A program made the position numbers and the translations under genes. This document shows, piece by piece, positions 1 to 64,000 of a stretch of 64,000 bases of DNA; the stretch's first letter is position 1; the number at the start of each line of letters is the position of its first letter. Source of the DNA: Leucoraja ocellata (Eukaryota). The stretch lies in NCBI GenBank assembly GCA_036785375.1, contig JAWMAR010000168.1, positions 4,650,001 through 4,714,000 of the forward strand. Direction: 5' to 3'. A model generated the notes under the pieces. That model searched no databases. It saw only the letters and a list, made by a program, of their open reading frames with translations, and was not told the origin of the DNA.

Positions 1-50
1 ACTGCAAGTAATGTGTCCCCAGGGATGATATCCCTTGTCTTGTTTAAGGT

Positions 51-190
51 CATAACAGATAGGTATAGAATTAGGCCGTTCGGCCCATCAAGTCTTCTCC
101 GCCATTCAATCATGGCTGATCTATCTCTCCCTCCTAACCCCATTCTCCTGCCTTCTCCCCATAACCTCTGACACTTGTACTAATCAAGAA
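51..190 (-). mobile_element. CR1 LINE 3' end fragment
   Basis: Reverse complement of the CR1 3' tail seen throughout the window (ggggagaaggcaggagaatgggg...gatcagccatgattgaatggcgg...gggccgaa). Confidence 0.8.
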
Positions 191-229
191 AGTAGCCAGT
201 TTGGGGGGGGGGGGGGGGGGGGGGGGCAG

Positions 230-2130
230 TTTGTGGTGTTTCCCCCAGATTCAGCCTCTCAATGCCCAGTAGCACTAGGACCCTAGAGAGTGGTCCTCTA
301 CCACAGAGCCTTGCCGTTGGCTGTACCGAGCTGCCGTCATGTACTGCTGCAGTTTGGATGGGCCTGTCTACAGCATTCCTTTACGGACATTTCACTGTGC
401 TAGAAAATCGACAAGCTTCATTTAGACCAAAGAGAGTCTTTCACAGAACTGCTGGTCTCGATGTTCATCTCCAAGTGTGTCTCTGGGGACAACCCATCAA
501 TCTGTAAGTCCTCCTTGGCTACCCAGTATAAACGGTGACAAGGACCCTTGCATCTTTCGTCAGACCCTCTTAGCAAACCCACGTTCTGCAAAGAGCTGGG
601 AATCCTTTTTTTTTGTATTTCAAAAATAAAATAAATATATATAAAATACAAAAACTGTACAAATATTTTTTGGGCCTATACATTCAATAGAGTCATACTC
701 CATGGATGGCTCGATTGTAATCATGTTTTGTCTTTCACAGACCAATCTTTGTTAAACCATAGCTATCCGTTCCATCCAATTCTTGTTTCATGTTTCAACC
801 CCTCTGCAGGTGGTTGGACTGGTTGGTGAAGTGGATGAAGGGCCAGCTGAGTAATGGATGAGCGCGGGTGGCCCTGTAGTTCACTCTGGTGCAATCTGCA
901 GACCCACCGTGGATCGGAGCAGACGGCGGCAACATCGTCCATGTACAGGGAAGTTTTGTTCTAAGTGCCCCACCACCCAGCAATATCACCCCTCATATGC
1001 TCTTTCCCTTCCTGATGGATTTAGCAAAGGGTTCGATACAGCCAGGCATGGAAATCGATATAAATATATGGAGGGGACCGGGGGACAGGGGGGGGACAAA
1101 ATTTCTTGGCAGCCACGCGCGCATGCGCACACTCACACTCGCGAGGCTTCGGAGACTCAATCCAGTGCTAAATGCAGCTCAACTCTGCCTGGCTCGCCGG
1201 GTTAACCTACAGCCCTGCCTGGACTGACGGGACACCAGCGCTGCTTCTCCATGCTGGCTGTAAACCTGGGCCATATTTCCCGCAAGTCCAGGCAGGGCTG
1301 TAGGTTAACCTGGCGGGACAGGCAGAGTTGAGCTGAGTTTTGCGCTGTTTCTCTGCGCTGGCTGTGGGCCTGGAGGCACCGCTCCAGTCTGACTCCCGGT
1401 GGGGACGGGACAGCGCCGGAGAGCCGGGATCGATCCTGGCTGCGGATGAGGCGCAGGTCTGTGCCGAGAGTGTTTTGGCACGTCTCCCTCCTCCAATCAC
1501 TGCGCTCTATCCTCAGTCCCACACCCCCCCCCCCCACTCCTCCCTCCTCCAATGATTGCGCTGAATCACCATGTCCCGCCCCCATTGCCTGCTGACCGAC
1601 ATCTCTCTCGTCCAATCGGCGCCCTCGATCAGCAGTCCCACCCCCACTGTCTTGCGGAAAGCGGAGATTTCACCTTTTAAAATACGGATTACAAAAATCG
1701 TCCCCCACGATCGTCCCCCACCAGTCAAAACAGAGGGGGGACGTGTCCCCCCCTGGGATTTCCGCCCCTGGATACAGCACCCAAACAAGAGAGGAGAGAG
1801 TGAGCAACCTTGCCTGACTCCAGACCTGATGGGGAAGATGTTCTTTTCGCACCCACTGATCTGGACTGCACTACAGATGTCTTTGTAGAGCATTTGGATT
1901 CTCTCCCCAAAGCCTATTTTGGAGACCACATCCATCACATACAAGTGCAAAGAGCTGGGCAAACATCTCCATCATTCCACATTTGCCAGCACGTCATGAA
2001 CTCTCCCACGTACAAAACACACCCTCACCGCTGCCCACGAATACACTTGTCACCCATGGTGAGATGTAACCGGAAGCAGCAGCTGGGAATAATAAACTAT
2101 CGGCAGAGAAACACCCCCCAAAACTTGCTA
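230..2130 (-). mobile_element. Degenerate Tx1/L1-clade LINE RT fragment, interrupted by a hAT MITE
   Basis: ORF 1513-1962 gives SGVRQGCSLSPLLF. After removing 1043-1770 plus one TSD copy it reads CCIEPFAKSIR, and a frameshifted LYMDDV (ctgtacatggacgatgtt) lies at ~930-947. Outer limits approximate. Confidence 0.75.
1043..1770. mobile_element. Non-autonomous hAT-type DNA transposon (MITE)
   Basis: Imperfect TIRs CAGGCATGGAAATC / GATTTCCGCCCCTG; perfect 8-bp TSD GATACAGC at 1035-1042 and 1771-1778. Confidence 0.85.
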
Positions 2131-2163
2131 AAATGAGAAATCAGCTGAGCTAACCAAATTTAA

Positions 2164-2262
2164 TCTCTGAAGAAGGGTCTCGATCCGAAACGTCACCTAA
2201 TCCTTCTCTCCAGAGATGCTGACTGTCTCGCTGAGTTACTCCAGCATTTTGTGTCTACCTTC
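2164..2262 (+). mobile_element. Penelope-derived short unit with minimal hammerhead core
   Basis: CTGAAGA-AGGGTCTCGATCC-GAAACGTC-ACC followed by the conserved agatgctg...ctgagttactccagcattttgtgtcta tail. Confidence 0.8.
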
Positions 2263-2466
2263 TATAATGTCCCACCATCCTTTTAAAAATGTAAACATCT
2301 CCATTATGGAACAAAGAAACTAATTCCCAAGGTTACCGTGACACAATTTTCTGTGGCAGGACAATAGCTGGAAGTGAAGTCCTGTGCACTTAAATACAAG
2401 ATTCTGAAATAACCTCCCTCATTCTTGATTTCCATGATAACGATCTTCAAACATTTACTTGGATAC

Positions 2467-2560
2467 ATAGACAATAGATGCAGTAGTAGGCCATTCGGCC
2501 CTTTGAGCCAGTACCACCATTCAATGTCATCATGGCTGATCATCCACAATCATTACCCCA
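2467..2560 (-). mobile_element. CR1 3' tail fragment
   Basis: taggccattcggccctttgagccag...catggctgatcatc matches the CR1 3' end. Confidence 0.7.
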
Positions 2561-2702
2561 TTTTTGCAATGCCATTTCTTTTTGGTCCCAAAATTGCCCG
2601 TTTCAAACCTTGTGCATCCTAATTGCAAACTCATACACACCACAAATTTGGTTCTGCATCACCACCACAGCCTTGGCAAACCAAGCTACAAAATACAGCA
2701 AA

Positions 2703-2935
2703 GACAGACACAAATGCTAGAATAACTCAGTGGGTCAGGCAACATCTCTGGCAAAAAGGATTAGGTGACTTTCCTGCTTGAAACACTTCAGTCTGTTCCA
2801 GTCTGAAAAAGGACCTTGACCGGAAACGTCACCTATTCCTTTTCTCCAGAGATGCTGTCTGACCCGCTGAGTTACTCCAGCGTTTTGTGTCTATCTTAAA
2901 GTTTAAACCAGCATCTGCAGTTTCTTCCTCTACAA
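2703..2935. mobile_element. Palindromic pair of Penelope-derived units
   Basis: Left arm agacacaaatgctagaataactcag... is the reverse complement of right arm ...ctgagttactccagcgttttgtgtct; hammerhead cores are degenerate. Confidence 0.75.
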
Positions 2936-3088
2936 TATACAGCAGCAATATTCCCCATACCAATTTCATCATTCTGCTATAACCATGTGATATATTTTAC
3001 TCAAATATACTTTTAGATTTAGACAAAATGGTAGATCAAATTATGGAGGCTTAATAAGACCTCAGGAGTTGATATCGATGGAAATTAC

Positions 3089-3222
3089 CTGCAGTCTTGA
3101 ATCCCGATGCCTTGTCCAACCTTCTGGAAGCCACGAGGGCAGAAGAGATTTTGGCTTATCGCACAGGAGGTACAAGCTGTGGCCAACAACAACTCTAGCT
3201 GCTCGTTGCAATGTTGCCGTTT
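3089..3222 (-). CDS. STAB1: Stabilin exon 2, N-terminal Cys-rich region: KRQHCNEQLELLLATACTSCAISQNLFCPRGFQKVGQGIGIQDC(R)
   Basis: Acceptor ccacttAG (3223-3224), donor GTAATT (3088-3083), 134 nt, phase 0/2. The C-x11-CTSCA-x7-CP-x-G...QDCR pattern matches my recollection of the STAB1 N-terminus (CTSCAAIKKQTCPSGW...QDCR). STAB2 is not excluded. Not in the ORF track in this frame. Confidence 0.85.
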
Positions 3223-3384
3223 CTAAGTGGTTTACAAACAGGTCAAGAGTTAAAAGCATTTAATTATCACGTGTAATGGAAATGGAACAATGAAATTCTC
3301 ACTTGCAGCAGCATAATGTTTGAATGGGAGAGAAATGGGAAATTGAAAGCTTTACATTAGGCAGTTAGGAGGTAAATCCCACAC

Positions 3385-3655
3385 CCTCCCCCCTCTCTGT
3401 TCAACCATCCACCTATTCTCTCCCTCCTCTCCTCACCTGTGCCCACCTATTACCTGCCACAGTTTGTCCTGCCCCTCATCTCATTTAGCCTTCTCCCCTC
3501 CCCCCCACTCCCCAAACAATCAGTCCACAGAAAGGTCCCAACCCAAAACATCACCAATACATGTTCTCCAAGGATGCTGCCTGACCTGCTGAGTTACTCC
3601 AACACTTTGTGTCTGTTTTTATAAACCAGCATCTGCAGCTCCTTTTTTTTCCCTA
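3385..3655 (+). mobile_element. Degenerate Penelope-like 3' region
   Basis: C-rich tract, decayed hammerhead (caatcagtccacagaaaggtcccaacccaaaacatcacc) and tail gatgctgcctgacctgctgagttactcc...ccagcatctgcag. Confidence 0.7.
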
Positions 3656-4189
3656 CAGCCCAATCTCCATCTCCATTGAAAGAGGTGTCCATGAGCAAAT
3701 GAGCGGCTACTGTTCGGATCTACAGACATTGTTAATCCCAGTTACCTATCACGCATACACCTACGATCCTGTACCAAAAGTATGTTGAGTGAATAACTTG
3801 CTCCATTGGTTGTGATCAGACAAATACAACTGAAATCATTTCATCTGAATTGGGTTACACCTGTGATGTTGTGACCTGATGTCATAGTTTTACCAGCAGA
3901 ATTTTTTTAAACATAAATAGCTCTGCAATTTGGATGAATCCAGGGCAATAAGGGTCCAATCAAGATTTGGGTGTAAATTTTAAACCCCATCTTTGATTGC
4001 GGTCACAGCAATGGGAAAATGTTTAATCATTTCCTTCCCTAACTTTACTTTGATGTCTGACAGAAAGGAAATATTAGATTGAGGAATGTGAAATACTGAC
4101 ATTCCCAAAGATGCGAATTGGGTAATCAAATTGAACAAGTCATACAACCACATTTCACTCAGCCAAGAGAACTGCACTCATCAAATATC

Positions 4190-4289
4190 AAAGATAGATA
4201 CAAAATGCTGGAGTGACCCAGCGGGACAGGCACCATCTCTGGAGAGAAGGAACGGGTGACATTTCGGGTCGAGACCCTTCTTCAGACCA
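4190..4289 (-). mobile_element. Penelope-derived unit with hammerhead core
   Basis: Minus strand GGT-CTGAAGA-AGGGTCTCGACCC-GAAATGTC-ACC plus tail. Confidence 0.8.
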
Positions 4290-4649
4290 TCAAATATTGA
4301 CTGCAGCTCGCTGAAGGAGAGTCTCAGTCACAGGGGGTGTCAGAATGGCACTGATATCGCAATGGATATCGCAGTGGGGAGGGCCACTGGAGGCCTTGCA
4401 GCAGCCTGGGGCACGGTCCCAGTGCCCCAACCACAGGCCCGGCTCGTTCGGTGAGGGAAGGCCGCTGAGCTCACCCCGTGGATCAGGCATCGGAGAGAAG
4501 GTGGAAAGAGACGGCGACTGCGGCAGACGCTGGAAAATGGCCCAGTGAGAGGAACTGGGGAGGTGGTCTTACCATCAGTGTCCTCAAGGTCGGCTGCGGG
4601 TGGCAACCCTGGGGGAACAAGGGCTGAAAAGGGCCAGACATGGAGAGAG

Positions 4650-4760
4650 ATGAGGGGGAGAAGGCAGGAGAATGGGGTTAGGAGAGATAGATCAGCCATG
4701 ATTGAATGGCGGAGTAGTTTTGATGGGCCGAATGGTCTAATTCTAATCCTATTCCTTATG
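4650..4760 (+). mobile_element. CR1 3' tail
   Basis: ggggagaaggcaggagaatggggttagg...gatcagccatgattgaatggcgg...gggccgaatgg. Confidence 0.75.
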
Positions 4761-5479
4761 AGGGAATGAAGGTGATGGATGCATTGGGCCTTTGTGGCCA
4801 TCTGCAGCTGGGACTAGAAACTGGTGGCAAAATGGCACCTCTTGCATATGGACTCAGTGGGCTGTTCTGTCCACACTGCACTGACTGGGGTGATAGTGTT
4901 CATGCTCAGGGATAGTCTTGCTGAGCTTTATGCAAAACATGTATTTCACTGTACCGGGTACACGTGACCATAAAGAAAATATTGATATTTATATTTTAAT
5001 CTTCAATTTTTCTGAAATTTGTAAAAAAATCAATTGTAGTAAAAAAAAAGTGCTGCTTGCCACTATAGATATTCAAAGCACTTAAGGAGAGAATGGGACA
5101 TAAATAGAGGGACAGGCATTGGTGGGGGAGAGAGGCAAGGAGGAGAAATATTGCTAGACATTAATAACAAGGGTCAGAACCCAACCAGTTCGCGGGGGGG
5201 GGGGGGGAGGCAGGGAGGGAGGGGGGAGGGAGGGGGAGGAAGAGGGAGGGGAGGGGGGGCCACTTGCTCATTCAAGTTAATCACCATTTCTAAATTAGAG
5301 AGCAGATAATCAGGGGTTTCATAACTACATGATATTTCTGAATAAATACCTGAAACTGCTGGTTTGGACATTGTGCTAACTGCTGCTAGATAACGGGCAT
5401 TAGATATGAAACCGGAGCTTAACACCCCACAGATACACAGACATCAAGTTACTCCATTCCAGTTACTTGATTACTTCAT

Positions 5480-5605
5480 AGGGGAGTCAGTGGATATGGG
5501 GAGAAGGCAGGAACGGGGTACTGATTGGGGATGATCAGCCATGATCACATTGAATGGCGGTGCTGGCTCGAAGGGCCGAATGGCCTCCTCCTGCACCTAT
5601 TATCT
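5480..5605 (+). mobile_element. CR1 3' tail
   Basis: ggatatggggagaaggcagg...gctcgaagggccgaatggcctcctcctgcacctat. Confidence 0.8.
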
Positions 5606-5844
5606 AATCCCGTTAACTTGTTTTTCCCCTCCAAATCCATTGCACCATCTCACTCCTCCCCCATCTTGCGTCTTATTGTGACTTGGCAAATAGCCAGCAG
5701 CCCCAAGCTCAAGGCATCGGATTCGCTTAATTGTTTAAAATGTACAGCAGGAGGTCAAAGAAAACAAAAAGCAACATGGAAAGTGTGAGGTCTCCGTGCA
5801 TTGGGTGACCGTGTTGTAGCCAGGGTCAATACCGCCCAACAATT

Positions 5845-5948
5845 GAAGCCGAAGATAGACACAAAAGGCTGGAGTAACTCAGCGGGACAGGCAGCATCTC
5901 TGGAGAGAAGGAATAGGTGACGTTCCGGGTTGAGACCCTCCTTCAGAA
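5845..5948 (-). mobile_element. Penelope-derived unit (decayed hammerhead)
   Basis: gatagacacaaaaggctggagtaactcagcgggacaggcagcatctc...gtgacgttccgggttgagaccctccttcag. Confidence 0.75.
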
Positions 5949-6294
5949 GTTCTCCAACAAGAGAGACCTCCTGGTTTGTGGGCACTGCCGGGACAAACTG
6001 TGATCAATGAGAGGGGCCAGTCACCACCGTGTCTCCCCACCCCTCCCCTCCCCTGCTGGTTAACCAGGGTGGACCCCATCAATTGTGAAACATCCAGTAA
6101 GCTAAACTATCCCCATCGCCGCGGGACAGAATAAACAGATACTGGGTGGGGGTGGGGGATATGCAAAGGCACAAGTTGCCAGTCCCCTCGTTCAGGCATT
6201 AACAGGGTTCACAGCGGACAAGCCACAGGATGGGAAGGCGAGCAGGACAGAAGGAGAGGAGAAACTTGCCTGTGTAGTGCAGCCACTTGCTTAC

Positions 6295-6387
6295 CTTCTG
6301 TCTCTCGGCAGCCCCGGGGCAATGAGTAACCAGCTGGACAAGCAACAGCAGCAGCGCTGCACAAAGCGAGGAGTTGACACTTTCCAT
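6295..6387 (-). CDS. STAB1: Stabilin coding exon 1, signal peptide MESVNSSLCAALLLLLVQLVTHCPGAAERQK
   Basis: Strong Kozak (aacATGg), hydrophobic h-region, AAG|GTAAG phase-0 donor at 6294; joins in frame to the exon at 3089-3222 (intron 3223-6294). Confidence 0.85.
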
Positions 6388-6800
6388 GTTTCAGCATCAG
6401 TCAGTACAGAGAGGGACCGCTGTTGTTGCCCGCTGCTCGCTGTGACCAGAGTGGCAACACACTCCCCGCGGTAGCCCGACTCACTCACTCACTCACTCAC
6501 ACACACCACAGCCCGGAGACGCTCGCCTCCCAGATACCAGCGTGCACTGGAGATGAGAGCGAGGGTGGGAGTCCTTTCTTTAAAAAAAACACAGCGGATA
6601 AAGGTTGCTTCGGAAGGAGTCCCTTCTATGTATGTATATGATCTATAAAGACCCGGGATTAACTTTCACAAGTCTTCCAGAAAGCAGGATTTCCTTCTGC
6701 CATATCAAAGCGGGACAGATGTTCGGAAATCCGCCGCTGCTATTGCAGATAAATGTCACAGATTTGGGGGGCGAGTCGTTTCCCTTCCTCTGGGGGGCGG
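6388..6800 (-). promoter_or_regulatory. Stabilin 5'UTR and proximal promoter (TSS not determined)
   Basis: CpG-richer, transposon-free DNA directly upstream of the ATG; (ACTC)n at ~6479-6500; TTTAAA near 6578-6583; GGAA/ETS cores, inverted kB-like GGATTTCC/GGAAATCC and AGATAA. Confidence 0.55.
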
Positions 6801-8159
6801 GGGTGGGTGAACCGTCTGGCTGGGCAGTTGTCACCCCCGTTCTCCGTTCTCTCTGCCTCTCTTGCACGGTGCCGGATTTGCGCCCTGCTGTATTCACATC
6901 TGCAGTTCAGGAACCATAGCAGCGCTTCCTCCAGTGTCAGGCGGTGTCTATCTATCCCCTCTGCCTCCCCACCAAAGCAAAACAACATCCAGGAAACGAG
7001 CGTCTCTCAGCAAGAAGTATCCAAGTGGTGCGAGTCCTATCCCCGCAAGGTTTAAATTGGTTTGGGATCAGCGTAGAGAAGGCTGCACTCTCGCCCCAGT
7101 AATACATTCCATCTTTGCTTCCTTAATGAAATCAACAACAGCACTGGGGAAAACAACTGCGTTTGCATATTTTGAGCTCTCCTGCAGTAAATCACGATTC
7201 GCAGAGGCTTTCGCTGAGAAAATTACTACTATTTGCAAATGTTAGCATTTTTTTAATTTGTTTCTCCTGTCTGTCAGAGGAAGTGGTCTGCGACTTTGGT
7301 TATACACTTCCCGATCTTCGGGTCAGAACATATTCCCAAGGGTTGAATTGTTTTTTGATTGGACTAATCTGGAAAGTTTGAGATAGTTTCGGTCAGAGAC
7401 AGGATTGCAAACTCTGCTCTCGTGTGAACTTTGCCTGATAAGGATTAGCTGTTGAGTAATGAGACCGGCGCGACACAATGCCACAATGTACCTTTCACCA
7501 AATTGAGATTGTAACAAAAATCATTCGAATCAAACGGCATTGAAAATATGTAGGAGCCCTTCACAAACGTTAATTTCCTCCTTAACTAAGTGCCAATCAC
7601 GCCGCTGTGTGTGCCCAGGAAGTTATCGTTTCAATGCCACAATTGAATACCGCACTGTTGTGGAAGACACACTTTCTGTAGTAGATGACAGGCAGCTTCA
7701 CTCACTCCCTATTCATTTATACCAGGTGGCAGGCACGGCAGCCCAGTCCCTATTCAATTTACTATGTAGCCATGCCAATTTAGTACTTCATTCAATGGAA
7801 TGAATAGCTGTGCCAGTCCTGTCTGCATTCAATTGACTAGGTAGCCATGCCAACCTCGATCAGATTCATCTAACTAGGTGGGCAGATTTCCACAAGTCTA
7901 CAACATTAAGCATGGAACCTCCCTCGGTTGCATTTCAATTAAGTTTGACTTAACCTAGAAAGATGTCCCTTTGTAACCTTGTCCTGGTTTACACAGACAC
8001 ACCAATTCCATTCACATTTGTTTGTAAATCTGGAATTATATTCCTACATTCCTCCCATCACCAAGGGGATGCAATCATTTTTCTTCACACAGCTTAGCTA
8101 CATTTGTTCATCTTTTTGAACAAATACATTGTGGTAGGATTTTATAGTGGGATAGCTAA

Positions 8160-8950
8160 TTTTGATCCTTTAGTTGAAAAGGGCAGCAGGGAGAAATCGG
8201 CAAACTACAGGTCAGTCAGCCTTACATTCGTGGTGGGAAAATTATTAGATGGGATTCTAGGACAGGATTTATCCACATTTGGAACAGCAAGGACCTATTA
8301 AGGATCGTCAACATGGCTTGGCACTGATAAATGACGTCTCAAGAAACACACTGAATGTTCAAAAGTCTTCCAGAAAGCAGGATTTCCTTCTGCCATATCA
8401 GAGCGGGATAAATATTCGGAAATCCGTCACTTCTACGTTGGTATTGCAGATAAATGTCACAGATTTTTGATTGAATGTTTTTTAAGCGATGTCCAACAGG
8501 ATCGATGAGGGCAGGACAGTATGGACCTTGCAAAGGCCTTTGATAAGCTCCAACATGGCTGGAAGGTTAGAATACTTGGGATTCAGGGTAAATTAGCCAA
8601 TTAAATCAAAAATGTGCTTGGTGGTAGCAGGCAAAGGGGGGTAGTGTAGAGCAGCTTTTCAGATTGGATGCCCTGTGACTGGCAGCATGTCACACAGATC
8701 AATGTTGGTCTTCTGCTGTTGGTCCTATATATTGGTGATTTAGCAGGTTTGTAGATGATACCAAAATTAGTGGTGTCGTGGACAGTCAAGGAGGTTGTCT
8801 AAGGTTCCAACAGGACATCGATCCACTGGGAATGTGAACATGGGGATGGCAAATGGAACCTCATTTGGACAAGTGTGAAGTGATGCATTTGGGGTTAAAG
8901 AAGGCAGGACCCTGTGGAATGTCATGGAGAGACTTTGAGGCACAAGTTGA
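8160..8950 (+). mobile_element. Old CR1 RT fragment interrupted by a promoter-derived insert
   Basis: EKSANYRSVSLTFVVGKLL, aaggcctttgataag (KAFDK) and gtagatgataccaaa (DDTK) remnants. Confidence 0.75.
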
Positions 8951-10440
8951 GTTTAGTATATAGTCACGAATACCAAGGTACAGTGGAAAGCTTTAGTTGC
9001 ATGTTAACCAATCAACGGAAAGACAATACATGATTACAATCGAGTCAGTCACAGTGTACAGATACATGATCAATGGAATAATGTGAATAACATTTAGTGC
9101 AAGATACAGTATTGTAAAGTCAGATCAAAGATAGTCAAAGGTGATCCAATGATGTAGATAGTAGCTCAGGACTGCTCTCCAGTTGTGGCGGGATGCTTTA
9201 GTTGCCCGATAACAGCTGGGAGAAACTTTCCCTGAATCTGCATTTTGACACTTCTAAACTATTGCCCAGTGGGAGAGGGGCAAAGAGGGAGTGGCTGGGT
9301 AGTGACTTGTCTTTGATTATGCTGCTGTCCTTGCCTAAGCAGCACGAGGTGTAAATGGAGTAAATGGAAGGGAGGTACACAAAAATGCTGGAGAAACTCA
9401 GCGGGTGCATCAGCATCTATGGAGCGAAGGAAATAGAATTAGAATTAGAATTAGATTTAGATTCCTTTATTGTCATTCAGACCTTTCGGTCTGAACGAAA
9501 TTATGTTGCCTGCAGTCATACACAGAACCAATAAAAACAAAACATACAATAAACACAAATTAAACATCCACCACAGTGAGTTCACCAAGCACATCCTCAC
9601 TGTGATGGAGGCAAAGTCTTAGTCTCCGTCTCTTCCCTCCTTGTTCTCCCTCTGCGCTGAGGCGATCGATCCAGGCTGGAGATGCCGCCCTCCAGTCCAG
9701 CGGACCTCCGTGATGATGTCGCCGCCGAAAGCCGGAACATTTCATAGGCAACATTTCGGGCCGAAACCCTTCATCTTCTAAATGGAAGGGAGGTTGGTTT
9801 ATGTGATGGGCTGGACTTCGTCCACAATTCTCTGCAATTTCTAGCGGTCTTGGATGGAGCTGCTCCCAAACCACGCTGTGATGCATCCTGATAAAATGCT
9901 TACTACAGCGCATTTGTAGAAGTTGGTAAGAGTTGTATGGGACATGCCAAATCTTCTTGACGTTCTAAGGAAGTTGGTGTGCTTTCTTGGTCATTGCTTC
10001 AATGTGGGTGGTCCAGAACAAGTTGTTAGTGATATTTACTCCGCGGAAATTGAAGCTTTCAACCAACTGTAATTCAGCATCGTGTACCACTTCACTTCCT
10101 GAAGTTGACCACTCTATCCTTTGTCTTGATGGCATTGCGAGGAAGGTTGTTGTCTCCACACCAGGTCATGTTCTCAATCTCCTTCCCGTACTCCGTCTCG
10201 TCATTATTTAATATCCAGCCCACAATGGTGGTGTCGTCTGCGAATTTGTAAATTGAATTGGATTTGCTACATGGCTGCACAAAGAGTAAAGAAGGGGACT
10301 GAGAATACATCCTTGCGGGGCAGCAGTGTTGAAGATTTGTCCTCTATCCTCATTGATTGGGGTCTGTTGGTCAGGAAGTCGAGGACCCAGTTGCAGAGAT
10401 GAGTGCTGTGGTACATAGTTCACTTAAACTGGGAATATAG
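8950..10440 (-). mobile_element. Rex1/Babar-type LINE, 5'-truncated, with nested insertions
   Basis: APQGCILSPLLYSL, IYKFADDTTIVG, FRGVNITNNLFW, KKAHQ motifs in ORFs 9965-10423. Confidence 0.85.
9377..9778 (-). mobile_element. Penelope-derived unit inserted in Rex1, itself split by a retroelement 3' end (9437-9743) with (TTCTAA)n tail
   Basis: 16-bp TSD TAAATGGAAGGGAGGT at 9361-9376 and 9779-9794; inner insert flanked by ATAG. Confidence 0.8.
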
Positions 10441-10477
10441 ATAGAGAGGTTAGAGAGGAAGGTGTATAGCTTAGTCA

Positions 10478-11347
10478 CATTTTATTTATTTATTTATATA
10501 GCACATTTAAAAAAACAACTCTCGTTGGCCAAAGTGCTTTACATTTGTTATAAGAATAATATAAACAAACAAACTACATACATATATACATACAGCCCTC
10601 GCTCAGTGGACGTCAGGAAAGGCTTGAGAATATAGATAAGATTTTAGTCTTGACTTAAAGGAGTCGATGGAGGGGGCAGTTCTGATGGGAAGGGGGATGC
10701 TGTTCCACAGTCTAGGAGCTGCAAATGCAAAGGTGCGGTCGCCCCTGAGCTTATGCCTAGACCGCGGGATATTCAGCAACCCCAAGTCAGCCGATCTGAG
10801 GGACCTGGAGGTGGAGTGGTGGGTGAGAAGACTTTTAATGTAGGTGGGGGCAAGCCCATGAGGGCTTTGTAGACATAGAGGAGGGTCTTGAAATGTATAC
10901 GGAACTGCACAGGGAGCCAGTGGAGAGAGGCTAGGATCGGGGTGATGTGGTCCCTTTTTCGGGTGCCCATTAGGAGTCTCGCTGCGGCGTTTTGGAGCAG
11001 TTGCAGGCGGGACAGGGAAGATTGGCTGATGCCAGTGTAAAGGGAGTTGCAGTAATCTAGGCGGGAGGAGATAAATGTGTGGATGATCTTTTCGAGGTCA
11101 TCAGTGGAGGAATTGTTTTATTTTAGCTATCTTTCGAAGCTGAAAGAAGCTAGCTTTTACCACGGCATTGACTTGTTTGTCAAATTTCAATGCTGAGACA
11201 AATATCACGCCAAGGTTTTTGACGTGAGGTTTGAGTAGTGGAGTAAGGCTTCCAAGGCTGCCTGCTATTATTTTGATTGAGTCCGAGGGGCCGGGAAGGA
11301 TGACCTCAGACTTACTCTCATTTAGTTGGAGGAAGTTCTGGGCCAGC
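10478..11347 (-). mobile_element. L2-clade LINE 3' fragment
   Basis: NFLQLNESKSEV, VKNLGVIF, RKRDHITPILASLHWLPV, GDRTFAFAAPRLWNSIP; tail tgtaaagcactttgg...gtgctatataaataaa. Confidence 0.9.
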
Positions 11348-11350
11348 TTA

Positions 11351-11543
11351 AAAGGACACAGCATGCTGGAGTAACTCAGCAGGTCAGGCAGCATTTATGG
11401 AGAACATGGATAGGTGATGTTTCAAGTGGGACCTGAAACATCATCTATCCATGTAATCCAACGATGCTGCCTGACCCGCTGAGTTGCTCCAGCAATTTGT
11501 GTCCATTTGTGTAAACCAGCATCTGCAGTTCCTTGTTTCTACA
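11351..11543. mobile_element. Palindromic Penelope-derived element
   Basis: Inverted arms ggacacagcatgctggagtaactcagc...gatgtttca / tgaaacatc...gctgagttgctccagcaatttgtgtcc. Confidence 0.75.
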
Positions 11544-12049
11544 AGCTGCATAGCTTGTTGACTGAAGCATTGACCATAAGAGTCAGGTTGCATGTTACAG
11601 CTTACTTGGATCAATGTCAGTTAGGCTGCACTTGGATTATTGCATGCAGTTCTGGTCACAACACAATGTAGTTCAAAGAGCTGCCATGTAGTAATATATT
11701 AATGTGGATAGCTGGAAAAGAAAGAATACATCTGTATGTCAGTTGGTGAGAATTATAGCATGGCGATACTTTGAGTTTAAACCTTGGTGTTTAACTCAAG
11801 TATCCTAACCAGTTTTTTCACGTGATTGGAGCAGAATTAGGCCATTTGGCCTATCGTCTACTCCGCCATTCAATCATGGCTGATCTAGCTTTCTCTCTTA
11901 ACCCCATTCCAATGCCTTCCCCTCACAAGCCCTGCCAGAGGAGTACTAATCTCCTCTTTGCTAATATCAAAAAGGACTATTCGATATTATCCTCTTGACA
12001 TTTGTGAAGCATAACTCTTGGTAACTTATCTGTTGCATTTACTATAATA

Positions 12050-12958
12050 CTAGATTAAGTGGGATCCGTTGGGTCCCAGTCACACGGGAGGCCTGGTTCC
12101 CCCAACGCAACCCATTCCCCAATGCAATATTCCACCACTCACCCATTCCCCCAACGCAATATTCTACCACTCACCCATAGCCCCTAATTGCACAGGCGTG
12201 GCTCATTTCCCCTCATCATGGATGGGGGTGTATGAACATGGGGGGGATGGCTGTGAGCGCGGGGGGTTTATGGGGGAAGGGGGGGGGGGTTGTTGGGGGA
12301 GGGGGGTGGGCAGGGGGGAGGGGGGATAGAGCTCAGAGAAAAGACGGGGGAAGAGCCATGGGGGAGAAGGGGGGTATCACGGGGAAGGGGGGCTGGAGCC
12401 AGCGAGGGGGACCAGAGGAAAAGGGGCTGGAGCTGGCGGTGCGATGGGAACTCACCGTGGACGCTGGGCGCTGGGCGCTGGTCGTTCTCCAAGTCTCTGA
12501 TTTCCATTTGGCGACATCGGCAACATCTCTGACTCCGTGCCAGGCTGGGCTGGGTTGGGCTGGACCAGACCGGGCCAGGCCGCTTCCGGACCCTCTGAAA
12601 ATTGTGTCTGGTTGGAGACTTCCGCCACCATCCAGAGCGTCCTTCAGCTCCAGTAAAGACGTTATGACGCAGGAAGGGGCAGTCCGTCCCGTGGAGTAAC
12701 AGGAGAAGATACTAAACCACGCGCCACTGACTGGCAGGAGAGGAGATCGATCTATGTACGCGCGGTTTTTAAAAGATTTTTAAGCCTCGCGAACTTTTAC
12801 ATTATGCCACCGATCTGAACGAAACTTGGTGCACTCGCAGTGCAGGAGAACGGCGAGTGAGCTGGTGAAAAATCATAGCGCTATCACATACCGTTTTTGC
12901 GCAAATAGAAAAACCACACAAACTGTTAGATAACAAGATCACAGTTTTAGTTATGTAA
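12050..12958 (-). mobile_element. Non-autonomous Helitron (copy 1)
   Basis: Minus-strand 3' end: hairpin GGGACCC-AAC-GGATCCC then CTAG|T. The 5' end is a decayed TTACATAACTAAAACTGTGATCTTG, homologous to copy 2. No TSD. Confidence 0.8.
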
Positions 12959-12973
12959 TAATTATAATTATAA

Positions 12974-13735
12974 CTAGACTAAGTGGGACCCGTTGGGTCC
13001 CAGCATCACATGGGAGGGCTGGTCACCACCTCTCCACCAAATCCAATACTGCTCACCAGTGGGGGGGGGGGGGGGGGGTGGGGGCTGTCTGTTGCGCTAG
13101 TATCAGTGTTGCGGGCCGAAGGTACTGGTTTCCAGAGGGCTAGGATAGACATTGTGGGCCGTATGAATGCTTGGAGAGGCATCCAACTGTTGCAACTATT
13201 TTAAAAGCCAAGCCAAGGCAAAAAGATTGGGCTGCAGACACCCAACAACCAAAATTCATTTGTGAACACAAACTTGTTAAAAAAAAAGGCGGGGCAAACA
13301 ATTGGGCTGCAGACACCCGACAACCAAAATTCATTTTGTGAACACAAACTTTTTTCAAAGGGCTGCAGCCGCTTTACAGCCACATCGAGGGGACTCACCA
13401 TGGAGTAGACGTGCGTTCAGTGTTATTCGCAGCTCATTCTCTGCCAGACCCTCTTGCTTCCTGTGTCTGGCAGAGACTGAGTGAGGCACGACACTTCCTG
13501 GTTTTATAGTCCCTCCCCCTGCCGCCAGCAGGGGCAGCAGAGAGAATGGGGAAATTTGTAAAAACATTAATATCGCTCTCATTTTTTATCGACAGAAAAA
13601 AACTCCGCACTCATACGGAGGAGGGGAGCTCTGAGCGAGGTGGCCAAAAATGACGGCCGTAGGTGGCGGCATTCTCTCGGAAATCGCAGCACAGTCGGCC
13701 AAAAGTGGTCAAGATCAGAGATTTAGTAATATAGA
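12974..13735 (-). mobile_element. Non-autonomous Helitron (copy 2)
   Basis: A|TCTATATTACTAAATCTCTGATCTTG 5' end; perfect hairpin GGGACCC-AAC-GGGTCCC (12985-13001) 7 nt before terminal CTAG|T; inserted at AT with no TSD. Confidence 0.88.
13393..13530 (-). promoter_or_regulatory. Putative Pol II core promoter and first exon inside Helitron
   Basis: TATAAAA 13508-13502, CAGGAAGT, Inr TCAGT with A at 13478 (30 nt from the first T of TATA), ATG 13401-13399 directly followed by GTGAGT. Confidence 0.55.
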
Positions 13736-13777
13736 TAATAATAATAATAATAATGTTGGATGGATGGATGGATGGAT
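13736..13777 (+). repeat. (AAT)n and (GGAT)n microsatellites
   Basis: Direct inspection. Confidence 0.85.
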
Positions 13778-14084
13778 AAGCTGGATTGAACTCCTGAATC
13801 AGAAGGGTAAATAGAAGGACATATTGATGAACAGATATTAATGAAGGAGAGTTGTGTTGATGGTAAACAACTGCATTTTCCTGCTGGGCTTAATGACCTG
13901 CTTCTGTGTTATACACATTGTCACATGGCGGTAATAGGTGCAGGTCATGAAAAACCCACTGAAGAAGGGTCCCAACCCAAATCATTACTTGTCCATGTGA
14001 GGCATGTGAGGAGAACATGGTGAGGCAATTACTGTGCTGCTCCAGCACTTTATACATAATTTTATTTCTACTTCATGTACCTTC

Positions 14085-14240
14085 TTTAAATTGGATAGTT
14101 ATATGGACGGGAAAGGAATGGAGGGTTATGGTCTGAGCGCAGGTAGATGGGACTAGGGGAGAATACGTGTTCGGCACGGACTAGAAGGGTCGAGATGGCC
14201 TGTTTCCGTGCTGTAATTGTTATATGGTTATATGGTTTTC
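14085..14240 (+). mobile_element. CR1 subfamily 3' tail with (TATGGTTA)n end
   Basis: ggcctgtttccgtgctgtaattgttatatggttatatgg; the same tail occurs at ~23260-23415, ~31050-31150 and ~56620-56905. Confidence 0.75.
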
Positions 14241-14639
14241 ATGCTCCACTCAGTACACGAAATGCCAGCCTTTGTTACTGAATGTCATTGGTATATTGTA
14301 CGTGACACTCAATTTATTTTCCTTAACAATGGCGTGTGACATTGCTAATTGTTTTTATCCTGTTGGCACACCCAAATATCTTTCTCCCCTTTAATTCAAT
14401 GATGTTAAGTCTTTAACTATTTTAGCACCAGTGTGTTTAGCTTCTATTTCTTGTAATCAAGTATTGTTAGTCATCTCCCCACTGAATTGCTGAAGAGGCT
14501 GCTAATTATTTCTGAGGGTTTCGTTTAGTTTAGTTTAAAGATGCAGCTAGGAAACAGACCCTTCAGCCCATCACACCGACTGTGGATCGGTCAGACCTGC
14601 ATGTGCGAAACTAAGCATTGGTTAATCCACACCGACTAT

Positions 14640-14970
14640 GGAGAGAATGGTTCCATTAATGGGAGAGTCTAGAACTAGAGGTCATAGCCTCAGAATTAAA
14701 GGATGTTCTTTTAGGAAGGAGATGAGGAGAAATATCTTTAGTCGGGGGGTGGTGAATCTGTGGATTTCTTTACCATAGAAGGCTGTAGAGGCCAAGTCAG
14801 TGGATATTTTTAAGGCAGAGATAGATGGATTATTGATTAGTACAGGTGTCAGAGGCTATGGGGAGAAGGCAAGAGAATGCGGTTAGGAGGGAGAAATAGA
14901 TTGGATGGTGGAGTTGGCCTGATGGGCCGAATGGCCTAGTTTTAATCCTATTCCTTATGACTTTATGAAC
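14640..14970 (+). mobile_element. CR1 3' end inserted within an antisense SINE remnant
   Basis: gagtctagaactagaggtcatagcctcagaattaaagg (ESRTRGHSLRIKG) to tail; SINE pieces at ~14520-14580 and ~14970-15050. Confidence 0.75.
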
Positions 14971-15259
14971 TATTCACACGAGTTAAATGTGATCCCACTT
15001 TCTCATCCACACCCAACACATTTACAGAAGCCAATTAACCTACAAACCTTCTCCAATGCCTTGAATCATCTTACTTAACCGTGAGATTCGCATATCCTTC
15101 ATTAACGTTAGTGGAACTACCTGTTCACCCGGTCCCCTCATCTTGCTGAAATTATGCTTATCCAAGGACACTTACAAATGTGCTCTTTTTAGCACATATT
15201 AGGAATTCTGTTTTGCATTTCTGTCAAGCAAGATTTTGACTGTGTGAAAATTGAGACTC

Positions 15260-15780
15260 CCAATTTCAAGTAATACTCCCCAACCACCCACTCCCTCACA
15301 CACATTTTTCCACCCACTCCCATCATCCTACTCTTTTCCCCTTCTCTGTATGATCATCTCCCATTCCCTCTCCTTCTCCTCCCCTCTGACCCACCCAACC
15401 CATATCCATCCCTCTGACATTACATTTTACTCCTTGTCTTTCCTCACCTGACAACCTTTGTCTCCTTTTCATCTGTAGCCTTTTACTCCATGCATTTGTC
15501 CATCAGCGCTCTCTCCCCTGTATCCCTTAACCCCCCCCCCCCCCCACCGCACCTGTACCTCTCACTCCTCCCGCCCCCTCTCCACACTGCTCTCACCTGT
15601 ATCCACCAATTTTCAGCCAGGTTTTCCCCCATCTCCACGTCCATCTTCTAGCTTTCTTTCCTCAACTACAATCAGTCAGATGAAGGGTCCCAACCCAACT
15701 CGCCTGTCCTTTCCCTCCACAGATGCTGCCTGACCCGCTGAGCACAGCACAGCACAAGATTCCAGCAGTTTCTTGTGTCC
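15260..15780 (+). mobile_element. Degenerate Penelope-like 3' region
   Basis: Pyrimidine-rich body ending caatcagtcagatgaagggtcccaaccc...agatgctgcctgacccgctgag. Confidence 0.65.
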
Positions 15781-16494
15781 CCAAGTAAGATTTTGTAGCG
15801 GAGAAAATAATAATAGAAAAGTACCCTTTTAATGCTAAATTTACTTTTAAAAAGAGAGAGAGAGACTGTTTTTGTTTGAGGTGGTTTTAAGTTGATCCAA
15901 CTGATTGTTCTCCTGGACTTTTCCTCAGAAGACATTCCTTAAATTTGACACTGGGTTTGACAAAGGTTATTGGGGCTGAACTGACACATGACAATGACCC
16001 TAAACGTAGACTTTATTCTGCAGAGGACATGTGATAAATGGTATTTGTATTTACATTGGAATTAAATCAGTTATCATCAATAAAGCATCCAAGTTTGACC
16101 TGGTGACCAACTAATTGCTATATTTACACACGAAACTGCTATATATGTGAGCATTATCTTAAGCAACTATTTTTGTTGCTGGTAAATTTATATTTACCTA
16201 CACCACAAATGCATCTTGAAAATAACTTTGAATTGCTTTCTTTTCAAGACCTGGTAACATTTATTTTTTATTTCACGAGGAAACCTTTCGATATTTGTTC
16301 CGCTATCCTGTTCAGTAACAACTTGTAAGCTCACAGAGAGATACAGCAGGGAAACAAGATCCCTGGCCCTCGGAGACCGCAGGCATTACATTAATCCTCC
16401 ATTAAACCCATTTCTCTATCACTCACTACACACTAGGAGCAATTTACGGAGGCCTGTTCATCTGCCAACCTGCCCGTCTTTGGAACAAGGTTTG

Positions 16495-16770
16495 GGCCGG
16501 CACAGTGGCGCAGAGTTGGATGCTGACCATGGATACTGCCTGCGCGAACTTTGTACGTTCTCCCTGCGACCTGCGTGGGTCTTCTCCGGGTGTCTCTGTT
16601 TCCTCCAACACTCTGAAGACTTACAAGTGTATAGATTAATTGGCTTTGGTAAAATTGTAAATTGTCAACAGTGTGTAGGATAGTGTTAGTGTGCGGAGTG
16701 ATCGCTGGTCTACCTTTAGACTTAGTGGGCCCAAAGGCCTATTTTCCGCTGTACATCGAAAGTCTAAATG
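16495..16770 (+). mobile_element. HE1-like tRNA-derived V-SINE (antisense remnant at ~16330-16480)
   Basis: V-domain gtacgttctccc...tgggtcttctccgggtg...tttcctcc; CR1-like tail. Confidence 0.75.
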
Positions 16771-16898
16771 TCTCTGTAGAACTGTAGTCAGCAGTTCTGC
16801 CAGCTGATACCATGTATCCCGAGATTGACAGCCATCAGGAATCACCAATGTTTGATTGCTCATACCACTGGTAGCATTTCCATGGCACCTCCAAGGGA

Positions 16899-17800
16899 AT
16901 AATAATGATAATAATAATGTTTATTTATATAGCACTTTTCAACAAAATCAATTTGAACCAAAGTGCTTTACAGAGATTGATTAAACTAATTGAACAGATG
17001 AAATGTCAATAAATCCATACAAAATAAAAAGAAAAAAGAAAAAGAAAAAAAGACACAGAACTGTACACTATAGAAATCAACAAGAAACGTCCCCCCACAG
17101 CAGAATTCACTGTGAGGGAAGGCACTAAAAATATCCAGTTCTCCCCCTCATAGTCCACCCAAGGTCGGGGCCTATATGTGGCCTCCTCAGCCAACTCAAT
17201 GTTTACAGGCCCTCTGCCGCGAAGCTGGATCATCGGCGTCGGGTGAACATTCTTCAGCGGCCTGGACTGAAGCGGCCGCTTCCTCCCTGAAGACTGCAAT
17301 GTCCAAAGTTCTCGGGCCGCGCTGGCCGACCTCTGACACTGGCGAACGCGGACACCAGGCCCCGCGGTGTTGAAATCCAGTGCCGCCCGCCCGCGGCTGG
17401 ACGCTCTGCAGCCACAGCTCAACGCTGTTGCAGTCAGCGTTCACAGTGCCCCGGAGCTTACCGCAAGGTGACCCGGTAAGGCATCGCCCGCTCCGTGTTG
17501 GTGTTGGTGTCCCAGCATCTGCACCGCCGGCGACGCTGCAGTCCCGGCAGGAAACGCCGCTCCAGTGCTGCTCCAGCTCGATGGTAGGCCGCACAGAGAG
17601 GACGAAGAAGCGGTTCGGAAGAAAACCGCATCTCCGACCAGGTAGGACTGGGATTAAAACAGTTTCCCCCTCCCCCCCCCCACCCACCACATAAAAGAAG
17701 ACTTCCAATAAACATTTTGTACGGACAGGACTAAAAATAAAAAAGGGTGAAAGGACGGACTGCAGGAGGAGCAGCCATACACAACGGCGCATCACCCCCG
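16899..17800 (-). mobile_element. GC-rich non-coding retroelement family copy ending in an L2-type tail
   Basis: Body homologous to 46100-46815 (cccagtcctacctggtcggagatgcgg; gtgccttccctcacagtg); 3' end tgtaaagcactttgg...gtgctatataaataaa(tta)n. Confidence 0.6.
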
Positions 17801-19019
17801 CAGTCCGCCACAGTTATACAAAGTTGTCACAATGTCAAACCCACCAGAGAGCAGCAGCGTTCCCTAACGATAGCAGAGAAGACAAAAATATTAGACTAAA
17901 ACAAAACTGATCATCTTTCCCCAGGTCGATCATAACTCTACTCTCTGCTAACATACAGCTGTGCATTGCTGAGTTAAACCTATTCTCCTAACATCTATAA
18001 TTAAAATTTGGCACAAAACAATTCTCAGCTGTAGAGTTCTTGTGAAACTGTTATTGAGAAGGAACTAACACCCTCGATGAAAAATTGGCAGTTTGGTTTG
18101 CAGCGTGCAAGAACATTCCGGTACACAAACTTACCTACACGATGCTGGTTTATTTGGCACTACCTGATTGAAAAATGTATTTCTCCCCAAAATGAAATGT
18201 GATATCATTATGGACAAAGCGGCCCGACTTAATTCACACCCCATCCAGCACCATAAACATCCATTCCCCCCATCATTGCAGTGTACACATCTACACATGC
18301 AAAGCCATTACTCAGCCAGGCATCACAAAAGCATCTTCTAGAGCCACAAATGTTATCACCAAGGCCTAACATAAGTGATTCACGCCAATGAAAATCTGTA
18401 TGTTCCTCTCCAAGTGGCAAACAATCCTGACTTTGAAAGGTATTGTTCTTTCATTAACACTGGATCTGGATCCTGGAAATCCTTAGCCAACAGCACTGTG
18501 GCAGCATCTTCTCCAGCAAGGATACATCTGTTCCAGAAGGCAGTCCACCACTACTTTCACGGGCTAGGAGGAATGGGCAATAAGTACTGGGCTTGCCAAG
18601 GACACCAACATTCCAAGAAATAAAACAACCTATATCAGGATGGAATCTCCAATAATGTTAATCATATCTTTATCTTCTAGCCTTTCAGACAATCTCTGGC
18701 CATCAATGTGACCCACTACAGATGCCATGTCCCCAACTCCTTTAACAACCTTGTTGCAGGCACTATCATTCCCATGCACCCTGACTAAATTCATTGTATT
18801 GGTGTCACATGTACCGGGGATCAGTGAAAAGCTTTTTGTTGCATGCTATCCAGGTGAGTGAAAAGATTATACATGATTACAATCAGGCCGTCCACAGTGT
18901 TCGGATGCAGGATAAAGGGCATAGCATTTAGTGAAAGATGATTTGGCTGACAATTGTTTGACTGAGGCATCAGCCTTCCCACTCCCAATCCCCAAGGATC
19001 CCACACGCCAATTCCAACA

Positions 19020-21341
19020 CCTTGAGCATCCAGTCATCCCGGCTTGGAGAGAACCTACAATCCTGCTTTGACTGCATGGATTGGAATGTGTTCAGGGAAG
19101 CAACCACAAGCCTCGATGAGTATACGGACACTGGATCATCCTATATCAGCTTTTGCGAGGCCAGTTGCATTCCAACTAAGACTCGGACCTGGTTCAACAA
19201 CAACAAGCCCTTGTTTACTGCAGAACTCGGGCAGCTCCGACGGTCTAACGATGAGGCCTACAGGATCGGGGATGCAGACCTCAGCCCAAGTACAAGCTGA
19301 GAAGAGGAATCAGAGCTGCCAAGGAAGTTGAGGAGCAAGTTCTCAGCTAGTGACTCTTCTTCAGTTTGGAAGGGCTTACAAGAAATTACCAGCTACAAGA
19401 GGAGATCCCCCCACTCTTTGGACAATCGTCAGCTGACCAACGACCTGAATGAGTTTTACTACAGATTTGAAAATCAGAAACGTAATCCTGGTCCCCCCCT
19501 CCCCCCTCCCCAACCAACACAGCCAGACCCCAGTCTGCAAAGAATGGACCCTGCACCCTCTCCTTCCCATTCACCACTTCACACCTACCTACTTAAGTCA
19601 AGACTCCAGTATGAAGCGACTGGACCATTTCCCACCCCAACCAACACTTCACACCCACTCACAGCCTGACCTCAGTCTGCAAAAGACTGGGCCCTTCTAC
19701 ACCCACCTCCCCCCCCCCCCCCCTCCAATCACCACTTCACACCCAATTACCCACACCCTCCTTACTGAACAACATCACTTCATCAACAATAAAAATAGAG
19801 GAAGTGGAGAGGCTTTTCAGAAGACAGAAAAGCGGGAAATCTCCAGGACCAGACAATGTTCCCACTCTACTCTCAAGCTCTGTGCCAAACAACTGACTTT
19901 ACAGGCATACAGGCATGTTTAACCAATCCCTGCAAACATGTACTGTCCCTGCCTGCTTCAAAGTCTCCACTATTGTCCCTGTACCCAAAAAGGCAAGGAT
20001 TATTTGTCTTAATGACTACAGGCCTGTCACACTGACCTCTATAGTCATGAAGACACTCGAAAGGCTTGTGTTGGCCAAGCTGAAAACTATCACGATCCCC
20101 CTGCAGGACCTTATGCAGTTTGCATATCGGGCAAATAGATCAGTGGATGATGCCGTCAACCTGGGCCTGAACTTCATCCTCCAGCACCTAGACCGCCAGG
20201 GGACCTATGCGAGGATCCTGTTTGGTGATTTTAGCTCTGCATTCAACACCATTGTGCCAGAGCTACTACACTCCAACCTTTCCGAGCTGACTATGCCTGA
20301 ACCCCTCTGTTGGTGGATTACCTGACAGACAGGAAGCAGCATGTCAGGCTGGGAAAGCACATCTCGGACCCACAAACGCTCACCATAGGAGCACCGCAAG
20401 GCTGCGTACTCTCCCCTCTCCTCTCCTCTCTCTACACCAATGACTGCACCTCCACAGACACCTCTGTCAAGCTTCTTAAGTTTGCGGACGACACTACCCT
20501 GATTGGACTGATCCAGGATGGGGAGGAATCTGCCTACAGACAGGCAGTGACACAGCTGGTGCCATCGCAACAACCTGGAGCTCAATGTTCTTAAGACAGT
20601 GGAATTGATTGTAGACTTTAGGGTAGTTTCCCCTCCCCTCACCCCACTCACCATCAACAACACCACAGTCACATCTGTGGAGTTTTTAAGTTTCTGGAAA
20701 CCATCATCTCCAAGGACCTAAAGTGGGAGGCCACCATCGACTCCACAGTCAAAAAGGCACAACAGAGGATGTACTTCCTGCGGCAGCTGAGGAAACACAA
20801 TCTGCCACAGGCAATGACGGTCCAATTCTACATGGCCATCGTTGAGTCTGTTCTCACCTTCTCCATCATGGTCTGGTTTGGCTCAGCCACCAAGCACGAC
20901 ACCTGGAGGCTGCAGCGAATCGTCCGATCAGCTGAGAAGGTTATTGGCTGCGACCTTCCCTCCATTGATGAACTGTACACTGCAAGGGCCAGGAAGCGAG
21001 CGGGCAAGATCATCTCTGACCCCTCTCACCCTGGCCACAAACTCTTTGAATCACTTCCCTCTGGAAGGCGACTCCGGACTATCAAAGCTGCCACAGCCAG
21101 GCATAAAACAGTTTTTATCCACGAGTAGTTGCTCTACTCAACAGCCAAAAATCTGTAGCCTCCCTTTGATCTGGTATTTTGTTGGTTCACATGCTTGATC
21201 AATGGTGTTTTATTATTATTAATGTTTAGTGTTTTGAGTCATTTGTAACTGTCATTGTATGTCATGTTGTTACTTGTGGGCAGAGCACCAAGGCAAATTC
21301 CTTGTATGTGAATACTTGGCCAATAAACTGACTTACTTACT
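19020..21341 (+). mobile_element. Rex1/Babar-type LINE, 5'-truncated, frameshifted
   Basis: [76 protein letters not shown]; (TTAC)n tail. Confidence 0.92.
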
Positions 21342-21665
21342 TTCCACTAGTGGGAGAGACCAGGACCAGAGATTAGAGCCTCAGAGTAAAAGGAAGTTCC
21401 TTTAGAAAGGAGATGAGGAGGAATTTCTTTCGTCAGGTGGTGGTGAATCTGTAGAATTATTTTCCACAGAAGGCTGTGGAGGCCAATTCAATTGATATTT
21501 TTAAGGCAGAGATGGATAGATTCTTGATTGTTTTGGGTGTCAGGGGTTATGGGGAGAAGGCAGGAGAATGGGGTTGAGAGGGAGAGATTCAGCAACCATA
21601 ATTGAATGGCGGGGTTGACATGATGGGTCAAATGGCCTAATTTTGGTCCTAGAACTCATGAACAC
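21342..21665 (+). mobile_element. CR1 3' end
   Basis: ETRTR...RRNFF...VVNL remnant plus tail. Confidence 0.8.
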
Positions 21666-22754
21666 GAAATTTGACTGATCTTCTGGTGCCCCTGACCCTC
21701 TAATGGGCTTGATTTCATCCTGCACCCAAGGATCCTTTCTTCCAATGGCCGAACAGGCAGCCAACTTCCACCCGCCCGTCTCCCACTGTCCAAGTGATCC
21801 AGATTCTCTCCTGGCTATTCCCTTCCACCCAATCTCAAAATCCTCTCCACCCTAACACCCCATCTTCCAGCAGCTGACTAGACTGTTACTACCCCATGAT
21901 CCTCATTTTCCAGCAGCTGATCCACTCCACGCTGTTGAGTCCCCAGTCTCCTCACTGGTCTAATGGCCCGTTGACCCTGCATGCTTCACTTGGTTTCTTG
22001 TTGCCATCTGTGGGGGTTCAACAAGCTAGCAAAAGGTGATTGGCATTCTACACCACACCCATCAAGCAAAGCTGTTCTCTTGCAGCTGTTAACTCAAGTT
22101 GATATTGGCTCCTATTGATGATCCAGTGTCAGTCTTATACATTTGTGATGCACCAGAGCATTGGCAAGTGGAAGCAAAGGATGGCACCATGCAGTGTACT
22201 ATAGGCCAGTCATTTATTTGAACCAATTTGTAGCTGCTTCTGGTGGCTGCTCAAACCCCCTTCTTGGAGACCGAGGAGTGAGACCATTCCTTAGCACTCC
22301 GAGGGAGCCCAATGTTTCGTTTCAAACAAGCAGGTCTGACCGATCCAGCCCTTGGCTTTGAATTAGGAACCAAAAGTAGGGAATCATCCCAGCACACTTA
22401 CAGTGTCACCGGCGTGGAGGCAAGAGGCAAAGATTCACTCTGTTCTCACCTCGCTGCTAAAATATACAGGTGGAAATTGCAAACATTATAAATGCAGGTG
22501 CGCAGATATCAGGACAGGTGAGCAATGGAGACCACATCCTATGTTTAAATTTGGTTTATTATTGCCACTGTGAAAAGCATTTGTTTGCTTAATGCTATAT
22601 ACAAATACTATCAAGCCCATGTACAAGAACAATAGGCACAAGAAAGACAAAAATACTCGAGTGCAGAATAGTTTTCCAGCATTGTTCCATGTCGTGGTTC
22701 CAGAGAACAAATCCAATTTCCCCAATGAGGTAGGTTGGAAAATCAGGACTGTCC

Positions 22755-23065
22755 CCTAGGTTTAGCTTAGTTTAGAGATATAGCACGGAAACAGGCCTTC
22801 GGCCCACCGAGTCCACACCGACCAGTGATAAACACACACGAACACCATCCTAAACACACTAGGGACAGTTTGCATTTATACCAAGCCAATTAACCTACAA
22901 ACCTGTACATCTTTGGAGTGTGGGAGGAAACCAAAGATCTCGGAGAAAACCCAAGCAGGTCACGGGGAGAACGTACAAATTCCATACAGACAGCACCCGT
23001 CATCAGCATCGAACCGGGATCTCTGGCGCTGTGAGGCAGTTGCTCTACCACTATGCCCCCGTGTC
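22755..23065 (-). mobile_element. HE1-like V-SINE, near full length
   Basis: tRNA head (ggtagagc...ccggttcgatgc), V-domain and (AAACT)n tail on the minus strand. Confidence 0.85.
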
Positions 23066-24149
23066 TCCCCATGTTTATGGAAGACCGTCCGAAAGTCTGA
23101 TAACACAGGGGGGAAAAAAATCTGCATCTTTGGTCAGTCGCAGCTGAATTCTTTGTTGGAATTGATAGAATAAAAGCTGTACCTTCACCAATCTGCCTTG
23201 TTGGACAAAGAATCATTGCTGTTGCTCCCTTTACGGATAACCCGTTGGCATTGGAGAGCATGAATTGGATAGGCATATGGATGAGATGGGAATGGAGGGT
23301 TATGGTATGAGTGCAGGCAGGTGGGACTAAGGGAAAAAAGTTGTTCGGCACGGACTTGTAGGGCCGAGATGGCCTGTTTCCGTGCTGTAATTGTTATATG
23401 GTTATATATGGTTATAGCCATCAGGGAATAAGATGACAGCACTGTCTCCTTCATACCTCTGATCCAGTGTGTTGCATGTTTGGAGCTGTGGTATGAATGT
23501 TACTCCAGTAGACAGTGAGGAAGATGCAGGACAACACACTGATCCTGAATAAAAACAAATAGAAACACCATCAGGAGAAAGATGTGAAACAAGGAACTGA
23601 GGATGCTGGAATCTTGAGCTTCCTCGTGGAGTAACACAATGGATCAGGCAGCATCAGGAAGGGAATGGATAGGTGAACACATCAGGACCTGAAGTTATTT
23701 TTGGCCTATCTGCAATTCAATTTGGATTTTACTGCAAGGATACTGCCATAGTATACATCTCAATTGATGTTTTTGGCAATTTAAAGTTGCATATGAAGTA
23801 CGGCAGCTCGTTCCATACACTTGCCACCCTTTGCGTGAGAGTTACCCCTCAGATTCCTATTAAATCTTTCCCGCCTCACCCATTGGTTCTCGATTCCCCT
23901 ACTCTGAGCAGGGGTCTCCGTGCATCTACCCACTCTAATCCTCTCATGATTTTGTGGTGGTAGATTAGGCTACTTGGAATCACGAAAAGTAGTGAGGCAG
24001 AAATGACACAGTGATCACATGAAGAAAACAACTAACACTGAGCCTGCCTGTAACGTGTTTTATTGTCTGTTCCAGAAAAACAACTTATCTGGGTTCTGTA
24101 CTACAGATGGAGCATTTAAAGCAGCACATCGCAAATGTTTTGAAGAAGG

Positions 24150-27100
24150 TTATTCTAGACTGGGTATTGAGTAATGAGGAAGGGTTAATTAGCAGTCTTG
24201 TTGTGCGTGGCCCCTTGGGCAAGAGTGACCATAATATGGTTGAGTTTTTCATTAGGATGGAGAGTGACATTGTTAATTCAGAAACAAGGGTTAATTCAGA
24301 AACAATGGTGACTTTGAGGGTATGAGACATGAATTGGCCAAGATAGACTGGCAATTGATTCTTAAAGGGTTGACGGTGGATATGCAATGGAAAACATTTA
24401 AAGACTGCATGGATGAACTACAACAATTGTTCATCCCAGTTTGGCAAAAGAATAAACCAGGGAAGGTAGTGCATCCATGGATAACAAGGGAAATCAGGGA
24501 TAGTATCAAAACAAAAGATGAAGCATACAATTTAGCCAGAAAAAGCAGCCTACCAGAGGACTGGGAGAAATTCAGTCCAGCAGAGGAGGACAAAGGGCTT
24601 AATTAGGAAAGGGGAAATAGATTATGAAAGAAAACTGGCAGGGAACATAAAAACTGACTGCAAAAGTTTTTATAGATATGTGAAGTGGAAAAGATTAGTA
24701 AAAACAAATGTACGATTTGATCATGGGGAACAAGGACATGGCAGACCAATTGAATAACTACTTTGGTTCTGTCTTCACTAAAGAAGACATAAATAATCTG
24801 CCGAGAATAGCAAGGGACCGGAGGTCAAATGAGATGGAGGAACTGAGTGAAATCCAGGGTAGGCGGGAAGTGGTGTTAGGTAAATTGAATGGATTAAAGG
24901 CCGATAAATCCCCAGGGCCAGATAAGTTCAGATTCAGATTCAATTTTAATTGTCATTGTCAGTGTACAGTACAGAGACAACGAAATGCATTTAGCATCTC
25001 CCTGGAAGAGCGACATAGCACATGATTTGAATAAATAATAATAAGTGTCCGGGGGGCGTGGTGATTGGCAGTCACCGAGGTACGTTGTTCAGTAGAGTGA
25101 CAGCCGCCGGGAAGAAGCTGTTCCTCGACTGCTGGTTCGGCAACGGAGAGACCTGTAGCGCCTCCCGGATGGTAGGAGGGTAAACAGTCCATGGTTGGGG
25201 TGAGAGCAGTCCTTGGCGATGCTGAGCGCCCTCCGCAGACAACGCTTGCTTTGGACAGACTCAATGGAGGGGAGCGAGGAACCGGTGATGCGTTGGGCAA
25301 TTTTCACCACCCTCTGCAATGCCTTCCGGTCGGAGACAGAGCAGTTGCCATACCATACTGTGATGCAGTTGGTAAGGATGCTCTCGATGGTGCAGCGGTA
25401 GAAGCTCACCAGGATCTGAGGAGACAGATGGACCTTCTTCAGTCTCCTCAGGAACAAGAGACGCTGATGAGCCTTCTTGATCAGAGTAGAGGTATTGTGG
25501 GTCCAAGAGAGGTCATCGGAGATGTTGACTGCCAGGAACCTGAAGCTAGAAACATGTTCCACCTCCGTCCCATTAATGTGGATGGGGGTGTGCGTGCCGC
25601 CTCTGGACTTCCTGAAGTCTACAATGATCTCCTTGGTCTTCTTGGAGTTAAGGGCCAGGTTGTTGTCAGCGCACCATGTTGCTAAGTGCTGGACCTCCTC
25701 CCAGTTGTATCCCAGAGTACTTAAGGAAGTAACCCCAAATATAGTGGATGCATTAGTGATAATTTTTCAAAACTCTTTAGATTCTGGAGTAGTTCCTGAA
25801 GATTGGTGGGTAGCTAAGGTAACACCATTTTTTAAAAAGGGAGAGAGAGAGAAAACGGGGAATTACAGACCAGTTAGTCTAACATCGGTAGTGGGGAAAA
25901 TGCTGGAGTCAGTTATTAAAGATGGGATAGCAGCACATTTGGAAAGTGATGAATTCATTGGACAAAGTCAGCATGAATTTATGAAAGGTAAATCATGTCT
26001 GGCGAATCTTATAGAATTTTTTGAGGATGTAACTAGTAGAGTGGATAAGGGAGAACCAGTGGATGTGTTATATCTGGACTTTCAGAAGGCTTTCGACAAG
26101 GTCCCACATAAGAGATTAGTATACAAACTTAAAGCACATGATATTGGGGGTTCAGTATTGATGTGGATAGAGAACTAGCTGGAAGCAAAAAGTAGGAGTA
26201 AACGGGTCCTTTTCAGAATGGCAGGCAGTGACTAGTGGGGTGCCACAAGGCTCAGTGCTGGGACACCAGCTATTTACAATATATATTAATGATCTGGACG
26301 AGGGAATTGAATGCAACATCTCCAAGTTTGCGGATGACACGAAGCTGGGGGGCAGTGTTAGGAGGATGCTAGGAGGCTGCAAGGTGACTTGGATAGGTTG
26401 GGTGAGTGGGAAAATGCATGGCAGATGCAGTATAATGTGGATAAATGTGAGGTTATCCACTTTGGTGGCAAAAACAGGAAAGTAAGACTATTATCTGAAT
26501 GGTGGCCGATTAGGAAAAGGAGAGATGCAACGAGACCTGGGTGTCATGGTACACCAGTCATTGAAAGTAGGCATGCAGGTGCAGCAGGCAGTGAAGAAAG
26601 CGAATGGTATGTTAGCATTCATAGCAAAAGGATTTGAGTATAAGAGCAGGGAGGTTCTACTGCAGTTGTACAGGGTCTTGGTGAGACCACACCTGGAGTA
26701 TTGTGTACAGTTTTGGTCTCCTAATCGGAGGAAAGACATTCTTGCCATAGAGGGAGTACAGAGAAGGTTCACCAGACTGATTCCTGGGATAACAGGACTT
26801 TCATATGAAGAAAGACTGGATAGACTAGGCTTGTCCTCGCTAGAATTTAGAAGATTGAGGGGGGAATCTTATAGAAACTTACAAAATTCTTAAGGGGTTC
26901 GACAGGCTAGATGCAGGAAGATTATTCCCGATGTTGGGGAAGTCCAGAACAAGGGGTCACAGTTTAAGGATAAGAGGGAAGTCTTTTAGGACCGAGATGA
27001 GAAAATCATTTTTTACACAGTGGTGAATCTCTGGAACTCTCTGCCACAGAAGGTAGTTGAGGCCAGTTCATTGGCTATATTTAAGAGGGAGTTAGATGTG

Positions 27101-27250
27101 GCCCTTGTGGCTAAAGGGATCAGGGGGTATGGAGAGAAGGCAGGTATGGGATACTGAGTTGGATGATCAGCCATGATCATATTGAATGGCGGTGCAGGCT
27201 CGAAGGGCCGAATGGCCTACTCCTGCACCTATTTTCTATGTTTCTATGTA
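24150..27250 (+). mobile_element. CR1 LINE ORF2 (~2.3 kb), split by Rex1 insertion
   Basis: LGKSDHNM, KSPGPD|[63 protein letters not shown]; ctatgtttctatg tail. Confidence 0.95.
24929..25702 (-). mobile_element. Rex1/Babar LINE 3' fragment inserted into CR1
   Basis: SFRFLAVNISDDLSW, KKAHQRLLFLRRLK, LPSGRRYRS; (TGAATC)n tail; AGTT duplicated at the junctions. Confidence 0.9.
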
Positions 27251-28082
27251 ATACAGGCAACACATTAGCAATGTTGCAATGTATTCTCTACTTCATGTAA
27301 AATCCCACAGAAGGAGTGACTTAGTACAAGACACAATGATCCAGAACCAGGGAACATGCAGACCTGAAAGGCCTTAGAGAGCAGTTCTGATAGTTTAAGT
27401 ACATGAAGGGAGAATGATCAAATATCTATTTGCATTTTAACAACTTTTCTGAAATAAGTACGTTTCCTCGTTAAAAGAGTTATATCACTTGGATTTGTTG
27501 ATTTCTTTGGGAATTATTTCAGATTCTCTTGATTATCCAAATCATACATTATAGTAATTTACTCCTGTAGTTTCATATTTCAGTTTGTCTCATTACCAAG
27601 ATCTATTACATTCTCATCATTTCTATGTGGTTACCAATGCTATGTTTTAAAAAACAGCAACATAAAAGTGCAAATTGCATTAGAAAAGGTCATCCGTGAA
27701 GTACTTGGCGTTATTCTAAGATCTTTAAGAGCCAAAGCTACATTTTGTGAAAGGTTTACACAAACTATATTTTAGAAATGACAAAACTTTGTACTTATGT
27801 GAAAATGAACCTTGGGGATTGGTGAGTATAAGGCCCATGTTGGACCCTCATTGTGGTGAGAGATTACTAAGAACAAGCTTCAATGCTAACTTTTTTGGAC
27901 ACCTGAACCCACTGCATGAATGAAACCCTGCAGTTTTTGGGAATAAAATGTAAACTTGCTAAAAGGCAGCACAACTGGCAGAGCTGCTGCTCCACGGCAC
28001 CAGAGACCCGGGTTTACTCCTGATCTTGGGTGTTATCCGTGTTGAGTTTGCACATAGGGCAGCTTGGTGGCGCAGCCGTAGA

Positions 28083-28715
28083 AACATAGAAAATAGGTGC
28101 AGGAGGAGGCCATTCGGCCCTTCGAGCCAGCAGCGCCATTCATTGTGAGCATGACTGATCACCCCCTATCAATAACCCATGCCTGCCTTCTCCCCATATC
28201 CCTTGACTCCACTAGCCCCTAGAGCTCTATCTAAATCTCTCTTAAATCCATCCAGTGACTTGGCCTCCACTGCCCTCTGTGGCAGGGAATTTCACAAATT
28301 CACAACTCTCTGGGTGAAAAAGTTTTTTCTCACCTCAGTCTTAAATTACCTCCCCTTTATTCTAAGACTGTGGCCCCTGGTTCTGGACTCGCTCCACACT
28401 AGGAACCATTTTCCTGCATCTAGCTTGTCCAGTCCTTTTATAATTTTATATGTTTCTATAAGATCCCCCTCATCCTTGTGAACTCCAGTGAATGCAAGCC
28501 TAGTCTTTTCAATCTTTCCTCATATGACACTCCCGCCATCCCAGGGATCAATCTCGTGAACCTACGCTGCACTGCCTCAATCACAAGGATGTCCTTCCTC
28601 AAATTAGGAGACCAAAACTGTACACAATACTCCAGATGTGGTCTCACCAGAGCCCTATACAACTGCAGAAGAACCTCTTTACTCCTGTACTGAAATCCTC
28701 TTGTTATGAAGAGCT
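28083..28715 (-). mobile_element. CR1 3' fragment
   Basis: [21 protein letters not shown]; TSD AGCCGTAGA at 28074-28082 and 28720-28728. Confidence 0.9.
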
Positions 28716-28931
28716 ATAGAGCCGTAGAGCTATTGCTGTAGAACGCCAGAGATCCGGGCTCGATCCTGACTACAGGGGCTGTCTGTACGTCACGGGTATG
28801 TTCTCCCCGGGACCTACATGGGGTTTTTTTCAGAGATCTTCGGTTTCTTCCCACACTCCAAAGACGTACAGGTTTGCAGGTTAATTGGCTTGGTGTACAT
28901 GGAAAATCGTCCCCAATATGTGTAGGGTAGT

Positions 28932-30041
28932 ACACAAAAATGCTGGAGAAACTCAGCGGGTGCAGCAGCATCTATGGAGCGAAGGAGATAGGTAACCTTT
29001 CGGGCCGAAACCCTTCTTCAGACTGATAGGTGGGAAAAAGGGAGGAGGAGGAGCCCGAGGGCTGGGGGATGGGAGGAGACAGCCCGAGGGCTAAGGAAGG
29101 GGAGGAGACAGCAAGGGCTAACAAAATTGGGAGAATTCAATGTTCATGCCCGCCGGATGCAGGCTCCCCAAGCGGAATATGAGGTGCTGTTCCTCCAATT
29201 TCCGGTGTTGCTCACTCTGGCAATGGAGGAGACCCAGGACAGAGAGGTCGGATTGGGAATGGGAGGGGGAGTTGAAGTGCTGAGCCACCGGGAGGTCAGG
29301 TAGGTTCTTGTGGACCGAGCGGAGCTGTTCGGCGAAACGATCGCCCAACCTCCGCTTAGTCTCACCGATGTAGATCAGCTGACATCTAGAGCATCGGATG
29401 CAGTAGATGAGGTTTGAGGAGATACAGGTGAACCTCTGTCGCACCTGGAACGACTGCTTGGGTTCCTGAATGGAGTCGAGGGGGGAGGTGAAGGGACAGG
29501 TGTTGCATTTCTTGCGGTTGCAACGGAAAGTGCCTGGGGAGGGGGTGGACCGAGAGGGAAGGGAAGAATTGACAAGGGAGTTGCGGAGGCAGCGGTCTTT
29601 GCGGAAGGCAGACATTGGGGGAGATGGGAAGATGTGGCGAGTGGTGGGGTCACGTTGGAGGTGGCGAAAATGATGTAGGATTATTTGTTGTATGTGACGG
29701 CTGGTGGGGTGAAAGGTGAGGACTAGGGGGACTCTGCCCTTGTTGCAAGTGCAGGGATGGGGAGAGAGAGCAGTGTTGCGATATATGGAAGAGACCCTGG
29801 TGCGAGCCTCATCTATGGTGGAGGAGGGGAAACCCTGTTCCCTGAAGAATGAGGACATTTCAGATGTGCTGGTGTGGAACGCCTCATCCTGGGAGCAGAT
29901 GCGGCGTAGACGGAGGAATTGGGAGTGGGGGATGGAGTCCTTACAGGAGGCAAGGTGGGAAGAAGTGTAGTCCAGATAGCCATGTGAGTCAGTGGGTTTG
30001 TAGTGGATGTTGGTCAGGAGTCTATCACCTGCGATGCTGCG
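28932..30041 (-). mobile_element. Penelope-like element, 5'-truncated; RT C-terminus, Cys linker and GIY-YIG endonuclease (ORF 29118-29858)
   Basis: RVPLVLTFHP, CNRKKCNTC, NLIYCIRCSRCQLIYIGETKRRLGDRF, VAQHFN, GMNIEF; 3' hammerhead-like CTGAAGA-AGGGTTTCGGCCC-GAAA; 14-bp TSD ATGTGTAGGGTAGT. Confidence 0.92.
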
Positions 30042-31221
30042 ATGTGTAGGGTAGTGTTAGTGCGCGGGGTTCACTGGTCGGGGCGGACTCGGTGGGCAGA
30101 AGGTCCTGTTTCCACTCTGTATCTCTAAATTAAACTATAATTTCCCTAGTGATCTTGTGGGTGTCCTCCAGGCGCTCTGGTTTCCTTCCACATCACAAAG
30201 GCATGCACGTTTGCAGGTTAATTGGCTTCTGTAAGTTGCTACTGGTGTGGAGGGAGTGGACAAGAAAGTGGGATAGCATTGAACTTGTGTGTATAGGGGG
30301 TCGATGGCGTGCACTCTGTGGGTCAAAGGTCCTATTTCCATGTTGTATCTCTGAACAAAACTACCAAGTGTACTTACCAAGAACAGATGGAGAAACCAGT
30401 CTGTCACAAAGCAGAATGAACTCCTGATCAGTACACACAATGCACATGGGTGGACACTTTCATTCATCTCCGGCTTAACAAGCACCACCTGTCATTACTT
30501 CATATAATGTACAAGTAATTGGGGCAGCAATTTATGTCAACAGACAAATGCATTCAACTTTAAATAATTAAATGCTCTAATCTCTGTACAAAACCATTAA
30601 TCTTTTGAAGTGGCTGTGGTGATTTTGTTTATTCATCATTTAATCACAAAATATGTGGGCGTCATTGGCCTGGTCCACATTTAATGCCCAGCTCTTGTGT
30701 ACCTAATTATTAGAAGCAACCTACATTTGCAACATTTCTTTCTTTCCATGTAATATTAAAATTAAATACTACACTTAAAATATTTATCTTCCATGCTGTT
30801 GTGGCATATGACAAACATTGATTTCTGAAAATTGTCATTCAGCACAAACTAATTCCGACAACATCCTTTGTATACTTAAAGATGGAAGCAAGCATCCAGG
30901 GGAATACCGTTTGGCTGATTTGTCTGAACTTATCAGGTCTCACTTCAATCACCTTAAGAAGAGAATGTTAAACTTTGTTTCTCTTGTTTGTAATGGTTTA
31001 TAATGAGTATTGATTAATTAGTGGTTAATTTTCCTCTATCAAACTAACATTGGTGGGACTAAGGGGCAAAAAAATTTGTTCGGCACGGACTTGTAGGGCC
31101 GAGATGGCCTGTTTCCGTGCTGTAATTGTTATATGGTTATATGGTTATTGACTATCTATATAATATTACACTCTGAGAGTGTTCAATAATTACTCAATCA
31201 ACTTATACCAACTTATACCAT

Positions 31222-31655
31222 AAATACTCGCTAGAATTTAGAAGATTGAGGGGGGTGGGGTTCTCTTATAGAAATTTACAAAATTCTTAAGGGGTTGGGC
31301 AGGCTAGATGCAGGAAGATTGTTCCCGATGTTGGGGAAGTCCAGAACAAGGGGTCACAGTTTAAGGATAAAGGGGAAATCTTTTAGGACTGAAATGAGAA
31401 AAACATTTTTCACACAGAGAGTGGTGAATCTCAGGAATCCTCTGCCACAGAATGTAGTTGAGGCCAGTTCAGTGGCTATATTTAAGAGGGAGTTAGATGT
31501 GGCCCTTGTGGCTAAAGGGATCAGGGGTATGGAGAGAGGGCTCACAGGATACTGAGTTGGATGATCAGCCATGATCATATTGAATGACGTTGCAGGCTTG
31601 AAGGGCCGAATGGCCTACTCCTGCACCTATTTTCTATGTTTCTATGTTTCTATGA
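31222..31655 (+). mobile_element. CR1 3' fragment
   Basis: LDAGRLFPMLGKSRTRGHSLRIKG; (CTATGTTT)n tail. Confidence 0.9.
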
Positions 31656-31804
31656 GTAAAACTACATAAAGTTCTGAGTATTTCCCCAATTGTCCTTTTC
31701 AGTGGAACTAACAAGCCAATTCATGTTATGCTGCACGCTGTAGTTCGAACAATCATTCAATCAAAGACTTTTTTTAAACTTTTGTTTTTACAACAAAAAA
31801 AGGT

Positions 31805-32112
31805 GGTGCGGCACTGTGGCGCAGGGTTAGAGTTGTTGCCTTACAATGCCAGAGACATAGGTTTGATCCTGGCCACGGGTGCTGTCTGTACGGAGTTTGC
31901 ACGTTCTCCCTACGAGCTGCGTGGGTTTTCCCCGGGAGCTCCGGTTTCCTCCCACGTTCTAGAGACACACGGGTTTGTAGGTGGATTGGCTTTGGTAAAA
32001 TTGTAAATTGTCCCTAGTGTGTGTTGGATATTGTAAGTGTGCGAGGAACGCTGGTCGCCACGGACTCAGTGGGCTGAAAGGCCACTGTATCTCTAAACTA
32101 AACTAAACTAAA
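31805..32112 (+). mobile_element. HE1-like V-SINE
   Basis: gtggcgcagggttagag A-box, gtttgatcct B-box, V-domain, (AAACT)n tail. Confidence 0.85.
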
Positions 32113-32519
32113 CACATTTCCACACAGAATGAAAACAATAAAGGATGCCAACACCAATCCCTTTCCGATATTACTACCTCTGCTGTGAGACATAACCACT
32201 TTCCTTACACGGCAATCCTACCATCGCTGAATCCAGTCAAGTGACTGTCTGCCACATTTCTACTCTATCAAATAATTATTTCTTAGATAGGAGATTATGC
32301 TGTTAAACACAATGCCCCTCCGACCTATTGTGGAATGAAGCTGGACAGTAGGACAAGGGTCAACTTGGTCTTGACATACGTAGGAAGGAATTGCAGATGC
32401 TGTTTTACACCAAAGATAGACACAAAATGCTGGAGTAACTCAATGGGTCGGGCAGCATCTATAGAGAGGAATGGGTAACGTTTCAGGTCGAGATCTTTCA
32501 TCAGGCCCTATTTCTTCTT

Positions 32520-33330
32520 GAAATAGACAGGCGTAGTGATTCTACCCAATGCAATGTAGTTAAGATCTTTATTTGTTCAAAGTTACCACACAAGTTATAA
32601 GGTGATGGTTCTCAACACTAAAATAGATGATATTTTACACAATTCCCAATGTTGACAAGCAGAATGGATAAGCAGGATGTGGTGTGTTTGGATTTTCTGA
32701 AGGGGTTTGATAAATTCATGCCGAGGTGGTATGTAAACAAGGTTAGAAAATATCCATTCAGGGCACAATACTAACATGCATTGAGAATTGGTGATCGGAA
32801 AGAAACCTAGAATGGGAACTACAGATCCTTCTCAGGCTGTCAGCCAGGGATTCTCAAGGTACTGCACAGAACAGGACTCTGCTCTCTATAGATGCTGCCC
32901 AACCCATTGAGTTACTGCAGCATTTTGTGTCTATCTTTGGTGTAAAACAGCATCTGCAATTCCTGTTGGGCTCTGACTATTCACAATCTACATCAACAAT
33001 TAGGCTGAAGGGAGCAAATGTCATAAAGATATACTGAGTAAGTGTGTGGGGACATGGCAGATGGAATATAATGCAGGAAATGTGTGGTCATCCACTTTGG
33101 TGGGACAAGAAAACAATGTATTTGTAAATGGTGAGAGGTTGGCTAGTATGGATATTCAACCCAGGTATCCTTGTACACAAGTCATTCAAGCCGATCAAGA
33201 TGGTGCACCAGGCAATTAGAATCACAATTGACATGTTGCCCTCCATAACAAGAGGATATAATTTGAGAATTAAGGAAGTCTGATTATAATTCTGCTGAGC
33301 CTTGATGAGACTACACCCGACTATTGTGTA
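32520..33330 (+). mobile_element. Old CR1 RT fragment with Penelope-unit insert
   Basis: ttggattttctgaaggggtttgataa, ctattcacaatctacatcaac, ccttgatgagactacacccgactattgtgt remnants. Confidence 0.65.
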
Positions 33331-34500
33331 GGAACAAGGAACTGCAGATGCTGGTTGACAACAAAAAATACATGAAATGCTGGAGTAACTCAGTGGGTCA
33401 GACAACAACTCTGGAGAGCATGGAAAGGTGATATTTTGGTCAGGTCCCTTCTTCAGACTGATTGTAAGGGGGTGGAAGAAAGTTGGAAGAGAGGAAGGGC
33501 AGAACTGAGCATGGCAGGCAGTAGGTGAACAGAGATAGGTGGGTGGGGGGGGGGGGGGGGGGGGGGTGTTGATAGGGAGGGGGGTGGACAAAGACCAGAG
33601 ATTTTAAAAAGGTAGGTATGGGGGACAAGGAAGAGAAAGGGGAGAGAAGGGGTGGGGATTTGTTAGAGGTTACCTAAGATTGGAGAATTCAATGTTCATA
33701 CCACTGGGCTGTAAGCTACTCCTCCCGGTGTGTCTGGCTTCACTCTGGCAAAGCAGAAGGTCCACGACAGAAAGATCAGTATGGAAGGTACACAAAATTG
33801 CTGGAGAAACTCAGCGGGTGCAGCAGCATCTATGGAGCGAAGGAAATAGGCGACGTTTCGGGCCGAAACCCTTCTTCAGAATGGAAATGGGAAGAGGAGT
33901 TAAAAAGGTTAGCAAATAAGAGATCCAATAATCCTTGGCGGACTGAGCGCAAGTGTTCGTGAAGCGGTCTCCGAGTCTACGTTAAGTCTCGTCGATGCAC
34001 AGGAGGCCATGGCAGGAAGACCAGATGCAGTGGATGAGGTTAGAGGAGGTGCACGTGAACCTCTGTCTCACCTGGAAGTGCTGCTGGTTTCCCTGGAAGG
34101 AGGTGAGGGAGGAGGTATAGGGGACATGTGTTGCATCTCCTGCGGCTGCAGGGGAAAGTACCTGGGGGGGGGGGGGGGTGGTGTGGTGGGAAGGGATGAG
34201 TGAACCAAGACATTGTGGAGGAAGTGGTCTCTGCAGTAGGTGGGAAGGTGGAGATGGGAAGATATGGCAGGTGGAGGGATCACGTTGGAGGTGATGGAAA
34301 TGTCAGAAGATTATGTGTTGGATGAGGAGATTGGTGTAGTGGAAGGTGAAGACCAGGGAAACTCTATTAATGTTGCATCTGGTGGCAGTGGAAGCGAGAT
34401 CTGAACAATGGGACATGGAGGGGACATGGATGAGGGATCCTTCTATGACAGCAAGGGGGAAACCATATTCACTAAAGAAAGAATTCTTCAATAATTGTAA
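33330..34500 (-). mobile_element. Degenerate Penelope-like element with a younger hammerhead unit nested at ~33788-33880
   Basis: Homologous to 28932-30041 (gagaattcaatgttcat; RVSLVFTFH); nested TCTGAAGAAGGGTTTCGGCCCGAAACGTC on the minus strand. Confidence 0.8.
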
Positions 34501-34654
34501 AAAATACTCAGAAATAAGGTGTGCCCCCCCCCCCCCCCCCTCCACCCTTCAGACTGATCAGAAAGACCCACCATAACTTTGTACATCACCCCACTCTGCT
34601 AAAGTAGGGGAATCAAAATCCAGAGGACAGGTTTAAGGTGGGAGGGGAAGGTTT

Positions 34655-35240
34655 TGTATATGGCTCTGGTGAGACCACATCTGGAGTATTGTGTACAATT
34701 TTGGTCTCCTAATTTGAGGAGGGACATCCTTGTGATTGAGGCAGTGCAGGGTAGGTTCACGAGATTGATGCCTGGGATGGCGGGACTGTCATACAAGGAA
34801 AGATTGAAAAGACTAGGCTTGTATTCACTGGAGTTTAGAAGGATGAGGGGGCATCTTATAGAAACATATAAAATTATAAAAGGACTGGACAAGCTAGAAG
34901 CAGGAAAAATGTTCCCAATGTTGGGTGTGTCCAGAACCAGGGGCCACAGTCTTAGAATAAAGGGGAAGTCATTTAAAACTGAGGTGAGAAAAAACGTTTT
35001 CACCCAAAGAGTTGTGAATTTATGGAATTCCCTGCCACAGAGGGCAGTGGAGGCCAAATCACTGGATGGATTTAAGAGAGAATTAGATAGAGCTCTAGGG
35101 GCTAGTGGAGTCAATGGATATGGGGAGAACGCAGGCACGGGTTATTGGTAGGGGATGATCAGCCATGATCAAAATGACTGGCGGTGCTGGCTCGAAGGGC
35201 CGAATGGCCTCCTCCTGCACCCATTTTCTATGTTTCTGTG
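34655..35240 (+). mobile_element. CR1 3' fragment (ORF 34654-35151) inside an older CR1 tail
   Basis: [15 protein letters not shown]...[13 protein letters not shown]. Confidence 0.92.
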
Positions 35241-35859
35241 TTTTCTTAGGAACCTGATGGACAACTTTTTCACACAGAGTGCGGTGTGCATGCGGAAGGA
35301 GCTGCCAGAGGGGTAGTTGAGGCAGGTACTATAACGATATTGAAAAGACATTTGGACATGTACATGGATAGGAAAGACTTGGAGGGATATGGGCTAAATG
35401 CGGTCAGGTGGGACATCTTGGTTGGCATGGACAAGTTGGGCCCAAGGGCCTGTTTCCGTGCTGATAAGTATTTTTCACACCTCTCCTCCACATCCAGTGG
35501 TTATTAAGCAGCAGACACTCAGTCTGCGCTCCAGCTGCCTTAGCATATTAAACTTAGCTTCTCTGTTTCAGCTTCACAACTATTCTCTCAGTTGTCTCTT
35601 GTATTAATGAATACAAGATTTTTCTTCCATATTTTTACAATAAAAGACACGTCTTCCTATCCACGAGAATGTCTGCAATCCCTGCTTGTCATGTCATGGC
35701 AACCCTTCTGGAGGCAAATACTTTTATCTATACAACTTCAATTGGATGAAGCTTGGAAGACCTGGTAAGTTTATCAGAATACACTACAAACACATTGCGC
35801 CAGATCTAATACGGAAATTTAGTTCAAATCTGCACAGACCTTGGGAGGTGTAGACACCT

Positions 35860-36155
35860 AGCGTCACAGAGTGATACAGTGTGGAAACAGGCCCTTTGGC
35901 CCACCTTGCCCATACCAGCCAATATGTCCCAGTTGCACTAGTCTCACCTGTCTGTATTTGGTCCATATCCCTCCAAACCTGTCCTATCCACGTATCTGTC
36001 TGACTGTTTCTTAAATGTTGGGATAGTCCCTGCTACAACTACGTCCTCCAGCAGCTCGTTCCATACACCCACCACGCTTTGTGTGAGAAAGTTACCCCTC
36101 AGATTCCTATTGAATCTTTTCCCCTTCACCTTAAACCTATGTCCTCTGGTCCTCA
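35860..36155 (-). mobile_element. CR1 3' fragment
   Basis: RTRGHRFKVKGKRF...VVGVWNEL. Confidence 0.85.
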
Positions 36156-36447
36156 AATGTGCAACTGTCCATAAACAGGAAGGGTAAATCGCAGCGAAAC
36201 CAATGCCACTCCTTATCTAGCCCAGCCAACTCAATGTAAAGTAATAGTTGATGTTCTGTATCTACATCGGCCATTTGAGAGGTGAAGGATTCACATGGAA
36301 TCTTGTGACCCGACTCAGCTCTTTAGATGCAAGTTGTTGGCCTTGTGTGGTGAGCATATTCGCTGGATGTGGCTACAGAGAGCTGAGTAAGAACATAGTT
36401 TGTCAGCAGATCTGTCTGGAGGAAAGGAAAAGCAGGAAGAAATGTAC

Positions 36448-36777
36448 AGGAAGGAACTGCAGATGCTCGTTTAAACCAAAGATAGCCACAAAATGCTGGA
36501 GTAACTCAGCGGGACAGGCAGCATCTCTGGAGAGAAGGAATGAGTGTCGTTTCTGGTCAAGACCCTTGAAGAAGGATCTCAATCTGAAACATCACGCATT
36601 CCTTTTCTCCAGAGATGCTGCGTGTCTCGCTGAGTTACTCCAGCATTCTGTGTCTATCTTCAGGAAGAAATGTACCACACTTCTAAGAAGGGTCTCGACC
36701 TGAAACGTCACCCATTCATTCTCTCGAGAGATGCTGCCTCTCCCGCTGAGTTAGTCCAGCAATTTGTGTCCATCTTT
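36448..36777. mobile_element. Three Penelope-derived units (one inverted, two tandem) at a triplicated target
   Basis: AGGAAGAAAT(G/A)TAC at 36434, 36662 and 36778. Confidence 0.8.
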
Positions 36778-37139
36778 AGGAAGAAATATACCACACGTGG
36801 ACACAACATGTGGATGAATTCATATGTGGTTCTGGGCTGTAACATTACTGTAAAGGACCAAAAGCTCGGTTTCCTCTTCATTTGCTTGGAATTATGAAAT
36901 GATTTCTGCTTTAGCAATCCACCACCAGAGCTGAAGCCCAGATCACTGCAGGCATTTTGTTCCGAGCCATCTGGCTGTTTATGGAGGGCATTCTGACGAC
37001 ATTGTTCTGAACTTCATCCAGCTGCATTATAAATGTCAACAAGGCATCAGTGAAGAAAGTCAAGCTCAGATGACCAAAGTATGGTTGTAAACTTCTTCTT
37101 AAAATGTGTCTCAAAGGGGGAAAAATTCAAAATCCAGTC

Positions 37140-38490
37140 CATAAAACATAGAATGCTACAGCATCGGAACGAGTCTTTTATCCCAAGATGTCTGTGCCGA
37201 ACATTATGCCAAATTAAATTAACCCCTTCTGTCTGTACTTCATTTTTATTTCTCCATTCCCAGTATTTTCATGTGTCTATCTTTAAGCTTTCTAAACACC
37301 ACCATCGTATCTGGGCTCCCATCACTATGTGAAATAAAACCTGCCCACACTTTACCTTTAAACATTTCCACCCTCACAAACCCCCTCCCACCATCATCTT
37401 AAAGCTATCGCATCCAGAATTTGACATTTCCACCCTGGGAAAAACAAGATTCTGACTGTCAAGACTTTTCATATGCCTCTCATAATGTTATAATCTCTCC
37501 TCAGCCTCCGATGCCCCATAGAAAACCATCCAGGTTTGTGCAACCTCTCCTATAGTTAATATTCTCTAATCCAGGCAGCATTTTGGTAAACAACCAAAGC
37601 CTATACATCCCGCCTGTCGTGGGGCAACCAATATTGTACACAATACTCCAAATGCAGTATAATTAAAGTTTTATAAAGCCGCAACATGACTTAACTCTGG
37701 TCTTCACTGCACTGACTGATGAAGGCAAACATACCATAAGCATTCTTTACCATTCTTTCTGCCTGCGTTGCTACTTTCAGGGAGCTACGGACCCCAAGGT
37801 TCCTCTGTACATCAATGATGCTAAGGATCTCACCGTTAACTATATACTTTCCCTGTACATTTGACCTCCAAAGTGCAACATCTCGCAATTGCCAAGATTA
37901 ACCTCCATCTGTTATTTCTCCCCCCATGTCTGTAACTGATCTATATCCCAATGTTACCCTTTGTCAGCGTTCTTCGCTGTCTGCAAATCCACCCATTTCT
38001 GTTTTATCTACAGACTTACTAACCAACCCATCAACTGTACATTTTCATCCAAGTCATTTATATACATACATATACATATATCTTTATTTATACATAGAAC
38101 AATAGTCCCAGCACTGATCCATGTAGAACACCACTGATCACAAGCCTCAATTCAAAATTACACCTTTACACACAATCCACTATATTCTGAAGAGTATGAA
38201 GAAGGGTCTCGACCCAAAACGTCGCATATTCCTTCTCTCCAGAGATGCTGTCTGACCCACTGAGCTACTCCAGCTTTTTGTGTCCATCTTGGGTTTAAAC
38301 CAGCATCTGCAGTTCCTTCCTCCACCTCCATCTTTTAAGACAGTTCTGAATCCGAACTACCAAGTCACTGTGGGTCCCCTGCTTCTTAATTTTCGGGGTC
38401 AGCCTACCATGAGGGATTTTATGCCTTACTAAAGTCCATGTAGACAGCATCCATTGCACTACCCTCATCAATCACCTTTGTCTCCACCTC
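37140..38490 (-). mobile_element. Old CR1 fragment with Penelope unit at ~38195-38322 (+)
   Basis: VQRNLGV...VKNAYGMFAFI; acacaatactccaaatgc (HLEYCV antisense). Confidence 0.7.
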
Positions 38491-39059
38491 AGTGTTTCAG
38501 TGAGCTTTCAGCAACAGACAGACTAAGGAAGGGACAGATTCAATAATTGCTGCCGAGATGACTTCTAAACCATTCTGGCATGAGATTACAGTATCGTTAG
38601 GAACGTACTCCACTCCTCTATGTTACTTAGCTCCTTCGCAACACAGCATGCATCTATCTGTATGTAGAAGATCAAATAAATAGGTGCCATTTGGTTCCAC
38701 TTAACTCGATGTCCATATCCACTGTCCAATTAATTGGTATGAAACAGAGCTTAGAATTTGTTCCTGAAGATCATTCCCAGCAGATAAGTGAAAGAATGTC
38801 AGTAACGATAAACAATTGTGGTTCCTTCGAATCAAAACAAGGCTATTAACAACCAAGCTCTTAAATAAGGAAATCCTTTTATATAAAACGAAGAACTCAC
38901 ACAGTTTCAAAGGAAGAAGTGAACATGCATTTATACAGAGTTTTTTCTACTTTGCAAATGGCAATATCATCTAATTTTCATTGCGGGTAAAGACTTGATT
39001 ACAGAACTAGGATGAATCTCTTGTAACTCAAAGAACTACAGATGCTGGAGATCTTCACC

Positions 39060-40250
39060 CTTCATTCTCACCAGGTGCTTTCCACAGCAACCGCTGGAGG
39101 TGTAACACCTCCCCCCTCGTCTCCATTCAGGGACCCCGATAACCCTTCCAAGTGAGACAGTGATTTACGTGTATATCTTCCAACCTTGTCTATTGCGTCC
39201 GGCAATCTCGATGCGGCCGCCTCTACGTATCCGCCATGGCCTGTTGGAGCGCCAGAATGTCAGCCATTTTAACTCCTCTTTCACTCCCGGCGGGCCTCTG
39301 CGGCAGATGCCCCCCAGCGAGCTGCAGGGTCGGAGCCCGCGGCCGAGGTCAGAGCCTGCGGCGGTCGGAGCACGTGGCTGACGGAGTCTGAGTCAGCACC
39401 ACGTCAAGAACCCGCCCGGCAGTGAGAGTGGAGCGGTCGGTGTGGCGTCGACCGATGGACGAGGACAGGCCACGTGGATGTGGATGTGGACGCCGCTGCC
39501 GAGGGAAGGAACAATGGAGGCCCCGCCGTGAGGGGGAGAAGAAAGGGGTCCTGGTGCGGCTACTGTGTATACTTTGCAACATTGTCAGTGCTCTTATGTG
39601 GAGAGTATTTGCAAACCTTGCAAGCAAAGAATCTCACTATGACTTGTCACATGTGATAATAAAGTCTTTATTCATTCATTCATTCTTCCCCTTCCCAGAC
39701 CAACGTGTCTGTCCTCTGCCCCCTCCATCACCAGAGGGAGGCCACATGGACTTCAGTAATTCCAGCAACCCAGCAGCGTGAACATTAAATTCTGCAATTT
39801 CAGGTAAACTCTTCCCCTCCCCCCCACCCCCACCCCCATCCATCCCTCACCTACCCAGACCCCCCCCCAATACCACTGTGGGCTCATCGTTTTCTCCACT
39901 CCCCATCCCCACATCGGCCCCTTCCATTCCCCTCTATCCATACACCTCCCATGCCTCCCGACTCCATTCCCATTTGCCTCTCCTACCTCTCCTCTCCCTT
40001 CCACCCACTATCCCTCCCTCTGGTTTTACATTGCGCTCCCCATCTTCCTTCTTATTATATTCTCCACACTTGCACCCTTTGTCTCCACTTCACCTCCAGC
40101 CATGGTTACTGATCCACCCATCTGCCCTGCCTCATTTGAATCCACCTCTCACTTGCCTTTTCCTAACCCATCCCTTTCTCTCACCCCTTTCTCCCCTCCA
40201 CTTCATCCGTCTAAAGAAAGGTCCTGACCCAAATCTTCCGTCCCATTTCC
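39060..40250 (+). mobile_element. Degenerate Penelope-like GIY-YIG/3' region interrupted by a GC-rich retroelement end (~39285-39680)
   Basis: cccttccaagtgagacagtgatttacgtg...ccaaccttgtctattgc...cagccattttaactc; resumes ...gtgaacattaaattc. Confidence 0.65.
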
Positions 40251-40253
40251 CTT

Positions 40254-40475
40254 AATAATAATAATAATAATAATAATCTTATTTATATAGCACATTTTCA
40301 GTCAACTTGCATTGACCCCAAAGTGCTTCACATAATTACATTACATTACACACAGGCAAAGGTGGGTGAAGTGTCTTGCCCCAAGGACACAACGACAGTA
40401 TGCACTCCAAGCGGGATTTGAACCGGCTACCTTCCGGTCGCCAGCCGAACTCTTAGCCCATTGTGCTATCTGTCG
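40254..40475 (-). mobile_element. tRNA-derived CORE-like SINE with L2-type tail
   Basis: A-box TAGCACAATGG, B-box GGTTCAAATCC, core gtgtccttggggcaagacacttcacc, tail gtgaagcactttgg...gtgctatataaataaa(tta)n. Confidence 0.85.
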
Positions 40476-40930
40476 TCCCTTCACAAATGCTGAGTTCCGC
40501 CAGTGCCGTTTTTTGCTGGAATCACTCAGCAGGTCAGGCAGCATCTGTGGAAAGTGAAGCAGAATTAATGTTTCAGGTTAAAGACTCTTCCTCAAAACTG
40601 AAAAGTGAGGACAGTTATTGGGAGGTAATAGAGAGGATGGATAAAACAAAAGGAATGTGACTGAAGGCATGTGACCAGGGTTGATGTATGGTTTATGAGG
40701 TGAGAGGGTAATAGACAGAGATTGTGAAATGCAGGTCAGAGTTGTTGCAGAGAACTGAAAGCAAAAGGAGAAGTTGGATCAGACTGTGTGTGTGGAAAGA
40801 GTAATATTACAACTGCACAGCCTTACAGCAGAACTGGAGAGAAGTGTAGATATTGTTAAATTTGACAATAGATCCTGAAGACTGCAATGTGCCCAGATAA
40901 GGCATGTTTCTCATTTTCACATCTACACAC

Positions 40931-41065
40931 CTTCTTGCGTATGGCGTGCACAACCTAACATTGTAGGACAACTTGTTCTATTTGATCTTATTTGATTGTG
41001 CACGCCGGGTTGGTTGCTTTCGTCAAAACAGGGCGGACCACGTGAAGGTTGCAATCTCCCACCCC
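40931..41065 (-). mobile_element. Short non-autonomous element with 5' HDV-like ribozyme fold and GCAAGAAG tail
   Basis: P1 GGGGUGG/CCGCCCU, P3 ACC/GGU, L3 UUCACGU, J4/2 CGAA, partial P2; downstream 11-bp stem GGCGTGCACAA/TTGTGCACGCC. Confidence 0.65.
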
Positions 41066-41594
41066 GGGATCTCAGGCTTACGTTGGGTCTCGTTAGAATT
41101 GTCCAGAAGCCAGAGATAGTCAGGGGGGGAGTAGGAAGAATTTACCTGATGGGCAACTGAGAAACTCAGAGTCACCCTGAATATCACTTATTACTCAGCA
41201 GGTCAGGCAGCATCTCTAGAGATAGACATAAAATGCTGGAATAACACAGCGGGACAGGCAGCATCTCTGGAGAAAAAGAATGGATGACGTTTGGGGTCGA
41301 GACCATTCTTCAGACTGATTGGGGGGGGGGGGGGGGGGAGAAAGCTGGAAGAGAGATGGTGGCAGGACAAAGTCTGGCAAGTGCCTATCAACAACACAAT
41401 GCACACTGTCATCATTAGCATACGTGGTCCAACATTGGATTTTCCAGGTAACACTCAGGAAGGATAGATCAAGCATGATTGAATGTCGGAGTAGGCTCAA
41501 TGGGACGAATGGCCTAGTTCTGCTCCTATGATTTATGAACATGAATTTCCACTCCCATGTTTGGAGAAAAGTTCCTGGTACAAATAATGTTGGT

Positions 41595-41997
41595 TAAAGG
41601 GATCAGGGGTTTGGAGAGAAGGCAGGTACGGGATACTGAGTTGGATGATCAGCCATGATCATATTGAATGGCGGTGCATGCTCGAAGGGCCAATGGCCTA
41701 CTCCTGCACCTAATTTCAATGTTTCTATGTTTCTAAACTGATCCTTATGGGTGACCTCCATGTACTGCTCAGAAAGGACATAAACTTCTGGAGAAGTAGG
41801 TTTGACAAGTAAGAAAGAAGCAAAGCTCATTCCTCCTGGAAAATGAGCGTGTCACCCAAAGCCTGTACACCCAATAGACAATAGGTGCAGGAGTAGGCCA
41901 TTGGGCCCCTCGAACCAGCAACGCCATTCAATGTGATCGTGGCTGATCATCCACAATCGGTACCCCGATCCTGCCTTCTCCCAATATCCCTTGACTC
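41595..41997. mobile_element. Two convergent CR1 3' tails (41595-41735 +, 41875-41997 -)
   Basis: Typical gatcagccatgatcatattgaatggcgg tail and its reverse complement. Confidence 0.75.
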
Positions 41998-42004
41998 CTG
42001 GGCC

Positions 42005-42230
42005 CAACAGGCTGAAGGTCATGAGGTAGAGAGTTTATCAAGATAACAAAGGCAATCAGTACTCACTGGAAGAAGCACTTTGAAGAACTCCACGATGAAG
42101 ACAGAATTCTTAATGCGGGCATCTTAGCCACCATTCCACACTGGCCAATACATCTGAGCCACCAGCCGAGAGATTGATAACACCATATGCCAATGCGAAA
42201 AAACATGAAGGCCTCAAAAGTAATTTTGAG
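42005..42230 (+). mobile_element. Ancient RTE-like LINE fragment
   Basis: Translation ISTHWKKHFEELH...LATIP resembles the RTE ORF motif RWKEHFEELLN. Confidence 0.4.
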
Positions 42231-43744
42231 AGTCAAAGAGTGTGCTGGGCAAGTTATGACTGGACATGACACCAGAAGGCCACGTACACCCCCGCTTAAC
42301 ATTCACAGTATTTATTTGCAGCAAGAACAGTTTGTAATGCCCAAAGTTCACTAATCACATGGTGTGCTCTATGGATCAGCAGAGAATCCTCACATTTACT
42401 TCCAAGTCTCTGTGTTTCAAGAGTCAAGAGTGTTTTATTGTTATTTACTGCACACTTATACTCCAGAGGGTTCTGGCATTTTCAGGGCGAAATGATAACG
42501 AGCTGTGATCATGATAACCTCATAATCCTGGACAAAATAGATCCTTTTTATATCACAAGCAGCAGCTCATTATTTATTCCCATTAGGCATTAAACTCACA
42601 ACTGAAATCACAGTTAAAACCTTGTCAAAGAATCAAGATCGGTCAAATTATTCTTAGCAGAGCCACACGTGTCATTAAGGTCGGTGATTGCTGAAGGGGC
42701 TAGGGTTGAGGTGGAGGAGGTTAGGGGGTGGGTGGCGGAGTAGGATAGGATCGAGGGAATGACATGCAAATACCTCGAGAGTTTACTTTTGCACTAAATC
42801 ATAAAGCAATTTTGGAAAATCATTTCTGCATGGAATGGGGGAAGGAGAGAAAATGAAAAGGATAAAGTAATCTGGTTTGTGGCAAAAATTCCAATGTTAT
42901 TGTTCATTCCAAACAGATTTGTATAATGACAGGACGTTATTACGAAACATGGTCAAGTTTCAATTTCAGAGAGAGGATGAAGCATTTTTGCTGAGTACCA
43001 GACATTAATTAGTCACGGACCATGAAAGATTTTATTGTGGACTGTCTCTTCTTATTTTTCACTTTCACATGCACATTTAATTTGATGATTATTGAAATCG
43101 GCATGACTTTACTGTGTAGAAATTCTTTCACATTGCTGAATCTTGTAATCTGCTGTGTGAAGGAATTTAATCTAAACCCTAAATACTGTTGGTGATCGGG
43201 GCTCTTTGCATGTGGTCCACAGGGTTTGCAAAATCCTTTACAATTCATAGGATCAGAGGAGATTTGCAATGTAGATGGTGGCCACTCAGCCCATCGTGTT
43301 TGTGCCAATGACAAAAATAACAACTCCGTCTCTTTGCACCTTCATGCTCGAAGTCCACAGCCCAGCAGGCCATTGCTTTTTAAGTGCCATCCACCCATTT
43401 TAGGAATTTGGAAATGTCATGTCTGCCACCCTTTCCCCCAGTGAGTTCCAGACTCCTACCACCCTCTGACTCAACCCCCCTATCACCATGCCAAATAGTT
43501 AATGGGCCTTGGCTTTTGACACATCTGTGAAGAGAAACAGGTTCTGCTTAAAACACTTCATTCACGGCTGCGTAATTTCAGTTGAGTCTCACTCGATTAC
43601 TCCTGTTCTCAAATAGAACCCCCGTCTATGCAAACATTCTTCACAGCTGAAATCTGCCAGTCCTGGCAACATCCTATCCTCTATCACCTCTCCTGTGTAA
43701 TAACACCTTTCCTGTAATGGGGTGACCAGAGCTGTTTGTAGTAG

Positions 43745-44050
43745 TTTGTTTTAGAGAAACAGCATTGAAGCAGGCCCTTCGGCCCACCAAGTTCACACTG
43801 TCCATCGATTATCCACTCACACCAGTTCCATTTTATCCCACTTTCTCATCCACTCCCTACGCATTAGGGGTCATTTATAGCACCCTACAAACTCGCAGGT
43901 CTTTGGGATGTGGGAGGAAACGAACTCCTGGAGGAAACACACGTGGTCATGGAGAGAATGTGCAAACTCCACACAGACAGCACGGATGGCCAGGATCAAG
44001 CCCGGGTTTCTGACATTGTGAGGCAGTATCTCCACCAGTTGTGCCATCCA
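43745..44050 (-). mobile_element. HE1-like V-SINE within ancient CR1 remnant (~43250-44430)
   Basis: gtgcaaactccacacagacagcac, tgtgggaggaaac. Confidence 0.75.
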
Positions 44051-44527
44051 GCACTCTAGCTGCAGTCTAACTAGTGCTGTAGACCATCTCCATCCTTCAT
44101 CATCTACATGTAAACTAATGTAGGAAAGCATAACAGACTCCACAACTCCACTTTCCTCCCATTTACTGACTGTTTCTTTGCCTTGATCTATCTCCCCAAA
44201 TGCATTGCCACATATTTCTCTTTATTAAACTCCATTTGCCTCTTTTTTGCCCAACTGCCCAAATCATCTATATTTTCCTTTAGTCTCAAGTTTTTATCCT
44301 TGCTTTTAACTGAATTGTGGATTTTAATTTCAACTACAAACCTTACATTGCTCCAGTACATTTAAATATTAATCAGTAATATCTATTATAAAATGTAGCT
44401 AAGTACTGAGCCTGTGGCCAACTGGGAATAGTCTTTCAGACACAAGAACACCAGCCATCCATTATTCTTTATCTCCTCTCACTGAGCCAAGTTTGGATCT
44501 AATGTGCTGTTTTCTCGTGGATCTCAT

Positions 44528-44842
44528 GGGGCGGAACAGTGGCGCAGTGGTAGAGTTGCTGCCATACAGCGCCAGAGACCCTGGTTCGATCCTGGCTACG
44601 GTTGTTGTCTGTATGAAGTTTGTACTTTCTCCCTGTGACTCCGTAGGTTTTCTCCGGGTGCTCAAGTTTCCTCCCACGCTCCAAAGACATACAGGCTTAA
44701 TAGGTTAATTGGCTTAGATAAAAAATTGTAAATTGTCCCCAGTGTGTAGGATGGGACTAGTGTACGGGGTGATCGCTGGTTGGCGCAGAATCAGCGGGCC
44801 GAATGGCCTTTTCCCATGCTGGATCTCTAAAGCCTAAAGCCT
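44528..44842 (+). mobile_element. HE1-like V-SINE
   Basis: gtggcgcagtggtagag...ggttcgatcct; V-domain; tail. Confidence 0.88.
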
Positions 44843-45434
44843 TTACTTTATAGATAAGTCTTCTGATTTGTAAGAATTTTTCCTACTGTTAACTTTCAAC
44901 AAACTTACTATGACTCTCCCCCCCCCCCCCCTCACTCCCGCCCCACCTTCACTGCTGAGGATCTCTGTACATGCTTCCAAGTCCACTAACCCAGATCCAC
45001 AACAACCTGCCCAATTATTTCTCCAAACCTCCATCAATATGAACCCTCCACGTCCAGCCAGTCACTTTCCCTGTATGCCTGCTCCACATGCAACAACAAA
45101 GGCTGTCCCTCGATCGAATCACATCCATGACTGAAATCCCTGAGGCCACAGCACGGTACACAACAATCCAACCCATCACCCTCGGCCTATTTCAAACGAC
45201 CCTTCAAGCCCCCAATCCTCACGACCGATCCACAACCAGTCCACTTTCACCGAACCATGTGCACAGTGACACACTGGTGCTGCCATTTTGCTCAGTTACA
45301 TTAACAAGGCCCTTGGAGGTTCTCATTCCCTGAGCTTTATTCAGCAACAATTTCCTTCCAAAATTAAAGTAGATGGAAAGACATCATTCACACGCTCTGC
45401 GTCACTGTAAATGGCATCACAAAATTGCCCGACA

Positions 45435-45747
45435 AAAAATGCTGGAGTAACTCTGCGGGTCAGGCAGCATCTTTGGAGAAAAGGAACATGTGACATTTTG
45501 GGTCGAGACCCTTCTTCAGACTCTGAGTCACGGTAGAGGGGAACTAGAGCTATGGAATGAAGAGGGCTTTAGTCATACCTAGTTTTATACCTTTAGTTTC
45601 CCTCTCCTCTGACTTGCAGTCCGAAGAAGGGTCTCCACCCGAAACCTCACCTATTCCTTTCCTCCAGAAATGCTGCCTGACCCACTGAGTTACTCCAGCA
45701 TTTTGTGTCTATCTTCGGTGTAAACCAGCATCCGCAGTTCCTTCCTA
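45435..45747. mobile_element. Palindromic Penelope-derived element with two outward-facing hammerhead-like cores
   Basis: Inverted arms around a ~90-bp spacer; TSD CACAAAATTGCYYGACA at 45418-45434 and 45748-45764. Confidence 0.82.
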
Positions 45748-46099
45748 CACAAAATTGCTTGACATCTGCACCATCTGCTTTCAGTGACTTATCTGCCCAC
45801 TAAGGTTTGGTCACCTCTCCACTCTGTAAACCTTCCACAACAAGCCTGAAGTAAATGGATGAAATGAAAAGCTGAAGTGGACATCGATGAGGGTCTCCAG
45901 CAGGTGGAGCTGTTGCACCAGCTAAAAGAAATTCACCAGCAATTATTCAAGGAACGGACGTAGATGGGTCACGGAATCAACAAAGGATTGGTGCACTTAG
46001 ATAAATGTGCATTCGTTTTACTCTTCCCGACAGCTGGAATATTTGCTAACCAGGAAGCAAATATTGAAGAATGAACTTTGACATTGCAGAAAAATGCTT

Positions 46100-46815
46100 T
46101 AAAATCAAATCACAGAAAGTTTAGAGAGCAATGTTCTGTTTGGTGGAAGGGGAAAATTGTATATCCCAGTCCCTACCTGGTCGAAGACGCGGCTTTCCTC
46201 CGAGCAGCATCTTCGGCCCATCCTTGCAGCCTACCATCGGGTCTGGAGCGTCTTTTCCTGAGGAGACCGGCCAGAACCACGGCTTCGGCGGCGATGCCTT
46301 GCCCGGGTCGCCGCGCTGGAGCTCCGGTGTGCTGGGTCCGCTGATTGAAACATCGCGGAGCTGCGCGTCTGTGGAGCGGCCAGCTGTGGTCGGCGGCGCT
46401 GACTTTAACACCGCAGAGCCTGGGATCTCTCGCCGAGATCACCAGTGGTGGAGCTCCGTCCAGCGCGGCCTGTTGGCTTCGGAAGCCGTGGTCTTAAGGA
46501 TGCAGCTGCACCAGGTTTCCCAAGCCGCTGAGAAGGTTCTCCCAACGCCGGAGCACCATCACCCGGCGAGAGGGCCTGAAACATCGGGCCGCCGTAGCGG
46601 TGACTGCGGAGGCCTCAATAGGCCCGACTATGGGTGGACAAGGGGATGGGGACTGGACTTTGTGCCTTCCCTCACGCTCACAGTGGGAACCATTGTGGGG
46701 GGATGTTTTTTATGTTTAATGTTACATTTCTTTATAATGTTTTCTTATTAATGTGCTGCAATGGCAACTCGAATTTCACCACACCAATTATGTGACAATA
46801 AATGAACCTTTGACC
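46100..46815 (+). mobile_element. GC-rich non-coding retroelement family copy with GTGACAATAAA tail, abutting SINE 3' half (~46812-46997)
   Basis: Homologous to 17000-17800 and 52970-53150. Confidence 0.6.
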
Positions 46816-47256
46816 TGCGTGGGACTTCTCCAAGAACTTCGGTTTCCTCCCACACTCCAAAGACGTACAGGTCTGTAGGTTAATTAGCTTGGTATAATTG
46901 TAAAATTGTCCCTGGTGTGTAGGATAGTGTTAACATGCGGGAATTGTCAATGCGGTCTCGGTGGGCAGAAGGGGCTGTATCTCCAAACTAAACTACATTT
47001 TCTTTTAAGAAAATAGTTGTGAGCAATTGGAAATGACTCTGCTCATCCATAATGATAAATATTTACAAATGGTAAAGGAGAATTTGCAACTATAAAGCAT
47101 TGTTGTTTCAATGTGACGTGGCGTTGAAATCAAAGGAAGGTTTGCATTCAGTTAGCGCCTTTCATAATTTCAAAGTGTTCCTGAGACCCCACTAATCAAT
47201 GAGGAACGTTTTAAGTGTTTTTACTATTGCAATGAAGAATCATGAGTTATCAAGTG

Positions 47257-47870
47257 TTGAAGAAAGAACTGCAGATGCTGGAAAAATAAATGTTTAAGAA
47301 AGAACTGCAGATGCTGGAAAAATTTGAGTCTGAAGACGGGTCTCGACCCGAAACGTGGCCTATTCCTTCGCTCCATAGATGCTGCCTCACCCGCTGAGTT
47401 TCTCCAGCATTTTTATCGCCCATGGGATATCAAGTGGTTGTTCATTTGATTTTCCAGAAATTCATGGGGTCAGCTGAAAAGACAAAAAAAAACATGAAAT
47501 TGATCCACATTAGAGGCCTGTTAAGGGATCTACAAATCCAAGGTCTAAAATTCGTCAAGAAACCCGATGGATGGGGAATGAAATGTGATTGGTAAAGAGG
47601 GGTGGTGATGGTGGGTCAGACTGGTGATGGGTGGGTAGTTGTGGAGAGGGCCAGCATATCGATAGTTGAATCATGCAATAGGCAGATTAGTGGCCAGGGT
47701 GGAGAATATGGTGGTAGACAAAAATGTTGGAGAAACTCAGCAGATGAGGCAGCATCCATGGAGCTATGGAGCTATGGAGCTCCATAGATGCTGCCTCACC
47801 CACTGAGTTTCTCCAGCATTTTTGTCCATCTTTGATTTTTTAGCATCTGCAGTTCCTTCTTAAACATAGA
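47257..47870. mobile_element. Penelope-derived units (47257-47420; palindrome 47712-47866)
   Basis: GTCTGAAGACGGGTCTCGACCCGAAACGTG; second element is a fold-back centred on tandem (CTATGGAG)-like repeats. Confidence 0.75.
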
Positions 47871-48552
47871 GAGTATGGAGACCAGGTTGCCAGATCACTA
47901 AATTGGAGGTCAGGGCAGTGGATGGGAGAACTGCAGCTTGTTGGTACAAGAGGATCAGATGAGGTTGTGAACTTGAGATTTGTGAGGCTCTGGTATTAAT
48001 GAATGTGAGTGAAACCTTTGAGAAATGTGCATTGTTGAGACATTGTTGGAACAACCATAATAGTGAGACTGTAGAAGCTGGAATCTTGAACAAAACAACA
48101 AACTTCTGGAGGAACTTAATGGGTCAGGAAATATTTGAGGAGGGAAATGGACAGACAATGTTTTAGGTTGGAACCCTTATTCAGACTGATAAGCTGAGTT
48201 CTCCCAGCAGTTTGTTTTTCACTGCGAGTTGAAGTTTCTTTGGCTATTGTATTCCAACTTCCTTCCAAGAGGATTTAGTGAACATGCAGTTGCATCAAGT
48301 TTCACTTCTAACTGCTTCTGACTTCATGGTTAAGGTTGGTGCAGCATGGTTTCATTCATCTGAAGCAGGCTATATGGGAGTTATGTGACATGATTAGTGA
48401 TGTAGTGCACTTTTAGTCCAAGCCGCATGACAGACCTGACGTTGAAATGGTGAGCTTGACCAGAATATGTTCATCATGAAACTCACTGAGTTGTAGTGGA
48501 AACCCAATCATGTGACTGGTGACATCCATAAAAAGTGAAAATGAATTATCTC

Positions 48553-48852
48553 GTTTAGTTTAGTATAGAGATACAAATCGGAAACAGGTCCATCGACCAA
48601 CTGAGTCCGCACCGACCAGCAATCACCATACATCAAGACTATCCTACACACTAGGGACAATTTACAAATTTAACAAGGCCAATTAACCTACAAACCTGTA
48701 CATTTTTGGAGTGTGGGAGAAAACTGAATCACCTGGAGAAAACCCACATGGTCACAGGGAGAACGTACAGACAGACAGCACCCGTAGTCAGGATGGAACT
48801 CTGGTCTCAGGCGCTGTAAGGCAGCAAGTCTATCACTGCACCACGGTGCCGT
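48553..48852 (-). mobile_element. HE1-like V-SINE
   Basis: (TTTAG)n tail, V-domain and tRNA head on the minus strand. Confidence 0.85.
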
Positions 48853-48854
48853 GT

Positions 48855-49565
48855 CTAGGTTTACAGTTAATGGCAAAACCGTAAACAACATTGAAGTACA
48901 GAGGGATCTTGGGATCTGAGTCCATAGCTCCCTGAAATTGGCAAAATAACTAGATAGAGCGGTAAAGAAGGCCTATGGCTTCATTGGTCGGGGCATGGAG
49001 TGTAAGAGTCATGTTGCAGCTTTATAAAACATTGGACAGGCCCCATTTTAAATATCGTGTTCAGTTCTGATCGTCCCAATATAGAAATGATGTGGAGGCT
49101 TTGGAGACGGTGCAGATGGGGGTTGGATGAGAAGGTAAGTAGAGTTTGGACAAACTTGGATTGTTTTCTCTGGAGCAATGGAGGTTGAGGAGAGACCCAA
49201 TAGAAGTGTATACAATGATGAGGGGCATAAATAAGGTGGATAGTCTAAACCTTTCTCTCAGGGTGGAAATATCAAAGACTAAAGGGCAAAGCTTTAAGAT
49301 GAGAGGGATAATATTTAAAGGAAATGTGTGGGGCAAGTTTTTTCTTAAAATGCAGAGAGTAGTGTGTACCTGGACAAGCTGCCAGTGTTGGTGGTGAATG
49401 CAGATATACTAGTGGTGTGGACGAGGCTTTTAGATTGGCACATGGACATGCAGGGAACGGAAGGATACAGATCATGTGCGGGTAGAGGAGATGATTTGAG
49501 CTTGGCATCATGTTTAACACACACATTGTGGGCTGAAGGGCCTGGCACTCTACTGTTTTATGTTT
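48855..49565 (+). mobile_element. Old CR1 3' fragment
   Basis: LDKLGLFSLEQWRLRRD...SKTKGQSFK. Confidence 0.8.
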
Positions 49566-52204
49566 TATCTAATTAGGGTGCATGTAACTCTAATCAACAA
49601 TAAATGTTTGATTCCAAATGCAACCCCCCACTTAATGACATGGTTGTACAACACAAACTGAGGCCACCCTGCTGTTACTCATTTGAAGATTGCTTTGATT
49701 AACACGAGCCAGGAAGATGTTTTTTCCCCCAGTCTGTGCACAATCTCAATAATCATTTTCAGCAGTGACAGCTTCAAGATTTGAACCACCAAATGTCGGA
49801 TGCAATGGAACCAGATTGCAGGGCAGCCTTGTGGCAGAGGAAGTCAGAACTGTTCCCGGTGGGGGATAATAGCATGCAAGCATTGTCACGTGCAAGCGTT
49901 TTTAGCAACTCAGCAAGTAGGAATCTGAAAGACATGAGTTTATCAAGATATCTTGAAGGTGAAATGTTAAACCAAGGCCTATGTAATTGTAAAAGACTCC
50001 ACAGTTCTATTCACAGGACAGCAGGCAAGTACTTCCTAACCTTTATTCACCAGTAAACATTATTAACAGAGGTTATCTGGTCATCATCTCATTACTGTTT
50101 GTGGAAGCTTGCTGGTGGAAACAGTCTTATACTGTATTAAAGGTGCACTGTGGAGAGAGCTATGAGAGAATGTACCGTATCTTTTCCTGGTCGATGAAAC
50201 AGCACTGAATAAAGCTCGACAACAATTGGATACAAAAGACATTTCATTTCTGTATAAATTCCATCATCTTACAAAAATTACAGCCCAGCCCGTGAACATA
50301 AATGGTGGAAAATCATGAGCAAAAACAAATTCACATAAAAATATAATCCTGAAACTACCAAGTATGAGTCATCTTCAAAGGGACATCTCAAGCAAAAAAC
50401 ATTCAATCTTTTATGCATTTTAGTCAGATGTTATCAGAATTTATGACTATAATTATGATAGCGGTATTCAGAAATGTTGAGATGTTATCCACAGTAAAAA
50501 TGTTTTATGTTGAGATGACAATTGATTTTTTTTCCAATTACTTCTGTGCTGCATAATGCAAAATATTTTACTGTCAGGGCTTTCAATGAATGTTCACTCT
50601 TAGCCCCAACAGCACCACCATGTTGACTTGCCTCTGCTTCATCTCATCAGTCTGGTGAGAGGGGCGGAACAGTACAAAGTAAAAATTGAAAGTGGGAATT
50701 GGTATTACACTCAACTCCATCTCTCTCTCCTCCCTCCATGCTGGCTGCAGGTCAGGATTCAAGTTTGCCCAGATAAATGGAACAACTTTAGCCGCAAGGT
50801 TGCCTCCATAAAGCAGACGGCCAAAGGCAAGTAGCAGTTTGGATGTTCACTCATTGACTTTAAGCCAAATGGTTTCCATCTTTGCTGGTGCAGCTTTTTG
50901 AAGATCCGATTAGACTTCCACGTCACCAGAACTGGGAAACAACGGGAGTACAGCCAGTTGGATTGTGGATTCTCAGTGGGGACCCTGACTAAGCACAGCT
51001 GAGAGGGTTAATACATGCAGAGCAACACAAGCACATGTCAGATTGTAGACTGCACTGCTTGACAGGATGTGCGGTGGAAGCCAAAGAAAATGAACAGTAA
51101 GATTGTCCTTAAAGGCGAAGCGGGGGAAGGGGGAGGAAACTCTCTTCCTGTTTTTCTGTTGCAAAAGGAATTTTTTAGCTGGCAGGGAAGATCAGATGTT
51201 TTTCTGCAATAACAAACCAAAAGAAATGTATTTATATTTTTGACATTTCTTGTACTGCAAAGTCAGACCACTTTTAAAACTTCCAACATTGTTGCTTAAA
51301 CAACAGCTGTGATCCTTACCGGGTTGCAACATGCCTCCCATTTTAAAGTCATCTTATGGGTAAACATTCTTGTTCCCAAGCCTGGTGGTGTAGATGTAGC
51401 ACAGCCTCCTGAGAGGACAGCATCCGGCTTGGATCCTTTTCGCTAGATCCGTGTCACTTCATAACAGTGCAACTTTGCAACAGGACATTTTTTGACTGAC
51501 TTACAGTGATCTGGCTGAACCCAGGCCAATTCCTCACTTATAATGTAACAATGTAGTCAAACACAGCCCATGTGGCTTTCCAGCCGTTTGGAATGAATGG
51601 AAAAAGATGTCCCTTCACCCATCTTTGAAGAGACCACTGCAAAATCCTAAAAGAGCCCAAGGACATTTTATCTTCCATTTCATCCAGATTTTCAGTCATT
51701 TCATGCTGTTTCCATTTTTTTAGTATAGATGTTTTTACCTGCGTTTTCTGCAATGAAGTTATTTACTGACCTGAATCTTTTTCTCTTATTGAAACATTCA
51801 CAAGACTTCAGTCTCTAAATGAGGCATTTACAAGACCTCAGGTGAACAGGAAATGGTGTGGAAAAGGATAGTCAAAGATAAAGGAACTCCAACGAGGCCA
51901 GGCAAGATAACAGGTGGGGCTAGAAGAGCAAAGGAAGTGTAACCTGCCAAAATCAATCTTAACACAGAGTTGAGAGTGTTGATGATCAGCCTACTTGTGC
52001 TTTTTTTGGAATCTACCACCAGGCGTTGGGAAAGCCAGCCCGTTTCTAGGTGTAGGTCTCCTTTTAAAGGAAATTCATAATCCTACAGCATATAGAGGAT
52101 GCAAATTCAATTTAAGGTAAGACCAATCAGAATGTGTCTGACCAGCCAGCAGACGTGGTGGCCAATGACTAGCAGGATATGAAACCCATCCACAAAACTC
52201 CAAC

Positions 52205-52325
52205 ACAGATACAGAATGCTGGAGTAACTCAGCGGGACAGGCAGCATCTCTGGAGAGAAGGAATGGGTGACGTTTCGAGTCGAGACCATTCTTCAGTAAA
52301 CCAGCATCTGCAGTTCCTTCCCACA
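52205..52325 (-). mobile_element. Penelope-derived unit
   Basis: Same tail as other units; flanked by AACACAGATA duplication. Confidence 0.75.
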
Positions 52326-53454
52326 CTAACACAGATAACTTGGCCACCACTTAGAAGGTTGCGATGTTGAAATGATGCCAGGTTCACATTTGTAGCCAAA
52401 CTGTGTGAAGATTTAAGGACAGCATACAGCGAGGATCTGAAAGTACTGAGTTGCCTTGCAGATGGGCGGAATGCAACTGAAGGATAGGATTTCACAAAGG
52501 CCCGATCACAGATGATTCATGAGGGTATGGATCACAAAATGCTTTGTGCCAAAAAATGATTGTTTTTTTAAATATTTGTTTTTGAAGCTCTGCAAATCAT
52601 TGGCTAGGGTTTAATTGTCCATTTCTAAATGTCCTTGAGGAGTCGATGGTGAGTTGCCTTCTTGAATCACTATGGTCCTTCAGGTGACGGTAATCCCACA
52701 GTGATTTTGCGTGGAAAGCTCTAGGATTTAGATCCAGTGAGGATGAAGAAACAGCAATATATTCCAAAGTCAGGACGGTGTGGATAAGTGAAGATTTAAC
52801 GGCACCCACAGAATTTAACAGTAGGATATGTAGCTTGTTTGATTGGTGCCCCCACTGTTCATTTCTCAGAGAGATGCAGTGTGCATGATCTACAAAATGC
52901 AGTGTAGTCACTTGCCCAGGATATTCGGAGAGAGCGCGGGGCCCTGACCACGGGTGAACATTGGGGAACATTAGAGGAAGATAACTGACTTTGGTGCCTT
53001 CCCTCACAGTGGGAAACTTTTTGATTCTGTTGTGTGGGGATGTTTTATGTTGAACTCTGTTCTTTATTTTTATTGTATGGCTGTATGGTGATCACATTTC
53101 ACTGTGCCAACTGGCACATGTGACAAATAAATGTATCTTGAATCTGGATCTTATAATAATTCAACCGTTTAAACAAGTTCAGTCATACTTTATTGCAAAA
53201 TATTCAATCCAATTTTACCGCAAGGGTCCAATTAATATTTTACTGGAAGAATTGAATTTTTCTAAAGAGAATCCAAATATTTTACTGCAAGAATTCAATC
53301 AATATACTGGCACTAACATTTTTAGTTGTTGGAGACTCGTGGCTCGAAGCAGTGAGATTGTGTGATGGCATCCTCATGTGTGGAACAGGATCCAAACACA
53401 TATCCAACATGTTGCTCATATCCAGTATGTGCTATAGGGAGCAGCTAACATCAT

Positions 53455-53825
53455 TCCTTGGAGTGCAGGAGGATGAGGGGTGATCTTATAGAGGCGTACA
53501 AAATTACCAGATGAATAGATCAGGTAAACGCACAGTCTTTTGCGCAGAGTAGGAGAATCAAGAACCATAGGTTTAAGTTGAGGAGGGAAATAGGGTAATA
53601 GGTTTTACACAAGGGGTGGTGGGTGTATGGAATGAGCTGCCAGCGGAGGTAGTTGAGTCAGGTACTATCAGAACATCTAAGAAACATATAGACAGGTACA
53701 TGGATTGGACATCTTTAGTGGGATTATGGGCCAAACGCAGACAAGGTGGGACAAGTGTAGATGGGACATGTTGGCCAGTGTGGGCAACTGGGGTCGATGG
53801 GCCTGTTTCCATGCCTTATGACTCT
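53455..53825 (+). mobile_element. CR1 3' fragment
   Basis: VVGVWNELPAEVVE. Confidence 0.8.
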
Positions 53826-54169
53826 GTTAGATTCCAACTAACACAAAGCCATATAACAGTGCAACATTGGAGAGAAACAACGCAACACATGTTGGATGTT
53901 TGGATGCAAGATTGGTCTTGTTTGTCTATATTTATTGCATGAAAGCCCACAAAGGCCATTGTGGAAAGTCACAATGATGTGACATGCTTGTTCTTGTGAA
54001 GAGAATACATGTATTCAACAGTCAATTATGCCAAAAATAATTATAAAGAAATCAATGTTGATATTGTGTGAAATGTATTACTCAAACTTTCCAGGTCTAC
54101 AACTCCACCCACATATACTCACCAACAGTTGCACAACATATCGTTCTCGCTGGTAGGTTTCTTACAGTA

Positions 54170-54705
54170 AATGCAAAGCCAGAAGGATCATGGAGTGGCG
54201 TGGAGGAGTGTGGAGTTGCGCGTGGTATCGCGCAGCGAGCCAGGATTTCGTGCTGCACGAAACCTTCGCGCGCCACCGGCCTGTCGCGTAAATGACGGCC
54301 AAGTGAGACATGGTGACGTTTCGGGTCGAGACCCTTCTTCAGACCGAAACACCATCCTTTCCTTCTCTTCAGAGATGCTGCCGGTCCCGCTGAGTTACTC
54401 CTGCATTTTGTGTCTATCTTCAATTTAAACCAGCATCTGCAGTTCCTTCCCACAAATTTATTTGGTCTGTAGCTTGCTACTTTTCATTCACCTCTTTGTT
54501 TTAATAGGGGCATTACATCTGCAGTTTTTCCAATTGCTAGCACCACTCAAGAAACTGGAACATTTTAGAAAATCTCCATAAATATCATAAACTGAGTATT
54601 GAAATGACGTCACGCGCTCCAGACGGCTGTGTGGACGCACGATGACGCGCACGAGTCGCTACCGGCCTGTCGCTTAAATGACGGCCCAGTGGGACAGGCC
54701 CTTTA
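54170..54705. mobile_element. Two PIF/Harbinger-like MITE end fragments (~54170-54310, ~54600-54702)
   Basis: Shared accggcctgtcgc.taaatgacggcc.agtg; second ends GTGGGACAGGCCCT|TTA (Harbinger-type TIR and TTA site). Opposite ends not found. Confidence 0.55.
54312..54345 (-). ncRNA. Minimal type I hammerhead ribozyme motif (best-preserved copy)
   Basis: GGU-CUGAAGA-A-GGGUC(UC)GACCC-GAAA-CG-UC|ACC: stem I GGU/ACC, stem II 5 bp, palindromic ACGU in place of stem III. Confidence 0.65.
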
Positions 54706-55399
54706 CTTCCAATTGTTCAAGACCCCAAGGACAACTGTAAGTGTTGACACTGAATTGAGAAACAGGTGATTGCCTGTGCAGAACACTTTGAGCTTGCTGA
54801 GAACAAAATGCACAAACTGACAGAAATACCCACACTTCTTTTAATACAGATTTACGTTTTGTATAATTAGTTATTTGGCAGGTTCAAAATCCTTTGATCC
54901 AGATATTCCTGCTGGAGTATTGTTGACATGGCGTGGGCTGGATCAGCAAACATAAGGTCGCTGCACACTCCAGTTGGTGGGTCTCCATGGAGACACAAGA
55001 GAGACTGCAGATGCTGGAATCTGGACCAACAAACAAACAGCGAGCAAAAACTCAGCAGGACAAGCAGCACCATGGTGCCAGTGGAAATATTCAACACGAC
55101 CTGATACAGGGCCTCGACCAAAATATCAACAACCCCTTTGCTGCCAAAGATGATGCTTGACCCACTGAATTCTTCCAACAGTTTGTTCTTTTGCCCATGG
55201 AAGCCAATTGTTGTCAGGACATTGCAGTGACCATTTTGAGATGCTATCTGATGCTGAGGGGAGTCCAGTTTAATTTAATTGACGGAGAAAAATTCTTAAA
55301 GTCTGTGAGAGATATCCATTGGCCAGACAGGAGAATAACCAACAGCGGCCCAGAAAAGACCAGCCAGAAATCTATAGCCTATAATTCAGCTCATTTTTA

Positions 55400-55710
55400 G
55401 GTTGAGTTTAGAGATACAGCATGGAAATAGGCCCATCGGCCCACTGAATCTGCAACAACCAGCGATCCACGCTCACATACAATATCCTACACCAGCGACA
55501 ATTTTCCCATTTATACCAAGCCAATTAGCCTACAAACCTGTACGTCTTTGGAGTGTGGGAGGAAACCCAGGTTCTCGGAGAAAACCCACACAGGTTGCGG
55601 GGAGAACGTACAAACTCTGTACAGTCAGCACCCGTAACCAGGATTGAACCCGGGTTGCTGGCATTGTAAGAGCTGTAAGGCAGCAACTCTATCGCTGTGC
55701 CACAGTGCTG
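55400..55710 (-). mobile_element. HE1-like V-SINE
   Basis: V-domain and tail on the minus strand. Confidence 0.85.
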
Positions 55711-56304
55711 TCCTCATCTCGGGCCGCTGCATGTTCAGTCGGATGTGCAAGTCCGGGGCAAGTCGGAGGCCCAATCCCTGGTCTACCACTCAACCCAGTG
55801 AGGGAGCGCAGGGGTATAGAGAGGGGCCAGATGTTCTTTGGTCATTTACTCCAAGTAATAACTAGTTAGATGTCTTTTATTAATGAAATGTTTAAAGTGC
55901 AGTTCAGTCAGCTTTAAGAGGCCATCAGTGTGGCCTAGTGGTAACGTTTCAGCATCTGGCACCCAGGCCTTGGACAAAGTATAGAGTTCACTCCATCTTG
56001 GGGAATGCCTTTCAAGTGCAGAGTCTCTGCCTTCCCTCTGCATTCAAAGCAAGTTCGTACAGGCGGGTAGGGGGTCACTGTGGGTGATGAGTTCAGGCCA
56101 TGGCCGAGAATCCACAGCAAGCGCCCAGAATAATCCTGCCAGATTTATTTCACAACCTAAAATCTACAGTGTCAATCTCAACCTAATTTTCAATAAAACG
56201 CTTGCAGTAAAACATAACATCATCCTTACCAACAGAATTTAAATTATCACCAGCCTAACAGGAACTTGATTGTGATTTTACATGACCTTAGTGTGAACTA
56301 TTTC

Positions 56305-57380
56305 TCGGGTGTTACGGTAGAGTTGCTGCCTTGGAGCGCCAGATACCAGGGTTCAATCCTGACTACGAATGCTGTCTGTATGGAGTTTGTACTTTCTCCC
56401 TGTGACCGCGTGGTTTTTCTCCGGGTGCTTCATTTTCCCCCCACACTGCAAAGACGTACAGGTTTGCAGGCTAATTGGTTAGGCACAATTGTAAATTGTC
56501 CAAAGTCGCCAGTGTGTGTGGAGTGTGAGTTAGATAGAGCTCTAGGGGCCAGTGGAGTCAAGGGATATGGGGAGAAGGCAGGCACGGGTTATTGATAGGG
56601 GACAATCAGCCATGACATTAGGACATGACTTCAGAATTAAGGGACAGAAGTTTAGGGGTAATATGAGGGGGAACTTCTTTACTCAGAGAATGGTAGCGGT
56701 GTGGAATGAGCTTCCAGTGGAAGTGGTGGAGGCAGGTTCATTGGTATCATTTAAAAATAAATTGGGACATATGAATGAGAAGGGAATGGAGGGTTATGGT
56801 ACGAGTGCAGGCAGGTGGGACTAAGGGAAAAAAAGTTGTTCGACGCGGACTTGTAGGGCCGAGATGGCCTGTTTCCGTGCTGTAATTGTTATATGGTTAT
56901 ATGATCACAATGAATGGCGGTGCTGGCTCGAAGGGCCGAATGGCCTCCTCCTGCGCCTATTTCCTATGTTTCTATGTGTGTGTGGGGATCGCTAGTCGGC
57001 ATGGACTCTGTATGGAATGGCCTGTTTCCTCACAGCGTTCGTGCAGCACGGTGGTGCAGAGGTAGTTTTGCTGCCTCACAACTGTTGCTGCGTCGAAGAC
57101 CCAGGTTCGATCCCGACTACGGGTGCTGTCTGTACGGAGTTTGTACGTTCTCCCCGTGACCTGCATAGGTTTTCTTCGAGAGCTTCGGTTTACTCCCACA
57201 CTCCAAAGACGTCCAGGTTTGTAGGTTAATTGGCCTGGTAATAAGTGTAAATTGTCCCTAGTGTGTGTGTAGGATAGTGTTAATGTTCAAGGATCGCTGG
57301 TCGGCGCAGACTCACTGGGCCTGTTTCTGCGCTGTATCTCTATAAATCTCTAAAGTAAAAATCACTAAACTAAACTAAAT
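56305..57380 (+). mobile_element. Two tandem HE1-like SINEs; the first is interrupted by a CR1 tail that is itself interrupted by another CR1 tail (~56520-56975)
   Basis: gacaatcagccatga|...|atgatcacaatgaatggcgg split; second SINE ~57045-57380. Confidence 0.78.
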
Positions 57381-57404
57381 TGTAGTATAATTCCATTCAA
57401 TGCC

Positions 57405-57930
57405 CAAAATGAGGAAGGACATTATTGCCATAGAGTGCAGAGAAGGTTCACCAGACTGATTCCTGGGATGTCAGGACTGTCTTATGAAGAAAATCTGAAT
57501 AGACTTGGTTTATACTCTCTAGAATATAGGGGATTGAGAGGGGATCTTATAGAAACTTACAAAATTCTTAAGGGGTTGGACAGGCTAAATGCAGGAAGAT
57601 TGTTCCCGATGTTGGGGAAGTCCAGGACAAGGGGTCACAGCTTAAGGATAAGGGGGAAATCCTTTAAAACCGAGATGAGAATAACTTTTTTCACACAGAG
57701 AGTGGTGAATCTCTGGAACTCTCTGCCACAGAGGGTAGTTGAGGCCAGTTCATTGGCTATATTTAAGAGGGAGTTAGATGTGGCCCTTGTGGCTAAGGGG
57801 ATCAGAGGGTATGGAGAGAAGGCAGGTACAGGATACTGAGTTGGATGATCAGCCATGATCATATTGAATGGCGGTGCAGGCTCGAAGGGCCGAATGGCCT
57901 ACTCCTGTACTTAATTTCTATGTTTCTATG
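57405..57930 (+). mobile_element. CR1 3' fragment
   Basis: [18 protein letters not shown]...[13 protein letters not shown]. Confidence 0.92.
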
Positions 57931-58702
57931 ACAACCTGTTTAATTGATATTTGATATATCTGTGTACATTCATGGGAAACTGTGGAACTGACCCGCAGCT
58001 ACTAACCAAATCCTGGAGCCTCCTTAAATCTATCCCTCTCTTGATCTCCAACAGGTACCCCTGCAATTGTTACTCCTTGACCTGCATTCCTTAACACAAA
58101 ATAGCATTAGGTGCTGACTCTTTGACCTCTCGTGGGTACCATACCATTAATTAAGATCATGTCTTACCTGAATGTAATCTCAACACCACATGCTTTGTTT
58201 ATTCTTCTGTACTGTTTTGTTAAAATCCCCTGAGAAATTTCAATCACTCACTTTTCTCAACGCCAGCAGATACAAGCTTAGTCTTTCCAACCTATCTTCG
58301 TAAGACAACTTGCCTTTCAACTAGACCTCCAGAATAGTTCTAGTTCGAGCAGTAGACCAGACCTGCTTCCCTCTAGAACCTTCTAGAAGGAAGCAGCTCT
58401 CATCAACATTTGAATTATATCCAATATATTTATATCCTTAACATCCACAGCACCATTTTTTCCTCCCAGCTAATTTCCTCGCATCTGATCATTACTCTTT
58501 ATTTCTCCCTTATCTTGATCCATCTCCTATGAGCCCCACAGTCAGCAAATAGGAAAACTGGACGTGAGATGCAGTGTGGTCACAGAGGGTCAGTAAGTCT
58601 GTGATGTAAGGCACCCCAACCAGACCTGTGGCTAACTTCACGAACCAATGTTCAGGAGAGGAGGTCTGTGCTTTGATCAGTTGAGAGAAATGGCAAAGCA
58701 GT

Positions 58703-59079
58703 TGTAATGGCAAATTTCCGGTTCTTTCAGCGTCCAACGTTCCGTTGCCATTACTACACAGGTAAGTAGGAGTGATCTTACGCAGAACAAATAAAACAGA
58801 TTTTCCCGTTGTTATTTCCAGTTGGTTCTTTATTGAAGTAGTTGTACAAACAAAGAGATGAACGTACCAAGTTTTCCTTATTCTGCATACAAGTTGTAGC
58901 TAGTCTGGTGAGAACTGTATGCCCTCCACTCCCTGTGCCTGGTCTGCCCCTCCCTGTCCCCTATGTATATATACATATATGACCGCCCCCAAGTGTCCAA
59001 AATAATACTGCAAGATATATCTAGGCAAAATAATATAATATGCCAACAGTAGCTAGCCTAAATATAAATGGCCCCTACA
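58703..59079 (-). mobile_element. 3' LTR of BEL/Pao element (377 bp)
   Basis: TGTA...TACA termini; preceded on the minus strand by PPT-like ATTAGGGGCCGGTG (59093-59080); internal AATAAA. Confidence 0.78.
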
Positions 59080-60075
59080 CACCGGCCCCTAATTGTTCTA
59101 CGTATATAACGAAACAATTACTAATAATCATTAAAAGGAGCTATAAAAACTTGACATTTTATCAAAAACAAGGTATGTTCTATGTGTTGCCATTTAATGT
59201 TCTTTAGTGATTCTTTGTCTTTGACTGAAAGAGATGACCACTCTTTCTGCTTGGAGAAGATCTTCAAGACAAAAACACTGTCCGCAGAGTGATGCTTTAA
59301 AGACTTGCATCTCCTTATCAACCTTTTCCTTTAGCTTGCCAGGATATTTTTCAAAGCTACTTACAACAGTCTAAATCTCCTTTCTCCTTCGAGTCAACTG
59401 CAAGAGTGTCGTCCTTACTTTATGAAGCCAAACTACAGCAGTCTACAGATTCCTCCATGATGAGAAATAGGTGATAAGAGAGTTTGCGGGGTTCAATGGG
59501 TCCTTGACAATGACGTTCATTGTAATATCTTGCTTGATTCCGGGATCATTAGCAGAGATTGAAGGTTCCACGTGAAGCTTTGGCCATTCTCTGTCTGGTT
59601 TACAGAGAAACTCTGGTCCATTGATCCATCTCTTGCAGCTTAAGAAGCGGTCTGCTGTTAGTCCTCTATAGGCTTCATCTGCAGGATTTTCCTTTGTGCC
59701 ATCATATCTCCATTGTGATACATGAGTAGCATCCCTTACAAAAGAGATCCTGTTTGCTACAAATGTTTGGAAGCGTTTGGTTTTGTTGTTGATGTACTTA
59801 AGCACTGTTGTGCTATCGGTCCAGAAGATGGATTTGTTCTGTTGAAGCTGTAATTCCTTTTGCAGCATTGTGTCAAGTTCCATCCGGGGAATCGTCATTT
59901 GTTTTAATGGTGCCACGCTGGATTTTCCCGTTATGAATGCAACATGCACTTGTTTGTTATCATCTTCCAGTCTTAGATATGAGACAGTAACGTAGCCACC
60001 TTCGCTTGTGTCTGAAAAGTGGCGCAGCTGTGCATATCTGATCTGACCAACGTTTGTGGTCTTCATGCACCAGTC

Positions 60076-60309
60076 TGTGCAAAGTACTATTGATACAGTC
60101 ATTATATATCATAACAAGTACTTTAATTAGAATACATACAGAGACCATTGAAATGAGTACTGTATGCTCTGAGTCATAGGTTGAACTAACTAACATGGCT
60201 GCCCGCATGCCACCAGGTGATGGTGTGGAAAACCTGACATGGATTATGCATCAGGTCATCAACAGCAAAGCCAGACATGGATCAAATCAGCAATACTGTT
60301 TGATCTACA
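60076..60309 (-). mobile_element. Solo LTR (234 bp) of another family inserted in BEL pol
   Basis: TG...CA termini, perfect 5-bp TSD CAGTC (60071-60075, 60310-60314), ATTAAA on the minus strand. Confidence 0.78.
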
Positions 60310-60350
60310 CAGTCCACTTTAAATTCCGCCATCTTGTTGAGATCTGCTAA

Positions 60351-60600
60351 CATAGAAACATAGAAACATAGAAAATAGGTGCAGGAGTAGGCCATTCGGC
60401 CCTTTGAGCCTGCACCGCCATTCAATATGATCATGGCTGATCATCCAACTCAGTATCCTGTACCTGCCTTCTCGCCATACCCCCTGATCCCTTTAGCCAC
60501 AAGGGCCACATCTAACTCCCTCTTAAATATAGCCAATGAACTGGCCTCAACTACCTTCTGTGGCAGAGAATTCCACAGATTCACCACTCTCTGTGTAAAA
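60351..60600 (-). mobile_element. CR1 3' fragment nested in BEL
   Basis: [13 protein letters not shown]...; (CTATGTTT)n tail. Confidence 0.9.
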
Positions 60601-61470
60601 TCGTCCTGTCCTGTCCTAACCATCCTGTCCATCGCTGAGAGAAAGTTTGGGTATGTTTTATCCCATCCGAGTCTTTCCTTACAGAGCTCCTGCATAATCC
60701 GCTTGGCTGGCAGAGTATATGGTGCTGGAAATCCTAAAGGGTCGTATATAGAGGCAACCACGGACAAGATGCCCCATCTTGTGTATGGCCGTTCCTGTGT
60801 AGCAACTCTGAACTTGAACACATCTGTTTCAACGCATCAGTGGCTCTTTCCATTGGCAGATTGTCCTTGTCCAAGTCCAACTCATTGGTCTCCTTGGTTC
60901 TGTTTTCTTGTGGAATGAATGCCAATACAGCACAGCTGTTGCTGATCCACTTTCACAGCATGAATCCTCCCATTTGGCAGAGGGAAGTCAGGTCCCTTGC
61001 CATTTGAACTGCTTCCTGTTCGGAAGGCATGGAATTTAAACAATCGTCTACATAGAAGTTGTTTTTTACTGTGTTTGTCACCTCTGCTGGAAAGTGATCT
61101 TTGTTGTCTTCAGCAGTCTTCCTCAATGCTAAATTTACACAACTTGGTGACGACAAGGCTCCAAAAAGAAGTACCTTCATCCGGGGTAACCAACAAGATC
61201 TTTCTGCACATCACCCTCGGGCCACCACAGGGATCGCAGATAGTCAACATGCTTTTCTGATACATTGACCTGATGAAACATTGTTTTGATATCAGCCATC
61301 ATAGCAACCGGTTCTTGTCTGAATCTGATGAGAAATCCAATGGATGAGTTGGTAAGGTCTGGACCCTGCAGCAGTTGGCAGTTAAGTGATGTTCCTTTGA
61401 AGACTGCACCACAGTCAAAGACCACCTTCAAGGTTCCTTTCCTTGAGTGATGCACCCCATGGTATGGGAT

Positions 61471-61830
61471 TGGACAGGTTAGATGCAGGAAGATTGTTCC
61501 CGATGTTGGGGAAGTCCAGGACAAGGGGTCACAGCTTAAGGATAAGCGGGAAATCCTTTAAAACCGAGATGAGGAGATTTTTTTTCACACAGAGAGTGGT
61601 GAATCTCTGGAACTCTCTGCCACAGAGGGTAGTTGAGGCCAGTTCATTGGCTATATTTAAGAGGGAGTTAGATGTGGCCCTTGTGGCTAAAGGGGATCAG
61701 AGGGTATGGAGAGAAGGCAGGTACGGGATACTGAGTTGGATACAGCCATGATCATATTGAATGGCGGTGCAGGCTCGAAGGGCCGAATGGCCTACTCCTG
61801 CACCTAATTTCTATGTTTCTATGTTTCTAT
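61471..61830 (+). mobile_element. CR1 3' fragment nested in BEL RT
   Basis: Removing it restores ELWY|IPYHGVH. Confidence 0.9.
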
Positions 61831-64000
61831 GTACCAGAGCTCTCCATTACTTCGATTCAGCTGGTCCACTGGTACCATTTCAGCATAACAATTGTCAATC
61901 ATTTCTGTGAGGAAAGATGTATATTCATCATGAAATGTCTTATTCTTGCCAAACCTGCGTTGCAGGCTCCGGATGAGCTGCTCTGCAATGCAAGGGTTAT
62001 TTGGCATGCTGACTCTTTCCTCTTTGAAAGGTAAGTCTAGACAATAGTGTTCATCTCTCATCTTTGCTGAGCGATCCATAATATCCAAGAACTTTACCTC
62101 TTCTCTGGACATTGCCTCTGTTTCTGTGCTGGTCCTTTCATTGAAGTTGTGATTGTATTGCTTGACCAGTAGCTCCTCTAGGTTTACAATGGATATTCAA
62201 TTGGCAACAGCAGCAGGGTAGCCATTTTTATCCCTGGTGTCATTGAGACAATACTGGTGTGAGTCATCTATGGTCCCCTGAGCAGAGACTGTTCAGGGAA
62301 TCATAGGTGACACACCCCAGTATGGTCCAACCCTTTAGCTGTTGACTAGCTCCCAAGGTTCCAATACCTTTGAAGCATTTGTCCCAATGAGTAGGTCAAT
62401 GCCTGAGTCTATTTCAGGAATCTTGATATCCTTGAAGTAAAGCCATTGTTTCAGGTCTTCCTATCAGGGAATGTATAGCTGAGAAACTGGCATGGTCTTA
62501 TGTGTGAACACATCAGATAGCTGGATAAAATCATCTTTGTCCAGACTAGATATTTCCATACCTGAGATATGACGACTGATCACAGGCTTCACGGTTCATG
62601 GTACGCACCAGAATATTGGTCTGTTGGCCTGTATTGTTCAGCCTTCTCATCAAGCCTTCTATGCAAAAGCTAGTAGAACTTCCATGATCCAAACATGCGT
62701 ATGTTTGCAACACTGTGTCCCCCTTGTGGCTATTTACCTGTACTGGTACAATGGAGAAGATGCAGGTTTCTTCACCGGCCCCAATATGCCCACACATATG
62801 AGGTGTGGGAAGAAAATTACCCACAATTGGCTTCTCATTTTGCTCTGTATGCTCCAGCTTCTTCTTTTTGTTCTTTTGTTCAATGTAAAGTATTTCAGGA
62901 TGATTTTGGTTGCACACATCACAAGTCAAACGACTTGCAATCATTGTTCATGTGTCTTATCTTCAAACATCCAAAGCCCACTCCCTTCTCCTTTAGGAAG
63001 TCTATCCTTTCTCCGTGCCACTTCTTCTTGATTTGTGGACACCGCCCCAATGTGTGACTACATTTATTACAGAACAAACATGAACCTTGAGTATTGGTGT
63101 CGATACATTTCTTCTCATTCCACTTGTTGTCAGATTTTCTTGCACTGCTGTTCCTGCAGTTGTTGCAAAACTGTTTCCTCTTGGTCCCGACCTTTCTTTT
63201 GCTTTAGCAAAAGTAGAGCTATTGACAGTTGTGATTGGCCAAGCGTCCTGGATGTTTCCGAAAAGTGGCAGTATCTTCACTTGTCTCTCCAAGAAGTCTA
63301 CCAGGTCAAAACATTTAGCTCGATGTCCATGCTTTTCCTGTAGCTGACATGCCCTATCCCTCCACTTGTCTCTGAGCTTGCAAGGCAGTTTTAGAAGGAT
63401 AGTCTTCATATTGGAAGCAACATTCATTTCCTCCATATAGGTGAGATGTTCCATTGCATTGTGACAACTTCTAAGGAACAGTGAGAACGTTTGCAATGCC
63501 TTCACATCCTCTGATCACTGACCAGGCAAATGCCTTGACCATGTATGCAATGGCAATCTTATGTTCATTACCAAAGCAAAACTTATGTTAATTCTTTAAG
63601 CAGATCTTTTGCTCTTTGATAGACCTGGGTTGGAGGCAAATGTTGGCAACTGCGGACTAAGTCTTTTGGATACCCTCTTGTGTATTGCTCTAGAAAATGC
63701 AAACAATCACCCATAACATTAGTTTTTGTTTCCACTCCTCTCTCAAATGCCATGATGAAATCTTCATACTGCAAGGGATCACCATCATACACAGGAATGT
63801 CTCTTGGTGGTATAGAAGAGAGATTTTCTTGTGCCAGAAGAGCAGTGACGTCATTTTGCCTCTGCATCAGGTTCCAGATATCACCTTGGTTTCCATCATT
63901 CAGTACGGGGAGGATAGTGCGAACATGCCCCTGCACACCCTTTTTCATATGAGTCTACATTTTGCTTTTGAAGAGAGTATTGAGTTAGATGGGTCTTATC

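Follow-up and report, generated by a model that had tools for sequence, protein, structure and literature searches.

A short Helitron upstream of a stabilin gene in Leucoraja ocellata carries a candidate promoter and splice-donor cassette

We found that a short Helitron in Leucoraja ocellata, upstream from and co-directional with a predicted stabilin gene, contains promoter-like motifs followed by an ATG and a consensus splice donor. The window that we analyzed was a 64-kb (64,000-nucleotide) stretch of one contig. On balance, we favor the view that these motifs constitute a promoter and donor that are carried by the transposon and could trap exons, and that at this locus the cassette is most likely silent or non-productive. 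The cassette would have arrived with the transposon and would not be an adaptation specific to stabilin.

Two Helitrons in tandem and the gene downstream

The window contains two related Helitrons, A and B, and a stabilin gene on the same strand. The main features are as follows.

12974 to 13735, minus strand: non-autonomous Helitron A, 762 bp, with 5' TC and 3' CTAG and without a transposase ORF
12974 to 13002, minus strand: 3' end of Helitron A, with 8-bp GC-rich hairpin arms, a 3-nt loop, a 6-nt spacer, and CTAG followed by T
13201 to 13354, minus strand: tandem duplication inside Helitron A, period of about 76 nt, 86% identical
12050 to 12957, minus strand: sister Helitron B, head-to-tail with A, with related 5' and 3' ends; its 5' TC is not intact
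6295 to 6387, minus strand: stabilin coding exon 1, signal-peptide-like, with a strong ATG context and a donor at 6294
3089 to 3222, minus strand: stabilin exon 2, with a phase-0 acceptor that is weak on the matrix used (-1.1)

Helitron A has the expected ends. The TC at 13735 is preceded by the A of an (ATT)n tract and the CTAG is followed by T, as for an insertion between A and T, and there is no target duplication. Among the 25 longest of 81 inverted pairs, none was a terminal inverted repeat of A. These termini agree with the Helitron ends described in PMC4778049, and by its terminal features A would be classed as a canonical TC/CTRR-type Helitron. The first-pass annotation had described the cassette as Helitron-borne, and this was borne out by the TC/CTRR termini, the 3' hairpin and the insertion between A and T. 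Counting a third, partial unit, the tandem repeat in A spans 13201-13382 and enters the right arm of the palindrome described below; there is one 14-nt near-palindrome in each unit of about 76 nt.

Helitron B is related to A at both ends. The two elements are separated by 16 AT-rich bases. Their 5' ends are related over about 150-185 nt (nhmmer E of 0.013-0.016) and their 3' ends more closely (E of 2e-6 to 4e-6, with two differences in 28 nt); the 3' hairpin and CTAG of B are as in A, with one mismatch. Global alignment of the 5' ends used an uninformative scoring, with 191 of 500 shuffles aligning equally well. A and B matched only each other in BLAST and nhmmer searches, and there were no further copies of either in the 64-kb window. 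We found no second copy of the cassette (the TATA-ETS motif, allowing up to 3 mismatches, gave 1 match in the window) and no homology between the cassette and any other window sequence. There were 0 matches in prokaryotic (exact scans), plasmid and phage collections, and 0 matches to Rfam in the window at the gathering score.

Elsewhere in the window are several decayed frames whose translations resemble retroelement proteins. We take these to be GIY-YIG/Penelope-like (29118-30056, minus strand), LINE reverse-transcriptase-like (25089-26893) and BEL/Pao-like (59443-63999, minus strand). Within Helitron A, there are words that we assume to be CTCF-core-like at 13655-13669 and 13521-13540 (both plus strand).

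The downstream gene is, judging from its predicted exons, a stabilin (STAB1/STAB2). An exhaustive search with exon 2 returned 6 proteins, and the identification is based on one of these, P0003, with which exon 2 shares 23 of 42 residues (55%). The top Atlas cluster for P0003 is 'STAB2 protein (Fragment)', with a features score of 0.91 and a structure TM of 0.66, thereby linking exon 2 to stabilin. Exon 2 by itself had no named match in PDB, Pfam, the Atlas or the word-indexed search, which covers proteins of up to 2000 residues (full stabilin is longer); P0003 had no match in PDB or the word-indexed search and a weak one in Pfam (E of 0.18). Exon 1 encodes 31 codons, is hydrophobic and signal-like, and ends in phase 0, so that the ATG in the Helitron, if joined to 3222, would be in frame. 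The earlier proposals that the gene is a stabilin and that the frames match in phase 0 therefore hold.

A segment upstream of stabilin is duplicated. The 100-bp segment at 6665-6765 (minus strand), which precedes the stabilin ATG by about 280-380 nt, has a second copy 1.7 kb farther upstream, at 8358-8466; the two are 85% identical and are the only copies in the window. The segment contains GATA-type and GGAA words, and we assume the latter to be ETS-type. It is possible that the pair is a duplicated endothelial enhancer module, and as a lead on regulation we prefer it to the Helitron ATG.

The Helitrons themselves might act on stabilin from a distance. The observed/expected ratio for CpG is 0.73 in the 5' half of A and 0.97 in the 5' half of B (12957-12440), compared to 0.41 for the window. 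In A, this ratio together with the intact core motifs suggests that the element is possibly unmethylated and active. A distal enhancer or boundary for stabilin, with ETS sites in CpG-rich DNA and no transcript start, would fit these ratios, the GGAA cores in both elements (including GGAAG words in the CpG-rich pseudo-exon region of B that we presume to be ETS-type), and the location of A and B 5.7-7.3 kb upstream of the gene. However, age alone makes young transposons CpG-rich, and we consider this reading very unlikely.

A promoter-like cassette in a degenerate palindrome

The cassette in A and the corresponding sequences in B are listed below.

13511 to 13526, minus strand: G-rich box, predicted to pair as a 3' arm with the adjoining upstream C/T tract in a local hairpin
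13502 to 13508, minus strand: TATA box TATAAAA, first T at 13508, 7/8 to TATAWAWR
13492 to 13500, minus strand: GGAAG core in CAGGAAGTG, which we take to be ETS-type
13476 to 13480, minus strand: initiator-like TCAGT, with the predicted +1 A at 13478
13423 to 13437, minus strand: uORF of 4 codons plus TAA, with A at -3, ending 21 nt before the donor ATG
13393 to 13401, minus strand: ATG (13401-13399) followed by the consensus 5' splice site GTGAGT (13398-13393)
13433 to 13481, arms 13481-13465/13449-13433: core stem with a 15-nt loop; 12 bp are perfect, and the stem reaches 17 bp if one mismatch is allowed
13346 to 13568: ungapped degenerate palindrome, 223 bp, centre 13457, with the TATA and G-rich boxes in one arm and the ATG and donor in the other
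12726 to 12758, minus strand: TATA-like TACATAGA in B (6/8), 30 nt upstream of the A of TCAGT, overlapping a pyrimidine-tract acceptor
12446 to 12460, minus strand: donor motif in B, with ACG where A has ATG and the GT at 12455

The G-rich box, TATA box, ETS-type core, TCAGT, uORF and ATG with its donor had all been reported in the first-pass annotation, and each is present as listed. The first T of the TATA box is 30 nt from the A of the initiator. The 12-bp perfect stem that had been placed just after the start site is also present (13476-13465/13449-13438), but it extends to 17 bp and thus straddles the initiator. The hairpin starts 2 nt from the predicted cap, and the single mismatch in the 17-bp stem is the A of the uORF ATG. 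There are two perfect 12-bp stems with loops of up to 30 nt in the window. The 80-nt exon-like segment of the cassette had a predicted folding energy of -26.5 kcal/mol (z of -2.21), and 6 of 200 shuffles were as good. A pre-miRNA was rejected; the predicted RNA would have just 12-14 bp of stem.

We compared the motif set with chance using 200 dinucleotide shuffles of the window, on both strands, with patterns that were defined after seeing the site. The exact TATAAAA and TCAGT pair at 30 nt occurred once, and 1% of shuffles had one. The combination of TATAWAW and TCAKT at 28-33 nt with a GGTRAG donor within 300 nt was also found once, and in 7% of shuffles. With a looser initiator and a donor this became 14% of shuffles, and with a looser initiator and an ATG at the donor, 1%. 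TATAWAW with the loose initiator and without a donor was common, with 7 in the window. The set of TATA box, initiator and donor is moderately beyond chance. A second TATA and TCAKT site, at 45589, was discarded; it lies between two inverted repeat copies and has no donor within 300 nt. Similar false positives, with TATA- and initiator-like sequences, occur at the 3' ends of repeats where TATATAAATAAA is followed by AT-rich tails (16899-16960, 40253-40310, and 10481-10540 on the minus strand).

The donor in A ranked 22 of 7072 GT sites in the window, compared to ranks of 8 and 35 for the native donors of exons 1 and 2. The splice-site matrices used here and below are approximate, were drawn from general knowledge, and take no account of exon definition or enhancers.

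The stem is the core of a larger palindrome. Outside the 17-bp core, 42 of 87 positions pair, with 25% expected (binomial P of 2.4e-6, with end points chosen post hoc), and twelve neighboring registers had 16-26 of 87 paired. Block shuffles that preserved local composition gave P of at most 5e-5, and removal of a terminal T/A block left 31 of 71 (P of about 0.001). Across the window, 9 of 127,200 centres reached 42: the palindrome in A, six clear inverted repeat pairs, a compositional C-rich/G-rich case in B, and an apparently chance case at 6219. Against this background, we conclude that the signal is real, though of moderate strength. Poorly paired stretches of opposite arms contain the TATA box and the donor. 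The six inverted repeat pairs (centres 1255, 2799, 11429, 36570, 36628 and 45570) are closely spaced and form long palindromes; the pair at 1255 differs in sequence from the short interspersed repeat that makes up the other five.

The palindrome is most simply read as an old inverted duplication within the element, the centre of which was later homogenized to a near-perfect stem; template switching is known to homogenize the arms of inverted repeats (PMC8604942). We judged it unlikely that the palindrome is a separately inserted MITE because its outer left end is within the 5' stretch that is common to A and B. No palindrome matching that of A was found in B between 12450 and 12800, where the best centre paired 34-35 of 87.

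B has a layout that is similar to that of A but weaker. An equal TATA-like match at -30 was found for 13 of the 165 TCAGT sites in the window, so the TATA and TCAGT arrangement in B is suggestive at most. The donor motifs of A and B are identical at 17 of 20 positions, a similarity that is nominal (19 of 1000 shuffles with the donor as query, 92 of 1000 with the whole interior). The ACG in B indicates that the ATG in A may have arisen by a CpG-type change. These similarities hint that the layout of TATA box, initiator and donor could be ancestral to A and B, and possibly the Helitron's own promoter. The 223-bp palindrome and the weaker layout in B are new relative to the first-pass annotation.

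A more ambitious reading is also conceivable. There might be, in this fish lineage, a family of short Helitrons with an uncaptured TATA/initiator promoter of its own and a non-coding first exon, both lying in a 223-bp fold-back palindrome, the core of which would form a hairpin near the cap in the RNA. The layout would have been kept in sister families such as B, with many working start sites and exon traps seeded throughout the genome and possibly a new upstream promoter for stabilin here. We regard this as speculative and rather improbable.

The motifs could also be an inert coincidence in a degenerate, palindromic stretch of transposon, with no promoter activity in any copy. The patterns were chosen post hoc, a comparable set appeared in up to 14% of shuffles, the uORF ATG is a single mismatch of the stem, and the seven loose TATA and initiator pairs are often in repeat tails. 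However, the exact 30-nt spacing, the adjoining ETS-type core and G-rich box, and the strong donor are all within about 135 bp, and a similar layout, albeit weaker, is found in B. We think that coincidence is an unlikely explanation, although one that deserves some weight.

Possible fates of a transcript from the cassette

Where the cassette is active, RNA polymerase II would start near 13478 and the donor would join the nearest usable acceptor, as in HelibatN3 of bats. At the stabilin locus, this copy is most likely silent or makes low-level, non-productive RNA. Such RNA would use the acceptor of B (12730) or some other cryptic site and would end at the AATAAA sites between 11122 and 9471. 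The B acceptor scores 4.5 and is about 670 nt downstream of the A donor; with the B donor at 12455, it bounds a pseudo-exon of 275 nt (12456-12730, minus strand). If the A donor were joined to 12730, the frame from the ATG would reach a stop after 23 codons. The would-be intron leading to exon 2 includes five sense AATAAA, three of which are clustered:

10481 to 10494, minus strand: cluster of three sense AATAAA (starts at 10494, 10490 and 10486); the others start at 11122 and 9471

That the Helitron exon has an ATG, and that this ATG is in frame with exon 2, would be incidental. An in-frame match is a 1-in-3 event.

The first-pass annotation had inferred that splicing of the Helitron exon to exon 2 would produce a stabilin without a signal peptide (M-KRQHC...). 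The cassette is on the same strand as stabilin, both sides of the junction are phase 0, and the donor is among the best in the window; in addition, HelibatN3-driven bat transcripts are N-terminally truncated (PMC4778049). Our results did not support the prediction. The intron from 13399 to 3222 would be 10,176 nt and would cross the native promoter and exon 1, with the pseudo-exon of B and the AATAAA sites in between. The exon-2 acceptor is weak, and 92 of the 586 AGs in the interval outscore it, 60 of them upstream of 6600. Translation would also be impeded. In a transcript joined to exon 2, the ATG would be flanked by T at -3 and A at +4 (no purine at -3 and no G at +4), it is behind the hairpin and a uORF with A at -3 that ends only 21 nt upstream, and in B it is ACG. 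A large, disulfide-rich type I membrane receptor that lacks a signal peptide would probably misfold, which also counts against this product. The preferred distances for reinitiation are 79-140 and 39-42 nt and depend on the transcript (PMC10275272). At the level of titles and abstracts, the open-access literature had no report of a signal-less stabilin isoform or of a promoter-bearing Helitron in skates or sharks. We conclude that a truncated, signal-less stabilin made from the cassette is unlikely, and give very little credence to a translated one.

Alternatively, the cassette could serve as an upstream promoter whose transcripts are joined to acceptors in the native 5' region, at 6577 or 6546, to give full-length stabilin with a new 5' UTR. 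These acceptors score 3.9 and 4.0, compared to -1.1 for that of exon 2. The Helitron ATG frame would close after 27 or 18 codons, respectively, before the native ATG at 6387. A novel 5' UTR is the most common gain in bat NUBPL-driven transcripts (PMC4778049). However, transcription would have to continue for about 6.8 kb, through B and the five AATAAA, and translation would be dampened by two uORFs and the hairpin. Taken alone, we find this outcome quite improbable; if the cassette does reach stabilin, it is no less likely to be spliced to 6577 or 6546 than to exon 2.

We believe that a transposon-borne exon trap, here probably silent or non-productive, best accounts for the combined observations: the Helitron termini; a sister element that shares both termini and has an ACG version of the donor motif; a motif set beyond chance at the 1-14% level; the better-scoring AGs and the AATAAA sites on the way to exon 2; the poor ATG context, short spacer and cap-proximal hairpin; the palindrome statistics; and the splicing of HelibatN3 to nearest and cryptic acceptors. 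Several considerations weigh against it: the donor in A equals real donors of this locus in strength, real first exons skip many cryptic AGs, the splice matrices are approximate, the similarity between the A and B donors is nominal, and the CpG ratio and intact core motifs of A suggest that it may be active.

Comparison with known systems

A Helitron that acts as an exon trap by carrying a promoter, start codon and donor is already known from bats. The broader suggestion of the first-pass annotation, that the Helitron may disperse a portable promoter and first exon, thus has a direct precedent. HelibatN3 of Myotis captured the promoter of NUBPL, six codons and a splice donor, and traps exons when mobilized, using the nearest downstream acceptor as well as cryptic sites (PMC4778049). 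In the same account, 3 of 46 predicted bat transcripts near HelibatN3 insertions start inside the element. Helibat exemplars with captured promoters represent 15 genes and 4,690 copies in bats (PMC4224331).

By its motif content alone, A would be placed in this class of promoter-capture exon traps. Like HelibatN3, it is non-autonomous, has TC/CTRR ends and carries a sense-strand promoter, start codon and donor, as predicted for A. Like the Helibat exemplars, it would hold the 5' end of a gene (promoter, UTR, first exon and part of an intron) inside a Helitron. In contrast, the HelibatN3 cassette is proven to have been captured from the host and has been shown to splice, and the exemplars are mammalian captures traced to named genes, whereas A is from a cartilaginous fish, is known from sequence motifs, and has one codon before its donor.

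If the cassette is active, the dispersal of promoters and trapping of exons by Helitrons, experimentally shown in bats, would extend to another vertebrate lineage. The compact TATA/initiator cassette is easy to test across copies. An element-native promoter in a palindrome, if true, would represent a new variant and be informative about Helitron transcription. Should the locus be silent, A is no more than a commonplace transposon that inserted close to a gene. What merits further attention is the palindrome and the possibility that the promoter is native to the element.

An element-native promoter has a potential parallel in Heli1Xen1, an autonomous Helitron of Xenopus laevis with a presumed promoter at its 5' end (PMC12001565). 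Similarly, A and B may retain a native 5' promoter after internal deletion, although A, unlike Heli1Xen1, has no transposase ORF. The palindrome resembles the inverted repeats described in PMC8604942, which have near-perfect short core arms, a spacer, and more diverged outer arms; homogenization of those repeats was shown by phylogeny in yeast coding DNA, whereas the palindrome in A was read from a single sequence. Compared to HelibatN3, A is distinguished by its TATA/initiator core, by the location of that core within a 223-bp palindrome, and by an insertion that is upstream of a gene rather than intronic.

Follow-up and report, generated by a model that had tools for sequence, protein, structure and literature searches.

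What kind of element is a 135-nt repeat that has the fold of a self-cleaving ribozyme at its head and no Pol III boxes, and how does it move? The question is raised by the minus-strand element at 40931..41065 of the window (the whole 64-kb stretch of skate DNA analyzed here; nucleotide p of the element is window position 41066-p), which a sequence-only reading took for a SINE-like element with an HDV-like ribozyme in place of a tRNA head. Our answer is that the repeat quite probably consists of the two ends of a ~3.1-kb LINE, likely of the Vingi type, joined after loss of the middle, and that it likely spread by way of read-through transcripts, from which a predicted HDV-like ribozyme would release its 5' end before the LINE protein copied the product.

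In the window copy, an HDV-like ribozyme fold occupies nt 1-54 (41012..41065; descriptor parse), with the cut predicted directly 5' of 41065. The 5' strand of P1 (41059..41065) pairs with 41036-41030, that is, nt 1-7 with nt 30-36, and includes the wobble G1-U36 as well as a second one, U5-G32, that was missing from the sequence-only reading. P2 pairs nt 10-16 (41050..41056) with nt 48-54 (41018-41012), with two mismatches in this copy, and P3 (nt 17-19/27-29) with its loop L3 (UUCACGU, nt 20-26) lies at 41037..41049. The fold is nearly P4-less (the P4 remnant has 6 nt), P1.1 comes down to a single possible pair (C22-G37), and J4/2 (CGAA, 41019..41022) holds the candidate catalytic C (C44) at 41022. 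All of these parts were found on the minus strand where that reading had placed them, and their order (P1, P2, P3, L3, P1', J1/4, J4/2, P2') is that of a nested double pseudoknot, as parsed by the descriptor with the two P2 mismatches. The G1 wobble at the predicted cut site, the 7-nt L3 and the candidate catalytic C in J4/2, features by which HDV-like ribozymes are recognized (see also PMC4908430), are all present.

The descriptor search proposed in the sequence-only reading, run on both strands with a descriptor written for this analysis, returned one site in the 64-kb window, and that site is the element (provided that two P2 mismatches are allowed); the fold is thus more than chance would supply. 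Rfam gave no ribozyme family at E<=10 over 38000-44000, a scan limited to the damaged window copy, and none of its five weak, unrelated matches falls on the element.

Behind the fold, nt 60-70 (40996..41006) and nt 113-123 (40943..40953) form a Watson-Crick stem of 11 bp in the window copy (the family norm is 10 bp), and nt 55-135 have a folding z of -4.59, with 0 of 200 shuffles folding as well. The perfect 11-bp stem was correctly seen, but not its nature: it is not a local hairpin, as its arms pair the two ends of a LINE. The 3' arm is followed by an AUACG motif and the tail, (AAG)2 (together 40931..40942), and AAGAAG is all that this copy has of a tail. The short element has no ORF, and the reported lack of Pol III boxes was borne out (no A box up to 2 mismatches, and one B-box-like 10-mer that appears only at 2 mismatches), although the element does contain an internal T4 run. 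We found no target-site duplication at the window copy or at its segmental duplicate L004, and no second copy of the element in the window. The window copy is a damaged one and is likely dead or weak.

The element is co-oriented with a stabilin gene, as had been observed, but ~35 kb separate it from the likely first coding exon (signal peptide; exon scan, 6295..6387, minus strand) and likely start codon, which lie downstream of it, so that membership in the stabilin transcript is unsupported. A second, Cys-rich exon (exon scan, near 3088-3222, minus strand) joins the first in phase. Initial scans for stabilin motifs gave no match and looser ones gave these two exons at the low end of the window, which we take, from their motifs, to be those of stabilin; farther along the minus strand of contig C168, about 105 and 200 kb beyond that end, there are matches of the stabilin type to EGF and FAS1. 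The window region and the stabilin gene are included in inverted duplicates of ~97% identity (C168, ~3.39-3.62 Mb and 4.45-4.69 Mb), and as similar pairing is seen for many loci, both haplotypes may be present in the assembly. Fragments of other LINE-like RT or retroelement ORFs occur in the window at 19798-20501, 25663-26350 and 29118-30056.

The element is a dispersed repeat and not a single-copy sequence. Its 19-nt core has 7,969 exact matches in its own genome, a count to which LINE 5' ends and duplicated regions contribute (among 72 sampled copies, 8 pairs share a flank), and the reversed control has none; the copy number is in the thousands. In a search of the same genome that gave 1,693 candidates, the 40 that were scored are 94-100% identical. 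Family features were read from 80 copies picked by the core 19-mer from the first 100 matches listed, all on contig C1, with most of one tandem cluster left out. (A cluster on this contig, G000:C1:19261563-19431506, with ~19 core matches, mostly ~2 kb apart, in two oppositely oriented blocks, is a tandem duplication that carries the element.) The copies have the marks that the sequence-only reading had predicted: a sharp 5' boundary at G1 with flanks that are unrelated between copies; (AAG)n tails, predicted as (GAA)n; and target-site duplications, which 53 of 72 copies carry, as compared with 13 of 5,092 pairs in the swapped-flank control. The duplications are ~12 bp long (8-16, mostly 12-13 with one mismatch allowed), and the 3' end, recognizable in 68 of the 80 sampled copies, is mostly at 131-135 nt.

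P2 is repaired to UGCAAUC, as predicted, in most copies: 23 of the closest 30 and 66 of the 80 core-picked ones. Every fold pair and core base is intact in 45 of the 80, and the fold is nearly intact in 56; U5 stands opposite G in 55 and opposite A in 25, both of which pair. Among 79 copies with an aligned P2, 73 keep the catalytic C. It is changed to T in six copies, and the neighboring G to A in another count of six. The change of the catalytic C is neutral CpG decay, and because it decays as fast as its tolerant neighbor (6 vs 6), inserted copies show no selection. Selection against active copies was considered and is rejected for now, given the symmetry of this decay.

Finding the source of the two ends required more than one search. 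A search from the 5' end with a pattern that excluded the tail gave 163 matches, and each of the 30 fetched proved to be a short or truncated copy. A search for 3' ends preceded by foreign sequence gave 122 matches, and among the 30 fetched were LINE 3' ends and short elements with other junctions; near full-length LINE copies were reached by walking on from the 3' ends. The parent is a degraded ~3.1-kb single-ORF LINE that has nt 1-77 and nt 100-135 of the element. The 5'-end part (40989..41065, minus strand) is 84-86% identical to the 5' ends of L151, L152 and L153, and the 5' arm of the stem is present in L151 and L153. The 3'-end part (40931..40966, minus strand) comprises the last ORF codons, the stop codon (40957-40955, by reading frame), the 3' UTR and the tail, and nt 95/100-135 recur at the 3' end of 27 of 30 LINE 3' loci at 82-92% identity. 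In L151 both ends lie inside one target-site duplication, with the element head at 84% over nt 3-77 and the last 41 nt and tail alike. The autonomous partner sharing both ends that had been postulated thus exists, although it is most likely a Vingi (Ingi group) and not, as had been supposed, an RTE.

Between the two parts is a junction filler (nt 78-99; 40967..40988, minus strand) that is absent from the LINE 5' and 3' ends. It appears to be a short tandem repeat of the 5' part plus the beginning of the 3' part in inverted orientation, and it folds as a local hairpin in copy L248. There are at least three distinct deletion junctions among the short elements, and elements with all of these junctions keep the ribozyme fold and the arm that follows it, together with the terminal ~36 nt and the tail.

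Because the ribozyme head is simply the 5' end of the parent, the element is a LINE with an internal deletion. The idea of a tRNA head replaced by a ribozyme must therefore be given up, and the element is not SINE-like in the strict sense (LINE-derived head, no Pol III boxes, no Rfam match). The description as a minimal non-autonomous retroelement stands, given the many copies, HDV-like head, tails, duplications and partner LINE, along with the missing Pol III boxes.

The translated parent copies are all broken by stops or frameshifts, and the clade was judged with the help of P0002, an intact related protein of 1,019 aa with 65% identity to the N-terminal piece of the parent. Its Pfam matches are to endonuclease and RVT_1 domains only, with no match to RNase H, and a Cys/His cluster is visible by eye at the C-terminal end. 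P0002 therefore has the layout by which Vingi is defined in section 5.1 of PMC13708176, as far as that text is accessible (single ORF, APE endonuclease and RT, no RNase H), and the parent's own layout fits the same description. In an RT tree, for which two loci from prokaryote contigs served as outgroups, the parent is inside a 100/99 clade of 19 rows, apart from five other LINE-like RTs. The same clade holds L188 and a second LINE family of the genome, and their 5' ends, compared by eye, closely match the Vingi-2_Gav 5' sequence printed in the accessible supplement of PMC5786205. We conclude that the parent is most likely a Vingi, a name that is likely rather than proven because the tree contains no named Vingi, Ingi or RTE protein. 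This same feature of the tree leaves room for assigning the parent to RTE or another single-ORF APE clade, and RTE elements have also been reported with 5' ribozymes and bipartite derivatives (PMC5786205, in part); given the layout and the company of LINEs with Vingi-2_Gav-like 5' ends, we consider such an assignment very improbable.

Some further observations concern the LINE copies themselves. Five of them (L096, L098, L104, L142, L145) have the 5' part inverted relative to the 3' part, as twin priming predicts. In L151, an AUG at element nt 47-49 (L151:4679-4681, minus strand) overlaps both J4/2 and P2. This AUG shares the reading frame of the ORF and precedes a second AUG by 20 codons; through it, folding of the ribozyme may be coupled to the start of translation. 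Beyond eukaryotic sequences, viral contigs yielded no relatives among 52 pattern matches. Four loci with LINE-like RT genes in prokaryote genome contigs (L316-L319) are probably eukaryotic contamination, and one of them, L317, has, by eye, a decayed HDV-like head.

The parent's HDV-like head has counterparts in related LINEs. In 76 related metagenome loci (623,742 nt, both strands), a strict descriptor gave five matches, three of which represent one family, and all of them are sense and 161-384 nt before the ORF match. Such matches fit the structure by construction, and it is their position that constitutes an independent test. With a relaxed descriptor, 8 of 23 upstream regions score >=12.6, whereas in the antisense control (311,871 nt) none of 70 matches is above 12.4; the other 15 upstream regions have no match, and several of them are truncated or decayed. 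A full P4 is present in related LINEs, and the helices P1, P2 and P3 differ in sequence among them as L3 and J4/2 stay alike.

In the skate genome, a second core pattern gave 63 more sites, which include one family of full-length LINEs, with a real P4, and one short family nearly without a P4. The former (L321, L336, L346, L347; e.g., C82:979142 onward) is a second Vingi-like LINE family, ~3.1 kb long and little broken, with a full-P4 HDV-like head, a perfect 9-bp 5'-3' duplex and AAG tails; its L3 is identical to the element's and its P3 is different. The second short family (~145-170 nt; L320, L322, L323, L325, L326, L329, L332, L333) combines an HDV-like head lacking P4 with paired ends and AAG tails. 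Judged by these predicted structures, Vingi-like LINEs of several lineages start with HDV-like folds of differing sequence. A further variant of the head, with its own P2/P4 sequence and no ORF match downstream, occurs in L348 (G000:C185:90785 onward).

Does the fold act, or is it carried along? If it were a passenger in an element of the same origin, an internal promoter would set the 5' end (as Pr77 does in L1Tc/NARTc), and the P4-less fold would cleave poorly or not at all in vivo. The reduction of P4 to 6 nt and of P1.1 to one pair would suit this explanation, as would the dual role of the 5' end in the sister clade, where it doubles as a promoter (PMC3383444, in the part accessible). RNA data bear on it as well. 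In poly(A) RNA-seq of a relative (run X23, of which about 6% was read), 941 reads in both mate directions were placed on L248, and at no position, G1 included, do many molecules begin, as a passenger fold would lead one to expect; 278 of the 941 run past the 5' edge with foreign sequence upstream. By this pattern, the family occurs in poly(A) RNA as part of longer transcripts, and nothing points to cutting. As evidence against efficient cleavage of most copies this is only weak, because the strands were pooled (first mates split about 350 vs 228 by strand) and cut products may be lost.

Other evidence makes a passenger fold improbable in our judgment. The 5' edge of the element is G1 of the fold, and thus coincides exactly with the predicted cut site. 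The helices have been swapped wholesale across lineages, but the pairing, L3 and J4/2 persist, and a P4-less version with different helices occurs in the second short family.

We therefore return to self-cleavage followed by copying in trans as the preferred explanation. A source copy would be transcribed by Pol II from outside, as read-through, which we infer from the missing Pol III boxes. The ribozyme would then cleave before G1, giving an exact 5' end, and the arms would pair, joining ribozyme and tail into a structure that the LINE protein could bind. The endonuclease would nick the target and the RT would prime on the AAG tail. Target-primed reverse transcription is established for non-LTR elements. 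Speaking against this explanation are the lack of an Rfam match, the lack of a pile-up at G1, the decay of the catalytic C at the rate of its neighbor, the weak end pairing of two families, a mismatch in the parent's duplex, the lack of named proteins in the RT tree and the broken state of the parent copies.

The arms deserve separate consideration, as the 5' arm comes from the start of the LINE and the 3' arm from its 3' UTR, and they are ~3 kb apart in the parent. The same end pairing was first seen by eye in L170, L183 and L196 and then, after the idea was noted, found in two further families of the skate genome and in L171 (for which the ribozyme was parsed by eye). For a quantitative comparison, the 22 nt after P2 were paired with the last 22 nt in seven families, four of them noticed by eye beforehand. 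Loci were left out when the 3' end was unlocated (L168, L188-190, L198, L203, L234), when the head or end was decayed or cut (L160, L161), when the locus was a near-copy of another (L195, of L196) or when the ends are in different copies (L184/L204/L235). Cognate ends pair with a mean of -13.2 kcal/mol, versus -6.6 kcal/mol for non-cognate ends, and the true assignment of ends is the best of 5,040 permutations, a rank that is uncorrected for relatedness among the seven families. An AYACG-like motif directly after the 3' arm, followed by the tail, is present in 7 of 7.

The pairing is strong in some LINEs, in which few internal windows pair as well as the ends (L153, 2 of 371; L336, 7 of 270; L170, 0 of 281), and weak in L183 and L196 (38 of 273 and 32 of 271). 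In the decayed parent copy L151, 33 of 239 internal windows pair as well as its ends. Among the seven families, there is one whose 5' arm forms a better duplex with foreign 3' ends than with the cognate one. In the short copies, 9-10 of the 10 stem pairs are present in 41 of the 58 with the arm located (it was not located in 22 of 80); at position 61, 36 of the 58 have G-C, and 15 have the A-C mismatch of the parent.

We tentatively suggest, as a possibility that falls a little short of probable, that RNAs of Vingi-type LINEs contain a conserved two-part cis-element, in which an HDV-like ribozyme is followed by an arm that would pair with the 3' UTR ~3 kb away, making a panhandle beside the priming tail that the protein could bind as a joined structure. 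End complementarity might instead be a by-product of insertion chemistry or base composition, with no function as an RNA duplex. This we consider unlikely, if not strongly so. The set amounts to seven families, of which four were seen by eye first and two pair weakly, and LINE copies are mostly 5'-truncated (1,012 candidates, against 61 for full ones), as a by-product would allow, although truncation can follow priming. A by-product would not readily account for the fixed register, 4-6 nt after P2 and directly before the AYACG-like motif, or for the G-U pairs and bulges, which suit RNA pairing; furthermore, the three families added after the idea was noted pair too, and both arms are kept in all short derivatives.

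If the panhandle forms as suggested, it would explain why this clade yields elements made of both ends, the 135-nt repeat would be a natural minimal template, and the genome would hold thousands of potentially active self-cleaving RNAs. An issue raised as open in the accessible part of PMC5786205 is why only RTE, Ingi, Vingi and R2 yield bipartite non-autonomous elements, and the long-range duplex, if it holds, would answer it. There is also a practical side: Vingi-1 is in use for RNA-templated gene writing, with both UTRs present in the donor RNAs (PMC13708176, in part), and a natural template of 135 nt would, if these points hold, show what may be the minimal parts for Vingi-type movement. 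In addition, a 54-nt HDV-like fold is available in this genome in thousands of natural variants.

The ribozyme-headed short retroposon is already known as a class. What may be added here are ribozymes at Vingi 5' ends and the long-range 5'-3' duplex, recurring with different sequences in seven families. Neither a Vingi ribozyme nor such a duplex was found stated in the article texts searched, and Ruminski 2011 and Kojima 2011 may cover the ribozyme; the accessible part of PMC5786205 does not list Vingi 5' ribozymes, and some metazoan LINEs and SINEs are described as using hammerhead or HDV-like ribozymes (PMC6765202, in part).

How, then, does the skate element compare with known systems? SINEs with tRNA, 5S or 7SL heads resemble it in size, tail, target-site duplications and dependence on a LINE, but the skate element has no small-RNA head or Pol III boxes, and both of its ends come from one LINE. 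With regard to the fold, the minimal P4-less HDV-like ribozymes of Riccitelli in 2014 reportedly come from the human microbiome and have a core of about 50-55 nt, with P4 a short loop. They share the small, P4-reduced core, whereas the skate fold heads a high-copy retroposon.

With regard to the whole element, the shared LINE ends place it with short internally deleted elements such as RIME, NARTc and R2 SIDEs, and not with Pol III SINEs. It is a bipartite non-autonomous LINE, a kind already described in the accessible parts of PMC5786205, PMC3414825 and PMC4035085. The R2 SIDEs and R2/R1 hybrid SIDEs of Drosophila likewise combine a 5' ribozyme with the parent's 3' end and are moved in trans by target-primed reverse transcription (PMC3414825, in part), but R2 uses a restriction-like endonuclease and inserts only into 28S rDNA, and the SIDEs are rare, whereas the skate element is dispersed and abundant. 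Vingi-1_EE and the bipartite RTE elements (RTESINE1/2, WALLSI3, Bov-A) also arose by internal deletion of a single-ORF LINE with both ends kept (PMC5786205, in part), and the skate element probably belongs to this class. RIME (from ingi) and NARTc (from L1Tc) of trypanosomes, together with SIDERs, are likewise short and non-coding and combine the two ends of an APE-type LINE; the head of RIME/NARTc is an HDV-like ribozyme that is active in vitro (PMC4035085, in part), and Ingi is the sister clade of Vingi (PMC13708176, in part). No 5'-3' duplex like that of the skate element was found described for RIME or NARTc in the accessible texts. The skate element differs from them further in that it resides in an animal genome in thousands of copies, is only 135 nt long, ends in an (AAG)n tail, derives from a parent without RNase H and begins with a 54-nt fold that is nearly P4-less.
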